The notes: generated from the sequence alone by a model not told the origin. Shown: positions 1 through 33,873, numbered from the stretch's first letter. The stretch: DNA of 33,873 bases from Thermoanaerobaculia bacterium (GCA_038245905.1 JBBRRY010000036.1:1-33873), one strand, 5' to 3'. Numbers and translations are program-made.

Positions 1-1
1 C

Positions 2-3000
2 TTCGCCGCCCTCCTCGCCGCCTCCGCGTCTCGCGCCGACGTGGTGGTCGTCGAGGCGGCTCCCGGCGGGGAAGCCGCAAGAGCGAAGCTGAAGGCGGGC
101 GACCGGCTCGTGTCCTGGCAGCGCGGAGCGTCGAAGAAGGCTGAGGCCGCGTCCGGCGCCTTCGCCGCTCCGTGGGACCTCGAAGAGCTGGAGGCTTCGG
201 AAGTCCCGCGCGGGCGGGTACGCGTGACCTTCGTGCGTTCGAGACGGACGTTCAGCGTCCGCCTCGGGCGCGGCGAGTGGCGGTTGACGGTGCGTCCGGA
301 CGCGGAGGGGCGCGACGCGGAGCTCGCGCGCACCCTGAGCCGGGCGGCGGCGGCCGCGGCGGCGGCCCGGCACGCCGAAGCGCTCGAGCTCTGGAAGGAT
401 GCCCTCTCGGCCGCGGAACGGCGGCACGACGCGCTTCTGCGCGCGCGCATCCTCGTCCTCGAGCCGCCCTCGTTCCGCGCGAACCGGCAGTTGCCGGCCG
501 CCGAGGCGGCGCTGCGCGAAGCGGTCGCGATCCGCGAGCGGACCGACCCGAGCGGTCCGGCCGCGGCCTCGGCGCTGACCCTGCTCGCGGGCCATCTCCG
601 GCAGAGCAAGCAGGATCGTGCGGCCGGCGAGGCGCTCGCGACGCGCGCCCTCGAGATCGCGCGGGAGGAGGCGTCGGGCTCCCTCGTCGAGTCCCGGGCG
701 TTACGGCAGCTCGGGAGCTTCGCGTGGGACCGCGGCCAGGTGGGAGAGTACCGGGCGCGGAACGAGGCGGCTCTCGCCCTCGCCCGGCGGCTCGCTCCGG
801 ACGGGATCGACACCGTTCAATGCCTGTCGAACGTCGCGTTCGCCCTGGGCGAGGCAGGCGACCTGCGGGGCTCCGAGCGGCTCCAGAAGGAGGCGCTCGC
901 GATCGCGCAGAAGCGGTTCCCGGAGGCTCCGGAGACCGGCCAGATCTGGAACGGCCTCGGCGTCCTCGCCCGGGAGCGGGGGGATCTCGTCGCGTCCGAC
1001 GAGAGGCTCCAGAAGGCCTACGAGATCTGGAGCCGGACGCTTCCCGGGACTCTGAGCGTCGCCGGCGTCCTGGCAAACCTCGCGAACAACGCCCTCGACC
1101 GCGGCGAGCTCGGCCTCGCAGAGGAGCGGCATCGCACGCTCCTCGCGATGCGCGAGGCGATCGCTCCGGAGGGGAACGACGTCGGGAGATCCTGCCAGTC
1201 GCTCGCCAACATCCTCAGGGTTCAGGGACGGCCTGTCGAGGCGACGGCGTTCGCCGAACGGGCCGTCGCGGTCGCGCGGCGGAACGCGCCCGGCGGCATC
1301 GCCGAGGCTTCCGCCCTCTGCGAGCTGGGCCGCGCGGACCTCGCCTCGGGCCGGCTCGAGGCCGCCGAAGAACATCTGCGCGCGGGGCTGGCGATCGCCG
1401 GAAAGGTCGCGCCGTTCGGAAGGGATGCGGCGGCCCTTCGCACGGCCCTCGCCGAGATCCTCATGGCGCGGGGTCGTCTGGAGGAGGCCGAGACGGTCGC
1501 CGCGGACGCCGTCGCGCGCCGCCGGTCCCAGCCGGGCACGATCTCGGAGGCCCAGGCTCTGCGGTTGCTCGCGAGCGTGCAGCGGGCCCGTGGGAAGCTC
1601 GACGAGGCTGAGGCGACCTACGGCCGCACGCTCGCCTCCCTCGAGACGCAGGCGGCGCGGATCGGCGGAGGCGAGGAGTCGGCGGCCGCTTTCTCGTCCC
1701 GCGCCGCGGACGCCTACCAGGACACGATCGACCTGCTCTTGTCGCGGGCGAAGAATGCCGATGCTCTCGCCGTTCTCGAGCGCTCCCGGGCGCGGCACTT
1801 TCTCGTGATAGTGAAGGCCCGGGAGAAGGCCGTGAGCCTGCGTCTGCCCGAGGGCATCGCGACGGAGCGCTCGGCCCTTTCGCGAGCCCAGGCGGACGCC
1901 GAGCGGCGCCTCGCGGCCCTCGACCCGGAGCGTGAGGCCGAGAGCGTCGCGGCACTCGAGGAGGAGCTGCGGGTCCTGCGCGGGCGCCGCGTGAGCCTCG
2001 ATGCCCGACTCGAGGCGTCGGATCCGGCTCTGGGGCCGGCGTTCGTCGCCTCCGGGACTCTCGACCTCGCAGGAATCCGCCGCGTGCTGCCGCGGGGCAC
2101 GCTTCTTCTCTCGTACACCGTCCTTCCGGCCCGTACGGTCCTGTTCGCGGTCCGCGCCGAAGGCGACGGCGAGGAGGGCGAGGCGGGGCTCGACGTCCTC
2201 TCGATCCCGGTGGCGTCCGACGCGCTCGCACGGGAAATCGGCGTCTTCCGCGGGCTGGTCGTCGCGGGCTCCGAGGGCGACGTCGCGGCCCCGGCGTTGC
2301 TCGAACAGGCGCGTCGCCTGCACGACCTCCTCGTGGCTCCGGCCGCCGGGCTCTTTGCGAGAGCGGCCCGTGTCCTCATCGCCGCCGACGGCCCCCTCCA
2401 GACGCTCCCGTTCGCCGCGCTGCGGGACGAAGAGCAGTGGCTCGCGGAAAAGAAGCCGATGAGCTTCGCGCCGTCCGCGTCCGCCTGGGCCTCGCTCCGC
2501 GGCCGCGCCGCCCGCCAAACCCGGTCCTCGGCCCGGCTCGTCGCGTTCGCGGACCCGACACTCCCCGGCCGGGCCGAGCCTGGCGGAGAGAAGGGGACGC
2601 GAGGCTCGTCCGAACGCGGCGGCGCGCCGCTGCTCCGCTACCGCCGGGGCCTTGCGCCGCTGCCGTACGCACGGGAGGAAGCGCGGGCCGTCGCGCGCGC
2701 GTGGAAGGGGCCATCGGCCGTCTTCGCGGGCGACGACGCGACGAAGGCGCGGGCGCTTGGCGTCGGAACGGGCACGCGCGTGCTGCATTTCGCGACGCAC
2801 GCCCTCGTGGACCGGCGCTTTCCTCTCGATTCCGGCCTCGCGCTCGCCTCGAACGGAGCCGACGCGACCGGAGAGGCGACCGGTCTCCTTCAGGCGTGGG
2901 AGGTCCTCGAGTCCATGAGGCTCGACGCTGATCTCGTAACGCTCTCCGGCTGCGAGACGGGGCTCGGCGCGGAAGGCACCGGAGAGGGGCTCGTCGGGCT

Positions 3001-3238
3001 CGTTCGCGCCTTCCAGATCGCCGGAGCGCGCTCGGTCGTCGCGTCGCTCTGGAGCGTCTCGGATCGCAGCACGCGGGACCTCATGATCCGCTTTTACGAA
3101 GCTCTCGGGCGCGGCGCGGCCAAGGACGAGGCCCTCGTCCAGGCCCAGCGTGCGCTCATCCGGGGAACCCCGGAAGGCCGGAACCTCGGCCATCCCCGTT
3201 TCTGGGCTGCCTTCGAGGTCTTCGGAGACGGGCGATGA
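2..3238 (+). CDS. Exported PDZ-TPR-CHAT (caspase/HetF-like) protease, 5'-truncated by the window edge
   Basis: The frame is open from base 2 (FAALLAASASRA-DVVVVE..., the tail of a signal peptide), upstream of the ORF-track start at 41. PDZ-like segment VVVEAAPGGEAARAKLKAGDRLVSW. Many TPRs (e.g. TGQIWNGLGVLARERGDL, VAGVLANLANNALDRGEL) and a coiled coil. CHAT motifs DGPLQTLPFAAL, VLHFATHA (His about 2798), LVTLSGCETG (Cys 2951), GARSVVASLWSV and HPRFWAAF. Confidence 0.92.
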   Translation, partial: FAALLAASASRADVVVVEAAPGGEAARAKLKAGDRLVSWQRGASKKAEAASGAFAAPWDLEELEASEVPRGRVRVTFVRSRRTFSVRLGRGEWRLTVRPDAEGRDAELARTLSRAAAAAAAARHAEALELWKDALSAAERRHDALLRARILVLEPPSFRANRQLPAAEAALREAVAIRERTDPSGPAAASALTLLAGHLRQSKQDRAAGEALATRALEIAREEASGSLVESRALRQLGSFAWDRGQVGEYRARNEAALALARRLAPDGIDTVQCLSNVAFALGEAGDLRGSERLQKEALAIAQKRFPEAPETGQIWNGLGVLARERGDLVASDERLQKAYEIWSRTLPGTLSVAGVLANLANNALDRGELGLAEERHRTLLAMREAIAPEGNDVGRSCQSLANILRVQGRPVEATAFAERAVAVARRNAPGGIAEASALCELGRADLASGRLEAAEEHLRAGLAIAGKVAPFGRDAAALRTALAEILMARGRLEEAETVAADAVARRRSQPGTISEAQALRLLASVQRARGKLDEAEATYGRTLASLETQAARIGGGEESAAAFSSRAADAYQDTIDLLLSRAKNADALAVLERSRARHFLVIVKAREKAVSLRLPEGIATERSALSRAQADAERRLAALDPEREAESVAALEEELRVLRGRRVSLDARLEASDPALGPAFVASGTLDLAGIRRVLPRGTLLLSYTVLPARTVLFAVRAEGDGEEGEAGLDVLSIPVASDALAREIGVFRGLVVAGSEGDVAAPALLEQARRLHDLLVAPAAGLFARAARVLIAADGPLQTLPFAALRDEEQWLAEKKPMSFAPSASAWASLRGRAARQTRSSARLVAFADPTLPGRAEPGGEKGTRGSSERGGAPLLRYRRGLAPLPYAREEARAVARAWKGPSAVFAGDDATKARALGVGTGTRVLHFATHALVDRRFPLDSGLALASNGADATGEATGLLQAWEVLESMRLDADLVTLSGCETGLGAEGTGEGLVGLVRAFQIAGARSVVASLWSVSDRSTRDLMIRFYEALGRGAAKDEALVQAQRALIRGTPEGRNLGHPRFWAAFEVFGDGR

Positions 3239-3747
3239 CGGTCGACGTCCCGTTCGCAGGCGACGTCGAGGACTTCCGCGAGGTCTTCCTCGAATACCAC
3301 CCGAGGTTGTTCCGGTACTTCCGGTCCCTGGGGTTCGCAGCGGAAGACGCCGACGATCTATGCCAGACGGCGCTTCTCAACGTCTACCGGGGGAGAGGAA
3401 AAGTGCGAGACGTCACGCTCTTCGCCCCCTGGGTTTACAGCGTCGCTCGAAACGCCGCGCGCGACGCCTGGCGCCGAAAAAAGGACGCCCGGGTCGAGGC
3501 GCTGGAAGATCGCGACGTCGAGGCTCCGGCCCCGTCGCCCGAGCGCGAGGCTGGGGACCGGGAAAGGCTCGACCGCGTTCGAGAGGGCCTCGTGGCGCTC
3601 CCGGCGCGCATGCGTGCCTGCTTCCTCCTGCGGGTTCAGGACGAACTTTCCTACGAGGAGATCGCCGGGCGGCTTTCGCTCTCGGCCGGCACCGTGAAGG
3701 TGCAGGTCTGGAACGCGAGGCGGCGGCTGCGCGAGGTGCTCCCATGA
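3235..3747 (+). CDS. ECF-family RNA polymerase sigma-70 factor
   Basis: 170 aa. Region 2: AEDADDLCQTALLNVY...FAPWVYSVARNAARD. Region 4: LPARMRACFLLR...LSYEEIAGRLSLSAGTVKVQVWNARRRLR. ATGA overlap with the CHAT gene. Confidence 0.95.
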   Translation: MTVDVPFAGDVEDFREVFLEYHPRLFRYFRSLGFAAEDADDLCQTALLNVYRGRGKVRDVTLFAPWVYSVARNAARDAWRRKKDARVEALEDRDVEAPAPSPEREAGDRERLDRVREGLVALPARMRACFLLRVQDELSYEEIAGRLSLSAGTVKVQVWNARRRLREVLP

Positions 3748-4379
3748 TTCCACCGAAATCCTCCGGGCCCCACCCGGATGCCGAGGACCTGTACCGCGCC
3801 CATGCCGCGCCGAACGCCGGGGACTCGGCTGCCGTCCTCGGACACGCGGCGATCTGCGCGCGCTGCAGTGAGGAACTCGTGGGGATCGAGGTGTTCGCGG
3901 CGAACCCACCGGACGTGTTCGGTGGCGCCGTTCGGCGGGCCGAGGCCGCTTGGGGGACCTTCGCGGGGAGGCCGGCCCGGCGCCCTGCGAGGGTCCCGAT
4001 GCCCGCCCTCGCGATCGCGGCCGCTCTTGTCCTTCTCGTCGGCGCAGCCCTCCTCGTCCGCCGCCCGCCGACCGACGTCGAGAGAGGCGACACCGTGACG
4101 GGTCTCCTGACGCCGGCCGGCGTTTTCGCGGCGCCCCCGGATGAGTTCCGTTTTCCGATCACGGGGGCCGCGAGAGTTCGCGTGAGCGTGTTCGACGCGG
4201 ACCGGTCCTACGTCTGGACGAGCCCCGCGGCTCCAGAGGGTCAGCCCGTTTCGTTTCCGCCCGAGGAGCGCGCGAAGCTCCGGCCGGGCGTTGTCTACAC
4301 GTGGGTCGTCCTCGGGGACGGCCGCACGCTTCCCGCGCGGACCTTCGAGATCCGCGCAGGCGGAGCTGCGACGCGGTGA
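3744..4379 (+). CDS. Zinc-binding (ZAS/zf-HC2) single-pass anti-sigma factor with a small extracytoplasmic domain
   Basis: ATG at 3744 overlaps the sigma stop (ATGA); this is the 3' part of track ORF 3150..4379. 211 aa. HPDAEDL...HAAICARC (HxxxCxxC), TM segment ALAIAAALVLLVGAALLV, then a beta-rich C-terminal domain. Confidence 0.85.
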   Translation: MIPPKSSGPHPDAEDLYRAHAAPNAGDSAAVLGHAAICARCSEELVGIEVFAANPPDVFGGAVRRAEAAWGTFAGRPARRPARVPMPALAIAAALVLLVGAALLVRRPPTDVERGDTVTGLLTPAGVFAAPPDEFRFPITGAARVRVSVFDADRSYVWTSPAAPEGQPVSFPPEERAKLRPGVVYTWVVLGDGRTLPARTFEIRAGGAATR

Positions 4380-4395
4380 CGTCGCGGCCCCGCTC

Positions 4396-5421
4396 TCAGC
4401 CGCGGGGTTTTCTCGCCGCGTCGAATGGCCGGCGAAACATTCCGAAGAGCTCGCGGCGCGAGACGGGCTTCGGCGGGTCCTCGCATGCTTGCGCGGCGGC
4501 CTCGGGCTGCTGGTACGCCCGGGCGGCCTCTGCAGGGAAGAGCCGGGCGCGCACGGTGTCCCAGACGATCTCGCCGAGGCCGAGCTGCGGCGAGAAGCCA
4601 AGCGTCTGCCAGGCCTTCTCCATGTCTGCGATCCGGGGCGTTCGCGCCGACGTCCCCTGCACGGCGATGTGGCACTCCTTGGCGGCGCGCACGGCGAGGG
4701 CGCGGACGACCTCGGACGGCTTCACGGCAAGGCCGAACCCGAGATTCACGATTTCGCCGATCGGCCGCTTGCGCAGGGCCATGAGGACACCGCGTACGAC
4801 GTCCTGAGGATGGACGAAGTCCCGGGGGGCGTCGTCGGCGAGGAAGACCTCCTCGCCCGCGAGGACTGCCTCGAGCGCGTCCTCGGGGAAGCGCGCGGGC
4901 CCGCCGCCAGGCCCGGCGACCGCGAAGACCCGCAGGATCACGAAGGGCAGGCCGGAGGCGAGGAACGCCTCCTCCTCGGCCGCTTTCGCGACGAGGTCGC
5001 GGTCCCCTTCGGGCTCGACGGGCTCGTCCTCGCGCGCGCGGAGATTCGCCTCGTCGCGCGGGCCATAGAGTGCCGCGTCCGAGAGGTGGACGAGCAAGCC
5101 GACGCCAGCCTGGCGGGACGCTTCGACGAGCGGCCCGAGGCCCGCCGCGTCGAGCGGAAGGCGCATCGCGTTCACGATCGCGGAGGGCCGGTGCTCGGCG
5201 AAGGCGTTTTCGAGGAACGCGGCGTCCGTCCCGTCTCCGCGCACGATCGTGATGCGTGGGTGACGCCCGAACGAGGCGGCGCGCTCCTCCTTGAGGGCGC
5301 GGCCGTCGCCCGCGTCGTCGAACGTGTCGAGCACGACGACGCCGTCGCCCGCGCCGAGAAGCTGCCGCGCGATTGCGGCGCCGAGAAAGCCCGCGCCGCC
5401 TGCGACGAGGACGAGACTCAC
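4396..5421 (-). CDS. NAD-dependent epimerase/dehydratase (extended SDR) family protein with a degenerate active site
   Basis: VLVAGGAGFLG Rossmann motif, RDFVHPQDVVRG and IVNLGFG. The YxxxK position reads DLVAK. GTGA overlap with the mlaD stop. Confidence 0.8.
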   Translation of the reverse strand: MSLVLVAGGAGFLGAAIARQLLGAGDGVVVLDTFDDAGDGRALKEERAASFGRHPRITIVRGDGTDAAFLENAFAEHRPSAIVNAMRLPLDAAGLGPLVEASRQAGVGLLVHLSDAALYGPRDEANLRAREDEPVEPEGDRDLVAKAAEEEAFLASGLPFVILRVFAVAGPGGGPARFPEDALEAVLAGEEVFLADDAPRDFVHPQDVVRGVLMALRKRPIGEIVNLGFGLAVKPSEVVRALAVRAAKECHIAVQGTSARTPRIADMEKAWQTLGFSPQLGLGEIVWDTVRARLFPAEAARAYQQPEAAAQACEDPPKPVSRRELFGMFRRPFDAARKPRG

Positions 5422-6593
5422 GGAACCGGACTGGGCGTCGGCATCAGAGGCTGACTCGCGGCGTCGTACCGTTTCTGGATGCCGGATTTCTGGCGGTCCC
5501 GAATGAGCCAGCGGAGCAGCTTGCTCTTGTTGATCCCGACGAGGATGTCGTTCATCGCGTCGGCCACCGCCGGATCGGCGATGAGCTTGCCGGCGGTGCC
5601 CTGCGTCGAATCCAGTTTCGCGGCGACGTTCGCGAGGTGGGACGACAGCTTCTTCAGGTCGGCCAGGAACTCCTTCGAAAAGTCACCGTCCGAAACGAGC
5701 TGCCCGAGCAGGCCGCTCCCCGACTTGAGGTCCTTCGAGAAGGACGCGAGCCCGTCGGCGGTGGTCTGAAGCGAGTCGACCATCGCGAAGAACTTCTTCT
5801 TTCCCTCAGGGTCGGAAAGGAGGGCCGGCACGAGGCCTTCTCCCGTCGCGACGCCCTTCTCGACGCTTCCAAGAATCCGGTTGAGCGAGGCGGACGCCGA
5901 CGCCAGCTCGCCGAGGACTCCCTCGGCGGCCTTCTCGTCATTCAGGAGGCGCCCGACGAGGCCCTTCCCCTGGCGTACGTCCTTCATGAGCCCGCTCATG
6001 CTGTCGAGCGTCTGGCGCAGAGAGCGCGAAAGAGCCTGGCCGTTCTCGGATTCCGAGGTGATTTCGCCGAGGAATCCCTCGCCCTTTTCCGTCCGCCCGA
6101 GGATGTTCTTGAGTGATTTGGAGATGGCCACGACGTTGTCCACGAGGTCGCCGGAGCCGGCGAGGATCTTTTCGAGCTCGGCGCCGCGAAACGCCATGAT
6201 CTCGTGGTCGGGCTCGAGATCCGGCTTGTCGCTCGAGCCGGGCGTCACCTCGAGATACTTGTCGCCGAGGAGACCGATCGTCTTGATCTCGGCCCGACTG
6301 TCGGTCTTGACGAGGTGCTGGTACTTCCTTTCGATGTCGAAGTGAATGGTGAGGTCCTGGCCCGGCACGCGCGGCACTTCGATGTCACGCACCGCGCCCA
6401 CGATCACGCCGGCGAGGCGCACCTGGTTTCCTCCCACCATTCCCTGGGAATTCGCGAAACGGGCGAAGTACGACGTGCGGCGCACGAAGAAGCCCTTCGT
6501 CCCTCCAATGAAGAGGACCGCGCCCGCGAGCAGCACGAAGGCGGCGAAGAGGATGACCCCGACGCGGGTCTTGGTCTTGACGTCGGCTCTCAC
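5418..6593 (-). CDS. mlaD: MlaD/MCE-family lipid transport protein with a long helical extension
   Basis: N-terminal TM, MCE motifs (VRLAGVIVGAV, IKTIGLLGDKYLEVTPG) and five GxG(L/F/T)xGxL-like helical repeats. Coupled to mlaF. Confidence 0.9.
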   Translation of the reverse strand: MRADVKTKTRVGVILFAAFVLLAGAVLFIGGTKGFFVRRTSYFARFANSQGMVGGNQVRLAGVIVGAVRDIEVPRVPGQDLTIHFDIERKYQHLVKTDSRAEIKTIGLLGDKYLEVTPGSSDKPDLEPDHEIMAFRGAELEKILAGSGDLVDNVVAISKSLKNILGRTEKGEGFLGEITSESENGQALSRSLRQTLDSMSGLMKDVRQGKGLVGRLLNDEKAAEGVLGELASASASLNRILGSVEKGVATGEGLVPALLSDPEGKKKFFAMVDSLQTTADGLASFSKDLKSGSGLLGQLVSDGDFSKEFLADLKKLSSHLANVAAKLDSTQGTAGKLIADPAVADAMNDILVGINKSKLLRWLIRDRQKSGIQKRYDAASQPLMPTPSPVP

Positions 6594-7417
6594 GGCGGGC
6601 CTCCCTTTGACTCGGTCAATTCCGGAGAGACTCCCGCGGCGAGGAAGGCGCGGAGGTCGGCGACGTCGGAGGTCTGCGCTTCTTCGGGCGTCCCGATGAA
6701 CGCGAACCGGGCGTTCTGCAGAAATGCGATGCGGTCGGCGACGAACAGCGCCGAGACGATGTCGTGGGTCACGACCACCGAGGTCGTCGCGAGCCGCTCG
6801 TTCAAGTCGACGATGAGCCGGTTGATCGTCATCGAGGTGACGGGGTCGAGGCCCGTCGTCGGCTCGTCGTAGAGGATAATGTCGGGCTTCAGCGCGACGG
6901 TCCGGGCCAGAGAGACGCGCTTTTTCATTCCGCCCGATAGCGACGAGGGGAGCAGGCGCTCCACATCGCGTCCGAGGTTGACGAAACCGAGCACTTCCGC
7001 GACGCGGTCCGAGATCCGCTCTTCCGGCCAGGACGTGTGCTCGCGCAGCGCGAACGCGATGTTCTCGAAGACTGTCATCGAGTCGAAAAGGGCGCCGCTC
7101 TGAAAGAGCATGCCGACCTTCTTGCGTACGGGGACGAGCTCCTCCTCGGGCAACGTGGAGACTTCCACGCCGTCCACCCAGACTTCGCCGGTGTCGGGCT
7201 GCTCGAGGCCGTTCATCTGCCGGAGCGACACGGATTTGCCCGTGCCGGACCCGCCGAGAATCACGAGCACTTCCCCGCGCATCACGGAGAGGTTCACGTC
7301 GTCGAGGACGCGCGTGGAGCCATAGGCCTTGGAGACGTGCTTGAACTCGATGATCGAAGCGCCGGCGGGGCGTGCTGCCTTGACGAAGCGCATGACGGCC
7401 GTCTCGCTGAACGTCAC
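6590..7417 (-). CDS. mlaF: MlaF-like ABC transporter ATP-binding protein
   Basis: Walker A GGSGTGKS, FQSGALFDSM, signature LSGGMKKRV, Walker B ILYDEPTTGLDP and VVVTHD. Confidence 0.93.
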   Translation of the reverse strand: MTFSETAVMRFVKAARPAGASIIEFKHVSKAYGSTRVLDDVNLSVMRGEVLVILGGSGTGKSVSLRQMNGLEQPDTGEVWVDGVEVSTLPEEELVPVRKKVGMLFQSGALFDSMTVFENIAFALREHTSWPEERISDRVAEVLGFVNLGRDVERLLPSSLSGGMKKRVSLARTVALKPDIILYDEPTTGLDPVTSMTINRLIVDLNERLATTSVVVTHDIVSALFVADRIAFLQNARFAFIGTPEEAQTSDVADLRAFLAAGVSPELTESKGGPP

Positions 7418-8256
7418 TGGAACCCCATGTTCAGGACGAGAAAGAGTTTCGTCAGGAAGAAATCGGACATCAGGACCGCGATCGAGGCCACGACGACCGC
7501 GATCGTCGTCGCGCGCCCGACTCCATCCGCTCCCCCCGAGGCATTCAGGCCGTTGTAACAGCCGATCATCGCGATCTCGAATCCGAAGAAGGGAGTCTTG
7601 AACAGTCCGTGAAGCACGTCGTTGACGTGCACGGATTGCTGGACGGTCGACAGGTAAAGCGAGGCCCCGACTTTTACTTCGACCACCGCGATGAACAGCC
7701 CGCCGACCATTCCGAGGAAATCGGCGAGGAGTGTCAGGACCGGGAGCATGAGCGTGACGGCCACGACGCGCGGCAGGACGAGCTTCCGGATCGGTGAGGC
7801 GCCGAGCGCCCGCATGGCATCGACCTGCTCGGTGACCGACATCGTCCCGAGCTCGGCCGTGATTCCTGATCCCACGCGCGCCGCGACCATGAGGGCGGTC
7901 AGGCTCGGCCCCAGCTCGCGGCAGATCGACAGCACGACGACGCGGCCCACGAAAAGCTTTCCGCCGAACTGCGCCAGCGCATAGGCCGTCTGGAGGGCGA
8001 GGACCATTCCCGTGAACAGGGCCGTGAGGCTCGTGATGGAGATCGACTGGACGCCGAGGGCGTCCATCTGCCGGACGATCTCGGACGTCTCCCAGCGGTT
8101 TCGGGCCTCGCGGGCGAGTTGAACGCCCATCATCGTGACGCCCCCAAGGTGAAAGGACACGTTCAGGACCCAGCGCTTCAGCCTCGCGAACTTCCAGAGC
8201 GGCTCATTAAGGACCGCGATGTACTGCGTCGTCGAATCGAACTGGGACGGGGGCAC
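7414..8256 (-). CDS. mlaE: MlaE-family ABC transporter permease
   Basis: RELGPSLTALMVAARVGSGITAELGTMSVTEQVDAMRALG and GGADGVGRATT. GTG start 6 nt downstream of TAGAAT. Confidence 0.93.
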   Translation of the reverse strand: MPPSQFDSTTQYIAVLNEPLWKFARLKRWVLNVSFHLGGVTMMGVQLAREARNRWETSEIVRQMDALGVQSISITSLTALFTGMVLALQTAYALAQFGGKLFVGRVVVLSICRELGPSLTALMVAARVGSGITAELGTMSVTEQVDAMRALGASPIRKLVLPRVVAVTLMLPVLTLLADFLGMVGGLFIAVVEVKVGASLYLSTVQQSVHVNDVLHGLFKTPFFGFEIAMIGCYNGLNASGGADGVGRATTIAVVVASIAVLMSDFFLTKLFLVLNMGFQ

Positions 8257-8262
8257 GGGGAC

Positions 8263-8268
8263 ATTCTA
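8263..8268 (-). promoter_or_regulatory. Putative -10 element (TAGAAT) of a leaderless mlaEFD transcript
   Basis: TAGAAT lies 6 nt upstream of the GTG at 8256, with no Shine-Dalgarno in between. Confidence 0.55.
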
Positions 8269-8303
8269 CGGGGCGGCGGCGTCCCGGCCCGGTCGTGCGC
8301 CCT

Positions 8304-9584
8304 TCACCAGCACCTCAGCGTGGCGGTCGAATGCATCAGCGCAAGGTACCTGTCGAGCGAACTCCCCGGGCCCGGATTGATTCTGCCGTCGAAGTTGATG
8401 GTGAAGCTCTGGTTCACCGTTGCGAGCCCGCCCGGACCGTTCTCCTCTGCGCGAACGCGGATCTGCTGCCTCAGGTCGGCGGGGGCGATCGTGTGAAAGA
8501 GGGTCCTTCCGGCCTGCGGAAAGAAAACCTCGAAGTGCGATTCGTAGGCCTGCGGCCCCAGGGTCACACTGAAGTGCGCATTGCCGTTGGCGTAGATCGT
8601 GACGCGCGCGAGCGTCAGCTGCACGCCGTTGCACTTGGCGGGCCCAAGGTCACGCCCGAAGTAGCCGGGAACGAAGGACACGCGGAAGGGAACGGCAACA
8701 GTCTGCTGCGGGGCGGACTGTCCCCTCCGGACGAACTCGAACGCAACGGCTCCGTCGAGAGGCGTCTTGTCCGTGTGGCCGCCCGTCCCCTCGACCGGAA
8801 CGGTGAATTCCTTCGTCTCGGACGCGTCGAGGCTCACGTTGCCATACGGCTTGACCTTGAGGCCCGGGGAGGCGGAGGGCCAGACGATCCGGCCGGACAC
8901 GTCCTCGCCGGTGCCCACGAGACGGACGACGAACTTCTGGACGGTCTCAAACGGGTCCGCGACCGAGAGGATGTCCTTCTCCGGCAGGATCAGGAGCGGC
9001 GACGTGCGCATGCCGTCAAACATCCCGCGAAGCGGGACGTTGAAGGCCCATGCTCCGTGGGGCCCGGGCCCCGTCACTTTCATCGTGGCGCTCTTGGGCC
9101 CCGCGGCCATCGTGAAGAGGTCGAAGTGCGGCTGGAAGACGATGTCGACCTCGATGGCCGTGTTCGGGGCGAGGCTCCACTGGAAGGGGCCCGACTGGCC
9201 GTCGGCGTAAGTCGTCCGCGCCTTGACGGACTTCATGCCGAATTGAACGACCGTCTGGCCGCCCGTCGACCCGCCGAGCTCGCGGTACTCCGCGACCCGG
9301 AACGGCCCGCGTGGGATCTCGACCGTCACGTATCCGGACGCGATCGTCGTGAGCGAGAGCGTGCGCTTCGCGCTTTCGCCGTTCCAGACGGAGCCGAAGT
9401 CCATCTGGTCGGGCGCATGAGACGGCGTGTTCAGTACGTCCGCGACGTGTATACGCGAGGCGGCTTGAGGGAGGGGCGTCGGGGTGGCCGGGACGATAGG
9501 CCCCTTCACGGCCGCCTTGTCGGCGCCGAAAAGCACCGCCGGAAGGAGGAGGACGAGCGCGAAGAGCCGGGTGCGGGATGTCAT
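8304..9584 (-). CDS. Secreted hypothetical protein with an ASH/choice-of-anchor-D-like Ig domain
   Basis: GGAGG precedes the ATG at 9584, which I prefer over the track start 9605. Signal peptide MTSRTRLFALVLLLPAVLFG-ADK and a Pro-rich linker. PDQMDFGSVWNGESAKRTLSL...LAPNTAIEVDIVFQP resembles the ASH/Ig-like motif. 426 aa. Confidence 0.7.
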   Translation of the reverse strand: MTSRTRLFALVLLLPAVLFGADKAAVKGPIVPATPTPLPQAASRIHVADVLNTPSHAPDQMDFGSVWNGESAKRTLSLTTIASGYVTVEIPRGPFRVAEYRELGGSTGGQTVVQFGMKSVKARTTYADGQSGPFQWSLAPNTAIEVDIVFQPHFDLFTMAAGPKSATMKVTGPGPHGAWAFNVPLRGMFDGMRTSPLLILPEKDILSVADPFETVQKFVVRLVGTGEDVSGRIVWPSASPGLKVKPYGNVSLDASETKEFTVPVEGTGGHTDKTPLDGAVAFEFVRRGQSAPQQTVAVPFRVSFVPGYFGRDLGPAKCNGVQLTLARVTIYANGNAHFSVTLGPQAYESHFEVFFPQAGRTLFHTIAPADLRQQIRVRAEENGPGGLATVNQSFTINFDGRINPGPGSSLDRYLALMHSTATLRCW

Positions 9585-9589
9585 GGCGG

Positions 9590-9662
9590 CCTCCAGACTC
9601 ACCACAGCTTGTGGCGTCCGACACTCGCTTTCAAGGAACGTTCATGGTCCTTGGGCGACAGT
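9590..9662 (-). promoter_or_regulatory. Two-hairpin structured 5' leader abutting the RBS of the 426-aa secreted protein
   Basis: On the minus strand, hairpin 1 is TCGC-c-CAAGGA/TCCTTG-aaa-GCGA (9623-9662) and hairpin 2 is CGGAC-g-CCACA/TGTGG-t-ga-GTCTG (9594-9620). Hairpin 2 ends on the first G of GGAGG. Confidence 0.35.
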
Positions 9663-9709
9663 TCGCGGTCCCGGGGCGCCATGCCTCTCCAACTCGCTAG
9701 ACTCGCGAC

Positions 9710-10438
9710 GTGCCATCTCGCCTCGTCGACCTCTTTGTCTCGGTCTGGAGCTGGGCAGTCATCGCGCTCACGGCGACCGCCTACAGCCTCCTCGCGATCC
9801 TCACGTCGTGGGTTCCGCCGCGCGGCCGGTTTTACCTCTTCTGGGCCCGTCTCTGGGCCCGGTCGATCCTGTTTCTGACCGGAGTTCCGGCCACGATCGA
9901 GACCGCGCACGAGGCCGCCGCCCTCCCGCAGGCGATTTACATGTCGAACCACGAGTCGGGAATCGACATCCTCCTTCTCCTCCTCGTCATTCCCCAGGAC
10001 GTGCGCTTCCTGGCGAAGCGCTCCCTGTTTTACGTGCCGTTCATGGGTTGGTCGATGTGGCTCGCCGGATTCGTGCCCGTCGACCGGCGGCGGACGGCGA
10101 AGGCACGGGAGGTCCTTTCCGGTCTGGACCGGTGCCTCGCGAAGGGGCTCTCCATTCTGATCTTTCCCGAAGGAACCCGCTCCCGCGACGGGAGCGTCGG
10201 GCCGTTCAAGAAATCGGGCTTCCTGACCGCACTGAAGTCGGGCCTGCCAATCGTGCCCGTGGGCGTCTCCGGGGCCCGGGCCGTCCTCGGGGCTCAGGGA
10301 ATGATCGTCCGGCAGGGCCCCGTCCGCGTTCGAGCTGGACGCCCGATTCCGACCGCGGGCCTGTCCGTGCATGCGCGCCGGGATCTCATGGAAAAGGTCC
10401 GGCGCGAGATTCTCCTCCTGCGCGGAGCGGCGGGTTGA
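9710..10438 (+). CDS. plsC: 1-acyl-sn-glycerol-3-phosphate acyltransferase
   Basis: SNHESGID (NHx4D), FLAKRSLF and IFPEGTRS. N-terminal TM. TAGACT lies 6 nt upstream of the GTG. Confidence 0.9.
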   Translation: MPSRLVDLFVSVWSWAVIALTATAYSLLAILTSWVPPRGRFYLFWARLWARSILFLTGVPATIETAHEAAALPQAIYMSNHESGIDILLLLLVIPQDVRFLAKRSLFYVPFMGWSMWLAGFVPVDRRRTAKAREVLSGLDRCLAKGLSILIFPEGTRSRDGSVGPFKKSGFLTALKSGLPIVPVGVSGARAVLGAQGMIVRQGPVRVRAGRPIPTAGLSVHARRDLMEKVRREILLLRGAAG

Positions 10439-10554
10439 GCCCCGGCGTCCCGCAGGCGCGCTGGCCCATTCACCTTCTAAGAAAGGCGCCGTTACCCCTG
10501 CCGAGCCGTCCGCCGGTTTTGTGAGATCCTCTCCCGCTGAGAGGGAAGCAGAAC

Positions 10555-11613
10555 TTGTCCACGTCCACGCTCAACGAACAGTCCGTCCTCGACGCGCTCC
10601 GGCAGGTCAAGTACCCCGGCTTTTCGCGTGACATCGTCTCTTTCGGCTTCATCAAGGACCTCACGATCGGCGGCGGCAACGTCTCGTTCCGGCTCGCGCC
10701 GACGTCCGATGCCCCCGCGGCGGTCGAGGCCATCAAGCAGCAATGCGACGCGGCGCTCCGCGGCGTTCCGGGCGTCACGTCCGTCACGATCTCCGTGCAA
10801 ACGGCGCCCCCGCAGGCGCCCGTCATGTCGGGAGCCGTGGGCCGCAAGGACATTCTCAAGGACACGCGCTTCGTCGTGGCCGTGGCCTCCGGCAAGGGCG
10901 GCGTCGGCAAGTCGACGGTCTCGGCGAACCTCGCGCTCGCGCTCAAGAAGCTCGGCTACGAAGTCGGGCTCATGGACTCGGACATCTACGGCCCGTCGCA
11001 GCAGATGATGATGGGCATCACGACGAAGCCATTCGTGAACGACGAGGAGAAGATTCTCCCGATCGAGCGTTTCGGCGTGCGCGTCATGTCGATCGGTTTC
11101 CTGATGGACGTCGACACGCCCGTGATCTGGCGCGGGCCGATGATCTTCAAGGCCGTCGAGCAGTTCCTCGGCGACGTGGCCTGGGGAAAGCAGGACTTCC
11201 TTCTCGTCGACCTGCCCCCCGGCACGGGCGACGCGCAGCTCACGCTCACGCAGAAGGTCGCTCTGTCGGGCGCTGTCATCGTGACGACCCCGCAGGACGT
11301 CGCGCTCATCGACGCACGCAAGGGCCTCGCGATGTTCCAGAAGGTGAATGTGCCCGTCCTCGGGATCATCGAGAACATGAGCTACTACGAGTGTCCGAAG
11401 TGCGGGAATCGCGACGAGATCTTCAAGCACGGTGGCGGCAAGAAGACGGCCGACCTCCTCGGCGTCCCGTTCCTCGGCGAGATCCCGATCGACCCGCGCG
11501 TCGCGATCCAGGGAGACGCCGGTACGCCGATCATGGTGTCCGACCCGGACTCGACGGTCTCGAAGGCGTTCCTGCGCCTCGCCGAGCAGGTCGTGAAGGC
11601 CGTCGGGGCCTGA
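10555..11613 (+). CDS. apbC: Mrp/ApbC/NBP35 Fe-S cluster carrier ATPase with an N-terminal DUF59-like domain
   Basis: VASGKGGVGKST, DSDIYGPS, WRGPM, DLPPGTGDAQL, VTTPQDVA and ENMSYYECPKCG. TTG start. Confidence 0.95.
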   Translation: MSTSTLNEQSVLDALRQVKYPGFSRDIVSFGFIKDLTIGGGNVSFRLAPTSDAPAAVEAIKQQCDAALRGVPGVTSVTISVQTAPPQAPVMSGAVGRKDILKDTRFVVAVASGKGGVGKSTVSANLALALKKLGYEVGLMDSDIYGPSQQMMMGITTKPFVNDEEKILPIERFGVRVMSIGFLMDVDTPVIWRGPMIFKAVEQFLGDVAWGKQDFLLVDLPPGTGDAQLTLTQKVALSGAVIVTTPQDVALIDARKGLAMFQKVNVPVLGIIENMSYYECPKCGNRDEIFKHGGGKKTADLLGVPFLGEIPIDPRVAIQGDAGTPIMVSDPDSTVSKAFLRLAEQVVKAVGA

Positions 11614-11628
11614 ACGAGTCCCGGGCCC

Positions 11629-12117
11629 TTACTTCCCCTCGCCGCCCGAAAAGCCGGGAAGGCTCGCGTTCGCGCACCCCTTCACGCCCGGCGCGAGCTT
11701 CATCCACGCGGGGGGCGGACGGCCGGTGGACTGGCCCGTGAGGGCGTCAGCGTAGCAGAGAGTCTGGATGTTGCTCCCAGCGATGAGGAAGAGCGCGCAG
11801 GAGTAAGACCGGCCGTCCGCCGGCTGCGAGATCGGACGGTTCGCGTTGAATTTCACGGAAACCGTCCCGTCGAACGCGCCCCGCGCGATGGCGAACGTCG
11901 TTGAACCGGAGCCGATGATTCCCCTGCTCCCGCTCACCTGCCCTGTGGCCGCGTCGCGTGCGAGGCCCTTCACCTCACACGAGACTTTGCCCTGGGTGAA
12001 GGCCGAGTCGAGCTTCGAGAGCTGGACCGGGACGTCGAACTCGAAGTCCTCGGCCGCGACGGGTGATGCGAGGAGGGCCAGCGACGCGGCCGCAATCGAA
12101 AGAAACGGATACTTCAC
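11629..12117 (-). CDS. Secreted hypothetical protein (162 aa, 4 Cys)
   Basis: Signal peptide MKYPFLSIAAASLALLASPVAA-EDF and a beta-rich mature part. GTGA overlap with the upstream small gene; GGAGG upstream. Confidence 0.7.
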   Translation of the reverse strand: MKYPFLSIAAASLALLASPVAAEDFEFDVPVQLSKLDSAFTQGKVSCEVKGLARDAATGQVSGSRGIIGSGSTTFAIARGAFDGTVSVKFNANRPISQPADGRSYSCALFLIAGSNIQTLCYADALTGQSTGRPPPAWMKLAPGVKGCANASLPGFSGGEGK

Positions 12118-12389
12118 TTCTTGCCTCCAATAGGGGCGGCGGCCTCGCCGGTCGCGGACAGAGCGTTCGTCCTGACATGGATGGGCCTGGAGTCCGCTTC
12201 CGTCGCTCCCGTTCCGGTCGCCGACAGAGCGGCGGTCGTGAGCTTCAGCGAAAACGGCTTCTCGGTGTCGCCGGTGCCAGTCGCCGAGAGTGTCGTGGTC
12301 TTGATTCGCACCGGCGCGGCTGGCCCGGCAGGGGTCGGGGCGGCTGCCGCCAGGAGAGCGAGGGCGAGCGTCAGGATGAACGGCGCCAT
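12114..12389 (-). CDS. Small secreted protein (91 aa) with three TxxLSATG repeats
   Basis: Signal peptide MAPFILTLALALLAAAA. Repeats IKTTTLSATGTG, LTTAALSATGTG and VRTNALSATGE. Coupled to the downstream gene. Confidence 0.7.
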   Translation of the reverse strand: MAPFILTLALALLAAAAPTPAGPAAPVRIKTTTLSATGTGDTEKPFSLKLTTAALSATGTGATEADSRPIHVRTNALSATGEAAAPIGGKK

Positions 12390-12458
12390 TTTCGTACGGG
12401 AAGGATACTCTTTTCCGGCCCGTTGCTAAGATCCGGTCTCAGATTACGGAGGAACGTC

Positions 12459-13217
12459 ATGGACGCAAACAACCTTCTCGAATCCCTGTTCCGTTGGGCC
12501 CACGTCATCGCCGGCGTCCTGTGGATCGGGCTCCTCTGGTTCTTCAACTTCGTGAACTCGAACTTCGCCCCGACGATGGACGCCGAGACGAAGAAGAAGG
12601 TCGTACCCGAGCTCATGCCGCGCGCCCTCTGGGCGTTCCGCTGGGGCGCCGCATGGACGTGGATCACCGGCCTCGTGCTCCTCGGCCTCGTCTACTACAA
12701 CACGGGCCTTCTCTTCAAAGACCCGGCCATGAAGACGTGGGGCACCGGCGGCATCGCCGTCCTCGTCGCGCTCCTCTTCTTCGCGGTTTACGACCCGCTC
12801 GCCAAGGCGATCGCGAAGACCGAGATCCACTTCTGGCTCGGCCTCGCGGTCGCGACTGCGGCGGTCTTTTTCTTCTCGCGTTTCGGCGGCTTCGGCTTCC
12901 GCGGCACGGCGATCCACCTCGGCGCGATGTTCGGGACGGTCATGGCCGCGAACGTCTGGATGAGGATCTGGCCCGCGCAGAGGAAGATCATCACGGCCAC
13001 GAAGGCCGGCGAGAAGCCGGACCCGGCGGTCGCCGCGATGGCGGGCCTGCGCAGCAAGCACAACACGTATATGTCCGTGCCGCTCGTCTTCACGATGCTC
13101 GCCCAGCACGCGACGTGGGCCGCGAGCTACGAGTGGGCGCTGCCCGCTGTCGTCCTCGTGGGATTCGCGTTCACGTACTGGATGTACAAAAAGGCCGCGA
13201 CCGTCAAGGGGTTCTGA
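12459..13217 (+). CDS. puuD: PuuD/urate-oxidase-N-terminal-like multi-TM membrane protein lacking the cytochrome c domain
   Basis: GGAGG before ATG 12459. FRWAHVIAGVLWIG, FRWGAAWTWITG, GTVMAANVWMRIWPAQRK and RSKHNTY. No CxxCH. 252 aa. Confidence 0.8.
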   Translation: MDANNLLESLFRWAHVIAGVLWIGLLWFFNFVNSNFAPTMDAETKKKVVPELMPRALWAFRWGAAWTWITGLVLLGLVYYNTGLLFKDPAMKTWGTGGIAVLVALLFFAVYDPLAKAIAKTEIHFWLGLAVATAAVFFFSRFGGFGFRGTAIHLGAMFGTVMAANVWMRIWPAQRKIITATKAGEKPDPAVAAMAGLRSKHNTYMSVPLVFTMLAQHATWAASYEWALPAVVLVGFAFTYWMYKKAATVKGF

Positions 13218-13224
13218 TCCGCCC

Positions 13225-13253
13225 TGGGGGAATCCGGCCGCCGGGTTCCCCCA
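13225..13253. terminator. Hairpin between convergent genes (putative terminator)
   Basis: TGGGGGAATCCGG-CCG-CCGGGTTCCCCCA forms a 13-bp stem with one G-U pair, just after the puuD-like stop. No strong U-tract. Confidence 0.5.
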
Positions 13254-13298
13254 AACCCCCTACGCGCGAATCGCCTGCCTCCCGGGCGAGTCGGTGCC

Positions 13299-15332
13299 CT
13301 ACCAGATCGACGGCCGGTCGGCCTCCGCGCGGCGCATGGGCGTCCCCTCCGCGCAGCCGAACGCGTCGTAGAACTCCGGCAGGTTCGAGGGCGGGCCGAG
13401 GGCGCGCCACTTGCCGGGGCTGTGCGGGTTCGTATTGAGCTGCACGCGCATCGACTCGTCGCGGAACTGGCTGCGCCAGATCGTCGCGTACGAGAGGAAG
13501 AACCTCTGCTCCGGCGTGAAGCCGTCGATCTTCTCCTTCGGCTTTCCGGCGAGGGCCTTCTGCATGGCGGCGTAGGCGATCTTGATTCCGCCGAAGTCAC
13601 CGATGTTTTCGCCGAGCGTGAGCTTCCCGTTGATGGACTGGTCCGGGAGCGCCTTGTACGCGTCGAACTGCTTGACGATGAGGGCCGTTCGGGCGTCGTA
13701 GGCCTTGCGGTCGTCGGCGGTCCACCAGTTCTTCAGGTTCCCGTCGGCGTCGTACTGACTGCCCGAGTCGTCGAAGCCGTGCGACATCTCGTGCCCGATC
13801 ACGACGCCGATCCCGCCGTAGTTCACCGCGTCGTCCGCGTCCTCGAAGAAGAAGGGCGGCTGGAGGATGCCTGCGGGGAAGACGATCTCGTTCAGGCTCG
13901 CACTGTAGTAGGCGTTCACTGTAGGCGGCGTCATGCCCCATTCCGTCCGGTCGATGGGCTTTCCGAGCTTCGCAAGGTTGCGCTTCGTTTCGAAGACGCG
14001 CGCGCGGCGCACGTTCTCGGCGTACGGGACGTCGCGGGAGATCGTCAGGGCCGAATAGTCCCTCCAGACGTCCGGGTAGCCGATCTTGACGCCGAATGCG
14101 GCGAGCTTTCGTTGGGCCTGGGCCTTGGTCTCGGCGCTCATCCAGGGGAGCGCCTCGATGCGCTCCTTGAGGGCCGCGCGCATGTTTTCGACGAGGACCT
14201 TCATGCGCACTTTTGCGCGTGGGCTGAACGCTCGCGCGACGTAACTCGGGCCGACGGCCTCGCCGAGGGCGAAGTCCGTGGCCGCCTGCACGCGCCTCCA
14301 CGGCTCCTCCTGCTGAGGCGTGCCGTTGAGCGTCTTCCCGTTGAATGCGAAGTCCTCGTCCTGGAACGCTTTCGAGAGCAGAGGCGCTGCCGTTCGCGCG
14401 GTGTGCCAGCGCAGGTACGTGCGCCACTCGGCGGGCGGGGCCGAGCGTGCGAGCGCCGCGAAGCCCGTGAAGAACGCGGGCTGGCGCACATTGACCTCGG
14501 TGGAAGCGGAGGCACCCATGGCGGCGAGGAACTTCCCGAAGTCGAAACCCGGCGCCTCGGCGTTCAGGGCCGCGAGCGTCCGCTTGTTGTATGTCTTCTG
14601 CGGATCGCGGTTTTCGACGCGCGTGATGGAGGCCTTCGCCAACTTCGTCTCGATCCCCATGACGACGTCCGCTCCGGTCTTCGCGGCCTCGGGCGCGTCG
14701 CCGGCGAGCGTCAGGATCTTGGCGACATGGATGCGGTAAGCGTCGCGGAGGTCCTTCGACTTCGTGTCGTCCTTGAAGTAGTAATCGCGGTCGGGGAGAC
14801 CGAGGCCGCCCTGGTTCATGACGCCGATGTAGCGCGTCGAGTTCCGGGCGTCCTGGGCGACGCGGAACCCGAAGCCGGCGTTCACGCCGGAGAGATGCAT
14901 CTCGGCGAGAACGGCGGGGAGGTCATCGGCAGACTTCAGTTTCGCGATCGTCGCGAACGTCGGCGCGAGCGGCGCCGCTCCCGCCTTCTCGCGCGCCGCG
15001 GCGTCCATGCCGGTCGCGTAGAAGTCCGAGACCTTCTGCTGGGGCGTGCCCTTCGGCCAGTCCGCCTTCTCTGACGTCTCGTCGAGGATCTTCCTCACGA
15101 CGTCGCGGTTGCGGTCCGACAGCGCGGAGAAGCTGCCGTACTGGCTGCGGTCGGCGGGAATCGGGTGCGCGGCCAGCCACGAGCCGTTCGTGTACTGGTA
15201 GAAGTCCTCGCACGGTTTTGCCGCGGTGTCGAAGTTGGCGGAGTCGATCGCGGGAGCGCGGGCAGGCGCCTGGGCGAAGAGGGGAATTTCTGCGAGTGAA
15301 AGAGAGATGACGAGAGCCGTGCGAAAACGCAT
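13299..15332 (-). CDS. M13 family (neprilysin/PepO-like) zinc metallopeptidase, secreted
   Basis: Signal peptide, PCEDFYQYTNG, VNAYY, HEMSH, GENIGD and HSP. AAGGAG RBS and TAGACT -10 element (15352-15357). Confidence 0.95.
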   Translation of the reverse strand: MRFRTALVISLSLAEIPLFAQAPARAPAIDSANFDTAAKPCEDFYQYTNGSWLAAHPIPADRSQYGSFSALSDRNRDVVRKILDETSEKADWPKGTPQQKVSDFYATGMDAAAREKAGAAPLAPTFATIAKLKSADDLPAVLAEMHLSGVNAGFGFRVAQDARNSTRYIGVMNQGGLGLPDRDYYFKDDTKSKDLRDAYRIHVAKILTLAGDAPEAAKTGADVVMGIETKLAKASITRVENRDPQKTYNKRTLAALNAEAPGFDFGKFLAAMGASASTEVNVRQPAFFTGFAALARSAPPAEWRTYLRWHTARTAAPLLSKAFQDEDFAFNGKTLNGTPQQEEPWRRVQAATDFALGEAVGPSYVARAFSPRAKVRMKVLVENMRAALKERIEALPWMSAETKAQAQRKLAAFGVKIGYPDVWRDYSALTISRDVPYAENVRRARVFETKRNLAKLGKPIDRTEWGMTPPTVNAYYSASLNEIVFPAGILQPPFFFEDADDAVNYGGIGVVIGHEMSHGFDDSGSQYDADGNLKNWWTADDRKAYDARTALIVKQFDAYKALPDQSINGKLTLGENIGDFGGIKIAYAAMQKALAGKPKEKIDGFTPEQRFFLSYATIWRSQFRDESMRVQLNTNPHSPGKWRALGPPSNLPEFYDAFGCAEGTPMRRAEADRPSIW

Positions 15333-15374
15333 CGCGTCTCCTTTGGACCCGAGTCTACGGGATCGACCTTCCGA

Positions 15375-17753
15375 TCAGGCCAGAGCCGCCTGGCGCGAAT
15401 CCCGCGCGCGGCGCAGGAGAGCTACGAGACCGCCCGCCATCATCACGTAAAAGCCGCCCCAGACGAGGGAGATGAGCGGCTTGGTCGTGAGGTCGACCGT
15501 GAAGGTCTCGAGGGTCGCGGGCTTGAGATCGCTGCCGGCGGCGAGGCCGAGAATCTCGATCTCGCACGTGCCCTCGTTCGGCGACACCTTGCGGACCCTG
15601 AGGCGGCCCTTCCCGGGAAGCGGCGTTTCGGGCGACTCGGTCGCGGACTCGGCGGAGCCGCTGCCGAAATACATGACGAGCCGGGCGGTTTTCTCCTCGG
15701 ACGTCTCCGCGGTCGTCACGAGATAGTTCGCGTTCACGGTGACGCGGGGGCGGTCCGACGCGACCTGCGAACGGTCGGACGAGAAGTCGAGGAACTTCAC
15801 CTTCACGCCTTCGATCGTCTTCGACTCGCCCTTCTTGAGGGTGATCGTGGTGCCCTCGATGCGCGCGGGCTGGCCCGGGTCGTAGGCCTGCGGCGAGACG
15901 TAGAGGTCCATGAGCGGCGAGGACTTCACGTCGGGATTCGCCATCATCTGGTTCGTGCGCGTGTTCGTGTAGAGCTTGGGATACGCCTTCCAGACGGAGC
16001 CTCCGGGCGAGGAAACCTCGACCTCCATCGCCTGCTTGGCCCGGCGGTCGGCGAGGCTCATCGCGTTGAGCTCCTCGGGGCGTTTCACCTCACCGCTGTC
16101 CGTGACGAAGACGAGGCGCGTGAACGTCAGCGTGTTTTTCCCCACGGTGAGCGGCTGGCCCCGGAGGAGGTTCACGGTTGTCTTTTTCTCGTAGACGCCG
16201 GAGACAAGAATGCCGACGAGCATGATGGACATGCCCACGTGCGCGAGATAGCCGCCCATCGTCGTGATGGCCTTGCGCCTGACGAAGAGAACCGCGGTTT
16301 CTGCGTTTGCCACGAAGCCCGCGACGGCGAGTGAGAGGATCAGGAGATCCATGGCGCCGCGCACGCCGGCCGCGAAGAAGACTCCGATGCTGAGGAATCC
16401 CACGACCAGCGGGACGAGCGCTTTCCGGAGCACGTTTCGCCCGATCTCGCCCCGCCACGAGAGATAGGGGACGAGCATGATGAGAAGAGCGATGAGGACC
16501 GCGATCGGGCGGTGCGTCACGTTGTAGAAGCTCGTCGCGACCTGCGAGGGCTTGCCGAGGACGCGCGTCAGGATGGGCGCCGACGTGCCGAGAAGGATCA
16601 CGAGGCCCGAGGCGCTGAAGAGCGTCACGGAGAGGATGAAGAGGACCGAGCGCGAGAAGAACGGCTCCTCCTTTTCCTTGCCTGTCGCCTGATCGATGTC
16701 GTTGACGACCGGAATCTCCTTCCAGCGGAAGGCGAGAAGTCCCAGTCCGCCGACGAGGAAGACGACAATGATCCCGACGAGCCAGCCCGTGATCCCGAGG
16801 TCGATGAACGAATGCACGGAAAAATCCGCGAGGACTCCGGAGCGGGTGAGGAACGTCCCATAGAGGATGCAGCAGAAGGCGAGGATCGCGAGGATGATGT
16901 TGATCTTCCGGTGCTTGGCACGCGCCCTCTGGAGGTACATTCCGTGGACGAGCGCCACGGTCGCGAGCCACGGCACGAGGGATGTGTTCTCGACCGGGTC
17001 CCATCCCCAGTAGCCGCCCCACCCGAGCGTCTTGTAGGCCCAGTAGCCGCCCATCAGAATCGCCGTCCCGAGCGTCACGAACGTGAAGAGCGCCCAGGGC
17101 ATCGCGCGGACGACCCAGCCGTCCCAGCGTTTCATCCACAGCGCGGCGATCGCGAAAGCGAACGGCACCGAGAGCGAGGCGAATCCGGAGAACATGACCG
17201 GCGGGTGGATGACCATCCACGGGTCCTGCAGGAGGGGGTTCAGGCCCTGGCCGTCGGGCGGGATCTGGGCAAGGAACCGGAAGGGCGACTGCTTGACGAG
17301 GATCGCGACGATCCCGAGAAACGACGCGAGGTAGACCACCATCACGGGCGCTTCCTGCTCCTTTGCCGACTTCAGGACGAAGAGCCCGATGAGCGCGCCC
17401 CAGAAGAGCCAGAGAAGGAAGGAGCCTTCCTGTCCCGCCCAGAACGTGGAGAAGAGGTAGTAGAAGGGCAGATCGCGCCCCGAATACGACGCCACGTACG
17501 AGAGGCGGAAATCGTGCGCGATCAGGCGGGTCAGGAGGAGAAAGGACGCGAGCAGGATCGAAAAGACGTAGGCGTAGTAGAGGCGGCGGGCCAGGGAAAG
17601 AGAGGGATTTTCTGCGAATGGGAATAGGGCTGGGGAAGTCGCGGTGCGCATCGAATGCAGATAAGCGAGGGCGCAGGTGACGCCGAAGAGCATCGCCGCC
17701 CAGATTGCGAGCGTGCCCGGCGCGAAGCCGAGAAGTCCGGGGAGACTGTTCAT
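15375..17753 (-). CDS. ccmF: Cytochrome c heme lyase CcmF
   Basis: WAGQEGSFLLW, GLNPLLQ, IHPP, the WWD motif WAYKTLGWGGYWGWDPVEN, SVHSF and AHVG. Confidence 0.95.
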   Translation of the reverse strand: MNSLPGLLGFAPGTLAIWAAMLFGVTCALAYLHSMRTATSPALFPFAENPSLSLARRLYYAYVFSILLASFLLLTRLIAHDFRLSYVASYSGRDLPFYYLFSTFWAGQEGSFLLWLFWGALIGLFVLKSAKEQEAPVMVVYLASFLGIVAILVKQSPFRFLAQIPPDGQGLNPLLQDPWMVIHPPVMFSGFASLSVPFAFAIAALWMKRWDGWVVRAMPWALFTFVTLGTAILMGGYWAYKTLGWGGYWGWDPVENTSLVPWLATVALVHGMYLQRARAKHRKINIILAILAFCCILYGTFLTRSGVLADFSVHSFIDLGITGWLVGIIVVFLVGGLGLLAFRWKEIPVVNDIDQATGKEKEEPFFSRSVLFILSVTLFSASGLVILLGTSAPILTRVLGKPSQVATSFYNVTHRPIAVLIALLIMLVPYLSWRGEIGRNVLRKALVPLVVGFLSIGVFFAAGVRGAMDLLILSLAVAGFVANAETAVLFVRRKAITTMGGYLAHVGMSIMLVGILVSGVYEKKTTVNLLRGQPLTVGKNTLTFTRLVFVTDSGEVKRPEELNAMSLADRRAKQAMEVEVSSPGGSVWKAYPKLYTNTRTNQMMANPDVKSSPLMDLYVSPQAYDPGQPARIEGTTITLKKGESKTIEGVKVKFLDFSSDRSQVASDRPRVTVNANYLVTTAETSEEKTARLVMYFGSGSAESATESPETPLPGKGRLRVRKVSPNEGTCEIEILGLAAGSDLKPATLETFTVDLTTKPLISLVWGGFYVMMAGGLVALLRRARDSRQAALA

Positions 17754-17762
17754 GGGGCGACC

Positions 17763-18164
17763 TCAGGCCTTCTTGGCGGCGCCGTACTGCTTTTCGATTT
17801 CCTCGCCCTGGTACTTGGACGGGCACTTAACGAGAAGTTTCTCGGCGGCGAAAACGCCTTTGTCGTAACGGCCGATCGCGACGATCGAGACCGCGTCCTC
17901 GAAGTTAGCGGGTTTCACGTCCGTGTAGGAAACGGGGATCGACTCTTTCGTCTTTTCGTCGTAAAGCGTGAAGAGGAGCGTCTTCGTGGCCGTGTCGTAG
18001 CGCGAGGTGCCCTTCTCGAGCGCGCCCATCACCTGGACCGTGCGGGGGGCCCCCTTCGCCTCGGCGAACGAGACATACGGGGTCATCGAGCGCGAGAACG
18101 TGGACAGGCCGAGGGCGAGGAATCCGAGGACGAGAATCGCTCCGGCCCAGTAGGCGCGTTTCAT
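17763..18164 (-). CDS. ccmE: Heme chaperone CcmE, Cys-type (CxxxY)
   Basis: N-terminal TM, OB-fold-like body and LLVKCPSKY. Located within the ccm cluster. Confidence 0.92.
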   Translation of the reverse strand: MKRAYWAGAILVLGFLALGLSTFSRSMTPYVSFAEAKGAPRTVQVMGALEKGTSRYDTATKTLLFTLYDEKTKESIPVSYTDVKPANFEDAVSIVAIGRYDKGVFAAEKLLVKCPSKYQGEEIEKQYGAAKKA

Positions 18165-18168
18165 TGGG

Positions 18169-18288
18169 TTACTCCTGACGGGGCCGGGAGGCGGCCCCGA
18201 CCTTCCGGTCGAGGTAGACGAGGTAGCCGAAGATTCCGGCCCAGATCACGATGTTGACCGCCGCGACATAGCCGAGAGCGCCGCTCAT
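18169..18288 (-). CDS. ccmD: CcmD-like small membrane protein (39 aa; absent from the ORF track)
   Basis: Hand translation gives MSGALGYVAAVNIVIWAGIFGYLVYLDRKVGAASRPRQE*: one TM plus a charged tail. ATGA overlap with ccmC; lies between ccmC and ccmE. Confidence 0.85.
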   Translation of the reverse strand: MSGALGYVAAVNIVIWAGIFGYLVYLDRKVGAASRPRQE

Positions 18289-18947
18289 GCCGCCCTCTCG
18301 CGCACGATGCGGGATACGCGCCGGTCGAGATTCCACATCCAGTAGAACAGTGCCATGAAAGCCACCATCGAAGAGAAAAAGATGATTCGGATATCCATCG
18401 ACATTTCGACTTTGCCGCGGACGTTGATCACGGTGTCGGGGTGGAGCGACTGGTACATCCGGGGGACCGCGAACGTGAGGAACGGCACCGTCACAACCGC
18501 GACGAGGGCATAGGCCGCCGAGAGCGTCGCGCGGCGTTCAGGGTCCTCGAGCGCGCCCCGGAGGCCGAGGTACGCGCCGTACACGAGGAGGAGAAGGACG
18601 ATCGAGGTCTCGCGCGGGTCCCAGTTCCAGTACGAGTTCCACATGACGCGCGCGAAGATCGAGCCCGTCACGGTCGCAAGGACGCAGAAGAGGAACCCGA
18701 GCCGGGCGGCCGCGGAGGCCGCCTCGTCGTCCTCGATCCGGCGCGTCTTCAGGTACCTCCACGAGTACCAGGCCGCTACGAAAAAGGCGAGGGTCGAGAC
18801 CCAGGCCTGCGGGACGTGGAAAAAGACGATGCGCGAGGACTCGCCGACGAAGTTCTGGGCCGGCCGGGCGTAGAGGAACGCACCCCAGCAGATCGCCGCC
18901 ATCCCAAGGCCCAGGAGAGCCTTAAGCACTGATCCGAAGCTCTTCAC
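18285..18947 (-). CDS. ccmC: Heme exporter protein CcmC
   Basis: RIVFFHVPQAW, the WWD motif WNSYWNWDPRET and SLHP. Confidence 0.93.
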   Translation of the reverse strand: MKSFGSVLKALLGLGMAAICWGAFLYARPAQNFVGESSRIVFFHVPQAWVSTLAFFVAAWYSWRYLKTRRIEDDEAASAAARLGFLFCVLATVTGSIFARVMWNSYWNWDPRETSIVLLLLVYGAYLGLRGALEDPERRATLSAAYALVAVVTVPFLTFAVPRMYQSLHPDTVINVRGKVEMSMDIRIIFFSSMVAFMALFYWMWNLDRRVSRIVRERAA

Positions 18948-18954
18948 GGCTGGA

Positions 18955-18983
18955 ATGATAGTCCCCGGTCGAGAATCGTTCTC
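18955..18983 (-). promoter_or_regulatory. Putative internal ccmC promoter (TATCAT -10) with a palindromic operator GAGAA-N3-TTCTC
   Basis: TATCAT (18955-18960) lies 7 nt before the GTG at 18947. The palindrome at 18971-18983 sits at the -35 position within a relatively AT-rich gap. Confidence 0.45.
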
Positions 18984-19036
18984 TAAAGCAGGCGAATCAA
19001 TTCGGGGAGCCTTGTAAGGGGTTCCGGACGTTCGAT

Positions 19037-19735
19037 TTATTCCCGCCAGACGGCGTCGAAGAGGGCGAACGCGGCCGTCGTGACGACCCCGTCATAGGCC
19101 ACGAGAACACGCACGAAATCGACGCCAGCCTTGAAGTCCTCTTCGCGAGCCGCGATCTGTGTGCCGGAGACCGCCGCGATCAGAGGGGGAAGAAGCAGCG
19201 GGACCGAGAGGACGGCGAAGAGCGCGCCCTTGGCGGACGCCTTCGAGACGAGCGCCGCCGTGAACGTCGAGGCGCCCGCAAGGCCGAGACAACCGAACAC
19301 GAGGAGCACGACGAAGAGCGACGGGCACTTGATCTCGAAGGACATCAGGACGAGGAAGAGGGGGACGATGAACGCCGTGACCGCGAAGAGGAGGAGGATG
19401 TTCACGAGATACTTGCCGAGGAGGACCGCGGGCGGCGGCGCCGCAAGCCTGAGGGCCGAGGCGGTGCCGGCTTCCTCCTCCTTGACGAAGACGCGCGAGA
19501 GTCCCGTCATCGCCGAGAAGAAGATGACGATCCAGAGAAGGACGGAGTTCACGGTCGGCCGGTCCTCGGGCGCGAGGCGCGTCGGGCCGACCGCGTAGCC
19601 CACGAGGACGAGAACCGCGAACGCGAAGAGGAAGAGGGAGTTCACGGCGATGCGCGTGCGCCACTCGGCGAGGAGGTCCTTGCGGAGAACGGCGAGAGCG
19701 GCCCCGAGGAGGGGCGCGGGCGCACGGGCGCTCAT
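19037..19735 (-). CDS. ccmB: Heme exporter permease CcmB
   Basis: ATG 19735 overlaps the ccmA stop. LRKDLLAEWRTR, FVKEEEAGT and LSVPLLLPPL. About six TMs; 232 aa. Confidence 0.9.
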   Translation of the reverse strand: MSARAPAPLLGAALAVLRKDLLAEWRTRIAVNSLFLFAFAVLVLVGYAVGPTRLAPEDRPTVNSVLLWIVIFFSAMTGLSRVFVKEEEAGTASALRLAAPPPAVLLGKYLVNILLLFAVTAFIVPLFLVLMSFEIKCPSLFVVLLVFGCLGLAGASTFTAALVSKASAKGALFAVLSVPLLLPPLIAAVSGTQIAAREEDFKAGVDFVRVLVAYDGVVTTAAFALFDAVWRE

Positions 19736-20355
19736 AACGACAGGGTCTCGTCGGCTAGGCCGAGGTCCCGCGGGTCGTTCGAGGCGATGATCGCGATTCC
19801 GCGGGTGCGCTGGGCGGCGACGACCTTCTGGACGACGGCGCGTCCCGCCTCGTCGAGATTCGCGCCGGGCTCGTCGAGGAGGAGGACGCCGGGGTCGTGG
19901 AGCGTCGCGTACGCGAGCTTCACGCGCTGCCGCTGGCCCGTGGAAAGGAAAGAGAGGGATTTCTTTGAATGGGATTCGAGCGGCAGGCCGACGTCCTCGA
20001 GCAGCGCAAGCGTACGGCCGGGCGTCGGCACCAGTCCGCGGACTCTTTCGAAGAAATCCAGGTTCTCTTCGGCGGTCAACTCGCTGTAGAGCGCAAGGTC
20101 GGGTGCGCACCAGCCAAGCAGCGAATACGCGTCCCGAGGCTGCAGACCGCCCTCCGTCTCGTCGTTCTCGAAGAACCTCACACTCCCGCCGCTCGGGCGG
20201 ATCAGTCCGGCAAGGACCCTCAGGAGCGTCGTCTTGCCGCTCCCGTTCTCGCCGGCGACGCCAAGGACGCGCCCGTTCTCGAGTGAAAAGCTGAGAGGAC
20301 CGATGATCTTCCGCGTCCCGAACGAGCGGGAGAGGCCTTCCGCGACGAGCCGCAT
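19732..20355 (-). CDS. ccmA: Heme exporter ATP-binding protein CcmA
   Basis: MRLVAEGLSRSFG..., Walker A GENGSGKTT, LSTGQRQR and LLLDEP. Upstream of ccmB; 207 aa. Confidence 0.88.
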   Translation of the reverse strand: MRLVAEGLSRSFGTRKIIGPLSFSLENGRVLGVAGENGSGKTTLLRVLAGLIRPSGGSVRFFENDETEGGLQPRDAYSLLGWCAPDLALYSELTAEENLDFFERVRGLVPTPGRTLALLEDVGLPLESHSKKSLSFLSTGQRQRVKLAYATLHDPGVLLLDEPGANLDEAGRAVVQKVVAAQRTRGIAIIASNDPRDLGLADETLSL

Positions 20356-20379
20356 GCGGCAGAAGGATAATCCCTCCCT

Positions 20380-21042
20380 GTGCTGCCACGATTTCTCGGC
20401 GTCCTCGTCTTCCTCGCGATCACCGTTTACCGGTGCACGCTGCGACTGACGATCGTGGGCGAGGAGCATCGCCAGGCGATTCGCGCGAAAGGGAAGAAAC
20501 CGCTGCACGCGATCTGGCACCAGCGGATGGTCGGCGGGATCCTGGCGCACCGCGGCGAGGGGATCGTCACGATGGCGTCGAAGAGCGACGACGGCGAGAT
20601 CATCGCCACGTTCCTGAGGTATTGGGGATTCCGGGCCGCGCGCGGCTCCTCGTCGAGGGGCGGCGACGTCGCGACGGCTGACTTTCTCGAAGGGCTGAAG
20701 ACAGCCCCCGGCGGCGCGCTGACGCCGGACGGGCCGCGCGGCCCGGCACGGTGCTGCAAGCGGGGGATCCTGACGCTCGCCGAAGCGGGGAATGGGGTCG
20801 TCCTGCCGTCCTCGTCCTCCTCCTCCCGCCCGAGGTTCCTGGATTCGTGGGACCGCTTCCTCCTCCCGCTCCCGTTCTCCCGCTGCGTCGTCGTCTTCGG
20901 GCCGCCGCTCGAGCGTGCAGCCGGGGAGCCCGAAGACACGTTTCTCTCGCGCGCGGCGGCAGCGATCGACGCTGTCACCGACGAAGCCGACCGTCTCTGC
21001 GGAGTCGTAGGCGCTCCGCGGGAAAGGGTGAAGAACGCATGA
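20380..21042 (+). CDS. DUF374 / lysophospholipid acyltransferase-like protein
   Basis: AIWHQR, MASKSDDGE, RGSSSRGG, TPDGPRGP and SWDRFLLPLPFSR. Confidence 0.85.
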   Translation: MLPRFLGVLVFLAITVYRCTLRLTIVGEEHRQAIRAKGKKPLHAIWHQRMVGGILAHRGEGIVTMASKSDDGEIIATFLRYWGFRAARGSSSRGGDVATADFLEGLKTAPGGALTPDGPRGPARCCKRGILTLAEAGNGVVLPSSSSSSRPRFLDSWDRFLLPLPFSRCVVVFGPPLERAAGEPEDTFLSRAAAAIDAVTDEADRLCGVVGAPRERVKNA

Positions 21043-22031
21043 CGCTTCCCGTGACCCTCGACGACGTGAACGCATCCCGCGAACGGATCGCCGGCCGCGT
21101 CCACCGGACGCCGGTACTGACGTCGCGGCGCCTCGACGAACGGATCGGTGCGCGCCTCTTCTTCAAGTGCGAGACGTTCCAGCGCGTGGGCGCCTTCAAG
21201 GCGCGGGGCGCGTTCTCGCGGCTGACGCTTCTGACTGCGCCCGAGAAGAAGCGGGGGGTCGTGGCGTTTTCGTCCGGAAACCACGCGCAAGCCGTCGCGC
21301 TCGCGGCGAAGGAGCTTGGCCTCTCGGCGGTCATCGTCATGCCGCACGACGCGCCTGTGCTCAAGCTGGCGGCGACGCGGGGCTACGGCGCGGAGGTGCG
21401 CCTCTATGACCGGGCCGAAGAGAGCCGCGAGAAGATCGCGCAGGAATTCGTCGAGAAGGAGGGCCGGGTCCTCGTGCCGCCGTTCGACGACGTCGCGGTC
21501 ATCGCGGGGCAGGGCACGGCCGGGCTCGAGCTCCTCGAACAGGTGCCAGACCTCGACGCCGTCCTCATGCCGCTGGGGGGCGGGGGGCTTCTCTCGGGCG
21601 TCGCGGTGGTCGTGAAAGCGCTTCGGCCCAAGGCGCGCGTTTTCGGAGTCGAGCCTGCGGCGGGCGACGACTTCGTGCGCTCGCTCGCCGCGGGACATCC
21701 CGTCTCGATCCCCGTCCCCGAGACGATCGCGGACTGTCTTCAGACGACGAAGCCGGGCGTCCACACGTTCGCGATCGTGTCCGCGCTCGTCGAGAGCGTC
21801 GTCACCGTGAGCGACCTGGAGCTCCGGCGCGCGATGTCGCTCCTCTTCACGGCGATGAAACTCGTCGTCGAGCCGGGCGCGACCGCCGGTTTCGCGGGCG
21901 TCCTCTCGGGACGGGTGGCGGGTCTCGAGGGCGGGCGGGTTGGAGTCGTCCTGTCGGGCGGAAACGTCGACCCGGAGGCGTTCGGCCGGCTCGTGACCGG
22001 CCTCGGGCCGGATGAAGCCTGGAACGCCTAG
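21039..22031 (+). CDS. PLP-dependent threonine/serine dehydratase family (serine racemase / hydroxyaspartate ammonia-lyase-like)
   Basis: ATG 21039 (ATGA overlap). FKCETFQRVGAFKARGA, FSSGNHAQ, GGGGL and SGGN. No C-terminal ACT domain. Confidence 0.92.
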   Translation: MTLPVTLDDVNASRERIAGRVHRTPVLTSRRLDERIGARLFFKCETFQRVGAFKARGAFSRLTLLTAPEKKRGVVAFSSGNHAQAVALAAKELGLSAVIVMPHDAPVLKLAATRGYGAEVRLYDRAEESREKIAQEFVEKEGRVLVPPFDDVAVIAGQGTAGLELLEQVPDLDAVLMPLGGGGLLSGVAVVVKALRPKARVFGVEPAAGDDFVRSLAAGHPVSIPVPETIADCLQTTKPGVHTFAIVSALVESVVTVSDLELRRAMSLLFTAMKLVVEPGATAGFAGVLSGRVAGLEGGRVGVVLSGGNVDPEAFGRLVTGLGPDEAWNA

Positions 22032-22612
22032 AAGTACACGTTGACACCCGCCGCGAGGCGGATGTAGTCGGCCTTCGGCTGGTTGGGCAGCAACTTGATC
22101 GCCGCAACGTCGAGGAAGACGTAGCGTCCGTCGAGAAAGACGGACGTCCGGAAGCTGGTCCTCACGTCAACGCCCGCCCCGGCGTGGAGCGCGAAGAGGT
22201 TCTCGGCCGGGTAAGACGTGTCCGCGTTCGGTCCGACGCCCTTCGGCTTCGCCCATGTGTATCCGAGCCCGGCGAGCGCGTAGGGCTGTACCCGCCCGCT
22301 GTGGAGGAAGAACACGAGGAAAGACGCCGCGACCGGGAGCTCGTCGACCGTGAGGACGCGCACGCCGCCTTCCGTGAACGTGTCGCGCCGGTATCCGGCG
22401 GACACCTCGAGGCCGAGGCCGCCGGTGATGCGCAGTCGCGCGTGGACGCCGCCTGTCGCGCTGCCCGACTCCGCATTGCGCCCTTTCGCGTATCCCGCGT
22501 CCGCGCCGTAGCCCGTGCCCGGGTCGGAAAACGACTGTGCGCGCGCGGGAAGCGTCGCGGCGAGAGTGGCGACAAGAGCCGCGGCGAGGGGAATCCGGGC
22601 GAGCGGGCGCAT
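22028..22612 (-). CDS. Outer-membrane beta-barrel protein (OmpA/OmpW-like)
   Basis: Signal peptide ending PARA-QSF, amphipathic beta strands (VQPYALAGLGY, LHAGAGVDV) and a C-terminal VNVYF beta-signal. Start is 22612 or 22618. Confidence 0.85.
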   Translation of the reverse strand: MRPLARIPLAAALVATLAATLPARAQSFSDPGTGYGADAGYAKGRNAESGSATGGVHARLRITGGLGLEVSAGYRRDTFTEGGVRVLTVDELPVAASFLVFFLHSGRVQPYALAGLGYTWAKPKGVGPNADTSYPAENLFALHAGAGVDVRTSFRTSVFLDGRYVFLDVAAIKLLPNQPKADYIRLAAGVNVYF

Positions 22613-22689
22613 CGGCATGGGACTGTACCGCGCCCGCCGCCGGCCCGCAGCGACGCGCCAATCATGGAATCGCTCATAATCGTCCACCC

Positions 22690-25500
22690 GTGGCGTCCCG
22701 AAACTGGAAAGACGAGCTTCCGACGCTGATTCTCGCGATCGCGGCCCAGTTCGGGCTCGTGCGCGCGGTGGACTGGGCGCGTGCCCACACGGACACGAGC
22801 GACCTCGCCCGCCGGTTGGTGGAAGAGCGCTTCTATTTCGCGCCCTACGTCGGCTCCGTGATCGTCGTCTTGATCCTGGGCCGGCTCATGGTGAAGGCTC
22901 TGAACCTGCGCGGCATCGCGATCGGCGAGTGGCTGCGCTCCTCGCTTCTCGTCGTCATGGTGGGGGTCGGCTTCCTCGTGGCAGCGCACCTCGACCAGAT
23001 TCTCGGCGTCCTCGCGCTCCTCGCGCACCAGCCTGCTCTCCAGGCCGCGTCGCGCGATCTCGGCGCCTCGCCGTTCTTCCAGCTCCTGGGGCGTACGGCC
23101 ACGCTGCGCTTCGCGATCGACATCGTGGGGCTCTTCGTCTGTCTCTTCGCGATCCGCCTGGGGCAGCCGGCGCATCCCGAGGTCTCCGCCGCTCTCGGCT
23201 TCCAGTCCGTCAAGGACTGGACCCGGGCCGGAGACGCGTACCTGAAAGCGGGCGACACGAAGCGCGCGCGCCGGATGTTCAAGAAGGCGCGCGCATGGCC
23301 GCGGCTGGCTGCTCTCGAGCAGCGCGACGGGAAACACCGCGAGGCGGCGCGCCTCTACGAAGAGGCGGGTGACGCTTACGCGTGGGAGGCCTCCCGCGCC
23401 TGGGAGGCCGCCGGCGAAGCGGCGGCCGCGGGGGAGTATGGCAAGAAGGCGCTTCTCCTTGCGCGGACGGCATCCCGCTGGGACCGGCTCGCGGAGATCG
23501 CAGAGACCCTCGGGGATCATGTGTCGCTCGCCGAGGCCTGCCGGCGCCTGGCCGAGGCGACACCGTCCGGGCCGGTGAAGGCGGCGCTCTGGAAGAGGGC
23601 CGCAGACGCCTATCGCAGCGCCGGGAAGCCGGGGGAAGCGGCCGAGGCGTACCGGAACGCGCAGGAGCACCTGCTTGCGGGCGAGCTGTTCGTGGAGAGC
23701 GGCCGCCCGGCAGAGGCCATTCAGTCGTTCGAACGAAGCGGCGCCCTGACGAAGGCGGCTCTCGCGGCCGCGCGGGCCGGCGACGAGAAGGGCGCCCAGG
23801 AGCTCCTGGCGCGCGAGGCCGAAGGCCGTGGTGACCTCGTGTCCGCCGCGGAAGCATGGGGACGGGCCGGACAGGCGCTGCGCGCGGCCGGCCTCTTCGA
23901 GAAGGCCGGAGATTTCGTCCGCGCAGCCGACGCATGGAAGGACGCGGGCCGGCTCGAGAAGGCCGCGCCCCTGTACCAGCGAGGAGGCAAACGCGCGGCG
24001 GCGGCGGAGGCCTTCACGGCTGCGGGCCAGGTCGAGAAGGCGGCCGCTCTCTATAGCGAGCTCAAGGACTACGACAAGGCGGCGGCCCTGTTTCGCGGCG
24101 CTGGACGACTCCCCGCGGCCGCGGCGGCGCTTCAGGCCGGCGGCAAGTTCGACGACGCCGCCCAGCTCTTTTTGCGCACGGGGCGCGGTCTCGAGGCCGC
24201 GCGGTGCGCGCTCCTTGGCGGGCATCGCGAGCAGGCGTGGGAGTACCTCACCGGAGTGCCGCGCAGCGAACCCGGTCTCGCCGAAGTGTTTCAACAGCTC
24301 GCGCGCGCCCACATGGCGGCGGGCGAGAACAAGGACGCCGTGCACGTGCTGCGCGCGCTGGTCGGCCGCGGGAAGGTCGAGTCCGAGAATCTTCCGCTGC
24401 ACATGACGCTCCTCGAGGCCCTTCGCGCGTCCGGAGATTCCGGAGAAGGCGTGGAGCTCGGACGAATCGCGGCGTTCGATCCTTCGGTGCTCGAGGGTGC
24501 GGCGGCGCATTCGGTGGATTTCGCGGACGTGGGGCTCGACGACGCCATGCCCGCCGCGCTCATCCGGACGCCGGCCGTGCACAAGTCGGGGCCCTATGCC
24601 TCCTTCGCGCGGCCCGCGGCGCCGCCACCCGTTCAGCCTCCGCCCCTCAGGATCTCGACCCCCGCGGCGCCTCCGCCGGCGAAGCCGACGGTGGGCTTCG
24701 GCCTGCCCGAGACGCCCGAGTCGCGCTACGAGATCCTCTCCGAGCTCGGTCGCGGCGGGATGGGCGTCGTGCACAAGGCGCTCGACAAGAAGCTCGACCG
24801 GCACGTCGCGCTCAAGATCCTGCCCTGGCAGCTTCGCGGTGACGAGACGGCGATGCGCTACTTCAAACGCGAGGCTCGGGCCATCGCGGCGCTCAAGCAT
24901 CCGAACATCGTCGCGCTCTACGACTACGGCGAGGGCTTCGGAAGCCTGTACCTCGCGATGGAGTATCTCGAGGGGCCGAACCTGCAGAAGCTCATCAAGA
25001 AGGAGACCGAGCGGGTGCAAAAGAACTGGCGGAGCTGGTTCGTGCAGGCCACGCGGGGGATCGCCGCGGCCCACGCGAAGGGCATCCTGCACCGGGACCT
25101 CAAACCCGCGAATCTCATCCTCGACGAGCACGGGACGCTTCGGATTCTCGATTTCGGCCTTGCCCTTCCCCAGGCCGATGCGGGAGGCACGTCGAAGCTC
25201 ATCGGCAGTCCGGCCTTCTTCCCGCCCGAGGTCCTTCGCGGGGAGATGCCGAGCCCCGCCTCCGACGTCTACTCGCTCGGCGCCGCCTTCTACACGCTCG
25301 CCACGGGGCGGTGGCCCTACGTGGGCGACGACGTCCTGGTGGCCCGGCTCGAGCGCGATCCCGACGATCCGCGTCCCTACGCGCCGTTTCTGAAAGAGGA
25401 AGAGGTTGCCATCCTCATGAAATCGCTCGCGCGGCACCGCCCGGACCGCTATCCGGACGGCGGGGAGCTCCTGGCGGCGCTCCTCTCGCTCGAAGCGTAG
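22690..25500 (+). CDS. Membrane-anchored Ser/Thr (Hanks-type) kinase with SNAP/clathrin-like helical repeats
   Basis: Probable GTG start at 22690 after CATAAT. About four N-terminal TMs, many AAxx(Y/F)xxAG repeats and a Pro-rich linker. Kinase motifs LGRGGMG, VALK, HRDLKPAN, DFG, GSPAFFPPE and DVYSLG. Confidence 0.9.
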   Translation: MASRNWKDELPTLILAIAAQFGLVRAVDWARAHTDTSDLARRLVEERFYFAPYVGSVIVVLILGRLMVKALNLRGIAIGEWLRSSLLVVMVGVGFLVAAHLDQILGVLALLAHQPALQAASRDLGASPFFQLLGRTATLRFAIDIVGLFVCLFAIRLGQPAHPEVSAALGFQSVKDWTRAGDAYLKAGDTKRARRMFKKARAWPRLAALEQRDGKHREAARLYEEAGDAYAWEASRAWEAAGEAAAAGEYGKKALLLARTASRWDRLAEIAETLGDHVSLAEACRRLAEATPSGPVKAALWKRAADAYRSAGKPGEAAEAYRNAQEHLLAGELFVESGRPAEAIQSFERSGALTKAALAAARAGDEKGAQELLAREAEGRGDLVSAAEAWGRAGQALRAAGLFEKAGDFVRAADAWKDAGRLEKAAPLYQRGGKRAAAAEAFTAAGQVEKAAALYSELKDYDKAAALFRGAGRLPAAAAALQAGGKFDDAAQLFLRTGRGLEAARCALLGGHREQAWEYLTGVPRSEPGLAEVFQQLARAHMAAGENKDAVHVLRALVGRGKVESENLPLHMTLLEALRASGDSGEGVELGRIAAFDPSVLEGAAAHSVDFADVGLDDAMPAALIRTPAVHKSGPYASFARPAAPPPVQPPPLRISTPAAPPPAKPTVGFGLPETPESRYEILSELGRGGMGVVHKALDKKLDRHVALKILPWQLRGDETAMRYFKREARAIAALKHPNIVALYDYGEGFGSLYLAMEYLEGPNLQKLIKKETERVQKNWRSWFVQATRGIAAAHAKGILHRDLKPANLILDEHGTLRILDFGLALPQADAGGTSKLIGSPAFFPPEVLRGEMPSPASDVYSLGAAFYTLATGRWPYVGDDVLVARLERDPDDPRPYAPFLKEEEVAILMKSLARHRPDRYPDGGELLAALLSLEA

Positions 25501-25512
25501 GGCGCTGGGCGG

Positions 25513-25836
25513 CTAGAGCACCCGGACGCGTACCTCGCGGGCGAGCTCCGGTTCGGTGACTTCCACTTTTTCCTCGACGACGACGCGCTGGATCAGGCCG
25601 CGCTCGCCTTCCACGATCAGCGTGATCCCGAGCTCGATCTCGTCGAACGTCGCCTCGGCGACGGACTCGTCCGGGTTCTTCACGATGACCGTCTCCACGA
25701 CGGAGGCGTCTCCTTCGCGTCCGGCGATGACGAGCCGGAAGGTGGACGTCTCTTTCGCGTGCTTGTTCTTGTCCTTGCGCGCGAGCTCACGCGCTCTTTT
25801 CTGAGCTCTTTTTTGTCTGATTTCCCAGGCCCTCAT
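25513..25836 (-). CDS. Small hypothetical protein (107 aa) with a basic N-terminus and an acidic beta-rich C-terminus
   Basis: AGGAG RBS before ATG 25836 and CATAAT at 25879-25884. Fills the gap between the kinase and the MDR gene. Confidence 0.65.
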   Translation of the reverse strand: MRAWEIRQKRAQKRARELARKDKNKHAKETSTFRLVIAGREGDASVVETVIVKNPDESVAEATFDEIELGITLIVEGERGLIQRVVVEEKVEVTEPELAREVRVRVL

Positions 25837-25927
25837 GCGGCTCCTATTCTCCGAGCGCAGGGAGCGCCCGAATCTCGCATTATGACCGACGCGGCGGTCG
25901 GCTAATCTTGGCCGCTCGGAGGCGCTC

Positions 25928-26965
25928 ATGAAAGCGGTCTTCTTCACGGCGCACGGTGGCAACGACGTCCTGACTGTCGGGGAACGGCCCGACCCCGCGC
26001 CGGGTCCCGGCGACGTGCTCGTTCGGGTAGAGGCCGCCGCGCTCAACCGGCTGGACCTCTTCGTAAGGGACGGGATTCCGGGCGTTCCCGTGGTATTTCC
26101 GCACGTGCCGGGCGCCGACGGCGCGGGCGTCGTGGCGGCTCTCGGGGCAGGCGTCACGGGACCGGCTCCGGGAACGCGGGTCGTTTTTCAACCCGGCCTT
26201 TCGTGCGGAGCGTGCGAGTTCTGCCTCGCGGGGGAGCGCAGCCTTTGCGTGCGCTTCCGCATCCTCGGCGAACACCTGCCCGGGACATTCGCGGAGAAGA
26301 TCGTCGTCCCCGCATCGAACGTTTACGTCGCGCCGGCGGGCCTCTCCGCCGAGCAGGCCGCCGCGTTCCCGCTCGCCGGGCTCACCGCGTGGCGGATGCT
26401 CGTGACCCGGGCCGCGCTCCGGCCTGGCGAGACGGTGCTCATCCATGGCGTCGGCGGCGGCGTCTCGACGTTCGCGATCCAGATCGCGAAGCTTTGCGGC
26501 GCCTCGCGCGTGATCGTGACGTCGTCGTCGGCAGCCAAGCGCGCGCGAGCGATGGAACTGGGGGCGGACGAGGCGATCGACTACACGGCGACGGACGTCG
26601 GCAAGGCGGTCCGCGAGATGACTGGAAAACGAGGCGTGGACGTCGTCGTGGACTCGGTGGGCGCGGCGACGTGGAAGCACTCCCTCACGGCGGCGGCGAA
26701 GAAGGGGCGCATCGTGACGTGCGGCGCCACGTCCGGCCCCGCTCCCCAGGAGAACATCAACGTCATCTTCTGGAAGCAGCTTTCGATTCTCGGCTCGACG
26801 ATGGGCACGGATGCGGAATTCAGCGCGATGCTCGCGGCGGTGGGGGCGGGCCGCCTCCAACCCGTCGTCGACACCGTGTTTCCGCTCGGCGACGTGCGCA
26901 AGGCGTACGAGCGAATGGCGTCGGGAGAGGGGTTCGGGAAGATCGTCGTGAAGGTGAGCGCGTGA
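25928..26965 (+). CDS. Zinc-binding medium-chain dehydrogenase/reductase (quinone oxidoreductase-like)
   Basis: GGAGG RBS. ALNRLD, PHVPGADGAG, structural-Zn CGACEFC...C, HGVGGGV and GFGKIVV. Confidence 0.92.
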   Translation: MKAVFFTAHGGNDVLTVGERPDPAPGPGDVLVRVEAAALNRLDLFVRDGIPGVPVVFPHVPGADGAGVVAALGAGVTGPAPGTRVVFQPGLSCGACEFCLAGERSLCVRFRILGEHLPGTFAEKIVVPASNVYVAPAGLSAEQAAAFPLAGLTAWRMLVTRAALRPGETVLIHGVGGGVSTFAIQIAKLCGASRVIVTSSSAAKRARAMELGADEAIDYTATDVGKAVREMTGKRGVDVVVDSVGAATWKHSLTAAAKKGRIVTCGATSGPAPQENINVIFWKQLSILGSTMGTDAEFSAMLAAVGAGRLQPVVDTVFPLGDVRKAYERMASGEGFGKIVVKVSA

Positions 26966-27118
26966 GCATCCCCGATCCGGACGTCCCGCTGCTTCGCCAC
27001 ACGCTCGCACCGCTCGCGCCGCGCGGGCAAGGCCCTGCGCGAGAGCTACTTCAGGGCCGAGATCGTCACCGGCCGCGTCGGCCTCGAGCAGGTGGCGCCG
27101 CGCCGCGAATTCGACTGA
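26962..27118 (+). pseudogene. Internally deleted, frameshifted remnant of a DinB-like hypothetical gene
   Basis: GTG overlaps the MDR stop and reads VSIPDPDVPLLRHTLAPLA. The +1 frame from 27026 reads GKALRESYFRAEIVTGRVGLEQVAPRREFD*. These resemble the two ends of a protein family I recall; not verified by search. Confidence 0.5.
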
Positions 27119-27119
27119 G

Positions 27120-28844
27120 CTAGGCGGGAATCCAGAGAGTAAACGTCGAGCCCGGGCCGCCCTCGTTGTTCGCGACGTCGAGTCGGCCTCGGTGGGCCTG
27201 GAGGACCTTCTGGACGACCGTGAGGCCGAGGCCGGTTCCCGGCACGGCCTCGCTGCCTTGAAACCTCAAGTAGGGCGTCGCGATCCTGGACTTTTCTGCT
27301 GCGGGAAAGCCCGGCCCCTCATCCGTCACGGAAACACGGAGGAACGGCCGGCCGTCTTCGCTCACGATCTCCGCCTTCACGCGCACGGTGCCTCCGGGCG
27401 GGCTGAATTTCACCGCGTTGCCGAAGAGATTTGCCGCGGCTCGCCTGAACATCGCGGGGTCGAGCGGCACCCGGGGGAGATCCTTCGGCACGTCCGTCTC
27501 GACGGTGACGCGCCGCGCGACCGCGAGCCAGCGCGCCTCTTCGAGCGGAAGAGAGAGCGCCTCGGCCGGCACCGTCGGGCGCTTCTCGGTCTCTGGCGCA
27601 TCCGCCGCGCGATAGACGAGGAGTGCGTCTTCGATGAGGCCTTGTAACCCTCGCGCCGACGCGAGCGAGCCGTCGAGCATCTTCGCGAGACGCACGTCGC
27701 CCGTCCGCCGCTCCTTGTCGCGGGTGAGCTCGAGCGCGGCGGTGAGCGCCGAGAGCGGGTTTTTCATGTCGTGCACGAGCATCGCCGTGAGGCGGCTCCG
27801 GTCGCGGTCCGCGAGCTCGCGACGCCGCTGCTCGAGCGCCAGGGCCTCGAGCTGCTTCTGCAGGTTCCCGTAGAGGCGCGCGGCGCGAATCGCGAGGGCG
27901 AGCTGGTCGGCCACGCGCCCGAAGAAGACGATCTCGTCGGGCGGGAACGCGCGGGGCTCGGGCCACGACATCCCGAGGACGCCAATGAGCTCTCCCTCGC
28001 GATGGATCGGGATGCCCACGAGGCTCTTCGCGCCGAGCGCCTCGAGCGCGCTGAAGGCGAGCGACGCCGGGTCGAGCTCCGCCCGGTCGGCGACGACATA
28101 GGGCTCGCGCGAAGCCACGAGCGCGTTGAAGGGCTCGCTGTCCGGAAGCGGGCGTTCGTGCCCGACGAGGGACGAATTCGCGTCGCCCTCCCGCCAGTCC
28201 ATGAAAACCGTGCACGACGAGGCGTCTTCGTTCAGGAACCAGATCTCGACCGAATTAGCGGCGAATCGCGTCCCGAGGAGAGACGTGGCCGCCCCGAGCA
28301 CCTCCTCGAGATCGAGCGAGTCGCGCGACGCGAGCGCGATGGACGCGAGAATATCGTTGCGCTTCGCCTCAGTTCGGAGCCGCTCCTTGAACGCGTCTTC
28401 GTGCACCTGCGACCGGCGGCGCTGGAGACGGAGGAGCCGTTCGAGCCGCATCGCGAGGAGCGGCCCCTCGTCGCGCTCGCGCACGAGCTCGAAGGACTCG
28501 AGCGGAATCCGCCGGACGAGCTGGTCCGTGATCTCCGCGTTCGGCGGCACGACCACGAGGCAGAGCGGCGGGTTGGGTGCGATGTCGAGGATCGCCGGCC
28601 GCAACCGGACGAAGCCGCGTCCGAAGGCCTCGGGTCTCGTCACCCAGACGAGCGGCCAGTGCGAGAAGAAGTCCGGTTCCGTGACCTCCTTCTCGTCGTG
28701 CCGCTCGACGAGCAGGCCCCCGGCCGACAGCGTCCGGGCCACCCAGGCCATCGCTTCCGGTTCGCCCACGAGCTTGACCCTTCTCAGGATTCCGTCGCGC
28801 TCAGAGCGTGCGGCGATTCCGCTGATCGGCTCCACGGCGCCCAT
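27120..28844 (-). CDS. Cytoplasmic GAF-domain sensor histidine kinase
   Basis: GAF (SLDLEEVL...KSLVGIPI...VADQLALAI), H-box LVHDMKNPL, N-box NLFGNAVKF, G boxes DEGPG and GTGLGL. Start is 28844 (ATG) or 28835 (GTG); track ORF 27120..29642 is over-extended. Confidence 0.9.
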   Translation of the reverse strand: MGAVEPISGIAARSERDGILRRVKLVGEPEAMAWVARTLSAGGLLVERHDEKEVTEPDFFSHWPLVWVTRPEAFGRGFVRLRPAILDIAPNPPLCLVVVPPNAEITDQLVRRIPLESFELVRERDEGPLLAMRLERLLRLQRRRSQVHEDAFKERLRTEAKRNDILASIALASRDSLDLEEVLGAATSLLGTRFAANSVEIWFLNEDASSCTVFMDWREGDANSSLVGHERPLPDSEPFNALVASREPYVVADRAELDPASLAFSALEALGAKSLVGIPIHREGELIGVLGMSWPEPRAFPPDEIVFFGRVADQLALAIRAARLYGNLQKQLEALALEQRRRELADRDRSRLTAMLVHDMKNPLSALTAALELTRDKERRTGDVRLAKMLDGSLASARGLQGLIEDALLVYRAADAPETEKRPTVPAEALSLPLEEARWLAVARRVTVETDVPKDLPRVPLDPAMFRRAAANLFGNAVKFSPPGGTVRVKAEIVSEDGRPFLRVSVTDEGPGFPAAEKSRIATPYLRFQGSEAVPGTGLGLTVVQKVLQAHRGRLDVANNEGGPGSTFTLWIPA

Positions 28845-28899
28845 TCTCGCTGCCGTCGGAACCCCCGTCCACCGCGTGCCGCGTGCGATCATCCAGGCG

Positions 28900-29772
28900 A
28901 TGCCGGCCGGCCTCGCCTTTCTAGCCGCTTCTCTCCTCGCGGCGCCTCCAGCGGGCGCCCCGGAGGCTGCAGGCAACCAGCCCCTCCTTGTCACGTACGA
29001 GCTCACCGAATCCACGCGAAGCGTCACGCCGGCCGGAGAACGAACGGTTTCGGCCGGAGGGATGGTCGTGGCACGGGGCGGAGACGCGCGCTGGGAGCTC
29101 ACGCACGGGACTTTCCCGCGCTCTTCCGCGACGGCGGTGGTGACGGGCCGGGACGGACTCATGCTGCTCGATCGGGAAGCAAAGGTGGCGGCTCGCGCCA
29201 CGGCTTCGGACTTCGCCGATCTCTTTCTGGGGCGGCCCTCCGACGCGGGCTCGGCGTCTTCGGCGGTGCGGGACGTGTCGGCCGCCCTCCGGAAAGACGG
29301 CGCTGGGCGCCCGTTCCAGGACCGCCCGACGTCACGCTTCCGGCTGGAGGCGGCGTGGACCGTCGTCTTCTCGTCGCCCGGCCGGATCACGCGCGTGAAG
29401 ACGGAGGCGGCGGGCCTCGTCGAGGCGGTCGAGATGGCCGAAGCGCAATCGGCGCTCGACGACCTCCTTCGTCTCCTCCCGGCCCGGGGCGCGGCCCGTG
29501 AGGTTTTGGGCGCCGAGCTTGCGAAGGTGATCGGCCTGCCCGTCTTCGTCGAGATCTCCGTCACGTCGACCTCGAGCACCGAGGCGCCCGGCATTCCGTC
29601 GGGCACCGAGGCGCCTCCGAAGCCCCTGACCGCGCATTCCACCGCGACACGCCGTGTGAAAAACCTCGCGACGCGCCCGGGGACCAGGGGCGACGCGGCC
29701 CTCGTCGCGGTCCCGGAGGACTTCCGCGCGCGCTCCCTCGACCGCCTTCTCGCCCTGCGGGCGATGCCGTGA
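28900..29772 (+). CDS. Secreted hypothetical protein (290 aa, beta-rich)
   Basis: Signal-like MPAGLAFLAASLLAAPPAGA. The stop overlaps the cobB start (GTGA). This is the 3' part of track ORF 28126..29772. Confidence 0.65.
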   Translation: MPAGLAFLAASLLAAPPAGAPEAAGNQPLLVTYELTESTRSVTPAGERTVSAGGMVVARGGDARWELTHGTFPRSSATAVVTGRDGLMLLDREAKVAARATASDFADLFLGRPSDAGSASSAVRDVSAALRKDGAGRPFQDRPTSRFRLEAAWTVVFSSPGRITRVKTEAAGLVEAVEMAEAQSALDDLLRLLPARGAAREVLGAELAKVIGLPVFVEISVTSTSSTEAPGIPSGTEAPPKPLTAHSTATRRVKNLATRPGTRGDAALVAVPEDFRARSLDRLLALRAMP

Positions 29773-30524
29773 ACGAATCAGACCTCACGCCGCTCCTCGA
29801 CCTCCTCCCCGAGCTTCTGGCCGGGCGTCCGCTCGTCGTGCTCACGGGAGCCGGCATCTCGGCGGAAAGCGGTCTTCCCACATTCCGGGGGGCGGGAGGC
29901 ATGTGGGAGGGGAACCGCCCCGAGGATCTCGCGACACCCGCGGCTTTCGCGCGGGATCCGGAGAAGGTGTGGTGCTTCTATGCATGGCGGCTCGAGAAGC
30001 TGCGTGGGGCCAGACCGAACGAAGGGCACATCGCCCTTGCCCGCATGGAACGACTCCTGCCGCGCATGACGATCGTGACGCAGAACGTCGACGGCCTGCA
30101 CGCGGCGGCCGGGAGCCGGAACATCCTCGAGCTTCACGGCACGCTACTCACCGCGCGCTGCACCGAATGCGGCCGACGCGTCCCCGCGCCCGAGGGCGCG
30201 ATTCCGCCGCTCCCGCGCTGTGGCGCCTGTGGCGCGCTTCTCCGGCCGGACGTCGTCTGGTTCGGCGAGGCCCTGTCGTCCGTCACGTGGAGCGCGGCGT
30301 CGCGTGCGGCCGAGGAAAGCGCGGTCTTTTTCGTCGTCGGCACGTCCTCGGTCGTGGCTCCCGCCTCGTCCCTCGCGCTCCTGGCCGCGCGGGCCGGCGC
30401 ATGCGTTTTCGAGATCAATCCCGAGGAGACGCCGCTCGCGCCTCTCGCTGCGGGTGTCTTTCGCGCGCGCGCCGCGGAGGTCCTGCCCGCGATCGCCGAG
30501 GCGCTCGTGGGGAGGATTCCGTGA
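29769..30524 (+). CDS. cobB: NAD-dependent protein deacylase (sirtuin, class III)
   Basis: TGAGISAESG, FYAWR (YxxR), TQNVDGLH, LHG, CxxC...CxxC, RPDVVWFGE, GTS and INP. Confidence 0.95.
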   Translation: MNESDLTPLLDLLPELLAGRPLVVLTGAGISAESGLPTFRGAGGMWEGNRPEDLATPAAFARDPEKVWCFYAWRLEKLRGARPNEGHIALARMERLLPRMTIVTQNVDGLHAAAGSRNILELHGTLLTARCTECGRRVPAPEGAIPPLPRCGACGALLRPDVVWFGEALSSVTWSAASRAAEESAVFFVVGTSSVVAPASSLALLAARAGACVFEINPEETPLAPLAAGVFRARAAEVLPAIAEALVGRIP

Positions 30525-31234
30525 ACGGCCCCCGCCGGCGCGCGGGTCCCGTGAAGGGCCGTCTTGCCGAGACCCCGAAGGAAGAGAGACCGAGAGAGAA
30601 GATGCTTGGAAAGGGCCCGGAGGCTCTTGACGACGTCGAGCTGCTCGCGATCGTCCTCGGCACGGGCACGGCCCGAAAACCGGTTCTCGAGATGGCGCAC
30701 GATCTGCTTTCGGAAGGTGGATTTCCTTCGCTCTTCGCGCGAGGGGCGGGCGACCTTCGCGCCCTCGTCCACGGAGTGGGTCCCGCGAAGGCCACCCGCG
30801 TCGCGGCGGTCCTCGAGATCGCGGCGCGCGTCACGCGGGATTCACTCTCGAAGAAAAATCTTCTCTCCGATCCTTCGTCCGTCGGCCGCTACCTGACGGA
30901 GAAGCTCCTGGGCGAAACACAGGAGGTCATGGGAGGCCTGCTCCTCGACGCGAAGAACCGCCTCGTGAAGGACGCGCCTGTGTTCCGCGGCACGCTCACG
31001 AACGCCTCCGTCGCGCCGGGTCCTCTCTTTCGGCAGGCGATCCTGGCCGGAGCGGCCGGCGTCATCCTGTACCACAACCACCCCTCGGGAGATCCCGAGC
31101 CTTCGCCGGAGGACCTCGTGACGACGAAGCGATTCCTCGCGGCGGGACGGGAGATCGGCATCGAGGTGAAGGACCACGTGATCGTGGGGCGAGGCCGCTG
31201 GGTCTCGTTCCACGAACGGGGGCTCCTGCGCTGA
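30521..31234 (+). CDS. radC: RadC (UPF0758) JAB/JAMM-domain protein
   Basis: ERPREK, ELLAIVLGTG, GVGPAKA, HNHPSGDPEPSPED and DHVIVG. Start is 30521 or 30551. Confidence 0.93.
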   Translation: MNGPRRRAGPVKGRLAETPKEERPREKMLGKGPEALDDVELLAIVLGTGTARKPVLEMAHDLLSEGGFPSLFARGAGDLRALVHGVGPAKATRVAAVLEIAARVTRDSLSKKNLLSDPSSVGRYLTEKLLGETQEVMGGLLLDAKNRLVKDAPVFRGTLTNASVAPGPLFRQAILAGAAGVILYHNHPSGDPEPSPEDLVTTKRFLAAGREIGIEVKDHVIVGRGRWVSFHERGLLR

Positions 31235-31244
31235 AGGGAACGAC

Positions 31245-32447
31245 ATGAAGGCGTTCGACGTCGCGGTCGTCGGAGGCGGCATCGTGGGCCTCGCAACCGC
31301 ATGGCGACTGCTCGAGAAGGACCCGGCGCTCTCCGTCGTCCTCCTCGAGAAGGAGGCCGAGGCCGGCGCCCACCAGACCGGCCACAACAGCGGTGTCATC
31401 CACTCGGGCCTCTATTACAAGCCGGGCTCCGAGAAGGCAAAGTTGTGCGTCGAGGGCGGCCGCCTCCTCCTCGAGTTCTGCTGCGCGCACGAGGTCCCGC
31501 ACGAGATCTGCGGGAAGCTCGTCGTCGCGACGTCGGAGGAAGAGCTGCCGCGCCTCGACGAGCTCGCGCGTCGCGGCCGGGAGAACGGCGTCGCGGGCGT
31601 ACGGGAGATGGAGCCCGCCGAGTTCCGGAAGATCGAGCCGCACGCCGCGGGGGTGCGCGCCCTGCACGTCCCGCCGACCGGCATTACGGACTACGGCCTC
31701 GTCGCGCGGATGCTCGCGCGCCTGCTCGCGGAGAGGGGGGTCGACGTTCGCTTCCGAGCGAAGGTCACGTCGCTGTCGTCGAAGGGTTCGGAGGTCCGGA
31801 TCACGGCAGGCGCGGACGATCTCTCGGCGAGGCACGCCGTCGCTTGCGCGGGCCTGCACGCGGACCGAGTCGCGCGCCTCGACGGCGTCGATGCCGGCGT
31901 CCAGATCGTCCCGTTTCGCGGCGAGTATTACAAGCTCGCGCCGGGGCGGGAGGGGCTCGTCAAGGGGCTCCTCTATCCCGTTCCCGACCCACGCTTCCCG
32001 TTCCTCGGCGTTCACTTCACGCGTCTCGTGGGCGGCGGCGCCGAGGCCGGACCGAACGCGGTTCCCGCGATGGCGCGCGAGGGCTATACGAAGACGTCCT
32101 TCAACCTCCGCGACATGTGGGAGGAGGCGACGTACCCCGGTGTGTGGCGCCTCGCCGCGAAACACGGCGGGATGGCGCTCGGAGAGCTCCACCGGTCGTT
32201 CGTGAAGAGCGCGTTCGTGAAGGCCCTCCAGAAGCTCATGCCCGACATCCGCTCCGAGGACCTCGTTCCCGGCGGAGCCGGCGTCCGGGCGCAAGCCCTG
32301 CGGCGGGACGGCTCGCTCGAAGACGACTTCGTCCTCGCACCTCACGGGCGGATCGTCCACGTCCTGAACGCCCCGTCGCCGGCCGCGACGGCCTCGCTCG
32401 CGATCGGCGGCCGCATCGCCGAGGCCATGGCTGCGATGCGCGGCTGA
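31245..32447 (+). CDS. lhgO: L-2-hydroxyglutarate oxidase
   Basis: GGGIVG, HQTGHNSGVIHSGLYY, FRGEYY, YPVPDPRFPFLGVHFT, GVRAQA and NAPSPAAT. Confidence 0.93.
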   Translation: MKAFDVAVVGGGIVGLATAWRLLEKDPALSVVLLEKEAEAGAHQTGHNSGVIHSGLYYKPGSEKAKLCVEGGRLLLEFCCAHEVPHEICGKLVVATSEEELPRLDELARRGRENGVAGVREMEPAEFRKIEPHAAGVRALHVPPTGITDYGLVARMLARLLAERGVDVRFRAKVTSLSSKGSEVRITAGADDLSARHAVACAGLHADRVARLDGVDAGVQIVPFRGEYYKLAPGREGLVKGLLYPVPDPRFPFLGVHFTRLVGGGAEAGPNAVPAMAREGYTKTSFNLRDMWEEATYPGVWRLAAKHGGMALGELHRSFVKSAFVKALQKLMPDIRSEDLVPGGAGVRAQALRRDGSLEDDFVLAPHGRIVHVLNAPSPAATASLAIGGRIAEAMAAMRG

Positions 32448-32476
32448 CGCGGCCCGCGGGTTATCCTCGTCTCTTC

Positions 32477-33873
32477 ATGGTCCGCCGCTACTTCACGACC
32501 CCCATTTACTACGTCAACGACCGGCCGCATATCGGGCACCTCTACACGACGGTCGTCACGGACACGCTTGCGCGCTACTTCCGCCAGAAGGGCGTAGACG
32601 TGCGCTTCCTGACGGGCACCGACGAGCACGGCCAGAACATCGAGAGGGTCGCGAAAAAAGAAGGCGTCGCCCCGATCGTCGTCGCGGACCGCCACGCGCC
32701 GACGTTCCGAAACCTCTGGAAAGAGTTCGGCATCTCGAACGACGACTTCATTCGCACGACCGAACCGCGCCATGGGGCGGGCGTCGAGGAGATCATCCGG
32801 CGCATCGAAGCGGCGGGCGACTTCTACACGGCGGGGCACGAGGGGTGGTACTGCGCGAACTGCGAGGCCTTCTATCCCGAGAAGGATCTCGCGGAAGGAA
32901 ACTGTCCTGTCCACGGCTTCAAGACCGAATGGCAGCGCGAGGAGAACGTCTTCTTCCGCCTGTCGAAATATGGCCCCCGCCTGCTCGAGCTCTTCGAGAA
33001 GGGCGTGGAGGGGAGACCGTTCGTTTTTCCCGAGTCGCGCCTGAACGAAGTCCGCTCGTTCGTGGAGTCGGGCCTCAAGGATCTCTCTGTGTCGCGCACG
33101 ACGATCACGTGGGGCATCCCGTTCCCGGGAAGGCCCGGGCACGTCGTTTATGTGTGGCTCGACGCGCTCGCGAACTACATCACCGCGCTCGGGTTCGGGT
33201 CGCGCGACCTCTCCCTCTACGAGCGATACTGGCCCGGCATCCACGTCATCGGGAAGGACATCCTCCGCTTCCACGCGGTCTATTGGCCCGCCTTCCTCAT
33301 GTCGGCCGGTCTTCCGATCCCACGTCAGGTCGTCTCCCACGGCTGGTGGCTCCGCGACGCGAAGAAAATGTCCAAGTCCACCGGCAATGTCGTGAGGCCC
33401 GACGACCTCGTCGCCGCGTTCGGCGTGGACGCGCTGCGCTGGCACCTCGTGTCGGCCATGTCGTTCGGCCAGGACGCGAACTTCTCCGACGAGGATTTTC
33501 TCGCCGGTTACAACGCCGACCTCGCGAACGGCCTCGGCAACACGCTGTCGCGCGCCGTGAAGATGGCGAGCGATGCCTTCGGCGGGAAGACGCCTGCCGA
33601 GATGTGCGACGACAACGAGGTCCGCTCCGCTGCGATCGATGCCGTCGCCGCGTGGACGTCGGCATTCGAGAGCTACCGTTTGCAGGACGCAGCCGCCGCC
33701 CTGCGCACGCTCGTGACGCGAATCGACGGCTACATCGCCGCGAAGGAGCCCTGGAAGAAAGTCAAGGCCGAGGGCGTGACGCCCGCGCTGCACCGCATCC
33801 ATTACGCGACGCTGGAGGGCCTTCGTGTCGCGGCGTGCATGCTCGCCCCGATCGCGCCGCGCACGGCGACGGA
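32477..33873 (+). CDS. metG: Methionyl-tRNA synthetase, 3'-truncated by the window edge (absent from the ORF track)
   Basis: Hand translation gives MVRRYFTTPIYYVNDRPHIGH (HIGH), GTDEHG, a CxxC...CPVH knuckle, YVWLDAL, IGKDI and KMSKS. Confidence 0.96.
   Translation, partial: MVRRYFTTPIYYVNDRPHIGHLYTTVVTDTLARYFRQKGVDVRFLTGTDEHGQNIERVAKKEGVAPIVVADRHAPTFRNLWKEFGISNDDFIRTTEPRHGAGVEEIIRRIEAAGDFYTAGHEGWYCANCEAFYPEKDLAEGNCPVHGFKTEWQREENVFFRLSKYGPRLLELFEKGVEGRPFVFPESRLNEVRSFVESGLKDLSVSRTTITWGIPFPGRPGHVVYVWLDALANYITALGFGSRDLSLYERYWPGIHVIGKDILRFHAVYWPAFLMSAGLPIPRQVVSHGWWLRDAKKMSKSTGNVVRPDDLVAAFGVDALRWHLVSAMSFGQDANFSDEDFLAGYNADLANGLGNTLSRAVKMASDAFGGKTPAEMCDDNEVRSAAIDAVAAWTSAFESYRLQDAAAALRTLVTRIDGYIAAKEPWKKVKAEGVTPALHRIHYATLEGLRVAACMLAPIAPRTAT

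What the first reader, a model, noticed from the sequence alone, without database searches (positions are those of the whole stretch)
2..4379. Exported caspase-like CHAT protease coupled to an ECF sigma / zinc anti-sigma pair: candidate protease-triggered trans-envelope signalling system
Seen: three genes chained by ATGA overlaps (3235-3238, 3744-3747). They encode a PDZ-TPR-CHAT protein with a signal-peptide-like N-terminus and an intact His/Cys dyad, an ECF sigma, and an HxxxCxxC anti-sigma with one TM and an outside domain. Known: ECF anti-sigmas such as RseA and RsiW are destroyed by regulated proteolysis begun by site-1 proteases such as DegS (a PDZ-gated serine protease) and PrsW. A TPR-CHAT protease also releases a sigma factor in type III-E CRISPR (Csx29/Csx30), but in the cytoplasm and under RNA guidance. 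Inference: here a CRISPR-independent, periplasmic clan-CD cysteine protease senses a ligand through PDZ/TPR and acts as a dedicated site-1 protease for its own anti-sigma. I know of no characterised system with this architecture.
Basis: partly seen in the sequence, partly recalled or inferred. Interest (0 to 1): 0.85.

Follow-up and report, generated by a model that had tools for sequence, protein, structure and literature searches.

The report
Exported caspase-like protease, sigma, anti-sigma
Three overlapping genes of a soil acidobacterium encode a secreted caspase-like protease, a sigma factor and its membrane anti-sigma factor. They probably form a signalling switch, a split version of the one such system studied so far (DdvA/DdvS of Myxococcus).

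Summary
Window 2-4379 carries three co-oriented genes with ATGA overlaps: a PDZ-TPR-CHAT protein, an ECF sigma, and a zinc-type anti-sigma with one TM helix and a beta-sandwich ectodomain. The missing N-terminus lies on contig C16, which shares 125 identical bases with the window start. It reads MRPRSLLFAALLAASASRA|D, which looks like a Sec signal peptide by eye.

The link is conserved. Of 78 related CHAT loci, 52 have an ECF sigma within 8 kb and 38 have it directly adjacent, in three gene orders. Of 40 loci seeded with the anti-sigma, 30 hold a CHAT domain and 37 an adjacent ECF. The ectodomain also occurs fused to, or just upstream of, sigma-less PDZ-TPR-CHAT paralogues.

A complex prediction supports docking (ipSAE 0.67, best control 0.00). 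It places linker residues 112-113, beside an invariant Arg114, among confident contacts that include residue 985, next to catalytic Cys984.

The claim of no characterised precedent is wrong. DdvA/DdvS of Myxococcus xanthus (PMC11506125) is a fused ZAS-TM-TPR-CHAT anti-sigma, for which the same site-1 idea has been proposed but not shown. DdvA is also the best structural match.

This is a split, widespread acidobacterial variant, not found in print in my searches. This scan has noted similar modules before on other DNA. Cleavage itself is inferred, not shown.

The parts
2..3238 (+). PDZ-TPR-CHAT protease gene. The contig start removes its first 7 codons, which lie on C16:125-145 (minus strand). 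Residue numbers in this report count from window codon 1 (F); add 7 for the full-length protein.
2..37 (+). Tail of the signal peptide (FAALLAASASRA). The presumed cleavage is ASRA|D.
   Evidence: Judged by eye; SignalP was not available.
41..298 (+). PDZ-like domain (residues 14-99)
   Evidence: AF2 secondary structure and pLDDT 87-97. PDZ_6 matches 17 of 30 homologues; the window's own domain scores E 0.004.
311..1654 (+). TPR superhelix (residues 104-551)
1673..2086 (+). Long-helix region between the TPR and CHAT domains (residues 558-695)
2099..3229 (+). CHAT caspase-like domain (residues 700-1076). Catalytic His933 is at nt 2798-2800 and Cys984 at nt 2951-2953. Helices 739-787 carry the predicted docking surface.
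3235..3747 (+). ECF (group 4) sigma factor. Its start overlaps the protease stop (ATGA).
3744..4379 (+). Single-pass anti-sigma factor (211 aa). Its start overlaps the sigma stop (ATGA).
3843..3866 (+). HxxxCxxC zinc motif (H34, C38, C41), inside the three-helix anti-sigma domain (residues 13-53)
3999..4058 (+). Transmembrane helix (residues 86-105)
4068..4094 (+). Flexible juxtamembrane linker (residues 109-117, pLDDT below 50). It holds the invariant Arg114 (nt 4083-4085), the candidate site-1 cleavage point.
   Evidence: The cleavage itself is inferred.
4104..4358 (+). FN3/Ig-like beta-sandwich ectodomain (residues 121-205), predicted to dock on the CHAT domain

Best explanation
This is a three-component signalling module that spans the cytoplasmic membrane.

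The ECF sigma is held in the cytoplasm by the zinc-binding N-domain of a single-pass anti-sigma. On the outside, the anti-sigma presents a flexible linker with an invariant arginine, followed by a small beta-sandwich domain. The first gene encodes a Sec-exported PDZ-TPR-CHAT cysteine protease with an intact His-Cys dyad. It docks on that ectodomain through helices of its CHAT domain.

An unknown outside signal, read by the PDZ/TPR part or by a change in the docked complex, activates the protease. The protease then cuts the linker at or near Arg114 (site 1). A site-2 metalloprotease of the M50 family then cuts within the membrane, and the sigma factor is released.

Shown here: the domain make-up, the conserved gene linkage, a predicted export signal, and a supported predicted interface.

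Inferred: the cleavage, its position, the signal, the site-2 step and the regulon.
For: 1. Anatomy. The dyad H933/C984 is invariant in 66 homologues. The anti-sigma residues H34, C38, C41, R114, P124 and W187 are invariant in 33 homologues that fall to 15-29% identity. R114 lies in a linker with pLDDT below 50, between the TM helix and the beta sandwich.

2. Export. The recovered N-terminus is MRPRSLLFAALLAASASRA|D. Hydrophobic N-termini also occur in genus homologues.

3. Linkage seeded with the protease. Among 78 loci, an ECF lies within 8 kb or less in 52 and directly adjacent in 38. The gene orders are CHAT>ECF>ASF in 17, CHAT> <ASF<ECF in 11, and ECF>ASF>CHAT in 10. Of the 52 with an ECF, 46 also have a hit to the anti-sigma family.

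4. Linkage seeded with the anti-sigma. Among the top 40 full-length hits from 400 Acidobacteriota genomes, a CHAT domain lies within the fetched flank (up to 8 kb each side, less at contig ends) in 30 and an adjacent ECF in 37.

5. Background rate. The window's own genome has 17 ECF-like hits, 2 CHAT genes and one anti-sigma of this family in 3.8 Mb, and that anti-sigma sits beside this CHAT.

6. Fusions.
   - ZAS-TM...CHAT in one ORF occurs in three acidobacterial genomes (L140-L142) and in DdvA.
   - The ectodomain-like beta domain is fused in frame to PDZ-TPR-CHAT in L032 and L042.
   - It is encoded beside the CHAT gene in 8 further sigma-less paralogue loci: just upstream on the same strand in 7, and downstream on the opposite strand in L043. 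Each copy is preceded by an R-[GSA] motif like R114-G115.

7. Predicted complex. ipSAE was 0.67 (runs 0.67, 0.71, 0.65) against a best of 3 controls at 0.00. That mark was reached by 58 of 80 solved complexes and 2 of 110 mismatched pairs. The runs share at least 85% of contacts, and the partner's pLDDT is at least 77. Confident contacts join CHAT 743-768, 885, 938, 985 and 1017-1020 with anti-sigma 112-113, 141-159 and 186-199.

8. Closest structure. The best Foldseek match of the protease model is DdvA (8rw5, E 3.4e-15), followed by separase and Csx29.

9. Site-2 candidates. M50 homologues exist in the genome.
Against: - No cleavage, binding or transcription was measured.
- In DdvA, the only studied relative, mutating the dyad had no effect in unstimulated cells, and autoproteolysis has not been seen (PMC11506125). 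The site-1 idea is therefore unproven even there.
- The complex score is a model's own confidence. It was obtained with my own unpaired alignments, and the tool does not list which residues pair with 112-113.
- The predicted docking helices (743-768) differ a good deal between genus homologues whose anti-sigma interface residues are nearly identical (alignments).
- Identities are discordant across the operon. Against G004 the protease is 83% identical and the anti-sigma 52%. Against G021 they are 49% and 76%. This argues against tight pairwise co-evolution.
- 26 of 78 related CHAT loci have no ECF nearby, so the protease family also works without a sigma factor.
- 10 of 40 anti-sigma loci show no CHAT within the fetched flank.
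- The anti-sigma N-domain matches no Pfam or NCBIfam anti-sigma model.
Confidence: 0.55

Rival explanations
1. The protease is a co-sensor or shield, not the cutter. It binds the ectodomain and, as RseB does for RseA, blocks another site-1 or site-2 protease. A signal makes it let go, or makes it destroy itself. Its catalytic activity is aimed at itself or at other envelope proteins.
For: Docking is supported and the linkage is conserved, and both fit this reading equally well. In DdvA the bulky TPR-CHAT blocks RseP, and truncated forms are degraded (PMC11506125). Dyad mutants of DdvA behaved like wild type in resting cells.
Against: The dyad is invariant in 66 homologues, so catalysis is under selection. 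An invariant Arg sits in a disordered linker, and its neighbours are among the confident contacts together with residue 985.
Confidence: 0.2
2. Information flows the other way. The beta-sandwich domain is a securin-like inhibitor or prodomain of the protease. The anti-sigma version merely tethers and silences the protease at the membrane, and the protease's real substrates lie elsewhere in the envelope.
For: The same domain accompanies sigma-less PDZ-TPR-CHAT paralogues as a secreted partner or as an N-terminal fusion. In those it cannot be regulating a sigma factor. It is predicted to bind next to the active site.
Against: This does not explain why the domain is repeatedly joined to a ZAS domain and paired with an ECF sigma in several gene orders. 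It is compatible with the main explanation rather than exclusive of it, because cutting off an inhibitor that is also the anti-sigma's ectodomain would fire the sigma.
Confidence: 0.12
3. The protease is only an output of the sigma factor: an exported effector co-transcribed with its regulator, with no action on the anti-sigma.
For: Overlapping stop and start codons show co-transcription. ECF operons often include regulon members.
Against: The linkage survives three or four different gene orders, including convergent ones where the genes cannot share a transcript. Fused forms exist. The predicted interface has controls at 0.00.
Confidence: 0.08

Closest known systems
DdvA/DdvS of Myxococcus xanthus (PMC11506125, passages read; PMC6061681, listing and abstract only; PDB 8ROT, 8RW5)
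   Same: Both have an ECF sigma and a single-pass zinc-type anti-sigma, coupled to an extracytoplasmic TPR-CHAT with a His-Cys dyad. Both are independent of CRISPR guidance. The same model has been proposed: CHAT as site-1 protease, then an RseP-type site-2 protease. DdvA is the best Foldseek match of the protease model (E 3.4e-15).
   Different: - Here protease and anti-sigma are two genes. None of the 78 related CHAT ORFs had HxxxCxxC in its first 250 residues (a rough check).
- The anti-sigma has its own FN3-like ectodomain.
- The protease has an N-terminal PDZ.
- The CHAT domain has three helices (739-787) where the docking is predicted. DdvA is reported to lack a three-helix motif of the substrate pocket; whether these are the same element was not tested.
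- No defence island lies beside it.
- Sequence identity to DdvA is about 16%.
RseA/DegS/RseP and RsiW/PrsW regulated intramembrane proteolysis (recalled from general knowledge; outlined in PMC11506125)
   Same: The logic is the same: a signal-gated site-1 cut outside the membrane, then an M50 site-2 protease, then sigma release. DegS is also gated by a PDZ domain.
   Different: The candidate site-1 enzyme is a clan CD cysteine protease (CHAT), not a serine protease or metalloprotease. It is encoded in the sigma operon and is predicted to dock on a dedicated ectodomain.
Type III-E craspase: Csx29 (TPR-CHAT), Csx30 and a sigma factor (PMC10028731, listing and abstract only)
   Same: A TPR-CHAT protease whose cut frees a sigma factor. 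The fold matches (8eey_B, E 1.4e-12).
   Different: That system is cytoplasmic, RNA-guided and bound to Cas7-11. Here there is a signal peptide, and no Cas genes appeared among the window ORFs scanned.
Caspase + ECF sigma + DUF1822 neighbourhoods noted by Kaur et al. 2021 (PMC8195603, passages read)
   Same: Gene-neighbourhood linkage between a caspase-fold protease and an ECF sigma, with an autopeptidase activation model.
   Different: Those systems are built on EACC2/TRADD-N-type conflict modules. No ZAS-TM-beta-sandwich anti-sigma or exported PDZ-TPR-CHAT is described in the passages read.

Membership tests
CHAT domain peptidases (Pfam PF12770, caspase fold) | Match to the family model above its curated cut-off | tested here: met
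   218.2 bits against a cut-off of 24, covering profile positions 2-289 of 289
CHAT domain peptidases (Pfam PF12770, caspase fold) | Catalytic His-Cys dyad present | tested here: met
   H933 and C984 are invariant in 66 sequences. Their assignment as the dyad comes from motif position (HFATHA, LSGCETG), which is recalled, and from the analogy to DdvA H862/C907.
ECF (group 4) sigma factors | Regions 2 and 4 only, and a match to the ECF superfamily model | tested here: met
   Sigma70_r2 and r4_2 match. TIGR02937 scores 92.6 bits against a cut-off of 42.9 in a 170-aa protein. The ECF group number was not determined.
Class I zinc-binding anti-sigma domains (ZAS) | HxxxCxxC motif plus an upstream His or Cys ligand | tested here: met
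   H34, C38 and C41 are invariant in 33 sequences. H10 is conserved within the order. A Cys lies near that position in distant members (sequences); this was judged by eye.
Class I zinc-binding anti-sigma domains (ZAS) | Match to a curated anti-sigma model | tested here: inconclusive
   No Pfam or NCBIfam family matched, even at E up to 10. The AF2 model shows a three-helix bundle at residues 13-53.
Class I zinc-binding anti-sigma domains (ZAS) | Binds its cognate sigma and zinc | not testable with these tools
   Needs biochemistry.
DdvA-type TPR-CHAT anti-sigma factors | ZAS domain, TM helix and TPR-CHAT in one polypeptide | tested here: not met
   These are two separate ORFs with the sigma gene between them.
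DdvA-type TPR-CHAT anti-sigma factors | Extracytoplasmic TPR-CHAT with a His-Cys dyad, next to a cognate ECF sigma | tested here: met
DdvA-type TPR-CHAT anti-sigma factors | Dimeric arrow-shaped assembly; CHAT lacking the three-helix motif | not tested
   No oligomer was modelled. Helices 739-787 are present in the model, but no residue-level superposition was made.
DegS-type site-1 proteases | Trypsin-fold serine protease with a PDZ domain | tested here: not met
   A PDZ-like domain is present, but the catalytic domain is CHAT. It may work like DegS but is not a member.
Type III-E craspase (Csx29) | Cytoplasmic, encoded with and bound to Cas7-11 | tested here: not met
   There is a signal peptide. 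No Cas families appeared among the 13 window ORFs scanned. The rest of the genome was not searched for Cas7-11.

The most novel reading that the evidence does not exclude
A widespread acidobacterial 'bait and protease' sensor. An exported caspase-like protease stays docked on a small FN3-like bait domain and, when triggered, cuts the arginine-bearing linker in front of it.

When the bait is the ectodomain of a ZAS anti-sigma, the cut is the dedicated site-1 event that frees an ECF sigma. When the bait is a secreted or fused partner (the sigma-less paralogues), the same cut activates the protease or releases another output.

This would make clan CD proteases a third major class of site-1 enzymes for ECF signalling. 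The split form would allow the first in-trans test of the mechanism that is only proposed for DdvA.
Probability: 0.4. Interest if true: 0.8.

Novelty: new variant of a known kind. Interest (0 to 1): 0.62.

Why it matters
How the CHAT domain of DdvA fires its sigma factor is still open. The signal is unknown, and self-cleavage has not been seen (PMC11506125).

In a split system the enzyme and its presumed substrate are separate proteins. They can be expressed, mutated and mixed independently, with a predicted interface and a predicted cut site (Arg114) to test.

The survey also shows that TPR-CHAT plus ECF/anti-sigma coupling is not a myxobacterial rarity. It is common across Acidobacteriota, in both split and fused forms. 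It therefore points to a general, unstudied way for soil bacteria to read the outside world.

Tried and rejected
- **Regulon search.** A box RRGAC-N19-CATAGA is conserved upstream of the protease gene in 4 of 4 genus loci. A genome-wide search gave 9 hits, about what I estimate by hand for chance. The most similar hit lies inside an open frame, and a second was ambiguous. No regulon could be named.
- **First locus search.** I used the protease alignment instead.
- **Sequence search of solved structures.** The CHAT part found nothing. The whole-protein profile found only TPR proteins among the 60 rows shown of 66. The anti-sigma profile gave only chance-level rows.
- **Fold search of the anti-sigma.** It gave only generic FN3, Ig and CopC-like sandwiches (best Z 8.5, Foldseek E 1.8e-3). 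No functional assignment follows.
- **Other ORFs.** Several gave no Pfam family: the large ORF between CHAT and ECF in the 'gap' arrangement (L025), the secreted beta-domain partner (L048), the N-terminal part of L032, and the divergent upstream gene.
- **Divergent upstream secreted protein (C16:273-1103).** It has a homologue beside the trio in only one other genome, so I do not count it as part of the system.
- **Second CHAT gene of the genome (C8).** It has no ECF or anti-sigma of this family nearby.
- **Literature.** The ECF reclassification paper (PMC7826278) has no occurrence of CHAT, caspase or PF12770 in its main text. Its supplements, and table S7 of the DdvA paper, were not seen and may list such contexts.


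Full report
**What is there**

The window is the start of contig C36 of a 3.8-Mb, 113-contig genome (96% complete). Named relatives are Thermoanaerobaculia MAGs, phylum Acidobacteriota.

Three co-oriented ORFs fill positions 2-4379:
- 2..3238: 1078 aa, open at the 5' end.
- 3235..3747: 170 aa.
- 3744..4379: 211 aa.

G+C is about 70-75% here, so shadow ORFs abound. The three named frames are the ones with family matches.

**Protein 1, the protease**

- Pfam CHAT scores 2.1e-64 over residues 768-1076, and several TPR families match.
- With an alignment of 66 homologues, AlphaFold2 gives a confident model (pLDDT 89.5, pTM 0.89). It has an alpha/beta domain at 14-99, a TPR superhelix at 104-551, long helices at 558-695, and a CHAT domain at 700-1075.
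- The window's own N-domain is only a sub-threshold PDZ_6 match (E 0.004). However, 17 of 30 homologous N-domains hit PDZ_6, the best at 2.7e-7. PDZ is therefore accepted.
- H929, H933 and C984 are invariant in the 66 sequences.
- The best Foldseek match in the PDB is the periplasmic part of DdvA (8rw5 at E 3.4e-15, 8rot_A at 3.3e-14, 16% identity). Human separase and Csx29 follow.

**The missing N-terminus**

- C16:1-125 on the minus strand is 100% identical to window 1-125.
- Reading on into C16 gives MRPRSLL in front of the window's FAALLAASASRADVVVV. An in-frame stop lies 11 codons upstream, with no other start between.
- The join is supported by synteny. In two relatives, the homologues of the next C16 genes lie upstream of the protease gene in the same order and orientation.
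- The N-terminus has a positive n-region, a hydrophobic core and ASRA|D, and three genus homologues begin alike. I judge it a Sec signal peptide, but SignalP was not available.

**Protein 2, the sigma factor**

It is an ordinary ECF sigma: regions 2 and 4 match, and TIGR02937 scores 92.6 bits against a cut-off of 42.9.

**Protein 3, the anti-sigma**

- It matches no Pfam or NCBIfam family.
- It carries H34xxxC38xxC41.
- In an AF2 model (pLDDT 83.8) it forms a three-helix bundle (13-53), a further helix (61-73), a TM helix (86-105), a disordered linker (109-117, pLDDT below 50) and a very confident beta sandwich (121-205).
- The sandwich resembles FN3, Ig and CopC domains in general and nothing in particular.
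- Across 33 homologues that fall to 15-29% identity, only H34, C38, C41, R114, P124 and W187 are invariant. R114 lies in the flexible linker just outside the membrane.

**Is the trio conserved?**

*Close relatives.* The anti-sigma was found in 5 of 24 other genomes of the genus and in 4 of 16 genomes of two other families of the order. Two of those four, G030 and G025, are unpublished, so the counts rest partly on them.
- In all 5 genus genomes the order is protease > sigma > anti-sigma. One of them is cut by a contig end.
- In the other four, a TPR or TPR-CHAT gene lies within about 6 kb, in different arrangements. L019 and L021 are from the unpublished genomes.

*Survey seeded with the protease.* A scan of one genome per species returned 78 loci. 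I scored them with iterated HMMs of the sigma and anti-sigma.

| Arrangement | Loci |
|---|---|
| CHAT>ECF>ASF, adjacent | 17 |
| CHAT> <ASF<ECF, convergent and adjacent | 11 |
| ECF>ASF>CHAT, adjacent | 10 |
| Same strand with a 0.8-7 kb gap | 9 |
| Convergent with a gap | 3 |
| Other arrangements | 2 |
| No ECF within the flank | 26 (4 of these have under 2 kb of flank) |

- In total, 52 of 78 have an ECF within 8 kb and 38 of 78 have one directly adjacent.
- Of the 52, 46 also have a hit to the anti-sigma family. Thirty anti-sigmas match over their full length, including the ectodomain.
- The carriers include Thermoanaerobaculia, Aminicenantes, Vicinamibacterales and Pyrinomonadaceae. There are also a few Myxococcota and Gammaproteobacteria, going by record titles.

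*Survey seeded with the anti-sigma.* I searched 400 Acidobacteriota genomes (its tallies include three unpublished genomes, none of which I fetched). I fetched the 40 best full-length hits.
- 37 have an adjacent ECF.
- 30 have a CHAT domain within the fetched flank (up to 8 kb each side, less at contig ends).
- Six loci have two CHAT genes flanking the pair.

The two surveys overlap in genomes, and relatives are not independent.

*Background.* The window's own genome has 17 ECF-like hits, 2 CHAT genes and a single anti-sigma of this family, beside this CHAT.

**Fusions**

- None of the 78 protease ORFs carries a ZAS motif at its N-terminus (a rough check).
- Three acidobacterial genomes have single ORFs of 1113-1209 aa with the ZAS-TM part at the N-terminus and a CHAT domain at the C-terminus, which is the DdvA architecture.
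- In 10 of the 26 sigma-less loci, a domain homologous to the anti-sigma's beta sandwich is encoded beside the CHAT gene, in a secreted protein. In 9 it lies just upstream on the same strand. In L043 it lies downstream on the opposite strand.
- In L032 and L042 that domain is fused in frame ahead of PDZ-TPR-CHAT.
- In all ten, the domain is preceded by R-[GSA] at about the same distance as R114-G115 (sequences).

**Do they touch?**

I ran one complex prediction, protease 196-1078 against anti-sigma 104-211, with my own alignments.
- It gave ipSAE 0.67 (runs 0.67, 0.71, 0.65) against 0.00 for the best of 3 controls.
- That mark was reached by 58 of 80 solved complexes and 2 of 110 mismatched pairs.
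- The runs share at least 85% of contacts, and the partner's pLDDT is at least 77.
- Confident contacts join protease residues 743-768, 885, 938, 985 and 1017-1020 with anti-sigma residues 112-113, 141-159 and 186-199.

Residues 938 and 985 flank the dyad, and 112-113 precede R114. A substrate-like pose is therefore plausible, but the tool does not list those pairs. This is support from a model, not a measurement.

**How it most likely works**

The sigma is sequestered by the ZAS domain. The exported protease sits on the ectodomain. A signal activates it, and it cuts the linker near R114. An M50 site-2 protease finishes the job; candidates exist in the genome.

Only the parts list, the linkage and the predicted interface are shown. 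The rest is inference from the RIP paradigm and from DdvA.

**Against**

- Cleavage is unproven even for DdvA.
- The docking helices vary among homologues whose anti-sigma interface is nearly identical.
- Identities across the operon are discordant, which suggests recombination inside it.
- A third of the related proteases work without a sigma.

**Comparison and novelty**

The closest known system is DdvA/DdvS (PMC11506125, passages read; PMC6061681, listing and abstract only). Its authors report DdvA-like fused proteins only in Myxococcota and one Comamonas.

My searches found no paper describing a split exported CHAT with an ECF/anti-sigma pair:
- 'CHAT domain' + ECF + anti-sigma
- CHAT + ECF + 'genomic context' + 'sigma factor'
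- TPR-CHAT + sigma
- caspase + 'anti-sigma factor' + 'site-1 protease'
- 'CHAT domain' + Acidobacteria (no paper at all)

The main text of the ECF reclassification paper does not mention CHAT. Supplements were closed.

Earlier notes of this scan describe similar exported-CHAT/ECF modules on other DNA, for example in Aminicenantes and Bacteroidota. My loci with two CHAT genes and a sigma-54 activator agree with one of them.

**Verdict**

This is a real, conserved module. It is a new (split) variant of a known kind, and its mechanism is plausible but untested.

Noticed in passing
L140, L141, L142 (G365:C363, G364:C25, G306:C1): Single ORFs of 1113-1209 aa in Acidobacteriota have a ZAS-TM N-terminus and a C-terminal CHAT domain, which is the fused DdvA architecture. 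The DdvA paper reports that architecture only from Myxococcota and one Comamonas.
   Followed up: partly
L032:7182-11261, L042:294-5024; the genes upstream of CHAT in L037, L041, L044-L048; and the gene downstream on the opposite strand in L043: Sigma-less PDZ-TPR-CHAT paralogues come with a secreted protein of about 300 aa. It has a signal peptide, a conserved N-domain, the anti-sigma-like beta sandwich and a helical tail, and it matches no Pfam family. In two loci it is fused in frame to the protease.
   Followed up: partly
L002 (C16) 146-272 minus strand; upstream of the protease gene in L014, L015, L016: A box RRGAC-N19-CATAGA (core GGCATAGA) is conserved in 4 of 4 otherwise diverged upstream regions, about 75-95 nt before the start codon. 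It is a candidate promoter, and no further copies could be tied to genes.
   Followed up: partly
window 2-4379 compared with L013, L014, L017: The operon is a mosaic. Against G004, the protease is 83% identical but the anti-sigma only 52%. Against G024, the last 89 protease residues are 99% identical, the sigma 89% and the anti-sigma 78%. This suggests a recombination point near the 3' end of the protease gene.
   Followed up: no
window 1 and G004:C45 end (L017/L022): Two independent assemblies break within a few codons of each other, inside the signal-peptide coding region of the protease gene. In this genome the two contig ends share 125 identical bases.
   Followed up: partly
L101, L102, L104, L106, L107, L108: Some loci have two CHAT protease genes flanking one ECF/anti-sigma pair. 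In L077 a sigma-54 activator lies between the protease and the sigma.
   Followed up: no
L002 273-1103 (+), divergent from the protease gene: A 276-aa protein with a signal-peptide-like start and no Pfam family. A homologue beside the trio was found in only one other genome.
   Followed up: partly
window 4396-29642: The neighbours are housekeeping genes: an NAD-dependent epimerase, Mla-like lipid transport (MlaD plus ORFs that look by eye like its ABC ATPase and permease), an M13 peptidase, cytochrome c maturation (CcmF, CcmB) and a GAF histidine kinase. No defence genes were seen. Large ORFs at 8295-9878 and 22162-25437 have no Pfam family.
   Followed up: partly
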